A stretch of 55,089 bases of DNA from positions 1-55,089 of the IMG/VR virus record IMGVR_UViG_3300009078_000004; one strand, written 5' to 3'. The position numbers were made by a program, and so were the translations under genes. Positions 1 through 55,089 of this stretch are shown here, piece by piece. Source of the stretch: a virus (lineage: Duplodnaviria; Caudoviricetes). The notes below the pieces were generated by a model. The model saw only the letters and a program-made list of their open reading frames with translations. It was not told where the DNA came from and made no database searches. Each line of letters starts with the position of its first letter. Position 1 is the stretch's first letter.

Positions 1-123
1 CTGGGAGGACATGCGCATGCACGAGATCCACGACCAGGGCACCTGCGCCGGCCCCGGCTGGTGCGACTGGTGCGGCAACGACATCCCCACCGAGTTCTGA
101 TGACCCAACCCCACCGCTTCAGC
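1..123. repeat. 123-bp terminal direct repeat, copy 1 (circular assembly overlap)
   Basis: 1-123 identical to 54967-55089; junction lies inside the CDS at 54917-55066. Confidence 0.95.
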
Positions 124-152
124 GCACGCCACCAACGGCGTGCGCTGAAGCG
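115..152. terminator. Perfect 16-bp intergenic hairpin (terminator or processing site)
   Basis: cgcttcagcgcacgcc-accaac-ggcgtgcgctgaagcg. Confidence 0.6.
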
Positions 153-170
153 CGTTTCCGAAGGAACCCC

Positions 171-452
171 ATGACCGCACTCGCCAACTTCCTCATCGCC
201 GCATCAGGAGCAGCGGGAGCCATCGCCGCTGGCGCTCTCATGGGGCGGCAACTGCCCACCAGGCGCACGGCACTGTTCGTCGCCGCCTTCGCGGTAGCCG
301 CAGCGGCAGCAGCCGGAGTCGTCCAGCACTACGACACGGCCCGCGCCGAACAGCCGACTACCGTCCGCCCGCTGCCGGATCCGGACGACTGCGTCCAACT
401 CGGCTGGCTCGACGGCGAATGGCGCTGCATCCCCGTAGAACAGGCAGGCTGA
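171..452 (+). CDS. Small membrane protein
   Basis: AAGGA RBS; two hydrophobic Ala-rich segments. Confidence 0.75.
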   Translation: MTALANFLIAASGAAGAIAAGALMGRQLPTRRTALFVAAFAVAAAAAAGVVQHYDTARAEQPTTVRPLPDPDDCVQLGWLDGEWRCIPVEQAG

Positions 453-453
453 C

Positions 454-777
454 ATGACCACCCCAACCCCCGGCGTCGTACGCGTCACGTTCTACGACCT
501 GCCCGGCATGACCGAACCCAGCGTCGAACTCTGGTACAAGACCGACGCTCCGCTGTGCGAACTCGGCGAAGCCGAGACCTCATACGGCTACGTCTCGATC
601 AACCCGCCGTCGCAGTACCGGCCCGAAGGCATCACCGACGCCGAATGGTTCGCCCTCGCCAAAAAGACCAGCGAGGAACCGCACCTGTTCTCCGCCGGCA
701 GGGAGTACCACCCCGGCAACGGCAGGTCGGCGGAAGCCGCAGAGTGGGCACGACGGTACGGATGGGTCGAGTCATGA
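454..777 (+). CDS. Hypothetical protein
   Basis: Tight operon packing; ATGA overlap with next gene. Confidence 0.75.
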   Translation: MTTPTPGVVRVTFYDLPGMTEPSVELWYKTDAPLCELGEAETSYGYVSINPPSQYRPEGITDAEWFALAKKTSEEPHLFSAGREYHPGNGRSAEAAEWARRYGWVES

Positions 778-1172
778 CCGAGCACATCAGCATGGAACAG
801 ATCAGGCGCGCGCGAGCGTTCGTCAACGCCGCCTACTACCCAGACGGCGACCTACCGTCGCCGCGGGTACCGGACGCGTGCACCGCGGAGCGTCCCTTCG
901 GGCCGTGTACGCAACGCTGCGAGCAGCCGGCAGGACACGACGGACCCCACCGCGCATCATGCTTCACCTGGTGCGACCAGCACAACGTCAGCACCGACAT
1001 CGCCAACCTGTGGTCCGGACCCAAAGACCTGTGGAACACCGCCCACGGCGGCCAGATCATCGGCCAGATGGTCACCCGGTACTGCCACAACTGCCCGTGG
1101 ATGGAAGAGCACATGTGCGCGTTCGGCGAGGACGGCGACTGCGACCACACCGAAGGGTGGGCGGAGAAGTGA
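774..1172 (+). CDS. Cys/His-rich hypothetical protein
   Basis: Start at ATGA overlap; CEQPAGHDGPH and CxxC motifs. Confidence 0.7.
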   Translation: MTEHISMEQIRRARAFVNAAYYPDGDLPSPRVPDACTAERPFGPCTQRCEQPAGHDGPHRASCFTWCDQHNVSTDIANLWSGPKDLWNTAHGGQIIGQMVTRYCHNCPWMEEHMCAFGEDGDCDHTEGWAEK

Positions 1173-1552
1173 GGGCGCGTGTGGGCCGGCTGCTACGCCG
1201 ATGGGCAGACCGCCTAGACCCCGACAACGCACTACGCCGCAGTGGCTACAGCTACACCGTCGAACGCCGCTCAACCCACAACCCGAACAGCGTCAAACTC
1301 CACATCGACGGCACCGGGTCGGCGTTCTGGGTATCGGCTGCCGACCAGGAGAAGCGGTTCACCGACGCTGCCACGGACTGGCGTAGCCCGAACGAGAAGC
1401 TAGCCCACATGCTCGACCAGTTCAGGCAGGCCGTAGCCGAAGAAGCAGGGAAGCCAGCACGTGCCTACGGCGGGCCGGTGATGCCGCCGCAGCCGACACC
1501 GTACGATCCCGCCACCGATGGGCCCATCATCAGGCTGAGGGAGGACACGTGA
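1169..1552 (+). CDS. Hypothetical protein
   Basis: GTGA overlaps at both ends. Confidence 0.7.
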   Translation: MRARVGRLLRRWADRLDPDNALRRSGYSYTVERRSTHNPNSVKLHIDGTGSAFWVSAADQEKRFTDAATDWRSPNEKLAHMLDQFRQAVAEEAGKPARAYGGPVMPPQPTPYDPATDGPIIRLREDT

Positions 1553-1755
1553 CTGAGGATTGCGACCACCGATGGGATCATTTCGCCACCAGCGGCATCC
1601 CACCACAGGTGACGACCCGCGTTGTCTGCCGTACCCACGGCGTAAGCGGACAGGCCGGACCAGACAACGCACGCAGCGTGTCGCCGATGACATGGCAGCG
1701 TGACGAAGCACTGCGGGACCTGGCCGCGGCTCATACCCGGATGGGGGAACAGTGA
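1549..1755 (+). CDS. Hypothetical protein
   Basis: GGAGG RBS, GTGA overlaps. Confidence 0.65.
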   Translation: MTEDCDHRWDHFATSGIPPQVTTRVVCRTHGVSGQAGPDNARSVSPMTWQRDEALRDLAAAHTRMGEQ

Positions 1756-1943
1756 CCGTCTACCGGGCACACAATGCAGACCACGGCGACTGGCACGAGA
1801 TCGTCGGCGAGTCAGGCGAGGCCGGCGAAGGCTGCCTCATGACAGGCATCAAAACCTGCGGAGCCGTCCTCCTCGTAGCTGCGGTCGTCGGGATCCTGCT
1901 CGCCGGTACCGCCTACACAGCGTTCAGCTGGGACCTGTGGTGA
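1752..1943 (+). CDS. Small membrane protein
   Basis: GTGA overlaps; C-terminal hydrophobic helix. Confidence 0.6.
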   Translation: MTVYRAHNADHGDWHEIVGESGEAGEGCLMTGIKTCGAVLLVAAVVGILLAGTAYTAFSWDLW

Positions 1944-3124
1944 CCGCCGACGAGCGGCACCAGATCGCCGCACCCATCGCACACCTAGCCGTCCCCATCG
2001 GCGACCTGGTTCCGTACCCGCGCAACCCGCGCCGCGGCAACCTCACCGCCATCGTCGAATCCCTCGCCCGCAACGGCCAATACCGCGGGATCGTCGTCAA
2101 CCAGCGCAACCAGCAGATACTCGCCGGCAACCACACGTGGCAGGCCGCCAAGAAGCTCGGCTGGACACACATCGCCGTCACGTACGTCGACGTCGACGAC
2201 CAGCAGGCCGCACGCATCGTTGCCGTCGACAACCGCGCAAACGACATGGCCACGTACGACTTCGACCAGCTGAAAGAGCTGCTCGACCAGTTGCCTGACC
2301 TGACTGGTACTGGGTACACGGCGGAAGAGTTGGACAACCTGTTGGGGCAGAAGACGGTGTTGCCGCCCGCGGCGCTCACCGACCCTGATGCGACGCCGGA
2401 CGTACCGGACGAGCCCGAGTCACGACCGGGTGATCTGTGGCTGTTGGGTCCGCACAGGCTGCTGTGCGGTGACGCCACCAACCCAGACGACCTGGCGCGT
2501 GTGACGGCGGATGTGGGGGTGCCGGGCATCGTGTACACCGACCCGCCCTACGGCATAGATTTAGTCAATAAATCACGCCGATTTCAGGAGCTCAACTACA
2601 CCCCTGTTGCGGGCGACGAATCAACAGAAGTCGCCCGCGACTCCTTCTCGCTGCTGCACCAGCAGTACAACGAGGCTGCACATGTTTGGTGGGGGGCGAA
2701 CCACTACGCAGCTTCGGCAGCGTTACCAGACAGTCCATGCTGGCTGGTGTGGAACAAAGAGACAAACGGCGACTTCGCCGACGCAGAGTTGGCGTGGACG
2801 AACCAGCAGGGGTCAGCACGTCTTCTAACCCACACCTGGAACGGCTTCCTCCGAGCCTCCGAGCGCGGTAAGCGCGTACACCCCACCCAGAAGCCGGTAG
2901 CGCTCGCCGAGTGGGCGTTCACAGTCGTCGACCCGAAGGCCGAGCGTATGACTGTCCTCGACGTGTTCGGCGGCTCCGGCAGCACGCTCATCGCCGCGCA
3001 CGCCACCGGACGTGTAGCCGCCGTCATCGAGATGGAACCCGCATACGTTGACGTCATCTGCCGCCGGTACTTCGAGCACACCGGGATCAAGCCTGTCCTA
3101 GCCGACCGCGGGGAGTCGCCGTGA
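1940..3124 (+). CDS. ParB/Srx-like domain fused to beta-class amino-DNA methyltransferase
   Basis: LVPYPRNPR..ILAGNHT..AAKKLG (ParB-like); GDLWLLGPHRLLCGD, TDPPY (motif IV), HPTQKP, VLDVFGGSGST (motif I). Confidence 0.9.
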   Translation: MTADERHQIAAPIAHLAVPIGDLVPYPRNPRRGNLTAIVESLARNGQYRGIVVNQRNQQILAGNHTWQAAKKLGWTHIAVTYVDVDDQQAARIVAVDNRANDMATYDFDQLKELLDQLPDLTGTGYTAEELDNLLGQKTVLPPAALTDPDATPDVPDEPESRPGDLWLLGPHRLLCGDATNPDDLARVTADVGVPGIVYTDPPYGIDLVNKSRRFQELNYTPVAGDESTEVARDSFSLLHQQYNEAAHVWWGANHYAASAALPDSPCWLVWNKETNGDFADAELAWTNQQGSARLLTHTWNGFLRASERGKRVHPTQKPVALAEWAFTVVDPKAERMTVLDVFGGSGSTLIAAHATGRVAAVIEMEPAYVDVICRRYFEHTGIKPVLADRGESP

Positions 3125-3636
3125 CCGACATCGTTGTAGGACGCGACACGTCAGTGTTCTCCCGCTCCCCAGCGGCGGTGACCGCGCGGCAGCGGCGGGC
3201 GTTGGAGCTGCGGGCGCTCGGGCTGCCGCTCGACAAGATCGCGAAGATGATGGGCAACATCCGCGTCGACACCACCAAAGCCCTCATCGACCGGGCGTTA
3301 GAAGCACAAGCCCGGCATCTGCGCGAGGACGGGGCGTGGGAGAAAGCGTTCGTCCTGCACACGGAACGCCTGGACATGCTGATGCGGACGTTTATGCCGC
3401 GGGCGTTGAACGGCGACGATAAGGCAGCGTCGCAGGTGGAGAAGCTGTTGACGCACTACGAGCGGTTGCAGGGCCTGGCCGCGCCGCAGCGCCTGGAAGC
3501 TGAGGTGACCGTGGACGACCGTACCGATGCGCGGGCTGAGGTCATCGCCGGTGTGCTGGCACGGTTGGATGATGTGAAGCAGCGGCAGCAGATCATCGAC
3601 GGGTCCGCCGTCGATGCGGAGGTGGAGGCGGCATGA
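3121..3636 (+). CDS. Probable terminase small subunit (HTH)
   Basis: RALELRALGLPLDKIAKMMG HTH; helical body; follows ParB-MTase and lies upstream of terL. Confidence 0.65.
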   Translation: MTDIVVGRDTSVFSRSPAAVTARQRRALELRALGLPLDKIAKMMGNIRVDTTKALIDRALEAQARHLREDGAWEKAFVLHTERLDMLMRTFMPRALNGDDKAASQVEKLLTHYERLQGLAAPQRLEAEVTVDDRTDARAEVIAGVLARLDDVKQRQQIIDGSAVDAEVEAA

Positions 3637-3833
3637 TCGTCAACGGGTGGCAGCGTCCTTCTCGCAGGTTCTGCGAGTCGGCGCACTGCGTGGAAGCAGT
3701 TCGGATCGGGCCGCAGGTGTTCGTCAGGGCGTCCTGCGAGCCGCGGGAGATCACACTTACGCAGGTGGAGTTCGGGGCGTTCCTGTCGGCGGTGAAGGCC
3801 GGCGAATACGATCACATGGTCGATTCGCTGTAG
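3633..3833 (+). CDS. DUF397 family protein
   Basis: W.RPS..C....CVEA....V.VR.S..P....L...EF.AFL..VKAGEYD pattern. Confidence 0.85.
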   Translation: MIVNGWQRPSRRFCESAHCVEAVRIGPQVFVRASCEPREITLTQVEFGAFLSAVKAGEYDHMVDSL

Positions 3834-3844
3834 CGTGTGCGTTG

Positions 3845-3861
3845 CGTGTACACTGTAGCTG
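3845..3861 (+). promoter_or_regulatory. Putative promoter of the RNA island
   Basis: GTG-TACACT -10 at 3849-3854, 6 nt before the first stem at 3861. Confidence 0.6.
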
Positions 3862-3930
3862 TGCCTGTCGGGGCCGGATATACGGCACCTGCCAAGTTGA
3901 CGTGGTTCACGGCCTGGCAGGCACGAACAC

Positions 3931-4005
3931 TCCTGCGTAGATCAATAGGCAGATCACCCCAAGGTTCCAGGCGGGGAGATGCAGGTTCGGATCCTGCGGC
4001 GGGGA
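3931..4005 (+). tRNA. tRNA-like element with degenerate anticodon arm (pseudo-tRNA)
   Basis: TA-GATC-aataggca-GATC D arm; GCAGG-ttcggat-CCTGC T arm; acceptor stem 6/7 pairs; anticodon arm is a 4-bp stem with a 12-nt loop. Confidence 0.6.
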
Positions 4006-4132
4006 CGTTCGTTACAGTTCGAGCGCCTTAGGTGCATACCTCTCGAACTGTGTACGTCCCAGCTAGGCCCGCACACCGAGGGAGCATCCGCATCACAGGC
4101 TGCGGACCCGAAGGGGCCTAGCTGGGGAACAA

Positions 4133-4207
4133 GTCAGTGCAGCTGAGGGGAACAGCGCCCGCCGTGTCGAGGCGGGAGTAATCCGGGTTCGAGTCCCGGT
4201 ACTGGCG
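4133..4207 (+). tRNA. tRNA-Asp(GTC)-like gene with extended anticodon arm
   Basis: Acceptor GTCAGTG/TACTGGC; D arm GCTG/CAGC; CCCGCC-gtGTCga-GGCGGG; T arm CCGGG-ttcgagt-CCCGG; G discriminator; no encoded CCA. Confidence 0.8.
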
Positions 4208-4719
4208 CAAGGCGGCAACAAGGCGCGAGGCCTGACACCCCCACAAGAGGGGGAAGAACCCCGGACGCTGGCAACTGGCCTTCCGAACGCCGGCTCCTAG
4301 GCGTGACAGCCCGGAGAGACGGGATGGAGACCTGGGGAAGACCTGGTGACAAGTCCGGAGAGACGGATGTGGGAAGGTCAGCTGCACATGGGCGGGTAGC
4401 CGCCCCCACCGGCCCGGCAACCCGCCCGCGGGGGAGCCACCGACAGGGAGACAGCGGGACAGTGACCGGGCCGATAAGGGCGCGGTAAGCGTGTGGAGAG
4501 CACATCCCGATCCCTCCACACCGCCCGGTCACACAGCACACGGCAGCGGGTCGACGACGCTGTACGAACCGGGGCGGATCAGGAGGCCCGGCACGACCGG
4601 CTAGGGATGAGGCCGGTCACCTAAGCAGGGTGTGGTGTATCGGGCTAGTTGCATGAGGGCCGAAGGACCGCCGGCGCTGGTACGCCAAACTGCGGTACCT
4701 GTACACCACACCCACAAAC

Positions 4720-4759
4720 GTTCAGCCCCGGCCGACAGGAGTGGCGACCGGGGCTGAAC
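4720..4759. terminator. Bidirectional terminator-like hairpin
   Basis: gttcagccccgg...ccggggctgaac at the convergence of the RNA island and the leftward operon. Confidence 0.65.
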
Positions 4760-5118
4760 TATGAGCCGGATCGGCTCAACTTCAACAGCCGCTCGCGGAC
4801 GTCATACGCCGCACGCCTACGCGACACCGCCGTCGTACACATCCGGTGATGTGCCAACCACATCCGCGCACCAAACGGACCCGTCGACAGGTCATGCCAC
4901 CGCGGCTCCCTACGGTCGTCCTCCGGCCCGCGCAACGCCACCAGACCACACGCCGGCACGGTCTCTTCGCCGAAGAACGCATGAGATGCACGACCACCCG
5001 TCACATACCGCCACGTAACCAGATACGCGGCCCGATACCGGGCCATGCTGTCGTCCTCGGGTGGGCGCTCGCGTCGCATGTACGCGAGCGCCTCCGCGCG
5101 AACCTCCGGTGTCGTCAC
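4759..5118 (-). CDS. Hypothetical protein
   Basis: Last gene of leftward operon; 4-nt overlap. Confidence 0.7.
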   Translation of the reverse strand: MTTPEVRAEALAYMRRERPPEDDSMARYRAAYLVTWRYVTGGRASHAFFGEETVPACGLVALRGPEDDRREPRWHDLSTGPFGARMWLAHHRMCTTAVSRRRAAYDVRERLLKLSRSGS

Positions 5119-5405
5119 CGCCGTTTACCCTTCGCCTTCGGCGCGTCCACGCCCGCACGCGCAAGAAACTCGCCGTTGTCCGCCACCCACTGATCACGGC
5201 ACACATCCGCGCAGAACATGGGCAGCGCCCGCGGATTGCGATCAGCATCCTTGTACGACCCGAACCACGACCACGACGGCCCCCACACACCACGCGTACC
5301 GCAGACCGTGCACACGTACTCCCACGGCCGGTCATCGGCGGCAGGCTCCCGCCACGCACTGTCGCCGCGGCGGGTCACCATCACCGTGTACCCGTCGCCG
5401 GTCAC
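5115..5405 (-). CDS. Hypothetical protein, putative zinc finger
   Basis: CTVC...FCADVC; 4-nt overlaps. Confidence 0.7.
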   Translation of the reverse strand: MTGDGYTVMVTRRGDSAWREPAADDRPWEYVCTVCGTRGVWGPSWSWFGSYKDADRNPRALPMFCADVCRDQWVADNGEFLARAGVDAPKAKGKRR

Positions 5406-5824
5406 TGATCTGCCCCTTCGTCAAACTCGCCAGCCGTGTACATCTCTGCCGGCCACTTCCGCTGCTCGTCGTAGACGAAGTCAGGCCACGGCGGACACGG
5501 AGTCAGATTCCCCGGCGCACACGCCCGGTCGCCCTCCTGCGCGAACAGGCCAGGCCGAAACCCGCCCTCACGCACCCACGACACCTCGTACCGGTCGACA
5601 TCATCGACACCGGCAGCGGCCAGCGCAGGACGCAGGAAGTTGCGTGTCAGGTCAGCAGTGATCCGCGGCATCATCACGTCCACGTAAGCCGTCATGCGCG
5701 CAGCCTCAGCAGCACGCTCATGCTCGATCGCAGCCCACACCGAGTCAACAGCCGTAAACTCGTCCCAGTCGATGCCGAGATCGGCAGCGATCTGCCGTAT
5801 CTTGTCGTCGCGCTCGTCCATCAC
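5402..5824 (-). CDS. Hypothetical protein
   Basis: 4-nt overlaps at both ends; GGAGG RBS. Confidence 0.7.
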   Translation of the reverse strand: MMDERDDKIRQIAADLGIDWDEFTAVDSVWAAIEHERAAEAARMTAYVDVMMPRITADLTRNFLRPALAAAGVDDVDRYEVSWVREGGFRPGLFAQEGDRACAPGNLTPCPPWPDFVYDEQRKWPAEMYTAGEFDEGADQ

Positions 5825-6204
5825 TCCACCTCCGGCGAGCAGTCACGGCACGGCATAGGATCCGTAGGGGGAGCCGCCAGAATGTGGTTTATGGTCCCCC
5901 TGCCACCGCACACCTCACACGCAGGGTTCGCCGATGCTGTAAGCGCCTTCGGCGTGTCCCCGCGCAGCTCGGCGGCACGCCGGCGCAACGACGTAGCCAC
6001 CGACGACATCGTCCGCTGCGTCGCCCGCAACGCCACCGCCGCCTCCGTACCCGTGTCCTCCACATATTCGAGCGCCTGCCCGATGTCATGCGCAGCACGC
6101 TCGTAGTAGCCGACATGCGTATCCAGCTCATCAGCGGCGGCAAACTGCCGGGCCTTCGCCTCGTCGCCGATCCGCTGCGCCTCTTCCTGACCTTCGGTGC
6201 TCAC
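5821..6204 (-). CDS. Hypothetical protein with DnaJ-type CxxCxGxG motif
   Basis: CEVCGGRG...CRDC; overlaps. Confidence 0.7.
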   Translation of the reverse strand: MSTEGQEEAQRIGDEAKARQFAAADELDTHVGYYERAAHDIGQALEYVEDTGTEAAVALRATQRTMSSVATSLRRRAAELRGDTPKALTASANPACEVCGGRGTINHILAAPPTDPMPCRDCSPEVE

Positions 6205-6548
6205 TTCGTCTCCTCACTGATTGGTGTGTCGTGCGTTGCCATCTCGTCGCCCCCACTGCCGCGCGCAACGTCCTGCCATACGGCGATGATGTGGGCGGGG
6301 TGGCTGCGGCCGAGTTCGTTCCAGCCGCACAGGCAGCCGCCGCGGTGTCGCTGGTGGGCGACGAGGACGGGCAGCAGTTCCTCCGCGACCTTCCGCCGGG
6401 TGTCGGCCACGATCAGCTCTAGGCACGCAGGGTGCAGAACGACGATGTCGGCTCGGCTGTCGTAGCCGCTGTCTTGGCTGCTGTCGTAGAGCGCCTTCTT
6501 GCCGCAGTGGGCGCAGAGGTAGTAATCGGCGGTGCTCATGGCGTTCAT
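6201..6548 (-). CDS. Cys/His-rich hypothetical protein
   Basis: CAHCG, CLCG..H..H; overlaps. Confidence 0.7.
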   Translation of the reverse strand: MNAMSTADYYLCAHCGKKALYDSSQDSGYDSRADIVVLHPACLELIVADTRRKVAEELLPVLVAHQRHRGGCLCGWNELGRSHPAHIIAVWQDVARGSGGDEMATHDTPISEETK

Positions 6549-6745
6549 CGCTCCTCTCGTGTGGCGGGCGGGGTCACAGCGGCGGCGGGGGGCAGCGGGT
6601 GTACGACGTACGTCGGCAGGTCGTCTGCCAGCTCGTCACCGGGGATCCGGGCGAGCACGAGGCCGTTGAAGCGCAGCCACTGCTCAAGGCGGAGCCGTAG
6701 TTCGGGGACGATGACGACCTGGATGCAGGCGGGCTCGGTGTCCAT
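6545..6745 (-). CDS. Hypothetical protein
   Basis: GAGGAG RBS before ATG 6745 (MDTEPACIQV). Confidence 0.6.
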   Translation of the reverse strand: MDTEPACIQVVIVPELRLRLEQWLRFNGLVLARIPGDELADDLPTYVVHPLPPAAAVTPPATREER

Positions 6746-6792
6746 GTCGGTGGGCTCCTCGGCTGTCGGGTGTGGGCTCGAACGGGTGACGC

Positions 6793-7482
6793 TCAGCTCG
6801 GGTCGTCGATGCCGGTGAGCTTCACGGCGTCGAGAACCTGGCCGTCGCGGTCGAAGCTGACGGCGAGGAAGGTGTTTGGCGGCAGGTCGGGCGCGTCCAG
6901 CAACTGCGGGTAGAGCACGCCTTCGGCGAGGGGTCCGCCCGACCACGCGTCTCGAACCTCGGCTTCGGTCGCCTGACGCGGGCTGGTCGGTGCGTCGTCC
7001 CACAACCACGTCCGCTCGTTCCACGTCCGCCCCGATGGCGTGACGGTCGCCAGCGGCACGTGGACGCGCTCGGCGGACAGCCGCCACAGGTCGGCGACGC
7101 CCGCCTCCTGGGCGAGGATCGCGAAGCACGTCGGGCAGACGATGCCGTGGTGCATCTCGACGTCGGTGGCGTTGATGTCGCCGCCGCGCATGACCTCGTT
7201 CCACAGCGGCGACGGGGCGCACCAGGGGATGTTGGGTCCGCCGCAGCGTCCGCAGGTGTCCTCGGGGTGGTCGGTGGTGCTGGTGGCGTCAGCACCGCGC
7301 TTCCGGTCGGCGGTGATCAGCGCGGCGACCTGCTCGCGGAGGCCGTCCCAGTTGAACTGGCCGCAGCCCATGCAGATTTCGACGTGGACGGGTTCGCCGC
7401 CGCGCATGTGGGCGACCCAGACGTGCGGTTCGGGTGCGCAGGTCTCGGCTGCGGCGGGCTGGAGTTCGGCGGTGGTGGTCAT
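6793..7482 (-). CDS. Cys-rich hypothetical protein
   Basis: AAGGAG RBS before ATG 7482; CMGCG, CGRCG, CPTC. Confidence 0.7.
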   Translation of the reverse strand: MTTTAELQPAAAETCAPEPHVWVAHMRGGEPVHVEICMGCGQFNWDGLREQVAALITADRKRGADATSTTDHPEDTCGRCGGPNIPWCAPSPLWNEVMRGGDINATDVEMHHGIVCPTCFAILAQEAGVADLWRLSAERVHVPLATVTPSGRTWNERTWLWDDAPTSPRQATEAEVRDAWSGGPLAEGVLYPQLLDAPDLPPNTFLAVSFDRDGQVLDAVKLTGIDDPS

Positions 7483-7561
7483 CTCGGCTCCTTCGCGTAT
7501 CGGTGGGCATTGCTCGGTCGGGCATTCGCAGGCCGGGATGTCGACGGGCCGGCGGGTGCGG

Positions 7562-7807
7562 TCACGGCTTGCGCGCAGCCTCCCACTCCTCCACCGTTGT
7601 GGCAGCCCACTGCTCACGGGTTACGTCCAGGCCGGGGCCGGATGGGCTGAACACGTGCGCGGTCATGACGTCGGGGCTGTTCTCGAACGCGGCGTTGCAG
7701 GCTTCCTCGAAGCTGTGCCAGTACAGGAAGCTGCGGTAGTTGCCGGTCGTGTACGTCCAGTGAACGTGGGGGTCGCCTGGCTGCTGGTAGCGATGTGCGT
7801 GCGTCAT
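7562..7807 (-). CDS. Hypothetical protein
   Basis: GAGGAG RBS; starts MTHAH. Confidence 0.65.
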   Translation of the reverse strand: MTHAHRYQQPGDPHVHWTYTTGNYRSFLYWHSFEEACNAAFENSPDVMTAHVFSPSGPGLDVTREQWAATTVEEWEAARKP

Positions 7808-7816
7808 GGCTTCTCC

Positions 7817-8128
7817 TCAGTTTTCCGGGTCGTGTGTGTAGTCGTAGGAGCATCCGCGCTGAAATGAAGACCTGCACGAATCCTGCAACCCGCCGTCACG
7901 GTTCCGCACAGCATCGGCAAGCACGTACTCGCCGCAGGCGAAGACCGCTCGGTGTTCACCCATGGGCTTACCGAACCAGTCGTTGTCGATCGGACGTCCG
8001 ACGATCCAGTCCGGGCCGACCGCTTCGACTTTCACGCAGCCGTAGTGTGAGTTGCCGAAGATGCCCATGCAGGCACCGTGCAGCATCTCGCCGGCTGTCA
8101 CGGCGGCCGGGTCGTGAGTGTGCGTCAT
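7817..8128 (-). CDS. Hypothetical protein, probably leaderless
   Basis: TATGAT -10 six nt upstream of ATG; starts MTHTH. Confidence 0.7.
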   Translation of the reverse strand: MTHTHDPAAVTAGEMLHGACMGIFGNSHYGCVKVEAVGPDWIVGRPIDNDWFGKPMGEHRAVFACGEYVLADAVRNRDGGLQDSCRSSFQRGCSYDYTHDPEN

Positions 8129-8157
8129 GCACACATCATACCGCATACGGGCGTGCG
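8112..8157. repeat. 46-bp direct repeat copy 1 (promoter plus start cassette)
   Basis: 35-bp exact core, 44/46 identical to 11408-11453. Confidence 0.9.
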
Positions 8158-8168
8158 ATCATCAACGT

Positions 8169-17925: not shown

Positions 17926-19352
17926 CGAACATGACGAGTGCGCTCGACAACCCGGACGACCTGGAGTTCCGTGTAGAGGAAGCAGCCGACGACGCGGAGG
18001 GGCAGACTGCGGCGACGTCGCTGACCGCGTGCGGGTGCGCTACCCGCGCCGGCGTGTCCGAGTTCAGCGTCGCCACCGACGGGACGACGTGTGCGTGTGA
18101 CCCGGATGGGGTGGCTAAGCCGATGGCAGCCGGGGGCGAGTTCTGCGCGTGCGCATCTAGCCAGACTGCTGCGGTGCGGGACGACTTCGACGACATGCCG
18201 TTCGCGTCCCGGGACCGTGAGTGGGATGTCGCTGAGGCTGAGGCTGCGATCTCCCGGTGGGCTACCGACGATGACGGCGACATCGACTTCGGCCGGTACG
18301 GGCGGGCGTTTATCTACCAAGATCCAGACGGGCCGGTTGACGTCAAGTCGTCGTACAAATTCCCCGTGGCTACGGTGATCGGCGGCGAGCTGACGATCGT
18401 TCCCCGCGCTGTGTCTGCTGCTGCTGGTCGACTGAACCAGGCGAACGTGTCGTCGGATGCGCGTGAGCAGATCCGGGGCACGCTGACGGACCTGTATGAC
18501 CAGATGGCGGAGGAGTTCGACGACGATACGATCCAGGCACCGTGGGAGATGTCCGTGGAGACGGACAACGATGTCGACGAGGACGACAACTTCGACACCC
18601 CCGACGACGATGCGATCGGCGACGAGGTCCACGGGGGTGAGTTCTGCGGCACGTGCGGCGGCGACCCACTCGACCAGGTAGCCGCGGCCTACGGCGTATT
18701 CGGGGACATCCCCCCGCACCCGATCGAACTGTTCCAGCGGACCGCTACCGGGCCGACCCCGATGACGATCCTGGAAGACGGCTCGGTGTTCGGGCATATC
18801 GCGCCATGGGACTCGTGCAACCGCGGGGTGCGCGGGCGGTGCCTGCCGCCGCCGAAGTCGAAGACGAACTATGCCCAGTTCCACACCGTCCCCATCCGCA
18901 CGTCGGAAGGCACCCTGCGTGTCGGGAAGATCGTCATGGGTGAAGGCCACGCCGACGCACAAGGCAACATCCAGGTCACCCGCGCGTTCTACGACCGGGC
19001 CGGCTCAACCGTTGCGCAGGGCAGGGCGCACGAGGACGAGTGGGGTGTGTTCTTCTCCGGTGTCATCGGTCCTGGTGTCACCGCGGAGCAGGCGGTCGAG
19101 TTCTTCTCGATGCCGCCGTCTGGGCACTGGTCGGAGCACCGGCCTACCCGGTCGTCGGAGTTGATCGCTGTCGCTGCGGTGAACGTGCAGGGGCATCCGA
19201 CGCCGGGTCCTGATCTGGTGCTGAACCAGGTCGCCTCCGGCTACTACGAGCCGGAGGCGGACGCCGTGGACGATGCTGCGGCGGTGTTCGCGATCCTCGA
19301 CCAGGCCGACTGGGCCGACGAGGCCGCTAAGCTGTCGTTCAACCTGCTGTAG
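17922..19352 (+). CDS. Second head-maturation protein (protease-like domain)
   Basis: DREWD..YKFP..VPRAV domain; GSVFGHIA.W..C, GHA, SGHW, ELIAV.AVN motifs of cluster-B-type maturation proteases. Confidence 0.7.
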   Translation: MTNMTSALDNPDDLEFRVEEAADDAEGQTAATSLTACGCATRAGVSEFSVATDGTTCACDPDGVAKPMAAGGEFCACASSQTAAVRDDFDDMPFASRDREWDVAEAEAAISRWATDDDGDIDFGRYGRAFIYQDPDGPVDVKSSYKFPVATVIGGELTIVPRAVSAAAGRLNQANVSSDAREQIRGTLTDLYDQMAEEFDDDTIQAPWEMSVETDNDVDEDDNFDTPDDDAIGDEVHGGEFCGTCGGDPLDQVAAAYGVFGDIPPHPIELFQRTATGPTPMTILEDGSVFGHIAPWDSCNRGVRGRCLPPPKSKTNYAQFHTVPIRTSEGTLRVGKIVMGEGHADAQGNIQVTRAFYDRAGSTVAQGRAHEDEWGVFFSGVIGPGVTAEQAVEFFSMPPSGHWSEHRPTRSSELIAVAAVNVQGHPTPGPDLVLNQVASGYYEPEADAVDDAAAVFAILDQADWADEAAKLSFNLL

Positions 19353-19365
19353 GGAAGGGGCACCC

Positions 19366-19557
19366 ATGGGCAAGGATTGCGGATGCGGCGGCGGCGTCTC
19401 CGGCGGCAGCAGCGCAGCAGCACGAGCAGCAGCCGGTCCCCGCTTCGCACTCACACTGCCGAACGGGACGCGGGTGGGTGACTATCCGACCCGGTCGCAT
19501 GCGGAGATCGCTAACGCGCGCGTCTACTCGAACAAGGGCCGCGTGACGGAGCAGTAA
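19366..19557 (+). CDS. Small CGC-motif head-associated protein
   Basis: MGKDCGCGG; RBS; follows protease genes. Confidence 0.65.
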   Translation: MGKDCGCGGGVSGGSSAAARAAAGPRFALTLPNGTRVGDYPTRSHAEIANARVYSNKGRVTEQ

Positions 19558-19558
19558 C

Positions 19559-19590
19559 GGGGTGGGGCGCATAGGGTGCGCCCCACCCTT
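19559..19590. terminator. Bidirectional terminator hairpin
   Basis: gggtggggcgca-taggg-tgcgccccaccc between convergent genes. Confidence 0.7.
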
Positions 19591-20099
19591 CACGCTTCCT
19601 CGGCCAACGGCAGTTTCTCGCCGCCCCTGCACCTGTGATGCCGCGGACCGTGGACGACGATCATGCCGTCGCCGCGTATAGGAACGAGCTTCTTACACTG
19701 GGAACACACGCCCTTAGCGCGCTTTGGCCCACCGGCGACGAGTAGCCACGACCGGTTCAGCCGTATCGGCGTTCCTCGCAGGTAGACGGCATCCCACGGC
19801 ACCCACCGTTTCTCGTCATGCCACCACCAGTGGAACTCGGCTGGCTGCCCCGATGACTGTGCGGCGGTGTCGTGGCGGCTGTACACGTCCTGCGGCCAGC
19901 AGTCGCTGCGCGCCAGCGTCACCCACGATTCGTCTTCGGGCTCACGCGGGATGATCCGGGTGAGGAGGACGGTGGGGAACTTGACGAAACCGCTGCCGGG
20001 GATCTCGATGGACACGTATCCGTCTTCCTCGACGCCGGCGAATTCGCCGCCGCCGAGCGCGTCGGGCAGCCTGTAGCGCTGCCGGTAGCCCTCAGACAT
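19590..20099 (-). CDS. Hypothetical protein with C-terminal Zn motif
   Basis: CSQC..H..C.GG; 8-nt overlap with upstream gene. Confidence 0.7.
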   Translation of the reverse strand: MSEGYRQRYRLPDALGGGEFAGVEEDGYVSIEIPGSGFVKFPTVLLTRIIPREPEDESWVTLARSDCWPQDVYSRHDTAAQSSGQPAEFHWWWHDEKRWVPWDAVYLRGTPIRLNRSWLLVAGGPKRAKGVCSQCKKLVPIRGDGMIVVHGPRHHRCRGGEKLPLAEEA

Positions 20100-20625
20100 C
20101 GGTGCCCCACTTCTGCCGGATCGCGTCCATGGCTTCGTCAGCCTGCGTCTTCGTCGGCTGGTATTCGGACCAGCGCTTAGCCCAAAAGTTGGCGAAGTCG
20201 CGGGCCGCGCTGTAGTCGCCTTCCTCAATCATCTCGGCAAGTTTCACCCACGCCTCGACGACATCGCCGATCATCTGCGCACCGGGCCCTGTTACCGAGT
20301 CTGTGCCGATCAGCGACTTGACCTCTTCGATGTGGTGTTTGACCTTTCCCAGGAAGCGGAGCCGCTCCGTGTGCCGGGCGTCATGTTCAGCCTTTGCTGC
20401 CAGCCATTCGGTGCTTTGGCGTCCGTCGCCAGGCTTCGGCTTGATCGCGGTTAGCGACAGGCGGTCTTTGCCCATGTGGCTTTCAACGTCTTGTGACGTC
20501 ATCACCAGGACGCGGAGCCATAGCAGCGGGTAGGCGCGCAGCCACTGCACCTCGGCTGGGCGTGCTTTGCCGCGTAGGTGCAGGTTCGAGTAGCGGCGGG
20601 CGCGGACGATGGGTGACTCGTTCAT
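20092..20625 (-). CDS. Hypothetical protein
   Basis: 177 aa; 4-nt overlap. Confidence 0.7.
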   Translation of the reverse strand: MNESPIVRARRYSNLHLRGKARPAEVQWLRAYPLLWLRVLVMTSQDVESHMGKDRLSLTAIKPKPGDGRQSTEWLAAKAEHDARHTERLRFLGKVKHHIEEVKSLIGTDSVTGPGAQMIGDVVEAWVKLAEMIEEGDYSAARDFANFWAKRWSEYQPTKTQADEAMDAIRQKWGTDV

Positions 20626-21083
20626 GCCTTGACCCGGTTGATGCCGGTGCGGCGGATGTAGTTGCGCAGGCTGGACGCGTTCACGTGATCGGCGAGCGAC
20701 GTCACGGTGCCTTCACGCATCAGCCTGCGGATGTAGGAGCGGGACACGCCCAACACGGCCTGCGCCTGCGCTGCCGGTACGAGGTCGTGGGGGTGGCCGA
20801 TCGCCCACGCCACGTCCTGGCCGATCTTGGTACGCCAGAACTCTTCGGGCACGTCGCCGTTGCCGAACAGGGCTTGGCAGACCATGATGGCTGACCCTTC
20901 GTTGACGAGTCCGCCATCCCGGTTGTGCAGGTGGTGAACGTGTCTGGTCGCTGCGGTGAGGATGTGTGAGCGCAGGTCGGAGGCGGTGGTGACGGCGAAT
21001 GTTTCCATGTCGGAAAGGCGTGCGAAGAGTTGGTGGGCGAGGTTGATTGCCTCGTTTTCGAGGACGTCCCTTGTATCTGTCAC
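20622..21083 (-). CDS. HTH DNA-binding protein (excisionase/MerR-like), probably leaderless
   Basis: AAQAQAVLGVSRSYIRRLMREG; TATGGT-6nt-GTG. Confidence 0.7.
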   Translation of the reverse strand: MTDTRDVLENEAINLAHQLFARLSDMETFAVTTASDLRSHILTAATRHVHHLHNRDGGLVNEGSAIMVCQALFGNGDVPEEFWRTKIGQDVAWAIGHPHDLVPAAQAQAVLGVSRSYIRRLMREGTVTSLADHVNASSLRNYIRRTGINRVKA

Positions 21084-21135
21084 GTGTACACCATACCATG
21101 AGGGTTCACGCACACGACAACCGGAGGCGAACGTC

Positions 21136-21510
21136 ATGCACTGGCAGGCAGAGTCCAACGGCTGGGTCGCACACCCCACCATCGGCGACACCGTCACACC
21201 CTGGAACGAAGTCCAGCTCGCCGGCGCATACGCCCTCGGCCTGTGGCGAAGACTCACCCACCGCTGCACGCCCTGGTCGGTTGGCGTGCACGGCTACTTC
21301 GCCGAGATGCAGGTGACCGAACGGTGCTGGTGCGGCGGTGTCCGTGAGGGCCGGACGGTTGGCATGGTCCACGCGTGGCGGGGTCCGGAGTCGCCGGAGC
21401 CGCTGCGCTACGAGTACCACACCGGCTGGCGTGACCGGTTCTCCCGCTACTGGGGCACGGCAGTGTTCTACCGTCCTACGCTTCGTGCTGTGGATGAGGT
21501 GGAGTCGTGA
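21136..21510 (+). CDS. Hypothetical protein
   Basis: GGAGG RBS; HRC..CWCG. Confidence 0.7.
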   Translation: MHWQAESNGWVAHPTIGDTVTPWNEVQLAGAYALGLWRRLTHRCTPWSVGVHGYFAEMQVTERCWCGGVREGRTVGMVHAWRGPESPEPLRYEYHTGWRDRFSRYWGTAVFYRPTLRAVDEVES

Positions 21511-21812
21511 TGCCGGTTCAGGTGTTCGTGGGCATGTCGGTGCTGTACGTGCTGGTGGTTGCGGCGGGTGTGGTGGCGTGGCGGTGGGATCGCGATCACC
21601 GCGCTAAGGCTGCCAATGTGGCGCTGGTTGTTGCCCGCCGCGAAGCCACACAGTTGAAGATTCAACTAAACCAGGAGCGGGAAGACCGCCGCGCCCTTGA
21701 GGGGTACTACATCCTCGAAGACTCCGCCAACCTCGACCCTGAATGGCGCACGACGATGGCGTGGGCGGACAACGAACTCGAAGCCAACGACCCGAAAGGC
21801 AGCACCTCATGA
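21507..21812 (+). CDS. Membrane protein
   Basis: N-terminal TM segment plus coiled coil; overlaps. Confidence 0.7.
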   Translation: MMPVQVFVGMSVLYVLVVAAGVVAWRWDRDHRAKAANVALVVARREATQLKIQLNQEREDRRALEGYYILEDSANLDPEWRTTMAWADNELEANDPKGSTS

Positions 21813-21931
21813 ACTGGCTTACACGCGTTCGGCTGGCGCTGACGCCGACGTATCTCGCCCCCCTAGACCGTGCCCGACTGTCGTTCGGGCAGCGCCTGAT
21901 CGCCGCACTCGCACGGAGGGGGACCCGATGA
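21809..21931 (+). CDS. Small hypothetical protein
   Basis: ATGA overlaps at both ends. Confidence 0.5.
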   Translation: MNWLTRVRLALTPTYLAPLDRARLSFGQRLIAALARRGTR

Positions 21932-22047
21932 CCGCGCGTAGCTACCGCCGTAGCCTCATCCGGCAGGCACCCCACCTCATGCTCACCTTCGGACTCGGCC
22001 TGGTCCTCGTCTTCGCCGCCGTGTACGACGAACTGATATGGCTGTAG
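21928..22047 (+). CDS. Small membrane protein
   Basis: GGAGG RBS; one TM helix. Confidence 0.55.
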   Translation: MTARSYRRSLIRQAPHLMLTFGLGLVLVFAAVYDELIWL

Positions 22048-22162
22048 GCTGTGCGGGCAAAGTGTTCCCGCAGGGCACTGATGTGGGCCACGGGCGAATG
22101 CCAGCGGTGGCGTGCTGTAAACGACCGCTCCGAACAACATGCGGTGCCGTTATAGGCCCACT

Positions 22163-22199
22163 ACGAAACCCTCCACATGGCTCGTGTGGAGGGTTTCGT
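22163..22199. terminator. Hairpin insulating the capsid promoter
   Basis: acgaaaccctccaca...tgtggagggtttcgt. Confidence 0.65.
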
Positions 22200-22324
22200 G
22201 CATCCCGCACCGTGTGTGCGCTAGCCTGAGACTGGAACATCCGCCGCAGGTGCAGTGCTAAGGGCCGACCGGGCGACAGATTGCTAAATCTTCTGTCCAC
22301 CGCGCCGACCAGGGAGCACCTGAC

Positions 22325-23959
22325 ATGGCACTGAATTTCAGCGTGCCGGCCGACTTTTCGGCTGCCACCGACACCGAACTCACCGAGGTCACGCAGGCCG
22401 CCCGCGATGCCGCACGGCCGCTGCTCGCCGACATGGCCAACCTGACTGACGCGCAGAAGGACGAACTCCGCGAGCTGTCGCAGGTCGCCGTCTCCGCGCA
22501 GGCCGAGGTTGCCGCGCGTGCAGAGAAGGCCGCCGAGTTTTCCGCTACCGCTGACGTGTTCTCTGCCCTCGACGCCGCAGACGCCGCTTCTGCTGCTGCC
22601 GCGCCCGCCCCGGTCGCCGCTGTCGAGCCGGTCAAGCAGACGTTCGCGCCCGCGCCGCGGGTCAAGGACGTCGCCGGTAAGGCTGTCGCGCCTCGTACCG
22701 AAGCGATCGCCGGCGAGGTTCTGCCCGCGCTGAAGTCGGTTCTCAACTACGCGCCGCGGGTCGAGCTGACCGAGTTCACCGGCATGCACCAGCTCGCCGA
22801 CGCGCTCGTGAACATGATCGGCGGCTACAACGGTTTCAAGGGCGACTACGACAAGCGGACGTTCGCGACGATCAAGCGCGAGTTCCCGGCCGACCTGATC
22901 GCCCCCGACAGCACGTCGCAGTCCGCCGAGTACGCGATGCTCCTCCACGCTGGCGAGCTGTACCCGCAGAACCTGAACCAGGTCGCCGCGGCCGGCTGGT
23001 GTGCCCCGAGCATGACGCTGTACGACCTGTGTGAGCTGGAGACCGTTGACGGGATCCTCCAGCTCCCGGAGATCAACATCACGCGTGGTGGCATCTTCTT
23101 CACCACCGGCCCCGACTTCGCTACGATCTTCGGCGGCACCGGGTACTGGAACTACACCGAAGCGCAGGTCATCGCGAACACGGTCAAGCCGTGCATGGAG
23201 ATCCCCTGCCCGCCGTTCACAGAGCTGCGTCTGAACGCGCTCGGCGTGTGCATCACCGGCGGTCTGCTCCAGCGGCGCGGCTACCCCGAGCTCGTCGCCC
23301 GGTTCATTCGCGGCGCGCTGATCGCCCACCTGCACCGCGTGAACGCGTTCGTTCTCGCGCAGATGGCCGCCGGCTCGACGCTGGTCGACTTCGACCCGAT
23401 CCCAGCCGGCAGCCTGGTTGGCGACAACACGTCGTCGGGCCTGTTCGCCGCTGCGGAGATGGTCGCGATCGACATGCGCTACCGCAACCGCATGGCGTGC
23501 GACGCGATGCTGGAAGTGGTGCTGCCGTGCTGGGCGAAGGCGCAGATCCGCGCGGACCTGTCCCGCCGCACCGGCGTAGACCTCCTGTCGGTGAGTGACA
23601 GCGACATCGATCGTTATTTCGCGGACCGGAACCTGAACGTGCGCTGGGTGTACGACTGGCAGGACGCCTACTCGGGTGTTGCGACCGGTCCGGGTGCGGC
23701 GCTGCCGGGCATCACCACGTTCCCCGCTACGGTCGAGTTCCTGATCTACCCGGCTGGTACGTGGGTGAAGGGTGTCGACGACATCGTCCGGCTGGAGACG
23801 GTCTACGACTCGACGAAGCTGTCCACCAACCAGTACACGGCGCTGTTCACCGAAGAGGGCGTCCTCGTCGCGAAGATGTGCCCCGACTCGCGGCGTGTCG
23901 TGTACCCGCTCTGCCCGACTGGTGCCACGTCTGACCTGGTCACCCGTTCCTGCGCGTGA
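22325..23959 (+). CDS. Major capsid hexamer protein with N-terminal scaffold-like segment
   Basis: AAAGWCAPS.TLYD, LPEINITRGG, KPC.EIPCP, GWYPELV-like RGYPELV, ALFTEEG (cluster B-type capsid). Confidence 0.9.
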   Translation: MALNFSVPADFSAATDTELTEVTQAARDAARPLLADMANLTDAQKDELRELSQVAVSAQAEVAARAEKAAEFSATADVFSALDAADAASAAAAPAPVAAVEPVKQTFAPAPRVKDVAGKAVAPRTEAIAGEVLPALKSVLNYAPRVELTEFTGMHQLADALVNMIGGYNGFKGDYDKRTFATIKREFPADLIAPDSTSQSAEYAMLLHAGELYPQNLNQVAAAGWCAPSMTLYDLCELETVDGILQLPEINITRGGIFFTTGPDFATIFGGTGYWNYTEAQVIANTVKPCMEIPCPPFTELRLNALGVCITGGLLQRRGYPELVARFIRGALIAHLHRVNAFVLAQMAAGSTLVDFDPIPAGSLVGDNTSSGLFAAAEMVAIDMRYRNRMACDAMLEVVLPCWAKAQIRADLSRRTGVDLLSVSDSDIDRYFADRNLNVRWVYDWQDAYSGVATGPGAALPGITTFPATVEFLIYPAGTWVKGVDDIVRLETVYDSTKLSTNQYTALFTEEGVLVAKMCPDSRRVVYPLCPTGATSDLVTRSCA

Positions 23960-24029
23960 TCCCCTGTCCTGAGTTGGTTGCCCCCACCCGTACGCGGGTG
24001 GGGGCTCACCCCGAAGGAGGGGAGACACG

Positions 24030-24938
24030 ATGGCGCTAGGCACGATGGGGCCGGCGAGGCTGCCCGTTTCGCAGCGTCCGCAGCCGGGGCCGCTGCGCTA
24101 CGGCCTGTTCAACGTCGCACCTCCGCAGACGTTGCAGCCGACCGAGGATGATCCGAACCTGCCGGATCACGCGTACGGCGGCGGTCTGGTGTACGACCAG
24201 GCTGGGTGCGGTGTCGCATTCAACTACGAGATCAACTGCGACACGCCGGTAGCGAAGACGTTCTCGGAGAACAACCCCGAGGTCGAAGTCCTGCCGTGGA
24301 ACGTGTACGCGTCACTTCAGTGCGGCGTGTTCGGGTACCGGCCCGACTACCTCGCAGCGAAGACGGATCTTCGCATGTTCTCGAACGAGCAGCATGCCGT
24401 GGAAGAGGCGTTCTGGACCGGTAGCGCCGGTAACCTGCCGCGCCTCGACGACCCGGTAGGCGCTACCGACGTCGGCGGCGGCGGTACGTTCGCGGACATC
24501 ACCGATGCCGTGTCGGCGCTGGAATCGTTCGCGTACGACAACTACGGGTATCACGCTGTGATGCACGCGAACTCGTCGGTGCACGCGTACGCGGCGGATG
24601 CGAACCTGGTCCACTCCACGTACGCGTACGGTGCCGCGTGGGGTACGTCGTCGTCGGATCCGACGCTGCGTACGTCGCTGGGCACGAAGTGGGTGTTCGG
24701 CGGCGGCTACCCCGGTACTGGCCCGGATGGTCTCGCGCCGGGTGCGGGCGAAACCTACATCTGGATCACCGGGAATGTCGCGGTGTGGCGTCAGCCGACG
24801 TTCACGCCTTCGCTGTGGGAGACGTTCGACCGGAACCTCAACCAGTGGATGGTCCTGTCGGAACGCGGCTACCTGGCCACCTACGACTGCTTCCACGCGT
24901 ACGCCCTTGTCGACATCCCAGACCCGGCGGTGCCGTGA
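24030..24938 (+). CDS. Major capsid pentamer protein
   Basis: PLRYGLF..A, EQ.AVE..FW, LRT.LGT.WVFGGGY, N...VL.ER.Y; follows the hexamer gene. Confidence 0.8.
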   Translation: MALGTMGPARLPVSQRPQPGPLRYGLFNVAPPQTLQPTEDDPNLPDHAYGGGLVYDQAGCGVAFNYEINCDTPVAKTFSENNPEVEVLPWNVYASLQCGVFGYRPDYLAAKTDLRMFSNEQHAVEEAFWTGSAGNLPRLDDPVGATDVGGGGTFADITDAVSALESFAYDNYGYHAVMHANSSVHAYAADANLVHSTYAYGAAWGTSSSDPTLRTSLGTKWVFGGGYPGTGPDGLAPGAGETYIWITGNVAVWRQPTFTPSLWETFDRNLNQWMVLSERGYLATYDCFHAYALVDIPDPAVP

Positions 24939-25225
24939 TGACCGAACGTGTGATCGTGAGGACTGGCGAAGGCCAGTCCCTGTCGGAGCTGGCGGCGGCG
25001 CTGATCGCGCTCGCCGACGACCCGCACGAGGTCCGGTTCGAGCACCGGGCCGGACACCTGACCGTCCCCGAGTATGTCGCCGCCCGGTACGCCGACGGCA
25101 TGACCGCCGAAGACGGGCCCGAAGTTGCGGACTCGGACGCTGGCGAGGATGTGGCCGAAGTGCCCGCTAAGCGGAAGCCCGGACGCCCGCGTAAGACTGC
25201 TGCTGCTAAGGAAGAGGTGAAGTAA
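24938..25225 (+). CDS. Small virion protein
   Basis: LAAALIALADDP..V; basic tail; 1-nt overlaps. Confidence 0.65.
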   Translation: MTERVIVRTGEGQSLSELAAALIALADDPHEVRFEHRAGHLTVPEYVAARYADGMTAEDGPEVADSDAGEDVAEVPAKRKPGRPRKTAAAKEEVK

Positions 25226-26172
25226 TGGCTACGATCTGCCTCAACCCCGCCGGCGGCACGATCCTGCGGGCTACGCAGCTCGACGAGTGCGGCAACCCCA
25301 CCGGGTGCTACATCGTCAGCAAGTGTGTCGCCACGGTCGAGACGACCGCGGAGCTGATCGAGGGCACCGAACTCGGGCCGGACTCGCTGAACATGGACGG
25401 CACGGCGTGTTTCGTGTACCGGACGTGCCCCACGATCAAGTGGGAGAACTACACGGTCACCCTGAACCAGGTCGACCCTGACCTGTGGAACATGGCCACC
25501 GGCGCGACGCTCTATCTTCAGAACAACGCGCCGACGCCAGACGTCATCGGGTTCACGAACACCCGCAACATGCCCTGCGACGCAAACTGGGCACTGGAAC
25601 TGTGGCTCCGCGACGTCGGCAAGGTCTGCGCGCCCGGGGAGACGCCGTACATCTACTGGGTGGCACCGTGGCTGATGCAGGGCACTCCCGGTGACCGTAC
25701 GGTCGGGAACAACGTCATCAACTTCGTTGTCAGCAACGCGATCAGTGGGGTTCCGTCGCCGTGGGGTGTCGGCCCGTACAACGTCGAACGTGACGGCGTC
25801 ACCTCGCTGCCCCGTCCGATGCTGACCGCCATCCCGGTCACCCCCGGCGATGAAGGCCTGTCCCGCCAGTTCCAGACGACCCTGGCCCCGCCGCCGCCGG
25901 TGTGCGGCTGCCAGGACCTGGAACCGGTCGTCGATGTTGCGCCGCTCGCCGGCGCAGACCCGCTTGACGTGACGATGACGTTCCCGCTCGGCCCGGACGG
26001 TCTGCCGATCCTGCCCGCGTACATCGACTGGGACGACACCAACACGGAGACGGTCACGTCGGGTACGACCGCTGATCACACGTACCTTGTGGTGGGTAGC
26101 TACACGCCCACGTTCACGCCTACCGGGTACAGCTCACCTACCTACACCTCGGCACCCGTCGTGGTCAGCTAG
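25225..26172 (+). CDS. Major tail protein with C-terminal PKD/Ig-like domain
   Basis: LRATQLDECG.P, WALELW, WGVGPYNV; IDWDD..HTY..G.Y. Confidence 0.85.
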   Translation: MATICLNPAGGTILRATQLDECGNPTGCYIVSKCVATVETTAELIEGTELGPDSLNMDGTACFVYRTCPTIKWENYTVTLNQVDPDLWNMATGATLYLQNNAPTPDVIGFTNTRNMPCDANWALELWLRDVGKVCAPGETPYIYWVAPWLMQGTPGDRTVGNNVINFVVSNAISGVPSPWGVGPYNVERDGVTSLPRPMLTAIPVTPGDEGLSRQFQTTLAPPPPVCGCQDLEPVVDVAPLAGADPLDVTMTFPLGPDGLPILPAYIDWDDTNTETVTSGTTADHTYLVVGSYTPTFTPTGYSSPTYTSAPVVVS

Positions 26173-26189
26173 AGCAGGAGACAGAAGCC

Positions 26190-26759
26190 ATGGCGTACGC
26201 CAAGAGAGTTTTCGACATCGCTGCCGGTGCCGGTGCTACCGCGTTCACTGGTGCTGGTGGACTGTTCGGTATCAACCTGAGGGAAGACACGGCTGTAGCC
26301 GCCCCGACGTCAGTGATCGTGTACGACAACACGGCAGCTTCTGGTGTGATCGTCGCCCAGATCCGGCTTGCCGCAGACGGCGAGTTCCAGGTGAACTGGG
26401 AGCGTGGCGTCAAGTTCGGGACCGGCCTGCACGTCACGGCCACGGGTGGCGACATTTCAGGGTCGCTGCTGATCGGCTCTGGCGGTGGGCTGCGGGCGCT
26501 GCCGTTCGCTGGTGCGGACCTGCTGTTGCAGACCGGGGCGTCGAGTCTCGATTCTGTACTGATCGCTGATCTGGGTGGTGCGGTCGGGGACTGGCAGCTG
26601 TTCGACAACACGTCGGCGGCGGGGGTTCCGTTCGCTGGTGGTGCGCCGGCCGCGAACGAGACTACCGTCCTGAAGTGGACCGGTGGTGTGACGATCTCGA
26701 ATGGTCTGTTCTTCGATCAGGTCGCCGGTGCCACCGGCGGCGCAGCCTACGTCTACTAA
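26190..26759 (+). CDS. Virion protein with an internally duplicated domain
   Basis: YDNTAASG..W..GV.F..GL versus FDNTSAAG..W..GV.I..GL. Confidence 0.75.
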   Translation: MAYAKRVFDIAAGAGATAFTGAGGLFGINLREDTAVAAPTSVIVYDNTAASGVIVAQIRLAADGEFQVNWERGVKFGTGLHVTATGGDISGSLLIGSGGGLRALPFAGADLLLQTGASSLDSVLIADLGGAVGDWQLFDNTSAAGVPFAGGAPAANETTVLKWTGGVTISNGLFFDQVAGATGGAAYVY

Positions 26760-26770
26760 GGAGATTGATC

Positions 26771-27316
26771 ATGGCTGGCGGATCGCTGACCCTGACGACC
26801 AACACCTACGCGGCACTGACGCACATCGCACAGCGTGTCCTGTGCTCCGTGTCCGCGGCGAACCGTCCAACGGTCCAGATGCGTTCTGGTGCCACCGCTG
26901 GCACGATGAGCATCTACCTCCCGGAGGAGTCGTTCGGCGCGAACCTTCTCCTTCAGCGCGGCGGTACGAACCTGCTCGCCGGCTACGTCGCGGGTACGCA
27001 CATCTCGTTCAACGCCGGCAATGCGACGACGATCGGGCAGGACGTGAACACGTGCCCGGCATCGACGAACCAGCCTGTGGTGTCGGCGGTGACGACGAAC
27101 ATCGGCGGCAATCCGGCGTCGATGTCGATCACGTACGCGAACGTTGCTGCTAGTGGCCTGGTCAACATCCACTGGAATGACGGCACGTCGACACTCGGCG
27201 CTGCCGAGTCCGGCACGTCCGCGCACGTGTACCCGTTCCCGGGCGTGTACAACATCCGGATCGAGGACGCCACCGTCACGACCGACTTCGGCATCACCAC
27301 CGTCAAGATCCCGTAA
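26771..27316 (+). CDS. PKD-domain virion protein
   Basis: AAGGAG RBS; IHWNDG..HVY..PGVY.I. Confidence 0.75.
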   Translation: MAGGSLTLTTNTYAALTHIAQRVLCSVSAANRPTVQMRSGATAGTMSIYLPEESFGANLLLQRGGTNLLAGYVAGTHISFNAGNATTIGQDVNTCPASTNQPVVSAVTTNIGGNPASMSITYANVAASGLVNIHWNDGTSTLGAAESGTSAHVYPFPGVYNIRIEDATVTTDFGITTVKIP

Positions 27317-27327
27317 CACCTGTTCTA

Positions 27328-27366
27328 CCGGTCGCCGCCCGTCTTTGGGGCGTGGGCGGCGACCGG
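27328..27366 (+). terminator. Hairpin terminator or attenuator
   Basis: ccggtcgccgccc...gggcggcgaccgg. Confidence 0.6.
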
Positions 27367-27433
27367 GCAACACCCTTCCCACGCCGCCCGGTGGGGCACG
27401 CAGCGGCAATAACAACCGCCAGGGAGTGCCCCT

Positions 27434-28006
27434 ATGCCATCCGTCGCCTACGTCGACAACCGGCGTGCCATCCGATACGACGGCACGAACAGTGCCGAAA
27501 TCGACGCCACCATCCCGAGCTTCACGATCGTTTCCGAGATCGGCGGTGTTCTCACGTTCACATCCACCGGTGGGTGGGTTGCGAACACCGGGCAGTGGAT
27601 CCTGTACACGCAGGGTGTCGTCAACAATGTCTTCGACGACGTCGACTTTCACACGTTCTACATCGAGAACGCGCTATTCGCCGACCTTGACGCGCTCACG
27701 ACTGGAGTCGCGGATCTGGAGACGGCGCTCGCTGCGCTCGGTGGTGCTGCGCTGCGTTCGGCTGGTGTCGCATCGGCCCCGACACTGCTGCTCAACACGC
27801 CGGCGAATGTCGCCGTACAACTGGTGCCAGCGATGCCTGACAGTTCGTACACGCCTTCGGCGTACCTGTTCGGTACGGGTATCAACCTCGGCCAGGTCAC
27901 CATCAACAGTGTGACGGTCACGGACGCGGATACGGTGACGGTGCAGGTTCAGACGTCGCTGCTGTCACTGCCCGGGGTGCATGTTCTGGTGGTGGCGAAG
28001 GACTAG
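27434..28006 (+). CDS. Virion structural protein
   Basis: AGGGAG RBS; beta-rich domains joined by a short coiled coil. Confidence 0.75.
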   Translation: MPSVAYVDNRRAIRYDGTNSAEIDATIPSFTIVSEIGGVLTFTSTGGWVANTGQWILYTQGVVNNVFDDVDFHTFYIENALFADLDALTTGVADLETALAALGGAALRSAGVASAPTLLLNTPANVAVQLVPAMPDSSYTPSAYLFGTGINLGQVTINSVTVTDADTVTVQVQTSLLSLPGVHVLVVAKD

Positions 28007-28362
28007 GGCGTGATGATGCCTGTACACGGGTCGTAGTCGATCGGCACCAGGTCTGCGAACTCGACGACAGCGAGGCTGAACGGGATGCGCATGTACTGCG
28101 TGGAACGCCAAGTCTCGGTGTCGATGTACACCTGGTAGATCCAGTTCAGCGGCGTGATGTCCGGGTTGTCTGTCGCCGGCAGTACGATCGTGAACTCGCC
28201 GAGCAGGTCGAGGGTAGCGACGAAGTCAGCCGGGGGGTAGACGACGTTGTCGACGGTGTCCCGTAGTTCGATGAGGGTCCGGAACGTGACGGTGCCTACC
28301 GCGGGGGTAAGCCCGTCGAGGTTCAACAGCTCGCCGTGCACAGTCACAGTCGTCAGCGCCAC
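28003..28362 (-). CDS. Tail-fibre N-terminal-like beta-sandwich protein on the opposite strand
   Basis: G.VTF..ATLD..G.F...LPATD.PD..P..W.Y.V motif; GAAGGGGG RBS. Confidence 0.7.
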   Translation of the reverse strand: MALTTVTVHGELLNLDGLTPAVGTVTFRTLIELRDTVDNVVYPPADFVATLDLLGEFTIVLPATDNPDITPLNWIYQVYIDTETWRSTQYMRIPFSLAVVEFADLVPIDYDPCTGIITP

Positions 28363-28437
28363 GGTGGGCCCCCTTCTCGATGCTGCTCATCGTAACGCCC
28401 ATGCTGGGGCGGTAGCCTGTGTGTGGAGGTGGGGTTG

Positions 28438-29250
28438 ATGGCGGCACCATGCGCGTGGGAGATCACAACCGGGTGTTGTGACTGTTGGGACACATTCGAT
28501 CCGGGCTTGCAGGCGAACGCCATCGCGTGGGCCACCGAGATACTTTTTTCGTTGTCGGGCCGGCAGTACGGGGTGTGTCCCGTAACAGTAAGGCCGTGCC
28601 AGCGGTTCGTGGGGCAGACGTACCGCACCTACGGGGTGTGGACCGACTCCAGCTTCGCCGCGGGGGTGGGCCCGAACTGGATCCCGTACATCGGTGTCGA
28701 CGGGGCGTGGCGTAACTGCGGCTGCGCTGGCATGTGCCGGTGCGCTCCGACGTCCGAGGTGTGGCTACCCGGCCCGGTCAACGGCGTGTCCGAGGTGCGG
28801 ATCAACAACGTGATCGTGCCGGCCGAAAACTACCGCGTCGATGTCGCGAACGACGGACACTTCTGGCTGGTCGCAGAAAACGGCGTCGTGTGGCCGGAGT
28901 GCCAGTCATTCGACGAGCCTGCCGCGGGTACGGACAACACGTTCACGGTCACGTACGGGCGTGGGCGTGAGGTTCCTGCTGCGGGCAAGCTTGCCGCTGG
29001 GGCGTTGGCGTGTGAGTACGCGAAGCTGTGCCGTGGTGACGACTGTGTCCTTTCCCCGCAGGCGACGTCGATCACGCGTGATGGGGTGACGTACACGATC
29101 GTGTCGCAGGATGATGTGATCTCGCGTGGTCAGACTGGGCTGGCGTCTGCTGACCTGTGGCTGCGTTCGGTCAACCCTAACCAGTTGATGCAGCGCCCGC
29201 GGGTGTGGTCGCCGGACATGGGCACGCCGCGTATGACTGTGGTGCCGTGA
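28438..29250 (+). CDS. Head-to-tail adaptor
   Basis: A..IL..LSGRQYG.CPVTVRPC, LACEYAK, SITRDGV, D.WL.SVNP. Confidence 0.8.
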   Translation: MAAPCAWEITTGCCDCWDTFDPGLQANAIAWATEILFSLSGRQYGVCPVTVRPCQRFVGQTYRTYGVWTDSSFAAGVGPNWIPYIGVDGAWRNCGCAGMCRCAPTSEVWLPGPVNGVSEVRINNVIVPAENYRVDVANDGHFWLVAENGVVWPECQSFDEPAAGTDNTFTVTYGRGREVPAAGKLAAGALACEYAKLCRGDDCVLSPQATSITRDGVTYTIVSQDDVISRGQTGLASADLWLRSVNPNQLMQRPRVWSPDMGTPRMTVVP

Positions 29251-29777
29251 TGGCTGTTGTTGACACGCTGTTCCAGCCGTATGCGCAGCGGCTGTTGGAC
29301 TGCTGGTGTGCGCAGCTCGCGTTGACGACACCTGCGCCGGACAAGTGCGAGTTCCGGTGGGATGACGACATTCCGACGCCGCGGATGGCGAACGGCGTGG
29401 ACGAGTGCAAGTGCGGGTTCGGGTGGGTGCGGTTCGTGACGTGGTATCCGACGACGGAGGAAACGTTCCCGGACGCGGACCCGGAGCCGCAGGTGTGCCC
29501 GCGGCTGTGGGCTTTGGTGCTGGAGATGGGTATCGGGCGGTGTCCGCCGGATGGTGATGCTCAGTCGCTGCCCACGTCGGCGCAGATGCTCGCCTTTCAG
29601 GAGTTGATGATGGGCGACGGTAAGGCGATGCGCAACGCCGTCAACTGCTGCTTCCTCACGATTGACCCGTTGGAGCGCGTGTCGTTGTCGCGTCCGTTGC
29701 GGGTCGGGCCGGCGGGTAAGTGTTTGCAGCAGTACATGGAAGTCACGGTCATGGTGCCCGCGTGTGAGGAGTGCTGA
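29250..29777 (+). CDS. Neck / tail terminator-like protein
   Basis: Cys-rich; GWVR, LEMGIGRC, GP.G.C; synteny. Confidence 0.65.
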   Translation: MAVVDTLFQPYAQRLLDCWCAQLALTTPAPDKCEFRWDDDIPTPRMANGVDECKCGFGWVRFVTWYPTTEETFPDADPEPQVCPRLWALVLEMGIGRCPPDGDAQSLPTSAQMLAFQELMMGDGKAMRNAVNCCFLTIDPLERVSLSRPLRVGPAGKCLQQYMEVTVMVPACEEC

Positions 29778-29778
29778 C

Positions 29779-30084
29779 ATGGCAAAGGTGCGGATCGTCG
29801 GCGAGTTGGTGCAGGTGCGGATGCTGCGGTCGGTGGACGGCTACGGCCGGCGCGGCACCCTGGTTGAGGTCGGGCTGGATGTCGCGGCGGGGTTGATGGA
29901 AAACCGGCTCGCCGAATACCTCGGCGTGACATCGTTCGTGGTCGAGGGGGTTTTTGGTGGCGCGGTCGAGGGTGCGGCTGAACCGGGCGGCGGTAAGGGC
30001 GACGGCGCTCGACGCCGCAAGGCGGGAAGTCGCCGAAGCGACCCGGTTGACGCAGAACCGGGCGAAGGTGTTGACGCCGGTTGA
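29779..30084 (+). CDS. Small protein overlapping the next gene
   Basis: GAGGAG RBS; overlaps 29957-30373 by 128 nt. Confidence 0.55.
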   Translation: MAKVRIVGELVQVRMLRSVDGYGRRGTLVEVGLDVAAGLMENRLAEYLGVTSFVVEGVFGGAVEGAAEPGGGKGDGARRRKAGSRRSDPVDAEPGEGVDAG

Positions 30085-30373
30085 CACGGGTCTGCTGCGC
30101 TCGCACAACTTCATCCGGGTGCGTTCGATGTCGGGGCGTGTCGTGGGTGAGGTGTACAACAACACCGCGTATGCGATCCCGGTGCATGACGGCTGGCGGC
30201 GTACGCGTCCGATCCGTCCGGTGAACAAGAAGGCGCTCAGGTTCAAGGTGGGCGGTTCGACGGTGATTGTGGCGGCGGTGAACACGCCTGCGTCGTATCC
30301 GGGGCGTCCGTGGTTGCGGCGGGCGTTGTACGAGGTGTGCGGCCCGCGAGGGTATCGTCTCACCGGCCGCTGA
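29957..30373 (+). CDS. HK97 gp10-like tail completion protein
   Basis: AKVLTPVDTGLLRS, YA..VHDG, PWLRRAL. Confidence 0.85.
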   Translation: MARSRVRLNRAAVRATALDAARREVAEATRLTQNRAKVLTPVDTGLLRSHNFIRVRSMSGRVVGEVYNNTAYAIPVHDGWRRTRPIRPVNKKALRFKVGGSTVIVAAVNTPASYPGRPWLRRALYEVCGPRGYRLTGR

Positions 30374-30398
30374 TGTGTGCGGGCGGTACACTCAAACC

Positions 30399-30845
30399 AT
30401 GACCGACATCTCAACCCCCGCACCCCTCACCATCCACTTCCACGGACGCGACATCCCCGTCAAAGACCCCACCACCGAACAGTGGGGACTCATCGTCGAA
30501 TCGTCGGAGTGGTGGCGGAAGAACCAGCGCGGCCTAGCCACCGTCGCCGACCGGTTGAAGCACGAAGACGGCGGAACGGCAGCCACCCCCGACGAGGAAG
30601 CCGCACAGAACCTCGCCCGCGCCGGCTACCGGCGTATCGCACGCCTACAGACCCTCGTCGGTGCGCTGTGCGCAGACCCCGACGACTGGGACTGGATCCA
30701 AGACGGCATGGCGGACCGGACGATCCCGTGGGAGGACATCGCCGAGCTGCCGGGTGTGATCGGTGCCGCGTACCGTGCCGGGGACGAGCCGAACAACCGC
30801 GCCGAGCGCCGTGCAGCTAAGGGCCGCGGTTCGCGGGTGAAGTAG
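30399..30845 (+). CDS. Tail assembly chaperone, probably leaderless
   Basis: C-terminal NRAERRA; TACACT-6nt-ATG; upstream of TMP. Confidence 0.65.
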   Translation: MTDISTPAPLTIHFHGRDIPVKDPTTEQWGLIVESSEWWRKNQRGLATVADRLKHEDGGTAATPDEEAAQNLARAGYRRIARLQTLVGALCADPDDWDWIQDGMADRTIPWEDIAELPGVIGAAYRAGDEPNNRAERRAAKGRGSRVK

Positions 30846-31417
30846 TGGACGCGCTCGCGGCGCTCCGTACGTGGGCGTACGAGACCACATTCCCGGACGT
30901 CCGCAACCCGCGTGGCGGGGCACTGGTCGTGTTCCGTATCGAACCTATGCCGGCGTCGGACTGGATCACCGCCACCCTGGACATGGGTCACCTGTCGTAC
31001 CTTCCTGGCCTGTTGGAGGGCGAGCAGCGGGAGGTGCTGCTCGATGCGATCGAGGACGGCCTGGTCACGGGGGCGCAGTTGGCGGAGGAGAATCAGGCGG
31101 CGTTGGAGCACGTGTCGGGTTGGGCGTGGTGGTCTGCGTCGAAGCTGATCGGCACGCTCGGTAAGACGTGGGAGACGACTGGGGCGCTGTTGACCCTGTC
31201 GGGTGTTGATCCGACGCGGGTTTCTTTGGGCGCGTTCCTGTCTGCGTTGTATGCGCTGATCTGGAAGGACGCGTCGAAGGAGGACCGGCTCAAGTTGGCG
31301 GCTGAGGTTGCGGCGATGCCGCCGGAGTTGGTGTCGCAGGATGGTGTGTGGGATGAGGATGCGGCTACGGATGCGGTGTGGGCTGTGTTGAAGGCGCAGG
31401 GCCACAACGTCGGCTGA
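30845..31417 (+). CDS. Second tail assembly chaperone-like protein
   Basis: SGWAWW.A.KL, GVDP; synteny. Confidence 0.65.
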   Translation: MDALAALRTWAYETTFPDVRNPRGGALVVFRIEPMPASDWITATLDMGHLSYLPGLLEGEQREVLLDAIEDGLVTGAQLAEENQAALEHVSGWAWWSASKLIGTLGKTWETTGALLTLSGVDPTRVSLGAFLSALYALIWKDASKEDRLKLAAEVAAMPPELVSQDGVWDEDAATDAVWAVLKAQGHNVG

Positions 31418-31437
31418 CGCTGGGCCCTGCGGGTGGT

Positions 31438-31536
31438 TCAGCGGATGGGGATGATGGTGTTGTGTTGGGCTGCGGCGGCAAGGCCGATGGCGACTGCTGC
31501 GCAGACGAGTAGGAACAGCAGAGTGCTAGCGCGCAT
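31438..31536 (-). CDS. 32-aa hydrophobic peptide
   Basis: MRASTLLFLLVCAAVAIGLAAAAQ; GAGGGG RBS. Confidence 0.5.
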   Translation of the reverse strand: MRASTLLFLLVCAAVAIGLAAAAQHNTIIPIR

Positions 31537-31537
31537 G

Positions 31538-31774
31538 TCAGTTCCCCTCGGCGTCGGCTTCGCCGGACAGGTGCGCCGCGTTGGTGAGCGCGACCAGGTG
31601 GTCCATGTCCATCTCGATGCGGTGCGTCTTGGCGCTGGCAGCGTGGGCTGTCGTTAGATGGTGCTTGGCGTCCTCCACGATCTCGGGCATGGTCCACGCG
31701 TCGCCGGTGTCCTTGCACTCGCTGCACAGCGACCAGAACTTGGTGCGCCCGCCGGTGATGTTTATCCTCGCCAT
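31538..31774 (-). CDS. Small C2H2-like protein
   Basis: CSEC...HH...H; AAGGA RBS. Confidence 0.65.
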   Translation of the reverse strand: MARINITGGRTKFWSLCSECKDTGDAWTMPEIVEDAKHHLTTAHAASAKTHRIEMDMDHLVALTNAAHLSGEADAEGN

Positions 31775-31831
31775 GATCGTTTCCTTCCGTGAGGTGTGGG
31801 GCCCGGCGGTCACCGGGCCCCGTGCGGTGCG

Positions 31832-32029
31832 TCAGAGGTAACTGGCGTGCAGGGGCTTCGGGGTGGTGTGTGCGGTGATGGGAACGACGGCATAGGAGGC
31901 ACCGAAGTTTCGTTCGTTGTTGACGATGTTGGCGCGTGCGCGGTCGGCGTCGCTGATGGTGTTGAAGGTGCCGTAGTGGCTGACCAGAACGTTGCCGTAG
32001 TGGTTGATGGTGCTCTGGATCGTGAACAT
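31832..32029 (-). CDS. Hypothetical protein
   Basis: GGGGAG RBS directly downstream of a CACAC promoter. Confidence 0.6.
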   Translation of the reverse strand: MFTIQSTINHYGNVLVSHYGTFNTISDADRARANIVNNERNFGASYAVVPITAHTTPKPLHASYL

Positions 32030-32045
32030 CCGACGCTCCCCTGTC

Positions 32046-32069
32046 TGTGTGTACTAACAGCATACACAC
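32046..32069 (-). promoter_or_regulatory. Early-type promoter GTG-TATGCT-N-CACAC
   Basis: Reverse complement gtgtgtatgctgttagtacacaca. Confidence 0.7.
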
Positions 32070-32126
32070 GGTTCACGGTTTCCGCAACCACCGGTAGTGT
32101 GTCAACCTACGCGGTAGCCTCACCCC

Positions 32127-33899
32127 ATGCCCCCCCGCCGCCAAGGCGCAGCCTTCGTCGAGATCATCGCTGACACCGACGGTTTCGAACGCAAACTCCA
32201 GAAGTCGCTCGACGACAGCGTCAAAGAGGCATCCAAGTCGAAGAACTTCACACCCCTGGTTGACGCGCTCGGCGACGCCGGTGACGAAGCCGGGGACAGG
32301 TTCGGCGACCGGTTTGAGAAGCGGACACGCCGCAGAGTGGGCGGCGGAGGGTTCGCTAACATCCTCCGGGCACCGTTCAAGGCAGCGTTTTCCGCACTGT
32401 CCCAGGTCGCCGGCAAGGCGTTCGTTGCGGGGTTTGAGCAGTTCACAAAGTCAGCAGACCTAGGCGGTTCGCTGCTGACCAACCTCGGTAAGGGAATATC
32501 GGGGGCGTTCGCGTCGCTGGCGTCGTCGGGGCCGGTCGGTTTGGCGGTGCTCGCCGGCGGCCTGCTGATCAGTCTCGGTGCGTTCATCGCGATTGCGCCT
32601 CTTGCCGTGTCTGCGATCTTCGCTATCGGCGGGGCGCTGTTCTCGCTGCTCGGCGTGCTGAACGCCGCCCCTGCCGCGTTTGCGATCGCCGCGGCGGCGA
32701 TCGTGCCGTTGGTGTTGGCGTTCGGCGGGTTCGGGGATGCGCTGGCCGCTATCGGCAGCGGCGACCTGGAGAAGACGAACGAGGCGCTTAAGAAGCTGTC
32801 TCCGTCGGCGCGGTCCGTGGCGCGCGAGTTCCAGAAGTTGCAGCCGTTCCTGAAGTCGCTTCAGCAGAACGTGCAGGAGGCGTTCTTCTCGCGGCTGACG
32901 GGGTCGCTGACGGCGTTGCAGAAGGCGTTGGGTCCGGCGGTGTCGGGCGGGTTGCAGAATGTCGCGTTCGCTCTGGGCGGGTTTGTTGACCAGTTGTTCA
33001 AGTTGGCGTCGAAGCCGGAGACGGCGAACCTGCTGTCGAAGCTGTTCGCCACCACAGCGAAGATCATCAACGATGCGGGTCCGGGTGTCCTCAGGTTCCT
33101 GTCCGCGATCGGGAAGGCGATCGAAGCCGCCCTGCCGTCGCTGGAGAAGCTCGGCGGGAAGCTCGGCGATGCGTTCGCGGAGTTCGGCGACTTCATCATC
33201 GAGAAGGTCAACGACGGCAGCTTCCAGGAGTTCCTCGACTCGGCGTTCACGACGCTGGGGAAGATCGGCGTGATCGTCCTGGAAGTGCTGGGCTTGTTCA
33301 AGGACATGTTCGCGACGACGGACGAGTCTGGGCAGACGTTCTTGGATGATGTGGCTGAGGCTGTGCGGAAGTTGCGGGAGTTCTTCCAGTCGCCGGAGGG
33401 TAAAGAGTTCATCGAAAACATGATCATCCTGGCGGAGGACTTCGGCGACATCCTGATCTTCATCACGGGTATCGCCGCGGGGCTGATCCGCACGTTCGCC
33501 GGCGCTATCTCGATCATCAAGGGTGTTGCGGACGCGCTCGACATCCTGTTCGGTAAGACGCAGAAGTTCGGCAGTGTCAGCGGTATCGGTAGCGCGGTGA
33601 GCCGGGCCGCACGTGCGGCACTGCCGCACTTCGCGAACGGCGGTATCACGTCGGGTCCGTCGATCGCAGGCGAGGCCGGGCCGGAGGCGGTCATTCCGTT
33701 GAACAATCCGGTGCGGGCTGCGCAGGTGGCCGAACAGGCGGGCCTGGCTGGACTGATAGGCGGCGCTGGCAATACGGTGTTGTATGTGACGATCGACGGG
33801 CAGCAGCTACAGGGCCGTATCGACCGGACGGTTCGGGCTGGTAACGCAGGCTTGGCACGGCAGTTGTCGAATGGTCCGCGCGGATTGGCGGTGGCGTAG
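32127..33899 (+). CDS. Tape measure protein (590 aa), probably leaderless
   Basis: AFVEIIADT.GF, LKKLSPSAR, amphipathic repeats, FANGGI..AGEAGPEAVIPL; TAGCCT-6nt-ATG. Confidence 0.88.
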   Translation: MPPRRQGAAFVEIIADTDGFERKLQKSLDDSVKEASKSKNFTPLVDALGDAGDEAGDRFGDRFEKRTRRRVGGGGFANILRAPFKAAFSALSQVAGKAFVAGFEQFTKSADLGGSLLTNLGKGISGAFASLASSGPVGLAVLAGGLLISLGAFIAIAPLAVSAIFAIGGALFSLLGVLNAAPAAFAIAAAAIVPLVLAFGGFGDALAAIGSGDLEKTNEALKKLSPSARSVAREFQKLQPFLKSLQQNVQEAFFSRLTGSLTALQKALGPAVSGGLQNVAFALGGFVDQLFKLASKPETANLLSKLFATTAKIINDAGPGVLRFLSAIGKAIEAALPSLEKLGGKLGDAFAEFGDFIIEKVNDGSFQEFLDSAFTTLGKIGVIVLEVLGLFKDMFATTDESGQTFLDDVAEAVRKLREFFQSPEGKEFIENMIILAEDFGDILIFITGIAAGLIRTFAGAISIIKGVADALDILFGKTQKFGSVSGIGSAVSRAARAALPHFANGGITSGPSIAGEAGPEAVIPLNNPVRAAQVAEQAGLAGLIGGAGNTVLYVTIDGQQLQGRIDRTVRAGNAGLARQLSNGPRGLAVA

Positions 33900-35353
33900 T
33901 GCCTACGATCTCGGCGACCGTCTACCCGGTCGAGGCGTATGTGCTGGTGCAGGCGGACTGGACTGATCAGCCGACTGTCGAGTACGCCCGTGTGGTGCGG
34001 GTGAACACGGTGACGGGTGAAGAGGTGCTGTTGCGCCCGTACATCGCGTACAACGGCTCCGGTGACCTGTTGCTGAACTGCGGTCTGGGTTTGTGGTGGG
34101 ACACTGAGCCGCCACTGGATGTGCCGCTCGTGTACCGCACGGAGGCAGCGAACGTCGCGACGATCCTGAACGCGAACTCCTCGTTTGAGACCGGTGTGGC
34201 ACCGTGGACGATCTCGGGCGGAACGCTGGTGCAGTCGGCGCTGAACCCGCACGAGGGCGCTTTCTCGGGGCTTGTGACCCCTACCGGCGGCACGAACGTC
34301 CTGGTTCAGCAGCTAGTATTGGGCACGGTCACCCCGGGTCTTGACGTAACGGCATCGATATGGGTGATGTCTCCGCAGGGTTGGAACTCGGTACGTCTCG
34401 GGTTCGTGTGGCTCAACGGGTTGTCGACGATTTTCGTGAACCCTTTTCCGCTGGTGTTCGAGGTTGTCGACGACAACGAATACCGGTTCATCACCGTGAC
34501 TGCTACTCCGCCACCTGGCGCAGACGGTGTGCAGCTGCGGTTGGACCTGACTGGGCTTCCGCCGAACACGACCCTGTTCTACCTGGACGAGTTCCAGGTG
34601 ACGCAGGAGTTGCCGTTGGGGATCACTGCCGAGACTGCGCCAGTGACGGTTACGGGTGATGACCGGTTCTTCCTGAAGGATCCGCTGAACCCGTGCCATG
34701 ACCTCGAACTGGCGTTGTGTATCTCCAACCCGCGTAACTGCGAGCCGGTCGAACCCGGCGTGATGGTGCAGGCGTATGGGCCGGTCGAGTCGTACCAGCC
34801 GAACACAGTCCTGTTGGAACCGGTCAACCGGCGGCATCCGATCCCCGTCAACCGGGTCCGCCGTGATGCGGCTTCGCTGCTCACGTTGATGACCCGGACA
34901 TGCGACGACAGGGATGCGGTCCTTCTGCTGAACGAGCCGGGTGGGGCTTTGTTCTTCCAGGCACCTGCCGTGTACTGCATCACCGACAGGTACATCACCG
35001 TTGGCGCAGTGTCCGTTGAGCGGCTGGTGCCCGATCACCGGATCCAGGTCAGGCGTATCACGCTGCCGCACACGCTCGTAGACAGGCCGGAAGGCCCCGC
35101 GAACGGGGTGTGCGGGGCCAGGTTCATGGACCTGTGCGACATCTACCTGTCGTGGGGGTCGATCACCATCGCCGGCCTGGACTACTGGGATCTGCTGCTC
35201 GGCCTTGCGTCGCCTTCCGGCCCGGGTCAGCCGCCACTGTCGGGGCTGCGCCACTGGAACACACCCCCGCCTGCTGTCCTGACGGACTTTGCAGACTGGA
35301 ACGATGTTGACGACGGGGTCCGTACGTGGACCGGCGTCCTGACGGGGCTGTGA
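33899..35353 (+). CDS. Minor tail (Dit-like) protein with carbohydrate-binding insert
   Basis: D.EPPLDVP..Y, NSSFETGVAPW..FYLDE (CBM4/9-like), FLKDPLNP. Confidence 0.75.
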   Translation: MPTISATVYPVEAYVLVQADWTDQPTVEYARVVRVNTVTGEEVLLRPYIAYNGSGDLLLNCGLGLWWDTEPPLDVPLVYRTEAANVATILNANSSFETGVAPWTISGGTLVQSALNPHEGAFSGLVTPTGGTNVLVQQLVLGTVTPGLDVTASIWVMSPQGWNSVRLGFVWLNGLSTIFVNPFPLVFEVVDDNEYRFITVTATPPPGADGVQLRLDLTGLPPNTTLFYLDEFQVTQELPLGITAETAPVTVTGDDRFFLKDPLNPCHDLELALCISNPRNCEPVEPGVMVQAYGPVESYQPNTVLLEPVNRRHPIPVNRVRRDAASLLTLMTRTCDDRDAVLLLNEPGGALFFQAPAVYCITDRYITVGAVSVERLVPDHRIQVRRITLPHTLVDRPEGPANGVCGARFMDLCDIYLSWGSITIAGLDYWDLLLGLASPSGPGQPPLSGLRHWNTPPPAVLTDFADWNDVDDGVRTWTGVLTGL

Positions 35354-35356
35354 CTT

Positions 35357-36529
35357 ATGCTGCCCGGTGGTGACGACGAACTGTACCGGCGCGTGTTGGG
35401 CACGCCGCACGAGCACTATGCCCGGATCGAGGTGTGGTCTGGGCTCGGTGTGCAGCTGGAAGTGTTGGAGCGGCAGGTTCCGCTGCCGGATGACGGGCCG
35501 CGTACCGCGGCAGGTTTGGTGTTCCTGCCGGGTACGCAGGTGTCGGCGAGCCTCGGTCAGCAGGTGGCGCGGACGTTGAACCTGACCGTTCCGTCGTACC
35601 TGTACCCAGTGCTGCCCTCTGACCTGCTCGCCCCGTTCGGGAATGAGATCCGCGCGTTCTACGGTGTCCGTCTTGGTGACGGCGACCTGACCTACGTGTG
35701 GCAGGTGTTCCGCGGGAAGATCCAGGACGTTTCGATGGAAGCGGGCGCGGGCGTCTGCTCGGTCGTGTGCGAGGACCGCGGCCGGGACGTCCTCGACGTC
35801 GGGTTCGTCAGGCCGGAGAACTCCAACGCCGGCGATCAGGTGATCGTCGAGTTTCAGCGGCTCATCAACGGCGCGGTCACCGATGCGACGTTCGGGACGT
35901 CGGACGTGCCCGCGACGCTGGTCAGGCCGTTGACGTGGCAGCAGGACCGCGGCGGGGCCCTGGACGAGCTGGCGCAGGCTGTGGGCGCGTTGTGGTATGC
36001 GCTCGCGAACGGCGACTTCGTCATGCGTACCTATCCGTGGGCGCGCGCGCAGGACCCGGTGGTGACACTGACCGATGCTGACGGCGGGTCGGTGCAAGGC
36101 TGGCAGGTGTCCCGTTCCAGGTCGCGTATCTACAACACGGTCACGGTGTCGGGTGAGCGGCTGAACGGCGACATGCCCGTGTTCGCTACCGCGCAGGACA
36201 CGAACCCGGTGTCGCCTACGTACGTCGGTGGCGGGTTCGGGATCCGCTCGTACCTGTCACGGTTGCAGACCCCGTCGACGCAGGGCGGCGCGGCCGGTGT
36301 CGCACAGCAGCTGCTCCGTACGGCGATCTCGCCGACAGAGTTGTGGAACCTGGACGTCACCCCCGATGCTGCTCTGGAGCTGGGGGATCCGGTGCGGCTG
36401 CTGATCGACGGACGGGATGTGGTGCAGGTCGTTGCCGGGTTCACGCTGCCGCTGGACTTGTCAGGGAACATGTCGGTTGCGGTGCGTTCGATGGTTGTCG
36501 GTACCGTTGACGAGGGGGGTGGGCTGTGA
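35357..36529 (+). CDS. Minor tail / baseplate hub protein (DUF5047-like)
   Basis: LAPFGNE, GDFV, YN.V.V.GE, ALELGD. Confidence 0.75.
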   Translation: MLPGGDDELYRRVLGTPHEHYARIEVWSGLGVQLEVLERQVPLPDDGPRTAAGLVFLPGTQVSASLGQQVARTLNLTVPSYLYPVLPSDLLAPFGNEIRAFYGVRLGDGDLTYVWQVFRGKIQDVSMEAGAGVCSVVCEDRGRDVLDVGFVRPENSNAGDQVIVEFQRLINGAVTDATFGTSDVPATLVRPLTWQQDRGGALDELAQAVGALWYALANGDFVMRTYPWARAQDPVVTLTDADGGSVQGWQVSRSRSRIYNTVTVSGERLNGDMPVFATAQDTNPVSPTYVGGGFGIRSYLSRLQTPSTQGGAAGVAQQLLRTAISPTELWNLDVTPDAALELGDPVRLLIDGRDVVQVVAGFTLPLDLSGNMSVAVRSMVVGTVDEGGGL

Positions 36530-37095
36530 CGTCGTTTACGCCGGTGTACGGGCTGGAGTATCCGAACGCATTGGATGCGCCGTGCGACTTCCCGGAGGAC
36601 TGGTGCACGTTCGTCGCTGACGTCGACGCGGTGTTGGACCGGTTCGAGCTGGGGGCGTCACGGGTTCTGCCGGCTATCCCGGTCGCGCTTATCCAGGTGA
36701 CGACACCGGTGTTGGTGCCGGAGTCGGAGGCTGTTCCGTTCGATTCGGTTAGCCTCGACACGGCGGGATGGACGAACTTCGATACCAACAACAGGATCAT
36801 TACCGTTACGCGTACAGGCCGGTACACGGTGTGTGCCACAGCGAACGTTGCCACGCAAGGCGTCGTTAACTCGACGTGGTCACTTCAGGTCAGCGGCGGA
36901 ACGTTCCAGTTCGTTGAAGCGCTGGACCGCAATACCTTCGATGTCGGCATCACTGCACAGTCCACGGGCACCATCACGGACGGAACGCAGGTGTCTATGT
37001 TCATGATCGCCGGCACGTCTATTCCAGCCGGATATACGGTGCAGCGTGCCTCCCTTGCCGTCTACTGGCATGCGGATACGGAGCGGGCGTCATGA
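36526..37095 (+). CDS. Minor tail protein with C1q-like head
   Basis: TPVYGLEYP; VPFD...DT.G..RII...TG.Y.V. Confidence 0.7.
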   Translation: MTSFTPVYGLEYPNALDAPCDFPEDWCTFVADVDAVLDRFELGASRVLPAIPVALIQVTTPVLVPESEAVPFDSVSLDTAGWTNFDTNNRIITVTRTGRYTVCATANVATQGVVNSTWSLQVSGGTFQFVEALDRNTFDVGITAQSTGTITDGTQVSMFMIAGTSIPAGYTVQRASLAVYWHADTERAS

Positions 37096-37718
37096 CACAG
37101 CCCATCGACCTTGACTGTCCGGATCCGGAAAACTACGCCGCGGTCGCGTTGCAGTTGCAGGAGACCGCGTTGCAGGTCGAACAGCGCCTATATGAGGTTG
37201 AACGGACCCTACGTGCTGCTGCGAACCGGCCAACGATCGTCCAGACGACCACCGCGGCCCTTACCGGCCTGGCGTCTTCGCTGTCGTTCAGTGACATTCA
37301 GCCTGGTCTGGCAACAACTACGACAAACTTCAACAACATGCCTTTCGGCTGGTCGTACTCGTTTATCCCGGTGCTGCCTGGTCCCGGCGGGTACGACATC
37401 GGCTGCTGCCTTAACGCCATCGCGTCTGGTGCCGTCACCGACAACAGCCTGCGGCAAGTCCGTATCCAGCAACTACGGACGGTGCCCGGCGGTGGCTCGG
37501 TGCAGGATGTGGTGGACTCGGCCGAGGCGACAGTGTTTGAGGCGAACGTCGGCGGCGGCATGGACATAACGGTGGTGGGGACGTTCCACCTCCAACCCGG
37601 CGACGAGATCACCTTCGAGATTCGGCATCAGAACGCCGCATCGACGCTGAACATCTCATCGGGTGCGATCTACTGGACGACCTTCCTCGGGTCTGAGACT
37701 GCGGTGGTGACGTTCTGA
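37092..37718 (+). CDS. Minor tail protein
   Basis: Coiled coil plus beta head; L.PGD.I. Confidence 0.7.
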   Translation: MTQPIDLDCPDPENYAAVALQLQETALQVEQRLYEVERTLRAAANRPTIVQTTTAALTGLASSLSFSDIQPGLATTTTNFNNMPFGWSYSFIPVLPGPGGYDIGCCLNAIASGAVTDNSLRQVRIQQLRTVPGGGSVQDVVDSAEATVFEANVGGGMDITVVGTFHLQPGDEITFEIRHQNAASTLNISSGAIYWTTFLGSETAVVTF

Positions 37719-38224
37719 TGCCTGACACGACACCTATCTACGCGTTCCCTTACCCGTGCCCCGGTGATGTCGTCGACGCGACCGACTTTCAGGATCTCGC
37801 TAACGCCATTGAGGCGGAATTGGTCGAAGTCGACGCCGATTATCTTCTGGCGTTGAACCGGTTCAACGTAGACCAGCAGTCGAGTATCCAGACCATCCCT
37901 GCCGGTGTGGACACGGTCATCACGACGGGCCAATACACGATCCCTGCGGGGGGTGCCGGTATCTGGATCGCTACCGGTCACGTGTTCAACACGTCCACGC
38001 CGGCGACAACTAATGCTCTGCGTATCAGGATCCGTCAGGGAGCTGTTTCCCGGTTCGGTTTCACCGCGAACGCGGAGGGCAATGTTCCGCGTAACGCGAT
38101 GGCTGTCGGGCCGATCGTCGCCGCGGCCGGTGACGTTTTGTCCGCTACGGTGCTGTTCTCCGGTGTCGGCAACATGGACGTGTTCGTCGACTTCACTTTC
38201 AAGATGCTGTGCCGTATCGCCTAG
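37718..38224 (+). CDS. Minor tail protein
   Basis: TTPIYAFPYP..D.QDLA.AIE. Confidence 0.7.
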   Translation: MPDTTPIYAFPYPCPGDVVDATDFQDLANAIEAELVEVDADYLLALNRFNVDQQSSIQTIPAGVDTVITTGQYTIPAGGAGIWIATGHVFNTSTPATTNALRIRIRQGAVSRFGFTANAEGNVPRNAMAVGPIVAAAGDVLSATVLFSGVGNMDVFVDFTFKMLCRIA

Positions 38225-38237
38225 GAGGGCACCCGCT

Positions 38238-38942
38238 ATGCCGATCATCGACCCGGACCAGGGTGTCCCTACTCCTGCGGGTACGGACCTCGCCGACAAT
38301 CCGGCGGCGTTCACCAACTTTTACACCCCGGTCCTGTCAAGGTTGAACCTGCGCTACACCGACGAGGCGAACCGCACGTTGCTGCACCCGGCGAACGTCG
38401 ACGGCGAGGAGTCGTACCTGACGGCGACGGACCGCAAGGAGCGCAATAACGGCGTGTTGTGGCGGTCGGCGGGTGTGTCGGACTGCTACGCGTACGTCCG
38501 CCGTACGGCGGATGCGGCTGTGATCCCGTCGAATGCCGCGTTGCAGAACGATGCGGTCCTGTTCGCACCGTTGACGACTGGTTTCACGTACGTGTGGGAG
38601 TCGCTCGTCTACTACGACAGCCTCGCTACCGCGGACATCGCGTACGCGTGGACGACGCCGACGTTCGCGGCGGGGAACATGCGCTGGACCGGGACCGGCC
38701 TGGCGACTACTGCCGCGGCTGTTGAGGCCGATGTGAAGATCGCGACGCAGACCGTGTCGGGCACGTCGTTGACGTTCGGCGGTGTCGGCCTAGGGACGAT
38801 TCTCGCGGTGAAGATGGAGGGGTTCATCGTCGCGACGTCGACGGCGAACCTTCAGTTGCAGTACGCGCAGGCGGCGTCGATCGCGTCGAACACCGGCCCG
38901 TCGTACCGGGGCGGGTATCTGAAGGTGTGGAAGGTCGCATGA
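38238..38942 (+). CDS. Minor tail protein
   Basis: AGGAGG RBS; LQND..L, LQLQYAQ head motif. Confidence 0.7.
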   Translation: MPIIDPDQGVPTPAGTDLADNPAAFTNFYTPVLSRLNLRYTDEANRTLLHPANVDGEESYLTATDRKERNNGVLWRSAGVSDCYAYVRRTADAAVIPSNAALQNDAVLFAPLTTGFTYVWESLVYYDSLATADIAYAWTTPTFAAGNMRWTGTGLATTAAAVEADVKIATQTVSGTSLTFGGVGLGTILAVKMEGFIVATSTANLQLQYAQAASIASNTGPSYRGGYLKVWKVA

Positions 38943-39445
38943 CGTCGCCGCTGCCCGCGCAAATCCGGTCTGTTCCGGGCGCTCCGTCGTCGGTGCGGAT
39001 CGGGACTATCACCGGCATCAACCCGGTCGTCGTGTCGTTGCAGGGGACCGTATTAAACGATGTCGGGTTCGCGGGCTCGTATGTGCCGCTGCTCGGCGAT
39101 TCGGTGGTGCTGCTGGGTCAGTCGTCGTCGGTGTCGACTGACCCTACGTCGTGGCTGGCTATCGGCTCGTCGCATCCGACGTCGCAGTCTGCGTATCAGG
39201 CCGGCGAGGAGTTGTTCAACTTCGCCGCGGCGACGTCGGCGTTTATCGACGTGGTGTTCGCGTTGCCGTTCGCGGCCCCGCCTGCGGTGTCGGGGAACAT
39301 CAACTCGAACAGTGGTACGGCGTCGGGCTGGTTTGTGCGTTGTGCGCTGGTCACTGCGGTCGGGTTTCGGCTGTTCGTGAATGGGCCGTCGAACACGTGG
39401 ACGAACATTGCGGTGCAGTGGCAGGCGCAGCAGATGACGCAATAG
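38939..39445 (+). CDS. Minor tail protein (OB-like N-terminus, H-type-lectin-like C-terminus)
   Basis: SYVP.LGD.V..WL.IG; VVF..PF..PP.V..T..GF..W.A. Confidence 0.7.
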   Translation: MTSPLPAQIRSVPGAPSSVRIGTITGINPVVVSLQGTVLNDVGFAGSYVPLLGDSVVLLGQSSSVSTDPTSWLAIGSSHPTSQSAYQAGEELFNFAAATSAFIDVVFALPFAAPPAVSGNINSNSGTASGWFVRCALVTAVGFRLFVNGPSNTWTNIAVQWQAQQMTQ

Positions 39446-39449
39446 CCGC

Positions 39450-40205
39450 CTACGCCATGGGCACGAACCGGAGCGCGCCGAGCTGCTCGACGATCAGCCG
39501 CGCGATTTCCTCGCGGTCGGCCTGCGTCATGGTAACCGTCACGGGCGGGGCGGTCAGGATCTTCTGCGCGGCGTCGACGATGAGGTCGATACGGCTGCCT
39601 TCGGCGGGCGGGGCGACGGTCACTACGCCGGGCTTGCTGACGAGGTAGTCGCGCAGGTTCGACAGGTCGGCGTCGACGTCGTCGTGGGTGCGGTTCTTGT
39701 TGCCGGTCTCACGGATCAGCTTGTCGGTCCACTGCATGGTGTTTCCAATCTTCCAGTCGTGCGTCTGGTCGTGGTAGCGGTCGTCGATCTCGCCGTGTCC
39801 GTGCTTGTCGTGCGGGTTCTCCCCGCGGTACGGCCGCCACGTGAACGCGTCGCCCTCGCTGTGGTTGTAGTTGGAGAAGCAGCGGCGGTTGAAGATGAAG
39901 AACTTTGCGCGCATGTCGCGGCTGGCCCGGATGTTCTCCCAGAAGACGCCGATGTCGCAGCCGTTGGCGGGGTCGTGCGTGATGTCGACCGCATCTACCT
40001 GGTTGTCCGGGTTGCCGGGCGCGGTGGCGTCTTCGGAGTCCTCTGGGTTATGCGCGGAGACGCGCGCGGCGTGCGCAGGGTCGCCGATCGTGCCGTCGGA
40101 GTCCTTGCGCCGCCGTGGAGCGACCGCGTCGACCTGCGACCGTAGTTTGAGCGCTGCCTTGTCGACCACGTATTCGGCCACCGTCTGCCCCTTGATCGGT
40201 GTCAT
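39450..40205 (-). CDS. Endolysin, zinc peptidase (M15-like)
   Basis: SDGTIGD.AH..R.SAHNP, AVDITHD, IFNRR, WRPY.G.NPH..H.H. Confidence 0.8.
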   Translation of the reverse strand: MTPIKGQTVAEYVVDKAALKLRSQVDAVAPRRRKDSDGTIGDPAHAARVSAHNPEDSEDATAPGNPDNQVDAVDITHDPANGCDIGVFWENIRASRDMRAKFFIFNRRCFSNYNHSEGDAFTWRPYRGENPHDKHGHGEIDDRYHDQTHDWKIGNTMQWTDKLIRETGNKNRTHDDVDADLSNLRDYLVSKPGVVTVAPPAEGSRIDLIVDAAQKILTAPPVTVTMTQADREEIARLIVEQLGALRFVPMA

Positions 40206-40282
40206 GTACAGGTTTCCATTCTACCGCTTACCGCATGCGATGATGCGGATACCTGTTTACCTAGGTTGGGGCGTGGGTACCG

Positions 40283-40519
40283 GTGGACGGACAAGCGTTG
40301 GCTGCTGTGGTCACCGCGGCAGCGGGTTTGATCACTGCGGTTGGCGGGGCTGTCGCGGTGATGCGTCAGGCGAGGCGTGAGGAGTTGGCGAAGTGTCGGG
40401 AGCTTACGCAGGCGCAGGAACGATGGCGCGGCATCGCACTCCGCCATCTGGCGCTGCTCGAAAGGACCCTGTGGGAGGGCCGGCTGTCGGCCCCCGTCAG
40501 GCCCGACGAGCTGTATTAG
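40283..40519 (+). CDS. Holin-like single-TM protein
   Basis: N-terminal TM plus coiled coil; divergent from endolysin. Confidence 0.55.
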   Translation: MDGQALAAVVTAAAGLITAVGGAVAVMRQARREELAKCRELTQAQERWRGIALRHLALLERTLWEGRLSAPVRPDELY

Positions 40520-40617
40520 AGGCGTCCAGGCGGCGGCTGATTGCTCAGCGCGCCGCCTGGTCAGGTCTTGCTGTGTTCGTGCTGTCAGTCGCCGCTCTCT
40601 GGTTTCTGCTCCGCTGA
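40423..40617 (+). CDS. Possible overlapping membrane protein
   Basis: AGGA RBS, MARHR start, C-terminal TM; different frame from 40283-40519. Confidence 0.4.
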   Translation: MARHRTPPSGAARKDPVGGPAVGPRQARRAVLEASRRRLIAQRAAWSGLAVFVLSVAALWFLLR

Positions 40618-40833
40618 CCGGTCGGAGACGCTGATCGTGTCTCCGATGAGTGCGACGTACGGTGAGCGGGTGACGTAGTGGTCTACGCGCGGGCCGTAGA
40701 GGACGACGACGTCTCCGCTGTTGCCGATGATGGTCGCGTAGTAGCCGATGGCGTGCAGGCGGCGTACGACGCCGTTGAGGCCTTCGCCGTCGTGTGTGAC
40801 GGGGATCTGCACGAACTGGTGGTGGCCTTTCAC
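40585..40833 (-). CDS. Hypothetical protein
   Basis: GTGA overlap with upstream gene. Confidence 0.55.
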   Translation of the reverse strand: MKGHHQFVQIPVTHDGEGLNGVVRRLHAIGYYATIIGNSGDVVVLYGPRVDHYVTRSPYVALIGDTISVSDRSAEQKPESGD

Positions 40834-41318
40834 TTGACCTTCACCCACGTGCCGCAGTCGGACTTGAAGTCCTGCCCGCGCTTCAGGGTCACGGTCGGGC
40901 GTCCGCCGGTGACGATGTCGTTGTCGATGATGTTCGCCTGGTTGGTGCCGGACTTGTAGATCCCCCAGTAGCACATGGATGTCGCCGCGGTCTGGAGTTT
41001 GTACGTGCCGGCGGGGAAGTCCTCGCCGACGGTCCAGGTGCCCTCTTCGATGGTGACGGGTGCTGCCTTCGTCGGCGCGGCGGCCGACGTCTCGACAGGG
41101 GCGGTGCTGGGTGCGGGCAGGTACTCGATGACCTTGACCGGGGTCGGGGTGGTGATGACCTGCGGGTCGGTGTCGCCGCTGCCGCCGATGCCGAGGCCGC
41201 AGCAGAACGCGACGACGACCACGGCGAGCATGACGCCCGCGCCGAGCCAGACGCGCCGCTTGCGGTTCGGGGGGGTGTGGGGGATGCCGGTCGTGTTGAT
41301 CGGGGGCATGTTGGTCAT
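40830..41318 (-). CDS. Membrane-anchored surface protein / lipoprotein-like
   Basis: TM, Pro/Thr linker, GTWTVGEDFPAGTYK..CYW..IIDN..CGTW. Confidence 0.8.
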   Translation of the reverse strand: MTNMPPINTTGIPHTPPNRKRRVWLGAGVMLAVVVVAFCCGLGIGGSGDTDPQVITTPTPVKVIEYLPAPSTAPVETSAAAPTKAAPVTIEEGTWTVGEDFPAGTYKLQTAATSMCYWGIYKSGTNQANIIDNDIVTGGRPTVTLKRGQDFKSDCGTWVKVK

Positions 41319-41848
41319 GCGGGGGTCTTCTCCTTGATGATCGGCATTAGCTGGGTGTCGATGTTGCGGTGCAGGGTCGGGGCGTAGTCGGCGGACCTGC
41401 CGGCCCACCACGCGATCGAGTCTTCGTACTGCTGGCGCACGGCGATGCGTGCGGCCTGCCGGGCTTCGAGGCGGTGCCGCCACGTCTTCGGGATCCGGCC
41501 ATACGCGGCCCGGTCCATCGCACGCCAGGTGGTGCCGAGGGTGCGGGCGGCCTCCCGGAAGGTTTCGCCGGTCACCAGGTCGTACACCTTTTCGGCGCTG
41601 TCGTCGCTGAGGCTGTTCGCGATCCGCTGCCCGATGGCGGTGGTCCAGGCGCGGGGCTTGTTCCACTCGTTGGCGATCCAGCGGGCGGCGCGGACGTATG
41701 CGGGTGCGTCTTCGGTGACGCGGTGTCGTCCTACGTAGTTGGTGTGGCGGGTGATGGCGGCTACCTCGATGTTGATGCGGGCGCGGATGGGGCATGCGGC
41801 GAGCTGTTCGAGGATGCGGTCGAGGGTGATGGTTCCTACGTTGCTCAC
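41315..41848 (-). CDS. Hypothetical protein
   Basis: 4-nt overlaps at both ends. Confidence 0.65.
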   Translation of the reverse strand: MSNVGTITLDRILEQLAACPIRARINIEVAAITRHTNYVGRHRVTEDAPAYVRAARWIANEWNKPRAWTTAIGQRIANSLSDDSAEKVYDLVTGETFREAARTLGTTWRAMDRAAYGRIPKTWRHRLEARQAARIAVRQQYEDSIAWWAGRSADYAPTLHRNIDTQLMPIIKEKTPA

Positions 41849-42792
41849 AGCAGGGGCTCCTGTCCGTCGTCGGTCGTTGCGGTGATGGTTGCGTTTACGG
41901 GCTCCCACGTGGCCGCTGCGGCTTCGGCGAGGGCGCGCGCGTTGTCCGTCACGGGCAGCGGGGTTTCGGGCGTCTGCGGCGCGCTCACGGCCGTCACGAT
42001 GACGTCTGGTGCGGGAGTGTCAGGCAGCGTCGCCAAAAGGTGTTCGAGTCGCTTACGCAACACGACGTCGGTCAACTTCGCCGCGGCGGCTTCACGCCAC
42101 AACTGCTTCACGTCGTCTTTCGTCTCCGCGAACTCGCACGCCTTACGCAGCTCTACAACCTTGTCGGTCTGCGCCTGGTCCATCGCCGGGGGTGCGGACA
42201 CGGGCTCGCCGACCAGCTCGCCATCAACGATGGTGCCGTCCTCGTTCACCTCGACGCCCAACTCTTCCGGAATGTAGTGAAGGCCGAAGAGGCAGTCCTC
42301 CGCGGCGTCGCGGCACACCTCCGACAGCGCGCGCCACTTCAGCATCGCGTGGGGGTACTTCTCCCACGGCAGCGCCTTGCCCTTCGAGTCACGTGCGTAC
42401 GTCTTGCCAGCGCGCATCTCGCACAGTCCTGCGGCTACGGCCCGGTCGAGGTTCCACACGGCCTCGAAGACGAAGTCGGGGTCGTCAGCGCGGATGATCG
42501 TCGCGGTTGCGGTCATCGCCTCACGGTCGAGCTTGATGCGGACCTTGTGCCCGGCCTTGCGGATGAGCGCTGTCATCAGCGCCGGCGACGGTGACGGCTT
42601 CCCCTCGATGACGTGAATCCCGGTGATCGCGGCCATGGTCGTGATGCCGAGGGTGCGGCCCATTTCCAGCGCGAAGAGGACGTTGGCGGGCTGTTTGCGG
42701 TAGTTGCCGGGCAGTAGTCCGCTGTTGGCGAGTTCGCGGGCGTAGGCGAGTGATGCCTGTAGGGAGTTGCCGACGTGCACGAGTTCGGTCAT
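41845..42792 (-). CDS. RecT/Sak-like ssDNA annealing protein
   Basis: LLPGNYRKQPANV, IHVIEGKP, W.KYP.AML.WRA...CR. Confidence 0.8.
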   Translation of the reverse strand: MTELVHVGNSLQASLAYARELANSGLLPGNYRKQPANVLFALEMGRTLGITTMAAITGIHVIEGKPSPSPALMTALIRKAGHKVRIKLDREAMTATATIIRADDPDFVFEAVWNLDRAVAAGLCEMRAGKTYARDSKGKALPWEKYPHAMLKWRALSEVCRDAAEDCLFGLHYIPEELGVEVNEDGTIVDGELVGEPVSAPPAMDQAQTDKVVELRKACEFAETKDDVKQLWREAAAAKLTDVVLRKRLEHLLATLPDTPAPDVIVTAVSAPQTPETPLPVTDNARALAEAAAATWEPVNATITATTDDGQEPLL

Positions 42793-42810
42793 GTGCGCTG
42801 ATCTCCAACC

Positions 42811-42833
42811 GTGTGTGTGCCACTAGCATACAC
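42811..42833 (-). promoter_or_regulatory. Early-type promoter GTG-TATGCT-N-CACAC
   Basis: Reverse complement gtgtatgctagtggcacacacac. Confidence 0.7.
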
Positions 42834-42834
42834 G

Positions 42835-42870
42835 TTGGGCCGGTGGATGCAAGCACCCGACCGGCCCAAC
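42835..42870 (-). terminator. Hairpin between whiB and the recT promoter
   Basis: ttgggccggt...accggcccaa. Confidence 0.5.
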
Positions 42871-42913
42871 AGTTCCCCCAACAACGGAGGGCATCCCAAC
42901 CCCTACGCGCAGC

Positions 42914-43519
42914 CTACCGACCGGCTACGACACTCTTGCGCCGAGCACCGGGCGCAGCGCCGCCCTTCGCGACCGGGTCGATACCCAGCACCGCCCGTGC
43001 CCTGCCGACCAGGTGATGCGACACACCGAGGTACGCCGCAAACGCCTTGTCGGACACGCCGGCCCGGCAGGCCTGCTCTAGCTCGGTCGAGAACTTGCGC
43101 AGGAATGCGTCGAGCTGGGTGACGCCGGAAGCGCGGGAACGCATCTGGCACGGGGTGCAGGTGGACTGTGTTGCACGGGACGGCTCGAACGCCTCGTCGC
43201 AGATCAGGCACGGTTTGGTCGGCTTCGGCTTGCGCAGGAGTTTGCGTTCGTCCGGTGTTTTGCCGCCGAACATGCCGAACTCGTCGCCGCGTTCGAGGCT
43301 GTCTGCGAGGCAGCGCGCCTTGATCGGGCAGGCGTTGCAGATCCTGCGGACCTGCTCGTACTGCCATTCGGCGTTGTCGCCCTTCCCGACTGGGAAGAAT
43401 GCTTCCGGGTCCGAGTCGCGGCAGCGTGCGGCGGCGTAGCCGGAGGCGTCTCCGTCGTCGATGTCGGGCGTGTTGCGGGTCTGGACGGAGCGGACCCCGC
43501 CACCGATGCGCATCGTCAT
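42914..43519 (-). CDS. whiB: WhiB family transcription factor with extra Zn-finger and HTH domains
   Basis: ARC...DPEAFFP, ICNACPIKARCL, GMFGG.T..ER; CLIC..CTPC; SDKAFAAYLGVS. Confidence 0.88.
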   Translation of the reverse strand: MTMRIGGGVRSVQTRNTPDIDDGDASGYAAARCRDSDPEAFFPVGKGDNAEWQYEQVRRICNACPIKARCLADSLERGDEFGMFGGKTPDERKLLRKPKPTKPCLICDEAFEPSRATQSTCTPCQMRSRASGVTQLDAFLRKFSTELEQACRAGVSDKAFAAYLGVSHHLVGRARAVLGIDPVAKGGAAPGARRKSVVAGR

Positions 43520-43743
43520 GACGTGACCTCCTTGACGCAGCCGACGCACACGTGCGCCTGCTGCGCCTCGACAACCCGGTACATGCAGGTTCGGCCTCCG
43601 CTGACGGTGTTGCGGCAGGCGAGGAAGTAGCGGACGACGCCGCCGCGGCTCTGGTCGGTGACGATGTGCGCGGGCTCGTGTTGGACGACGGTGCGTGTCC
43701 AGTAGAGGGCGCGTTGCAGCTTCTCGTGCGCGGACAGGTTCAC
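43516..43743 (-). CDS. Cys-rich hypothetical protein
   Basis: GGAGG RBS; overlaps. Confidence 0.6.
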   Translation of the reverse strand: MNLSAHEKLQRALYWTRTVVQHEPAHIVTDQSRGGVVRYFLACRNTVSGGRTCMYRVVEAQQAHVCVGCVKEVTS

Positions 43744-43988
43744 AGCAAACCTCCGACGCCGGCCCCGACAGCGCGGAGCACAGGCTCGTTCCAGCCCGAC
43801 TCGAACCCGTACAGGCCAAACAGGTGGTGCTCCCCGACGGCGACGAATGCGGTGTCGCCCTCGCGGGTCGGGGTCTGCTGGACGCGCCGGGCGGAAGACC
43901 CGTCGGGAAGCCGGATGAGGTCGCCGCGCCGGAGCGAGTGTGCGTTGACGGGGCTGTACAGGATGCCGTCGATCACCTGCTGTGCCAT
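43740..43988 (-). CDS. Hypothetical protein
   Basis: Operon packing; LRRGDLI SH3-like motif. Confidence 0.6.
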   Translation of the reverse strand: MAQQVIDGILYSPVNAHSLRRGDLIRLPDGSSARRVQQTPTREGDTAFVAVGEHHLFGLYGFESGWNEPVLRAVGAGVGGLL

Positions 43989-44368
43989 CACTCGCCTGCC
44001 TTCCAGATGAAGGACGTACGGTTCGCGTGCGGGCGGCTCCGCTGCTGTCCCTTCGCCGTGCACGGCGTGCTGGACGTGGCCTTGCACGTTGGGCAACTTC
44101 CGTAGGTGTCCCAGTCGGTTTCCGGTGGGGTGGCCCAGTCGGCGGGGTAGGGGCTGGATGCGAAGTGATACACCCACACCTCCTCGTCGAAGCGGTCGAA
44201 GACCAGCGCCACCGGCCCCCACACGAACACGTCCAGTGCCGGATCGTGCAGTTCGGCCATGACCACGCAGCCGTCCCCGCGCGCCATGCTGACGGCGCGG
44301 GCGGTGACCCGCCACGCCTTGTCGTCGTAGCGGATGACGTAACCGGGTTCAACGTTGTGCGCCTTCAT
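43988..44368 (-). CDS. Hypothetical protein with C-terminal Zn finger
   Basis: CPTCKA....PC..PH..R; GAGGAG RBS. Confidence 0.65.
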   Translation of the reverse strand: MKAHNVEPGYVIRYDDKAWRVTARAVSMARGDGCVVMAELHDPALDVFVWGPVALVFDRFDEEVWVYHFASSPYPADWATPPETDWDTYGSCPTCKATSSTPCTAKGQQRSRPHANRTSFIWKAGE

Positions 44369-44568
44369 CGGGGCCACTCCTCGCCGTCGTCGTAGCGCTC
44401 CGTGTCGGCGCGGTGGTAGGTGCAGACGCCGTCGATGCTGCCGGGGTCGGGCGCGTCCTGGCAGAACGTGCTGTAGGAGCACGTCGGGTCCGGGTGTGCG
44501 GGGAACCGCTCGTCGATGAGTTCGCCGTATGCGACGGCGCGCTGCATGGCGTCTTCGGGGTGGGTCAT
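44365..44568 (-). CDS. Small Cys-containing protein
   Basis: GGAGG RBS after a CACAC promoter. Confidence 0.65.
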   Translation of the reverse strand: MTHPEDAMQRAVAYGELIDERFPAHPDPTCSYSTFCQDAPDPGSIDGVCTYHRADTERYDDGEEWPR

Positions 44569-44581
44569 GGTGCCTCCGTTC

Positions 44582-44604
44582 GTGTGTGTGCTACCAGGGT
44601 ACAT
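44582..44604 (-). promoter_or_regulatory. Early-type promoter TG-TACCCT-N-CACAC
   Basis: Reverse complement atgtaccctggtagcacacacac. Confidence 0.6.
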
Positions 44605-44612
44605 CGAAACTG

Positions 44613-45326
44613 TCAGGCGTCAAGGGACCACGCGGGTTTGCCCCGCGGCGGGTTGCAGACCGGGCAGCGGTGGTTGCCGGGCTGTCCGGCGATCTTCACG
44701 TAGCCCATGAAGCACGAGGCATCACCACACGGCGGCAGAGATGAAACAGGTTCGGGTTGCTGCGGCTCGGGCTCGCGCGCGTCCGTAACTTGCGCGCCGT
44801 CCGAAAGCACGTCTTCCTCTCTTAGTTCCTCTGGTGGTTCCTCTTGGTTCCTAGGGCGGACTCGGGTTGTCCGGCTACGCGGACTCGGGTTGTCCGGCTG
44901 AGGCGGACTCGGGTTGTCCGGCTGAGGCGGACTCGGGTTGTCCGCCAACTTTCGGTGCCCCTCCACCCAAGCATCGAACTTCGCCGACTTCTTCTTGTGG
45001 AAAGCAAGCGTCTGCGGCTCCCCCCACAACGTCAGCCGGTACACCTGCCGCCGACCGTTTCCAGCCCGGTTCACCAACTCGACAGCCCCCAACGCAACCA
45101 GTTCTTCTAACGCGCGCCGGGCGATCCGCTGCTTTGACGCGTCGGTACCCGTACCGGGCATGGTCGCGGCGAGAAGGTCAGGTCCACCGAAGTACAGGCA
45201 CGCCTGCGCACGCTCGTTCGTCTCGTCCAGCGCGGTGTGAGCCATACGCATCAGGACACGGAACGCTTTGTCGCCGACGTGGGGTGCCCACGTCGCGAAC
45301 ACCTTCGCAACGAGTTGGGACCCCAT
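44613..45326 (-). CDS. Replication initiator (lambda O-like winged HTH) with internal iterons
   Basis: AFRVLMRMA..D, RRALEELVALG..Y.L; internal tandem DNA repeats; C-terminal Cys motif. Confidence 0.75.
   Translation of the reverse strand: MGSQLVAKVFATWAPHVGDKAFRVLMRMAHTALDETNERAQACLYFGGPDLLAATMPGTGTDASKQRIARRALEELVALGAVELVNRAGNGRRQVYRLTLWGEPQTLAFHKKKSAKFDAWVEGHRKLADNPSPPQPDNPSPPQPDNPSPRSRTTRVRPRNQEEPPEELREEDVLSDGAQVTDAREPEPQQPEPVSSLPPCGDASCFMGYVKIAGQPGNHRCPVCNPPRGKPAWSLDA
44856..44944. repeat. Four iterons, putative replication origin
   Basis: GCGGACTCGGGTTGTCCG at 44856, 44879, 44903, 44927. Confidence 0.85.
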
Positions 45327-45433
45327 CAGCGCACCAACGGTTTGTTACTGTTGTACACAGCAGCCTCGTTCTTTTAGCAGGGAGCGGATGCGACTTTGGC
45401 CCCCACGGTTCGCGCCGTGGGGGCCGTAAATGT

Positions 45434-45646
45434 TTATGGGATACGTCGTCCCGAGGTCAAAGCGTCGTGCCAGCGGACCACCTCGGGCCACAGGAAGACC
45501 GGGGCCGCGCTGACGTGGCAGACAGGCTCGGGGAACGCGGGGTAGCGTGTGCGCCATTTGCAGACGGTGGGCCGAGAGACGTCGAAGTGGTGGGCAATCT
45601 CGCGGATCCCAACCAGTTCGGTCACGTCTACCATCGTGTGTGTCAT
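45434..45646 (-). CDS. AlpA/excisionase-like HTH regulator, probably leaderless
   Basis: LVGIREIA..FDVSR.TV..WR.R...FPEP..VF.W.EV..W. Confidence 0.8.
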   Translation of the reverse strand: MTHTMVDVTELVGIREIAHHFDVSRPTVCKWRTRYPAFPEPVCHVSAAPVFLWPEVVRWHDALTSGRRIP

Positions 45647-45669
45647 GGCAACGACGTTAGCACACGTGA

Positions 45670-45855
45670 TCAGTCCCCGAACCGTGCAGCCTCCACCGCG
45701 GCAACCTGCGCCAACACCTGCTCGTCATGCACACGGTTACCCGCCGGCAGCGGACACACCGCACACCCCTCCACACGCCCCTCAAACCGGCGCTGGTAGT
45801 AGTGCGCACGAACCGGAAGCCGCGGCGGCGGCCGGTCGTAGCCCCTGCGTGACAT
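45670..45855 (-). CDS. Small Zn-binding protein
   Basis: H.Y...CAVCPLP..NRVH. Confidence 0.55.
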   Translation of the reverse strand: MSRRGYDRPPPRLPVRAHYYQRRFEGRVEGCAVCPLPAGNRVHDEQVLAQVAAVEAARFGD

Positions 45856-45996
45856 GACGGGATCCCCTCTGGTTGTGTGCGTCCCCTCTACACCTGCTAT
45901 CGTCGTGACATCGTTCGGTTCGGTTGGTCCCGTGCCTTCGTGTGTGTGTGCCGGCCCTCGTCCTGAGCTTGTCTCGGGCGGGGGCCGTGCCAGTTT

Positions 45997-46377
45997 CTAC
46001 ACGCTGGCAGCCGCGACCGCAGCCGCAATAGCCTGCGCGACCTCCGAGCCGCCACCCGGGCACCAGTCCCCGTTGTACCGGTGCGGACGGACCCCGTGTT
46101 CACCCTTGAGCGGCGCGCACGGCACCCCGCACGGCTCGTACGGGCACTGCCGGGTGATCGCACCGACCGGCCACAGGCCGTTCGCCTCCGCCCACGTCTT
46201 GATCAGCTCCGTCGACCAGAGCGGTTGCCGGTGTAGCTGCGACACGTCCGGGGGCGGAAGTTCGTACGTGTGGGCTGCGCCGTTGCCTGCGCGCATCCGC
46301 CAGCCGCGTACCCGCCAGAAGCTGACGCCGAGCAGTCGTGAGATGCCGCGCAGGTTGAGTGGCGGGTCGTGTGTCAT
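45997..46377 (-). CDS. HTH protein with Zn motif
   Basis: GISRLLGVS..V..W.., LPPPD..PLW...I..W; GGAGG RBS. Confidence 0.7.
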   Translation of the reverse strand: MTHDPPLNLRGISRLLGVSFWRVRGWRMRAGNGAAHTYELPPPDVSQLHRQPLWSTELIKTWAEANGLWPVGAITRQCPYEPCGVPCAPLKGEHGVRPHRYNGDWCPGGGSEVAQAIAAAVAAASV

Positions 46378-46464
46378 GGGGGTTGCCTCCGGGGCTATAG
46401 TCTGTATGCGGCAAGGATACACGTTCGATCTTTGCCACCGCTAGCACACACATGAGGAGGACCA

Positions 46465-46617
46465 ATGCCAACCGACCCCGTACACATCTGCCCCCGCTGC
46501 GGCTCCGACCGATGGGTATCCGTATCCCTCGACGGCGGCTGGACACGCCTCGCCCAATGCGTTCCCTGCGGCCAGGTACACGCCAAACTCGGCCCCGGCT
46601 GGAAGAACGGCGGCTGA
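46465..46617 (+). CDS. 50-aa zinc ribbon protein
   Basis: GAGGAGG RBS; CPRCG...CVPCG; not in the supplied ORF track. Confidence 0.65.
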   Translation: MPTDPVHICPRCGSDRWVSVSLDGGWTRLAQCVPCGQVHAKLGPGWKNGG

Positions 46618-46620
46618 GCG

Positions 46621-46989
46621 ATGCGCCTCTACCACTACACGTGCGCCCACGCCGCGCCGCACATCGAACGCCAACGCTGGCTGACCGGCACCCCCCACCC
46701 GTGGATGCCCGACGCCGGGCCGCTAATCCACCTGACCGACCTCGACACCCCCGACCGCAACGCGCTCGGCCTGACCATGAACCTGATCCGATGCGACCGG
46801 ACCGAATACCGCGTCACCGTGTCCACCACGGCTGCCGTGCACTGGCCCGTGTTCGCCCACACCATCCCCCGCGAAGTCCGCCACGCCCTCGAATCGGCAC
46901 CAGGGGCGATGCCCATGCACTGGTACGTCGTCCAGGGGATGCCGGTAGCTGTCTACTCGATCGAACCCGTACGGAAGGCGCTCACATGA
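46621..46989 (+). CDS. Hypothetical protein, possible ART-fold
   Basis: LYHYT....I....L...IHLTD. Confidence 0.65.
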   Translation: MRLYHYTCAHAAPHIERQRWLTGTPHPWMPDAGPLIHLTDLDTPDRNALGLTMNLIRCDRTEYRVTVSTTAAVHWPVFAHTIPREVRHALESAPGAMPMHWYVVQGMPVAVYSIEPVRKALT

Positions 46990-47528
46990 GGTTCTGGTAC
47001 GACGCAGAGTTCCTAGAAGACGGTCTGACGATCGACCTGATCTCGATTGGGATCGTCGCAGAGGACGGCCGTGAGTACTACGCCGTCAACGCCGACGCTC
47101 CGTGGAAGAGGATCAAGAATCATCCGTGGCTGATGGCCAACGTGGTCCCGCACCTGCCGAAGGCATACGGAGACGCCCGCAACATGCAGCCGACGTCATG
47201 GCCGTTCAACCTCGCCGATCCGAGCGTGAGGGCAAAACCCGCCATTGCGAGCGGTGTTCAGCACTTCCTTACCCAGCACGGCGGACAGGTCGAGCTGTGG
47301 GGCTACTACTCGGCATACGACTACGTCGTCCTGGCCCAACTGTGGGGCCCCCTGATCGCACTCCCGAAGGGGATCCCCACGTGGACCAACGACGTGCAGC
47401 AGGTCGCTGCCGCCGCGCTGCTCGACAACCGCCTACCCCAGCAGACCGGCACGGCGCACAACGCCCTCGACGATGCCCGCTGGACACGCGACGCGTGGAC
47501 GTTCCTCCGCGACTCCGGGGCCGTGTGA
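46986..47528 (+). CDS. Rv2179c-like DEDDh 3'-5' exoribonuclease
   Basis: YDAEFLEDG..DLISIGIV.EDGREYYA, SAYD.V, HNALDDAR. Confidence 0.9.
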   Translation: MRFWYDAEFLEDGLTIDLISIGIVAEDGREYYAVNADAPWKRIKNHPWLMANVVPHLPKAYGDARNMQPTSWPFNLADPSVRAKPAIASGVQHFLTQHGGQVELWGYYSAYDYVVLAQLWGPLIALPKGIPTWTNDVQQVAAAALLDNRLPQQTGTAHNALDDARWTRDAWTFLRDSGAV

Positions 47529-47529
47529 C

Positions 47530-47751
47530 GTGATCCAGCACAAGAAAGCCGACCAGATCCGCGAAGACGCCATCACCACACTCAACAACGCCGTACGGTC
47601 CATCGACGTCTCCGCCATCACCACCGCAGCCATGTCACGCCACAAGGCCAACGGCGAATTCGCCGGCGAGATGGACACCCTCCTTCGGCTGGCGATCACC
47701 CGGTTCGACGCACGCCGCCTGATCGCCGAAGCCGAAGCGGAGATGGGCTGA
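47530..47751 (+). CDS. Hypothetical protein
   Basis: Operon packing. Confidence 0.55.
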   Translation: MIQHKKADQIREDAITTLNNAVRSIDVSAITTAAMSRHKANGEFAGEMDTLLRLAITRFDARRLIAEAEAEMG

Positions 47752-48020
47752 TGGCCACCGCAACCCAGTCACGGCTACTCACCCTCGCCCGCTACCACCG
47801 GGGCAGCCGCGGACGATGGCCCGCACAAACCGACGAGCGCTACCACCACGCCGTCACCCCCGCCCACGCCCTCTCCCTGTACGCGCTACGGCCCGGATAC
47901 GGCTACTGCGTAGCGTGGATCTCCAACGGCCTCGACGGCGTCAACTACTACCCCGACGAGGCAGACGCCCGCGCCTACATCATCCGGGCCGTCCGGGACA
48001 TGGAAGAGGGACACGCCTGA
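47751..48020 (+). CDS. Hypothetical protein
   Basis: TGATG overlaps. Confidence 0.65.
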   Translation: MATATQSRLLTLARYHRGSRGRWPAQTDERYHHAVTPAHALSLYALRPGYGYCVAWISNGLDGVNYYPDEADARAYIIRAVRDMEEGHA

Positions 48021-48529
48021 TGTCTACAGACCCGTACACCGACGCCATCAACGCCGGCGCTGCCGCACTCGTCAAGCCGTACCGGGACCCGGACACGGTG
48101 GATGCGTTCGTGGAAACGTTCCCGACGATCGCGTCCGCGCGGGTGATCGAGGCTGCGTTACCGCACCTGCGGGCGTCGATCCTCGCCGAGCAGGCCCGAC
48201 CCGGTCCGTGCCCCGCGAACACAGAGTTCGTAGACCCTGCCGTGACAATCGATGGCGCAACCGTGGGCGCACGTACGCTGCGCGCACTGTGCGACCTCCG
48301 CGCTGGTCACGCTGGACAGCACGAGGCCGAAGACGCCGAGTGGGGACACTTCCGCTGGTCCGATCCCGTACCCGCCGACACCTGCGGGCACCGTGCCGAA
48401 TCCGAGTACTGGACGCACAGCTTGGAGCCCGGCAGCAGCCTTTCGTGTGAGCGCACCCCTACGCATCCTGGCTGGCACATTGCCGGTACACGCGTCTGGG
48501 ACGGTGCTGGCGTGGTCGTGCTGACATGA
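48020..48529 (+). CDS. Hypothetical protein with two C-x-GHxGxH modules
   Basis: CDLRAGHAGQH, CERTPTHPGWH. Confidence 0.7.
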   Translation: MSTDPYTDAINAGAAALVKPYRDPDTVDAFVETFPTIASARVIEAALPHLRASILAEQARPGPCPANTEFVDPAVTIDGATVGARTLRALCDLRAGHAGQHEAEDAEWGHFRWSDPVPADTCGHRAESEYWTHSLEPGSSLSCERTPTHPGWHIAGTRVWDGAGVVVLT

Positions 48530-48963
48530 GCGAAGACATCATCCGCCAGATCGACGAGGCGATGCGTGCGAACCTGTGCGGGTGTGGCTGCGGACAGCAG
48601 ATCCCCGCACGGGGTCCGTCGCCCGACTTCGTCAACGAGAAGCACCAGCAGGCGTGGGCGGAACGCGGTAAGCCCCCGATGGGCAGTACCAGACGCCCCG
48701 CCGACTGGTTCACGGATCTGGAAGCAGCGACCGCACGTGTGGAGTCGGCAGCATGGGACGCAGCCGAACCGCCTACGGTCCGGCGCGGCGGCATCCGCTT
48801 CCCCATGCCGGACGCGTGTACCGACTGCGACGACCTGCACTGCCCCTGCCACAACCCACCACTACGGGCCATCGACCCCGACGAAACCCCGATGGCGCGG
48901 GTCGTCCGCGAAACGTCCTCACTTCGCAAAGCAATCGACAAGATCATGGGAAAGAGTGCATGA
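48526..48963 (+). CDS. Cys-rich hypothetical protein
   Basis: LCGCGCG, CTDC..CPCH; ATGA overlaps. Confidence 0.7.
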   Translation: MSEDIIRQIDEAMRANLCGCGCGQQIPARGPSPDFVNEKHQQAWAERGKPPMGSTRRPADWFTDLEAATARVESAAWDAAEPPTVRRGGIRFPMPDACTDCDDLHCPCHNPPLRAIDPDETPMARVVRETSSLRKAIDKIMGKSA

Positions 48964-50003
48964 AAACCTACGAACCCCGCCGCGACGACCGATGCCCCAA
49001 CCCCGAAAACACCGGCCACTCCCCCTACGGATCCGGGCAGCCCGACGAGTGCACCTGCCCGTGGCTGATCATCCAGTCCACCACCCCCGTACAGCACCTC
49101 ACGAGCTGGAACCGGCGCGAGCTGGACAACGTCATCCGCGAGATGGACAACGGCTACTTCGACCCGCCCGGCTACCCCCGCCGCGAACGCAGCATGTTCC
49201 TCAGCCCCGGCATGCAGCGACTGTTGGACGTCGCGGAGAAGGAGCCCGTAGCCGCGGCGCTGACCCTGCTCGCCGGCGCCGGCGCGGGCACGGGCCTGCC
49301 TCCGTTCGATGCCATCGCATGGGACGCCGAGGACGGCTGCCTGTCACTGCGCGTCGGCAACGCGGGCGGCTGGCGGCGGCTGTGGCTCGGACACGCCAAC
49401 GTCGACACCATCACCGACCAGGACGCCACGACCGCCGGCGGTACCGCGCCAGTGCTGGTGTGGGCAGACCACCCCGACACGTGGGCCGAGATCGGCGGTA
49501 CGGGTGCCCTGTTCGCGCGCCTGCCGGAGGTCAGCCCCGACGTGTACGCCGAAGGCGAAGACACTCTGGCCGAGTGCCAGCGCACCGGAACCTGCTGCGG
49601 CACGTGCAACGCCGACTTCGGTACCTGCTGCACCCACGACGAGGCGGAATCCAGGCGCGTGGTCGCCATGGCGCAGGACGCCGCCGATGTCGCCGCGAAC
49701 TCCGCAACCGCGCGGATCATGGGCGACTACATGCCGCTGATCCTGACCGTCCCCGCGGACGAGATCCCGAACCTGAAGCCCGGCAACCCGATCTACGACG
49801 CCGCCATGACCGCTGTGGAGGCGCTGCCGCGGCGTGTGCCGCGGGTGCCCTCCGACATCGCACAGGCTGCATCCGTAAGTGACCGATGCGGCGATGCTGG
49901 CCGCTGTTTCCAGCCCAGAGGGCACGTCGGCAACCACTACGACAAGACGGCGGAGTGGCCCGGTCAGGCTGCGCCCCGGTACGCGCCGGACGTCATCGAC
50001 TAG
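48960..50003 (+). CDS. Mosaic hypothetical protein (347 aa)
   Basis: ATGA overlap; Cys clusters; CFQPRGHVGNH. Confidence 0.7.
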   Translation: MKTYEPRRDDRCPNPENTGHSPYGSGQPDECTCPWLIIQSTTPVQHLTSWNRRELDNVIREMDNGYFDPPGYPRRERSMFLSPGMQRLLDVAEKEPVAAALTLLAGAGAGTGLPPFDAIAWDAEDGCLSLRVGNAGGWRRLWLGHANVDTITDQDATTAGGTAPVLVWADHPDTWAEIGGTGALFARLPEVSPDVYAEGEDTLAECQRTGTCCGTCNADFGTCCTHDEAESRRVVAMAQDAADVAANSATARIMGDYMPLILTVPADEIPNLKPGNPIYDAAMTAVEALPRRVPRVPSDIAQAASVSDRCGDAGRCFQPRGHVGNHYDKTAEWPGQAAPRYAPDVID

Positions 50004-50030
50004 CGTCCACGTGTGACCCCCGATACTCCT

Positions 50031-50064
50031 GTGTGCCCTCGGCGTGTATGCTGAGGGCACACAC
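50031..50064 (+). promoter_or_regulatory. Early-type promoter inside an inverted repeat
   Basis: gtgtgccctc-ggcgtgTATGCT-gagggcacac. Confidence 0.7.
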
Positions 50065-50091
50065 GTTTTCCCGCGAGGAAAGGACCAACAC

Positions 50092-50283
50092 ATGCCGAAC
50101 GCGTACTTCGGTGTCGCCTTCGACGTCACCACGATCACCGACAACACCGCCTGCAACTACTGCGGACGCACCGGCAGCACCCTCACCGCGCCAGACGGCC
50201 AGTGGTGCACCGACCGATGCCAGCAGTACGACCGGCAGTCGGAAACCCGCATGCTCATCTGCACCCACACCTACCGGGGCTGA
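50092..50283 (+). CDS. Small Zn-binding protein
   Basis: AAGGA RBS; CNYC..CTDRC. Confidence 0.65.
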   Translation: MPNAYFGVAFDVTTITDNTACNYCGRTGSTLTAPDGQWCTDRCQQYDRQSETRMLICTHTYRG

Positions 50284-50285
50284 CC

Positions 50286-50465
50286 ATGCCGACACCCCCA
50301 CCCGACAGCCGCATCGAAGTCAAGAAAGCCCAAAGCGGCATACACAAGGGAAAGTACGTCCTGTCGCGCCGCTGGCCATCCGGCCGCAGCATCATGATCG
50401 GACTCTACGAAGACAAGGAACGGGCGTTGAAAGCCGCCCGGACACTGAACGCGGAAGGTGCCTGA
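50286..50465 (+). CDS. Hypothetical protein
   Basis: Operon packing. Confidence 0.6.
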   Translation: MPTPPPDSRIEVKKAQSGIHKGKYVLSRRWPSGRSIMIGLYEDKERALKAARTLNAEGA

Positions 50466-50662
50466 TGCGCTGGGATGTGACGTCCGAAGACGTCCTCAAC
50501 TCCCGCACCGACGACCCCCGCATCATCCGCATGCGCGTCGAGTGCCCCCGCTGCAAGGCCCCCCGTGGCTCCTACTGCCGCACTGCCACCGGCTACAGCA
50601 CCCTGCACCAGGGCCGCAACGCCGACGCGATCCGCGAACTAGACGAAAGGCTCAATCGATGA
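50465..50662 (+). CDS. Zinc finger protein
   Basis: CPRCKA..G..C...G...H..R. Confidence 0.65.
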   Translation: MRWDVTSEDVLNSRTDDPRIIRMRVECPRCKAPRGSYCRTATGYSTLHQGRNADAIRELDERLNR

Positions 50663-50907
50663 CCCGCTACGTTTTCCACTTCGCACTCATCGGAGGCGGC
50701 ACCGTATCCGCCTCCACCACCAACCGCGAAGACGCGGTCAAGGTCAGGACAGCCAACTGGTCCACCGGAGGAGGCCACTACTACACGCCGTGGATGAACC
50801 CCATGTTCGACAACACCGACAAGGTAATCCCCGGTGGGGGGCAGACGCGCGTAAACCTCGTCCACACCACCGCCGTTACCGCATACCAGATCGAGGACGA
50901 ATCCTGA
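50659..50907 (+). CDS. Hypothetical protein
   Basis: ATGA and TGATG overlaps. Confidence 0.65.
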   Translation: MTRYVFHFALIGGGTVSASTTNREDAVKVRTANWSTGGGHYYTPWMNPMFDNTDKVIPGGGQTRVNLVHTTAVTAYQIEDES

Positions 50908-51359
50908 TGGCTGACCTGACCCCCGGCGAACTGGCGAAGATCGACCAAATCCACGCCGGCATCACCAACAAGCTCGCCGAACTCGTCTCCTCCGCCGTAG
51001 ACGGCATCCGTACCGAAGGCGAAGCACTGACCGCGTCCGCGCTCGCCGGCACCGCACAAGCCACAGACCACAACAGCGTGTCCGCGCTACTCGCAGCGTC
51101 CCTCGTACTCAACGCCCGCTACCAGATGGCAGACGAGAAACGCCACACCGCAAAGCGCGAAGACACCAGCACCCTCACCGAAGCGCTGTCGATCATCGGC
51201 GAGTACATCGACAACGAACAGTGCTGGCTTGACCACCACGGCTACTGCCAGAACCACCGACTCTCCGACACGTCCGAAGGCGTCGGCTGCGTCAACGTCC
51301 GCGCACACCGCATCCTCGGCACCAAGCCGGAGGTGACCGGCAATGGGCATGTGGGATGA
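50907..51359 (+). CDS. Hypothetical protein
   Basis: C.LDHHGYCQ.H motif. Confidence 0.7.
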   Translation: MADLTPGELAKIDQIHAGITNKLAELVSSAVDGIRTEGEALTASALAGTAQATDHNSVSALLAASLVLNARYQMADEKRHTAKREDTSTLTEALSIIGEYIDNEQCWLDHHGYCQNHRLSDTSEGVGCVNVRAHRILGTKPEVTGNGHVG

Positions 51360-51615
51360 GCGCATGTACATGATCGGCTGCGACGACTGCGAAGACGACA
51401 ACGTCGAAGGCGACTTCGGCGACATGCACTTCGACAGCGAAGCCGCGGCCATCGCCGAAGCCCGCCGCCAGGGGTACCACGTCACCGGCGACCCCCGCTA
51501 CCCCGACGTCGTCTGCCCGCTGTGCGTTGCGAAGCGCATCCGCCAGGCCGAAGGCAAACCCGAACCACGCATCGAGATCCCCGGACAGCTCGACATCTTC
51601 GCGGCGGTGCGCTGA
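51343..51615 (+). CDS. Zn-binding hypothetical protein
   Basis: CDDC..CPLC; IPGQLDIF terminus; GGAGG RBS. Confidence 0.7.
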   Translation: MGMWDERMYMIGCDDCEDDNVEGDFGDMHFDSEAAAIAEARRQGYHVTGDPRYPDVVCPLCVAKRIRQAEGKPEPRIEIPGQLDIFAAVR

Positions 51616-51866
51616 TGCCCACGTTCATCCGGCCCCTGCGCCGTATCCGTATCCACCGGCAGCGCGGCTTCAACCAGTGGACCGCCTACTGCCCATGCTG
51701 CTTTGCCGAAGACGGAACCGGCATCTACCTGCGCGCCGACGACTTCCCCGACGCAATCGACTGGGCAGACGACCACATCATGCAGAAACACCCCCGCCAA
51801 CCCTGCTGCACCGACGCGAGCTGCCCAGCCTGCAACCCGTGGCCCGACACCTACGGTGCCTACTGA
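51615..51866 (+). CDS. Cys-rich hypothetical protein
   Basis: TGATG overlaps. Confidence 0.65.
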   Translation: MPTFIRPLRRIRIHRQRGFNQWTAYCPCCFAEDGTGIYLRADDFPDAIDWADDHIMQKHPRQPCCTDASCPACNPWPDTYGAY

Positions 51867-52210
51867 TGCCCCCGCCCTACCGCCGACGCCCCCGCGGCTT
51901 CCTCCACAACGCCCAACTCGCCCCCGTACGCGTCAGACGGCAGGAGAACAGCGTGGACCTCAAACCCACCCCACACCGCATGTACGTCCTAGCCGAAGCC
52001 ACAGCAACCCCGCCACGCGTCCGCTGGTACCCCCAAAACCGCATCGGCTGGCGAGTCGACGGGGCACTCTGCAACGACGCCGTACGCACCATGGTCGCTG
52101 CCGGCTGGCTAACCGAAGCCGGCAACGCCGAACGCCGAACCCTCCACATCACCGCCACCGGACAAGCCATCCTCGACCAGCACAGGAACACCGATGCGCC
52201 TACGCCATGA
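51866..52210 (+). CDS. Winged-helix-like hypothetical protein
   Basis: MVAAGWL...ITATG..IL wing motif. Confidence 0.6.
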   Translation: MPPPYRRRPRGFLHNAQLAPVRVRRQENSVDLKPTPHRMYVLAEATATPPRVRWYPQNRIGWRVDGALCNDAVRTMVAAGWLTEAGNAERRTLHITATGQAILDQHRNTDAPTP

Positions 52211-52385
52211 CCTCAACCCCGCCGACGTCTACACCGAACTCGGCCCCATCACCGACCGCGAAGCCCGCTGGCTCGCCACCCTCTGCTCATCCGACCGCGA
52301 CCGCTGGTTCGGATGCATCTACGGCTACACCACCAGCCGCTACGCCCGCGACCAATACCGCCGCATGACAGGCACCCACCCGTGA
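52194..52385 (+). CDS. Hypothetical protein
   Basis: AGGA RBS; GTGA overlap downstream. Confidence 0.55.
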   Translation: MRLRHDLNPADVYTELGPITDREARWLATLCSSDRDRWFGCIYGYTTSRYARDQYRRMTGTHP

Positions 52386-52894
52386 CCCTCTACCACCCCG
52401 ACACAGACCGCGAAATCACCCGTCTCCACGCCGAAGGCCACACCCCAGAACACATCGCCGACGAACTCGCCATCCCCCTCACCCACGTCCACCGCATCGC
52501 ACCCAACCCCGACACCCGCCAACACATCCTCGACATGTGGAACGGAGGAATCGGCAAACGCGAAATCTCCGCAAAACTCCTCCTACCCCTCCCCACCATC
52601 CAAAACGTCATAGCCGCACAACACACAGACACCCGACGCCCCCCACGCACCACCAACACCTCACCCGGCACAGCACCACTCGGAAAAATCGAACGCACCC
52701 TCGCCGAAGCCGAAGCCTCCCCACGCCAACGCACCCGAGCCCTCGCCGAACGAGCACGTACCCTCATCACCCAAATCCGGGACGTCATCGAAGCCGAAGA
52801 ACAAGAACGCCAAATGCGGGTACGCGTCGAACAAGCCGAACGCTACCTAGCCGAAACACGCGCCAAGCTACGCGAACAGCAGAAACGCCGCTAG
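52382..52894 (+). CDS. Tandem-HTH DNA-binding protein with coiled coil
   Basis: EGHTPEHIADELAI..VH and GGIGKREISAKL..TIQ. Confidence 0.7.
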   Translation: MTLYHPDTDREITRLHAEGHTPEHIADELAIPLTHVHRIAPNPDTRQHILDMWNGGIGKREISAKLLLPLPTIQNVIAAQHTDTRRPPRTTNTSPGTAPLGKIERTLAEAEASPRQRTRALAERARTLITQIRDVIEAEEQERQMRVRVEQAERYLAETRAKLREQQKRR

Positions 52895-52903
52895 ACTGTA
52901 CCC

Positions 52904-53917
52904 ATGACGCACACACACGGAGTAGAGATGACCCCCGATATCGACCTGGAAAAGGTTCGCGACTGGCTGGAGCGCGGTACGCGCTGGCTGTCGGACAAGA
53001 GCAGCCCGGACACGGCCCACCTGGACCAGCGCGCCGCGTACCTCCTTGCGGTGAATGGCGTGCCCGCGCTGCTGTCCGCCCTAACCGCCACCCGCGCCGA
53101 GCTGGACGAACGGCAGGCCGACCTGGACCGCGCTCGCAATGAGCGGAAGTGGGCCGAGGAGGACCGCGACAGCGCGAAGCGGTACGTGGACAAGCTCTGC
53201 GCCCGCCGGGACGACGTGCTGAGCCAGCGTGACGCCGCCCGCGCCGAGGCCGACACGCTGCGCGCCGAGCTGGAGACGGCACGTGCGGTCGCGCTGTCCA
53301 ACAAGCGGGCGCACACCACGGCGTTCGCCGAGTGCGAGCGCCTGAGCGCCGAGTTGGTGGGCGTGCGGTCCAAGCTGGCGAAGGTGCGCGCGGAGAACAT
53401 CACGCTGCGCGCCAAGCTGGCCGAGGTCCGCCGCCTGTGCGACAACACGATCTGGATCCTCAACGCCAACGACGTGCGCGCCGTGCTCGCCGCCGCGCCG
53501 CAGCCCGACGAGACGTACGACCCGATCGCCGTCCTCGACGAGGCCATCGCGGCCAGCGGTGTACGCATCACCTTCGACCCGCGCCGCAACACCGCGCCGC
53601 ACACCCACCGAGGGCCGAAGGCCACCGACCACGACCGCGAGCACCCGGCGCATGACGGCCAGACGTGCGAGGAGTACGAGGCCGCTGGGGCGGGCGACGG
53701 CGAGCAGGACACGACCACCCGGTGCGTCTACGCGTTCAGCCCGAACGGTGACGACCAGCTTCTGCTGTGGTGCGAGACCTGCTCACTGCCCGGCATGCCC
53801 TCCATCGTCGCCGTCTTCGACGCCGGGGACACCTGGCACCCGATGGAGTACATCGCCCAGCACGAGAAGCCCACCGCCAGCGGGCAGGGCACGGCCGGCG
53901 AGGAGGGCACGGCATAA
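52904..53917 (+). CDS. Coiled-coil protein (ead-like), probably leaderless
   Basis: TAGACT-6nt-ATG; MTHTH start; VPALL..L..R coiled coil. Confidence 0.7.
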   Translation: MTHTHGVEMTPDIDLEKVRDWLERGTRWLSDKSSPDTAHLDQRAAYLLAVNGVPALLSALTATRAELDERQADLDRARNERKWAEEDRDSAKRYVDKLCARRDDVLSQRDAARAEADTLRAELETARAVALSNKRAHTTAFAECERLSAELVGVRSKLAKVRAENITLRAKLAEVRRLCDNTIWILNANDVRAVLAAAPQPDETYDPIAVLDEAIAASGVRITFDPRRNTAPHTHRGPKATDHDREHPAHDGQTCEEYEAAGAGDGEQDTTTRCVYAFSPNGDDQLLLWCETCSLPGMPSIVAVFDAGDTWHPMEYIAQHEKPTASGQGTAGEEGTA

Positions 53918-53922
53918 GCACG

Positions 53923-53943
53923 GTGTATGCTCCCCTCACACAT
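53923..53943 (+). promoter_or_regulatory. Early-type promoter GTG-TATGCT-N-CACAC
   Basis: gtgtatgctcccctcacacat. Confidence 0.65.
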
Positions 53944-53965
53944 ACCTTCCGGAAGGTGATCATCA

Positions 53966-54286
53966 ATGCCGCACATGACCCGCGACAGCGCCTGGCGACA
54001 ATGGAAAGGCGCAACCCGCGACCTCACCAGGGCTGAGCAGCGCAAACGCGAAGCCCGAGACACGTACCTGATCGTCCTGCTGCAAGAGTTCGAGCAGCGC
54101 CGCGCGGACGCCGACGTCGCCGGCGAGGACGTCAACTCCGACGATGCGATGGCGACGCTCGGCCTGCCGTGTGTGGACTGCCTTGAGCCGTACGGGCTGC
54201 TGTCGGGGCATGAGGTGGTTCGGCAGGTGGAGGGGACGTTCAGGCTGTTCGCGAAGTGCGGACGGGGAGCGAAGGAGCCGCAGTGA
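53966..54286 (+). CDS. Hypothetical protein
   Basis: GAAGG RBS; CVDC; GTGA overlap. Confidence 0.65.
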   Translation: MPHMTRDSAWRQWKGATRDLTRAEQRKREARDTYLIVLLQEFEQRRADADVAGEDVNSDDAMATLGLPCVDCLEPYGLLSGHEVVRQVEGTFRLFAKCGRGAKEPQ

Positions 54287-54771
54287 GCGTGTTCAGTGTG
54301 CCGCTGCCGCCCGATGACCTGGCGATGGTGTGGGACAAAGACGGCGACCGGTGGTCGCGTGTCACTGCTGGCAACGGCACCTCCGGCGGCATGTGGCGCG
54401 AGGCCGAGCAGGTAGGCGTACCGGGTACACGGACCTGGTATGACCTCGTAGCCCAGTTCGGGCCACTGTCTACGGAGCGGCAGCGGTGCGCGGCCTGGAT
54501 CGAGCTGGAATCTCCGTGTAGCGATGTGGAGTGGGACATGTTGCGGTGTGTCCACGTTCCGGGGCATTCGGGGTTGCATCATCCGGATCTGGACGCGCTG
54601 AAGTGGGACGAGCGCGAGCATGTGGATCCGGCTACGCCGTGTCTTCAGTGCGGGAAGCACGCGGAGATCTCGCACTGGTCCAAGTTCTGCAAGGTGGATG
54701 GCACGTCACGCGACGTGTCGCACTGGTGCTGCCCTGGGGCGTGCCAGTTGGGTGATTGGTGCCCGCGTTAG
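54283..54771 (+). CDS. Cys/His-rich hypothetical protein
   Basis: VWD.DGDRW..W..L..FGPL; CVHVPGHSGLH. Confidence 0.7.
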   Translation: MSVFSVPLPPDDLAMVWDKDGDRWSRVTAGNGTSGGMWREAEQVGVPGTRTWYDLVAQFGPLSTERQRCAAWIELESPCSDVEWDMLRCVHVPGHSGLHHPDLDALKWDEREHVDPATPCLQCGKHAEISHWSKFCKVDGTSRDVSHWCCPGACQLGDWCPR

Positions 54772-54872
54772 TTGACCTACCGGTATGGTATGCGATGTTT
54801 TTGCAGGCCAGTATGGGGGTTGGTGGACAAACCGGTACAGTGCCGCGCCACACTTCCCCCGTGGCGCGGCAC

Positions 54873-55089: not shown

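What the first reader, a model, noticed from the sequence alone, without database searches (positions are those of the whole stretch)
3845..4759. ~870-nt promoter-to-terminator structured RNA island in the packaging region
Seen: the only long non-coding stretch in the genome. A TACACT -10 sits 6 nt before a 15-bp closing stem (3861-3924). It is followed by a pseudo-tRNA, long hairpins (4002-4060, 4058-4126), a tRNA-Asp-like gene, twin GAGA-type hairpins, stem-closed modules (4462-4532; perfect 12-bp stem 4628-4713) and a terminator. Known: large phage ncRNAs such as GOLLD and ROOL are of similar size and tRNA-associated. Inference: a large ornate RNA or a polycistron of ~65-85-nt small RNAs released by tRNA processing; the family could not be assigned by eye.
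Basis: partly seen in the sequence, partly recalled or inferred. Interest (0 to 1): 0.8.

Follow-up and report, generated by a model that had tools for sequence, protein, structure and literature searches.

The report
Phage tRNA-like small-RNA gene island
A 0.9-kb protein-free stretch of this soil phage holds one real tRNA, a tRNA look-alike and about ten folded RNA modules, including a short hairpin signal that recurs beside tRNA genes in many unrelated phages and has no name yet.

Summary
Window 3834-4759 shows no codon periodicity. It carries tRNA-Asp(GTC) at 4133-4208 and a tRNA-like element at 3931-4005 with a 12-nt "anticodon loop". It also has stem-closed modules folding better than shuffles (z -3.2 to -5.0) and a strong end hairpin.

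One fetchable relative exists, metagenome contig L003 (64% identical flanking protein). It keeps the island between the same genes, with both-sided pair changes in stems and two tRNA-like elements whose anticodon arm is a long insert. Soil-metagenome contigs show whole modules swapped, lost or replaced.

No Rfam family other than tRNA matches, so a GOLLD/ROOL-type RNA is not supported.

New here: the "twin GAGA hairpins" are copies of a motif, UGACAG plus a 5-bp hairpin with a GARAGA loop. It lies in unannotated intergenic DNA of many unrelated phages, often next to tRNA or tRNA-like genes.

Best reading: a promoter-to-terminator operon of tRNA-shaped and other small RNAs cut apart by host tRNA-processing enzymes. 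Transcription, processing and function are inferred, not shown.

The parts
3834..3856 (+). Conserved upstream block with a -10-like hexamer, TACACT at 3849-3854. The predicted transcript start falls at the base of the first module.
   Evidence: 19 of the first 21 aligned columns are identical in L003, where the hexamer is TACAGT, 7 nt before its module. A loose end in run X1 carries the same block. The consensus promoter scan does not call it.
3861..3924 (+). Module M1, a stem-closed 64-nt RNA.
   Evidence: z -4.5. The closing stem is kept in L003: 10 pairs, 3 with a one-sided G-C/G-U change, 0 both-sided.
3931..4005 (+). tRNA-like element 1. It has an acceptor stem, D arm and T arm, but a 4-bp 'anticodon stem' with a 12-nt loop.
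   Evidence: Rfam tRNA 30.4 bits. Default ARAGORN does not call it. With introns allowed or the threshold lowered it gives inconsistent calls, Trp and Asn. By my reading of the joints, its body 3948-3998 recurs in an X3 relative with a different acceptor stem.
4005..4057 (+). Hairpin module 2, which starts exactly where the tRNA-like unit ends.
   Evidence: z -3.6. In X1 and X3 relatives the aligned part starts at 4001 and 4005, just after a different T-arm-like sequence (loose ends).
4058..4126 (+). Hairpin module 3, with a perfect 13-bp closing stem.
   Evidence: z -5.0.
4133..4208 (+). tRNA-Asp, anticodon GTC.
   Evidence: ARAGORN; Rfam 34.1 bits. Paired change 4160 C>T with 4174 G>A (tRNA positions 28 and 42) in X3 and X10 contigs. 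The X1 contig has 4168 C>T, which turns the anticodon into GTT.
4209..4330 (+). Central conserved block. It holds a degenerate motif copy (4226-4259), a short hairpin 4287-4304, and motif copy 1 (4297-4330: UGACAG, 5-bp hairpin, GAGAGA loop).
   Evidence: 86% mean column identity with L003, and the variable hairpin is replaced by a different, self-complementary sequence. Model R2, built without window or L003 sequences, scores 4297-4330 at 33.2 bits (E 3e-6) and 4226-4259 at 13.0 bits (E 0.28).
4340..4374 (+). Motif copy 2 (UGACAAG, 4-bp hairpin, GAGAGA loop).
   Evidence: R2 gives 16.1 bits, E 0.049, the third-best hit in 62 kb searched on both strands.
4390..4427 (+). GC-rich hairpin module.
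   Evidence: 13-nt arms, 92% complementary; z -3.3. Covered by X3 contigs.
4462..4532 (+). Stem-closed 71-nt module.
   Evidence: Perfect 10-bp arms; z -3.2. An X10 contig covers 4436-4533 with 3 differences and 1 gap.
4541..4618 (+). Three short hairpins (about 4541-4566, 4569-4591 and 4595-4618).
   Evidence: The fold of 4533-4623 gives z -1.9, which is only weakly better than shuffles.
4628..4713 (+). 3' module, 86 nt: a 12-13-bp closing stem and two inner hairpins, forming a three-way junction.
   Evidence: Kept in L003. 35 pairs are predicted inside the module, 6 with changes on both sides, 1 with a one-sided change and none broken; 1 pair has a gap in the window row. z -3.3. G-U pairs fit the + strand only.
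4720..4759 (.). Terminal hairpin between the convergent transcription units; a terminator candidate without a U-tract on the + strand.
   Evidence: 18-nt arms, 89% complementary; z -4.9. L003 has a different, equally strong hairpin at the same position. The terminator scan does not call it.

Best explanation
Window 3834-4759 is a cluster of non-coding RNA genes on the + strand. It lies between the end of a rightward gene block and the ends of leftward genes. It contains one ordinary tRNA-Asp(GUC) and one tRNA-shaped element that cannot decode. It also holds eight stem-closed or hairpin modules plus a run of three short, weakly supported hairpins.

I propose the following. The cluster is transcribed as one precursor from the conserved -10-like element at 3849-3854, and also by read-through from upstream, and transcription stops at the 4720-4759 hairpin. 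Host tRNA-maturation enzymes then recognise the tRNA-shaped units. RNase P cuts at their 5' ends, and RNase Z or other 3' enzymes cut at their 3' ends. These cuts chop the precursor into stable small RNAs.

The short motif (UGACAG, a 5-bp hairpin and a GARAGA loop; 2 clear copies and 1 degenerate copy here) is a conserved signal. In other phages it sits a few bases in front of tRNA or tRNA-like units. I read it as a punctuation or recognition element of such operons: an end-protecting hairpin, or a docking site for a conserved factor.

Shown: the region is non-coding; the tRNA and tRNA-like units exist; the strand; conservation and pair covariation; modular reshuffling; the motif's wide distribution.

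Inferred: transcription, processing, stability, and what the released RNAs do. Candidate roles are decoys or sponges for host RNA-targeting defences or RNA-binding factors.
For: Non-coding: no codon periodicity, and reverse-strand ORF similarity to L003 switches frame.

tRNA units.

The relative L003 was found through the flanking 171-aa protein. It was the 1 confirmed locus among 374 pattern matches in the metagenome scan. 24 proteins (23 beyond the window's own) exist in the protein collection at 63-78% identity. L003 has the island between the same two genes. The upstream block, M1, the central block, the 3' module and a terminal hairpin are all kept.

Pair counts, window against L003: M1 alignment 17 pairs, 0 changed on both sides and 5 on one side; central block 25 pairs, 2 both-sided; 3' part 42 pairs, 9 both-sided, of which 6 lie inside the 3' module.

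L003 carries two Rfam tRNA hits (43.8 and 30.7 bits) with 40- and 28-nt inserts in place of the anticodon loop. One of these is a rod of 4 + 11 pairs around a 1x1 internal loop, capped by GAAA.

Module stability: z -3.2 to -5.0 for 7 of the 12 window segments folded.

Modularity: contigs from 4 soil-metagenome runs laid at 80% likeness show joints that replace or reorder parts of the island (3998->4208, 4133->3948, 4309->4352 with 181 nt between, 4459->4626 with 126 nt between). The first two lie at the borders of the tRNA-shaped units. They also show a paired change in the tRNA anticodon stem.

Motif: blastn with short queries finds it in 34 phage records, of which 27 are under no annotated feature, 2 under a predicted promoter, 1 in an unannotated record and 4 under a hypothetical protein. 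A variant query finds 50 records: 33 none, 3 unannotated records, 10 hypothetical proteins, 4 named proteins. Many of these records are duplicates or close kin.

On 26 instances the 5-bp helix is 90.8% paired, with 15 cells changed on both sides and a covariation score of 0.414 against 0.130; 0 of 500 shuffles reach either value, and the slid controls give 18-42% paired.

A model built from 23 instances of other phages only puts its four best hits, in 62 kb on both strands, in the two islands: 33.2, 32.4, 16.1 and 13.0 bits, with the next hit at 10.7.

In 5 whole phage records the copies lie at one locus, apart from one weak hit (15.9 bits) elsewhere in the Bacillus phage record.

In all 9 loci that hold a tRNA, tRNA-like unit or T-arm, it lies on the motif's strand. 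The motif hairpin ends 2 nt before tRNA-like 2 of L003. It ends 4 nt before a 108-nt tRNA-like unit of Bacteroides phage BS-TP2 (Rfam 40.1 bits) and 6 nt before tRNA-Met in Caudoviricetes ct7L0027.
Against: There is no RNA evidence at all: no promoter or terminator by the consensus scans and no run on record as RNA.

Only one full-length relative could be fetched, so most window-specific modules (4326-4623) have no covariation test. M1 has no both-sided change.

The tRNA-like element 1 and the central block do not fold better than shuffles (z -0.2 and -0.8).

In the window itself neither clear motif copy is followed by a tRNA-shaped unit, so the 'punctuation' role is read across from other phages.

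The upstream hairpin that accompanies the motif in some phages is not clearly above chance (20 of 26 instances against a shuffled mean of 14.8, sd 2.6).

The motif instances were gathered by similarity to the window, which biases conservation figures, though not pair covariation.

tRNA-Asp has C rather than the usual U at position 8 (read; that U8 is usual is recalled).

For an operon at the end of a convergent gene arrangement no target or partner is evident.
Confidence: 0.5

Rival explanations
1. A decaying tRNA gene array. Only tRNA-Asp is functional; the tRNA-like element is a pseudogene and the hairpins are inert spacers or remnants.
For: tRNA-like 1 has no usable anticodon loop, a G-G mismatch in the acceptor stem and G instead of A in the T loop. 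Module content differs between relatives. Several segments are not more stable than shuffles.
Against: Non-tRNA modules are better conserved than the flanking proteins: the central block shows 86% column identity against 64% protein identity. Stems keep pairing through 9 both-sided changes in the 3' part. The odd anticodon region of tRNA-like 1 recurs at 80% likeness or more in an X3 relative with a different acceptor stem, by my reading of the joints. tRNA-like units with enlarged anticodon arms recur in L003 and in phage BS-TP2 (Rfam 40.1 bits). ARAGORN, only when forced to allow an intron, also calls a 100-nt unit in Itty13, which the Rfam tRNA model does not hit. The motif is conserved across phages of at least five bacterial phyla.
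Confidence: 0.15
2. A DNA-level element: a packaging site, a replication or priming origin, or a recombination hot spot or mobile cassette array. On this reading the hairpins and repeats act in DNA.
For: It lies next to a possible small-terminase gene. In other phages the motif lies near small-terminase genes (GP4, Itty13), HNH endonuclease genes (GP4, MinM2, BS-TP2), a primase gene (MinM2) or DNA methylase genes (RcCWillis, Halorubrum virus, RS-CA1). Modules are exchanged between relatives.
Against: G-U pairs in conserved stems would be A-C mismatches on the other strand. All motif hits lie on the strand of the neighbouring tRNA genes, and none of the 32 hits at E <= 1 is on the opposite strand. 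The gene neighbourhoods in other phages are not consistent with one DNA function.
Confidence: 0.1
3. The motif is a cis-acting transcription-control RNA, a lambda boxB-like or HK022 put-like antitermination signal. The island would then be a leader or regulatory region rather than a set of trans-acting RNAs.
For: The hairpin (GC stem, purine-rich 6-nt loop) resembles the boxB hairpin of lambda nut sites; this resemblance is recalled and was not tested. In BUCT708 the motif follows Cro/CI-type regulator genes, and in phiEt88 it follows an antitermination protein gene. Copies come in twos or threes, as do putL and putR. put RNAs are about 70 nt with two stem-loops (PMC9378689, passages read).
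Against: In the window and L003 no + strand gene follows the island; it ends at convergent genes. The motif is about half the size of put RNA. Only ten put sequences were aligned in that paper, which also suggests one RNAP interaction it describes may be specific to gamma-proteobacteria. N-type proteins are not known outside lambdoid phages (recalled), yet the motif occurs in phages of actinobacteria, Bacteroides and Bacillus and in a haloarchaeal virus.
Confidence: 0.1
4. One large ornate RNA of about 900 nt (GOLLD/ROOL-like) that works as a single folded molecule.
For: The size and the tRNA association are similar to those of GOLLD and ROOL (recalled). The global fold has z -5.1 and predicts some long-range pairs.
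Against: No match to any large-RNA family. The island is 925 nt here and about 665 nt in L003, with whole modules present or absent. All strong helices are local. The reverse strand folds almost as well (z -4.2), as expected from local hairpins.
Confidence: 0.05

Closest known systems
Phage T4 tRNA gene cluster with its two small stable RNAs of unknown function ('species 1 and 2', rnaC/rnaD).
   Same: It is a phage operon in which tRNAs and non-tRNA stable RNAs are co-transcribed and cut out by host tRNA-processing enzymes. The function of the extra RNAs is unknown.
   Different: There is no sequence relation. Here there is only one decoding tRNA, several tRNA-shaped units without an anticodon loop in the lineage, many more non-tRNA modules, and the UGACAG-GARAGA motif.
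Murine gammaherpesvirus 68 TMERs (a tRNA-like unit followed by one or two hairpins, cut by tRNase Z); also MALAT1/mascRNA and plant mitochondrial t-elements. Recalled.
   Same: A non-decoding tRNA-shaped unit serves as a processing handle, directly followed by hairpins. In the window, tRNA-like 1 at 3931-4005 is followed by hairpins 4005-4057 and 4058-4126.
   Different: Those are eukaryotic systems, where the hairpins feed the microRNA pathway, which bacteria lack. This is an analogy of layout only.
Bacterial and phage Y RNA-like YrlA (Rfam RF02553; Chen et al. 2014, PMC4201824, passages read).
   Same: Non-coding RNAs with tRNA-like D and T arms that tRNA enzymes recognise. The paper reports likely Y RNAs encoded near Ro60 in more than 250 bacterial and phage species. 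M. smegmatis YrlA is cut by RNase P and receives CCA.
   Different: YrlA is encoded next to Ro60/Rsr, and its 5' and 3' ends lie in the Ro-binding stem (the latter recalled). Here there is no TROVE protein in the genome and no YrlA match above noise (14.5 bits elsewhere in the window; 18.4 bits in L003 against a cut-off of 69). The tRNA-like units have normal tRNA topology.
Candidate structured RNAs of viruses and phages (Fremin et al. 2023, PMC10690425; passages read, supplements closed).
   Same: A large-scale screen of IMG/VR intergenic regions reported many tRNA-like candidates and candidates next to terminase and DNA N-6-adenine-methyltransferase genes.
   Different: I could not check whether this island or the motif is among its 10,006 candidates. 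The text I read describes neither.
Lambda nut boxB hairpin and HK022 put RNA (boxB recalled; put from PMC9378689, passages read).
   Same: A short GC stem capped by a purine-rich loop, present in two or more copies per phage.
   Different: The loop has 6 nt, not 5. There is an invariant UGACAG 5' flank instead of boxA. It occurs far outside lambdoid phages, and no downstream genes exist here.

Membership tests
tRNA (Rfam RF00005), element 4133-4208 | Cloverleaf scoring above the curated cut-off, with a 7-nt anticodon loop. | tested here: met
   34.1 bits against a cut-off of 29. ARAGORN calls tRNA-Asp GTC. A paired 28/42 change is seen in relatives.
tRNA (Rfam RF00005), element 3931-4005 | Cloverleaf above the cut-off AND a 7-nt anticodon loop that can decode. 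| tested here: not met
   30.4 bits, just above the cut-off, but the loop has 12 nt. Default ARAGORN does not call it, and forced calls disagree (Trp with a 3-nt 'intron', Asn at a lowered threshold). It is tRNA-shaped, not a tRNA.
GOLLD / ROOL and other large ornate RNAs | A match to the family covariance model. | tested here: not met
   0 matches at gathering score in the whole window. Nothing but tRNA and noise up to E = 10 in 3700-4900.
YrlA / bacterial Y RNA | A match to RF02553, and a neighbouring Ro60/Rsr (TROVE) gene. | tested here: not met
   Best RF02553 hit in the genome is 14.5 bits, at 36200-36306 and not in the island. PF05731 gives 0 matches, and the control genomes did respond.
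Bacterial RNase P RNA (a resemblance of the motif to conserved regions, recalled) | A local match to RF00010. | tested here: not met
   0 matches at E <= 10 in the genome; 11 of 14 control genomes respond.
Intrinsic terminator (4720-4759) | A GC-rich hairpin followed by a U-tract. | tested here: inconclusive
   The hairpin is strong (z -4.9), but there is no T-run on the + strand and the scan finds 0 sites. The reverse strand has GTTTGTG after the stem. That actinobacterial terminators often lack U-tracts is recalled.
UGACAG-GARAGA hairpin motif (defined here; unnamed) | The invariant GACA flank and the GGA...AC loop frame (9 invariant columns in A7), plus a 5-bp helix, scored by a model built without window or L003 sequences. 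| tested here: met
   Copy 1 (4297-4330) scores 33.2 bits, E 3e-6. Copy 2 (4340-4374) scores 16.1 bits, E 0.049. The degenerate copy (4226-4259) scores 13.0 bits, E 0.28. The best hit elsewhere scores 10.7 bits. Only copy 1 is a confident member.
tRNA-punctuated small-RNA operon (works like the T4 stable RNAs or TMERs) | One precursor transcript, cleaved at the tRNA-shaped units into stable RNAs. | not testable with these tools
   No run on record as RNA was listed. This needs RNA-seq, Northern blots or RACE.

The most novel reading that the evidence does not exclude
The UGACAG-GARAGA hairpin is a previously undescribed RNA signal found in phages generally. It occurs in phages of Actinobacteria, Proteobacteria, Cyanobacteria, Bacteroidota and Bacillota, and possibly in haloarchaeal viruses. 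It would work with a universal host machine of tRNA maturation to define the ends of a hidden class of phage-encoded tRNA-shaped and stem-closed small RNAs. That would make it a bacterial counterpart of the herpesvirus tRNA-linked small-RNA units. The released RNAs would act as decoys against host RNA-targeting defences or as hijackers of tRNA-binding factors.
Probability: 0.25. Interest if true: 0.85.

Novelty: new variant of a known kind. Interest (0 to 1): 0.7.

Why it matters
Phage tRNA genes are usually read as codon-supply or anti-defence devices, and the sequence around them is ignored. Here the tRNA is a minority component of a conserved, structured, protein-free locus.

Similar unannotated islands with odd tRNA-like units exist in cultured phages of Pseudomonas (Itty13), Xanthomonas (FoX2) and Bacteroides (BS-TP2). 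Bacillus phage 035JT001 has a comparable unannotated stretch with the motif, but no tRNA-like unit was found there. All share a 20-nt hairpin signal.

That makes an old open question directly testable in tractable hosts. The question is what the non-tRNA stable RNAs of phage tRNA clusters do. It also offers a sequence handle (models R1 and R2) for finding such loci in virus collections.

If the motif has a universal host partner, it would be one of the few RNA elements shared by phages across bacterial phyla.

Tried and rejected
Close relatives were not found in most collections.
- Megablast and blastn of the island against 50,697 phage records gave no match at E 1e-5.
- The nearest cultured phages share only about 30% portal identity, and the 171-aa protein has no tblastn match.
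- Viral-contig scans with single flanking proteins or the portal found 0 relatives. With the protein alignment A1 there was 1 distant hit (30%), L004, which has no tRNA by ARAGORN and no motif hit with R1; I did not inspect it for an island.
- DNA patterns from the island in viral contigs gave 3 hits, all chance matches inside coding sequence, read by eye, and then 0, 0 and 0 hits.
- Genome contigs gave 0 hits with a pattern and 0 with A1, so no prophage copies were seen.

Sequencing runs: no RNA holder was listed. 13 of the 15 listed runs hold a small share (0.05-0.11) of the words, and the 4 runs laid were all contigs.

ARAGORN with introns allowed forces Trp and Pro calls that I reject as artefacts. 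Its tmRNA mode at a low threshold gave only implausible permuted calls.

The 3' module and M1 have no credible matches in cultured phages: 9 records at E 2-6, 7 of them under annotated hypothetical-protein genes and 2 in records without annotation.

The conserved -10 block is not a repeated promoter motif in this genome: 8 matches with up to 2 mismatches against 7.8 expected.

An upstream hairpin as part of the motif is not clearly above chance.

YrlA, RNase P and TROVE were all negative. A weak Twister-P5 hit (14.3 bits, E 5.3) across the twin hairpins is noise. Rfam found nothing at E <= 1 in four motif loci, and no tRNA hit in the Itty13 island.

Literature: a full-text search for six motif strings found 5 papers, none on a phage or RNA topic by title and abstract and so taken as incidental; I did not open them. 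Searches on phage tRNA-like RNAs found no description of this island or motif. Supplements of PMC10690425 could not be read and may list it.
Full report
WHAT THE GENOME IS. The window is a complete IMG/VR virus record of 55,089 bp with a 123-nt terminal direct repeat. The repeat falls inside a frame that runs open off the record's start, so it is probably an assembly overlap. The genome is 61-71% G+C in 1-kb windows. It encodes siphovirus-type head and tail proteins, a portal, and a 932-aa large terminase with LAGLIDADG/homing-endonuclease matches just under the Pfam cut-offs. It has no close relative among 50,697 cultured-phage records: the island finds nothing and the portal is about 30% identical at best, mostly to actinobacterial phages. 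A DUF397-like protein, 23.5 bits against a cut-off of 24, lies just upstream of the island. That family is typical of Streptomyces (recalled).

THE OBSERVATION. The + strand genes end at 3833, and a - strand ORF ends at 4759. Between them there is no codon periodicity. This is the longest such run in the genome, not the only one. ARAGORN finds one tRNA in the whole window, tRNA-Asp(GTC) at 4133-4208. Rfam at permissive thresholds finds that tRNA (34.1 bits) and a second tRNA-shaped element at 3931-4005 (30.4 bits) whose anticodon loop is 12 nt, and nothing else of note. Seven of the twelve window segments folded are 3.2 to 5.0 sd more stable than dinucleotide shuffles. The TACACT hexamer lies at 3849-3854, 6 nt before the first paired base of the first module. 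The consensus scans call neither a promoter nor a terminator.

RELATIVES. The flanking 171-aa protein matches 24 proteins in the 5.8-billion-protein collection, the window's own plus 23 at 63-78% identity, all from metagenomes. Only one contig could be fetched, L003 (6,935 bp, 64% identity). It has the same order: the 168-aa gene, a DUF397-like gene, a non-coding island of about 665 nt, then leftward genes.

The two islands share five things:
- the upstream block, with TACAGT in place of TACACT and a stem starting 7 nt later;
- module M1;
- a central block at 86% column identity;
- the 86-nt 3' module;
- a strong terminal hairpin of unrelated sequence.

RNAalifold on the pairwise alignments keeps all helices. 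M1 has 17 pairs, with 5 one-sided and no both-sided changes. The central block has 25 pairs, 2 both-sided. The 3' part has 42 pairs, 9 both-sided, 6 of them inside the 3' module. G-U pairs in these stems fit only the + strand. Reverse-strand ORFs of both islands resemble each other only in patches that change frame, as expected for conserved non-coding DNA.

Where the window has tRNA-like 1, two hairpins and tRNA-Asp, L003 has a single 102-nt Rfam tRNA hit (43.8 bits) with a 40-nt insert in the anticodon region. After the central block L003 has a second hit (30.7 bits). The anticodon arm of that second hit is a rod of 4 + 11 pairs around a 1x1 internal loop, capped by GAAA. Default ARAGORN calls neither.

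POPULATION DATA. Thirteen of the 15 listed runs, almost all labelled soil metagenome, hold a small share of the words. Contigs of four of them were laid at 80% likeness or more. They cover parts of the island and show joints that replace or reorder parts of it:
- 4309->4352 replaced by 181 nt (X10);
- 4459->4626 replaced by 126 nt (X5);
- in X3, a contig in which the hairpins 4005-4133 are followed by 16 new bases, then the body of tRNA-like 1 (3948-3998), then 7 new bases, then the central block from 4208.

I read the X3 contig as the same odd tRNA-like body sitting in the tRNA-Asp slot with a different, self-complementary acceptor stem. This is my interpretation of the joint table. X3 and X10 contigs carry 4160 C>T together with 4174 G>A, a paired change at tRNA positions 28 and 42. 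The X1 contig has 4168 C>T, which turns the anticodon GTC into GTT. Loose ends show that in X1 and X3 a different T-arm-like sequence precedes hairpin 2. The island is therefore a set of exchangeable units under selection, not one rigid molecule.

THE MOTIF. A short-query blastn of the central block against cultured phages at E <= 10 unexpectedly hit the last 22-42 nt of the block. That is the first 'GAGA hairpin' and its 5' flank. The hits were in unannotated DNA of phages of Ralstonia, Pseudomonas, Rhodobacter, Synechococcus/Planktothrix, Mannheimia and others.
- A 43-nt query gave 34 records: 27 under no feature, 2 under a predicted promoter, 1 in an unannotated record, 4 under 'hypothetical protein'.
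- A variant query from Stenotrophomonas phage BUCT708 gave 50 records: 33 none, 3 unannotated, 10 hypothetical, 4 named proteins with 17-nt matches that are probably chance.
- Many records are GenBank/RefSeq duplicates or close kin, so these are records, not lineages. The second query added phages of Xanthomonas and Bacillus and a Halorubrum tailed virus; Bacteroides, Erwinia and Stenotrophomonas phages were already among the first set.

I fetched 16 such loci (L009-L024) and collected 26 instances. The consensus is (C)GUGACAG, a 5-bp helix and the loop G-A-R-A-G-A, often followed by CAC.

On the 26 instances the helix is 90.8% paired. It has 15 cells changed on both sides and 10 further pair types, and a covariation score of 0.414 against 0.130 in shuffles. 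0 of 500 shuffles reach the observed score, pairing percentage or both-sided cell count. Slid controls give 18-42% paired.

A covariance model made from the 23 instances of other phages alone was run without filters over the window and L003, 62 kb on both strands. Its four best hits are window 4297-4330 (33.2 bits), L003 4746-4779 (32.4 bits), window 4340-4374 (16.1 bits) and window 4226-4259 (13.0 bits). The next hit scores 10.7 bits. So the twin hairpins belong to this motif, and the variable hairpin of the central block is a degenerate third copy.

With model R1, all 32 hits at E <= 1 in 112 kb are on the + strand of the loci. In five whole phage records the copies lie at one locus, apart from one weak hit (15.9 bits) elsewhere in the Bacillus phage record.

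A second, upstream hairpin seen in some phages is not clearly above chance. Neither Rfam nor a full-text search for the motif strings gives it a name.

CONTEXT OF THE MOTIF. In every locus where a tRNA, a tRNA-like unit or a T-arm was found, it lies on the motif's strand. There are 9 such loci: window, L003, Itty13, Mannheimia, phiM9, BS-TP2, phiEt88, ct7L0027 and FoX2.

The helix ends 2 nt before tRNA-like 2 in L003. It ends 4 nt before a 108-nt Rfam tRNA hit (40.1 bits, 43-nt insert, not called by default ARAGORN) in Bacteroides phage BS-TP2. It ends 6 nt before tRNA-Met in ct7L0027.

Itty13 has an 880-nt unannotated gap next to its small-terminase gene. The gap holds two motif-like hits and two T-arms, one inside a tRNA-like unit closed by a stem of about 20 pairs or more. 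FoX2 has a cluster of odd tRNAs, stem-closed modules and up to three motif hits, one strong and two weak. Other neighbours vary: DNA methylase, HNH endonuclease, integrase, Cro-type or antiterminator genes. I see no single protein partner.

WHAT IT MOST LIKELY IS. The window's island is a member of a recurrent but unannotated kind of phage locus: a cluster of tRNA, tRNA-shaped and other compact RNAs on one strand. I propose one precursor that the host's tRNA-processing enzymes cut at the tRNA-shaped units, with the motif as a conserved punctuation or recognition hairpin.

This works like the T4 tRNA cluster with its two stable RNAs. In layout it resembles the herpesvirus tRNA-linked small-RNA units. 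Both comparisons are recalled, not tested.

It is not a YrlA/Y RNA locus: there is no TROVE gene, no model match, and the topology differs (PMC4201824, passages). It is not a GOLLD/ROOL-type RNA.

tRNA-Asp(GUC) reads the phage's commonest Asp codon (GAC 468 against GAT 106 in 16 long genes). Rare-codon supply is therefore unlikely. A role in resisting anticodon-directed host nucleases, as proposed for mycobacteriophage tRNAs (PMC10264068, listing and abstract only), is possible but untested.

What the non-tRNA RNAs do is unknown. I favour decoy or sponge roles, but with low confidence.

LIMITS. There is no RNA evidence and only one full-length relative. The motif instances were gathered by similarity to the query. 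Several window modules (4326-4623) have no comparative test.

Noticed in passing
window 8118-10916 (+): The large terminase is 932 aa with LAGLIDADG and homing-endonuclease (Hom_end) matches at residues ~365-421, both just under the Pfam cut-offs. The terminase N- and C-domains follow at 505-901. It looks like an intein-bearing terminase.
   Followed up: no
window 14569-17925 (+): A 1,118-aa MuF/portal-associated head protein has a C-terminal match to ADP-ribosyltransferase families (phrog_3895, residues 946-1107, E 3e-13; Alt-like phrog_802).
   Followed up: no
window 4759-5118 (-) and 4763-4777: The 119-aa ORF next to the island has weak codon periodicity, no PHROG or Pfam match, and no BLASTP similarity to the one L003 ORF compared. 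By my reading of the L003 sequence and ORF list, not an alignment, the leftward gene matching window 5115-5405 follows that island directly. The non-coding region may therefore extend to about 5115. A small hairpin and the block CTATGAGC...GGCTCAACT just after the terminal hairpin are conserved in L003.
   Followed up: partly
window 4168 (tRNA-Asp anticodon position 36): A relative in run X1 has C>T here, changing the anticodon GTC (Asp) to GTT (Asn) in an otherwise ~97% identical contig (10 differences over 4001-4318). Both anticodons are of the GUN type.
   Followed up: no
L012 (Pseudomonas phage Itty13) 1457-2338: An 880-nt gap without annotation lies next to the small-terminase gene. It holds two motif-like hits and two T-arms, one inside a tRNA-like unit closed by a stem of about 20 pairs or more. 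The Rfam tRNA model does not hit it.
   Followed up: partly
L020 (Bacillus phage 035JT001) 530-1620: More than 1 kb after the capsid maturation protease gene carries no annotated feature and holds a motif copy at 794-827.
   Followed up: no
L023 (Xanthomonas phage FoX2) 769-952: Two annotated 'hypothetical proteins' of about 30 aa overlap the motif and neighbouring RNA-like modules and are probably not genes. The record's 99-nt 'tRNA-Leu' is called tRNA-Pro(ggg), 94 nt, by ARAGORN.
   Followed up: no
window 1-123 and 54967-55089: The terminal direct repeat is exactly 123 nt and lies within a frame that runs open off the record's start. It probably reflects a circular or permuted assembly, not physical genome ends.
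   Followed up: partly
window 3999-4070: The 3' acceptor strand of tRNA-like 1 can pair alternatively with 4054-4063. That stretch in turn overlaps the 5' strand of hairpin 3 (4058-4070), giving a chain of mutually exclusive helices.
   Followed up: no
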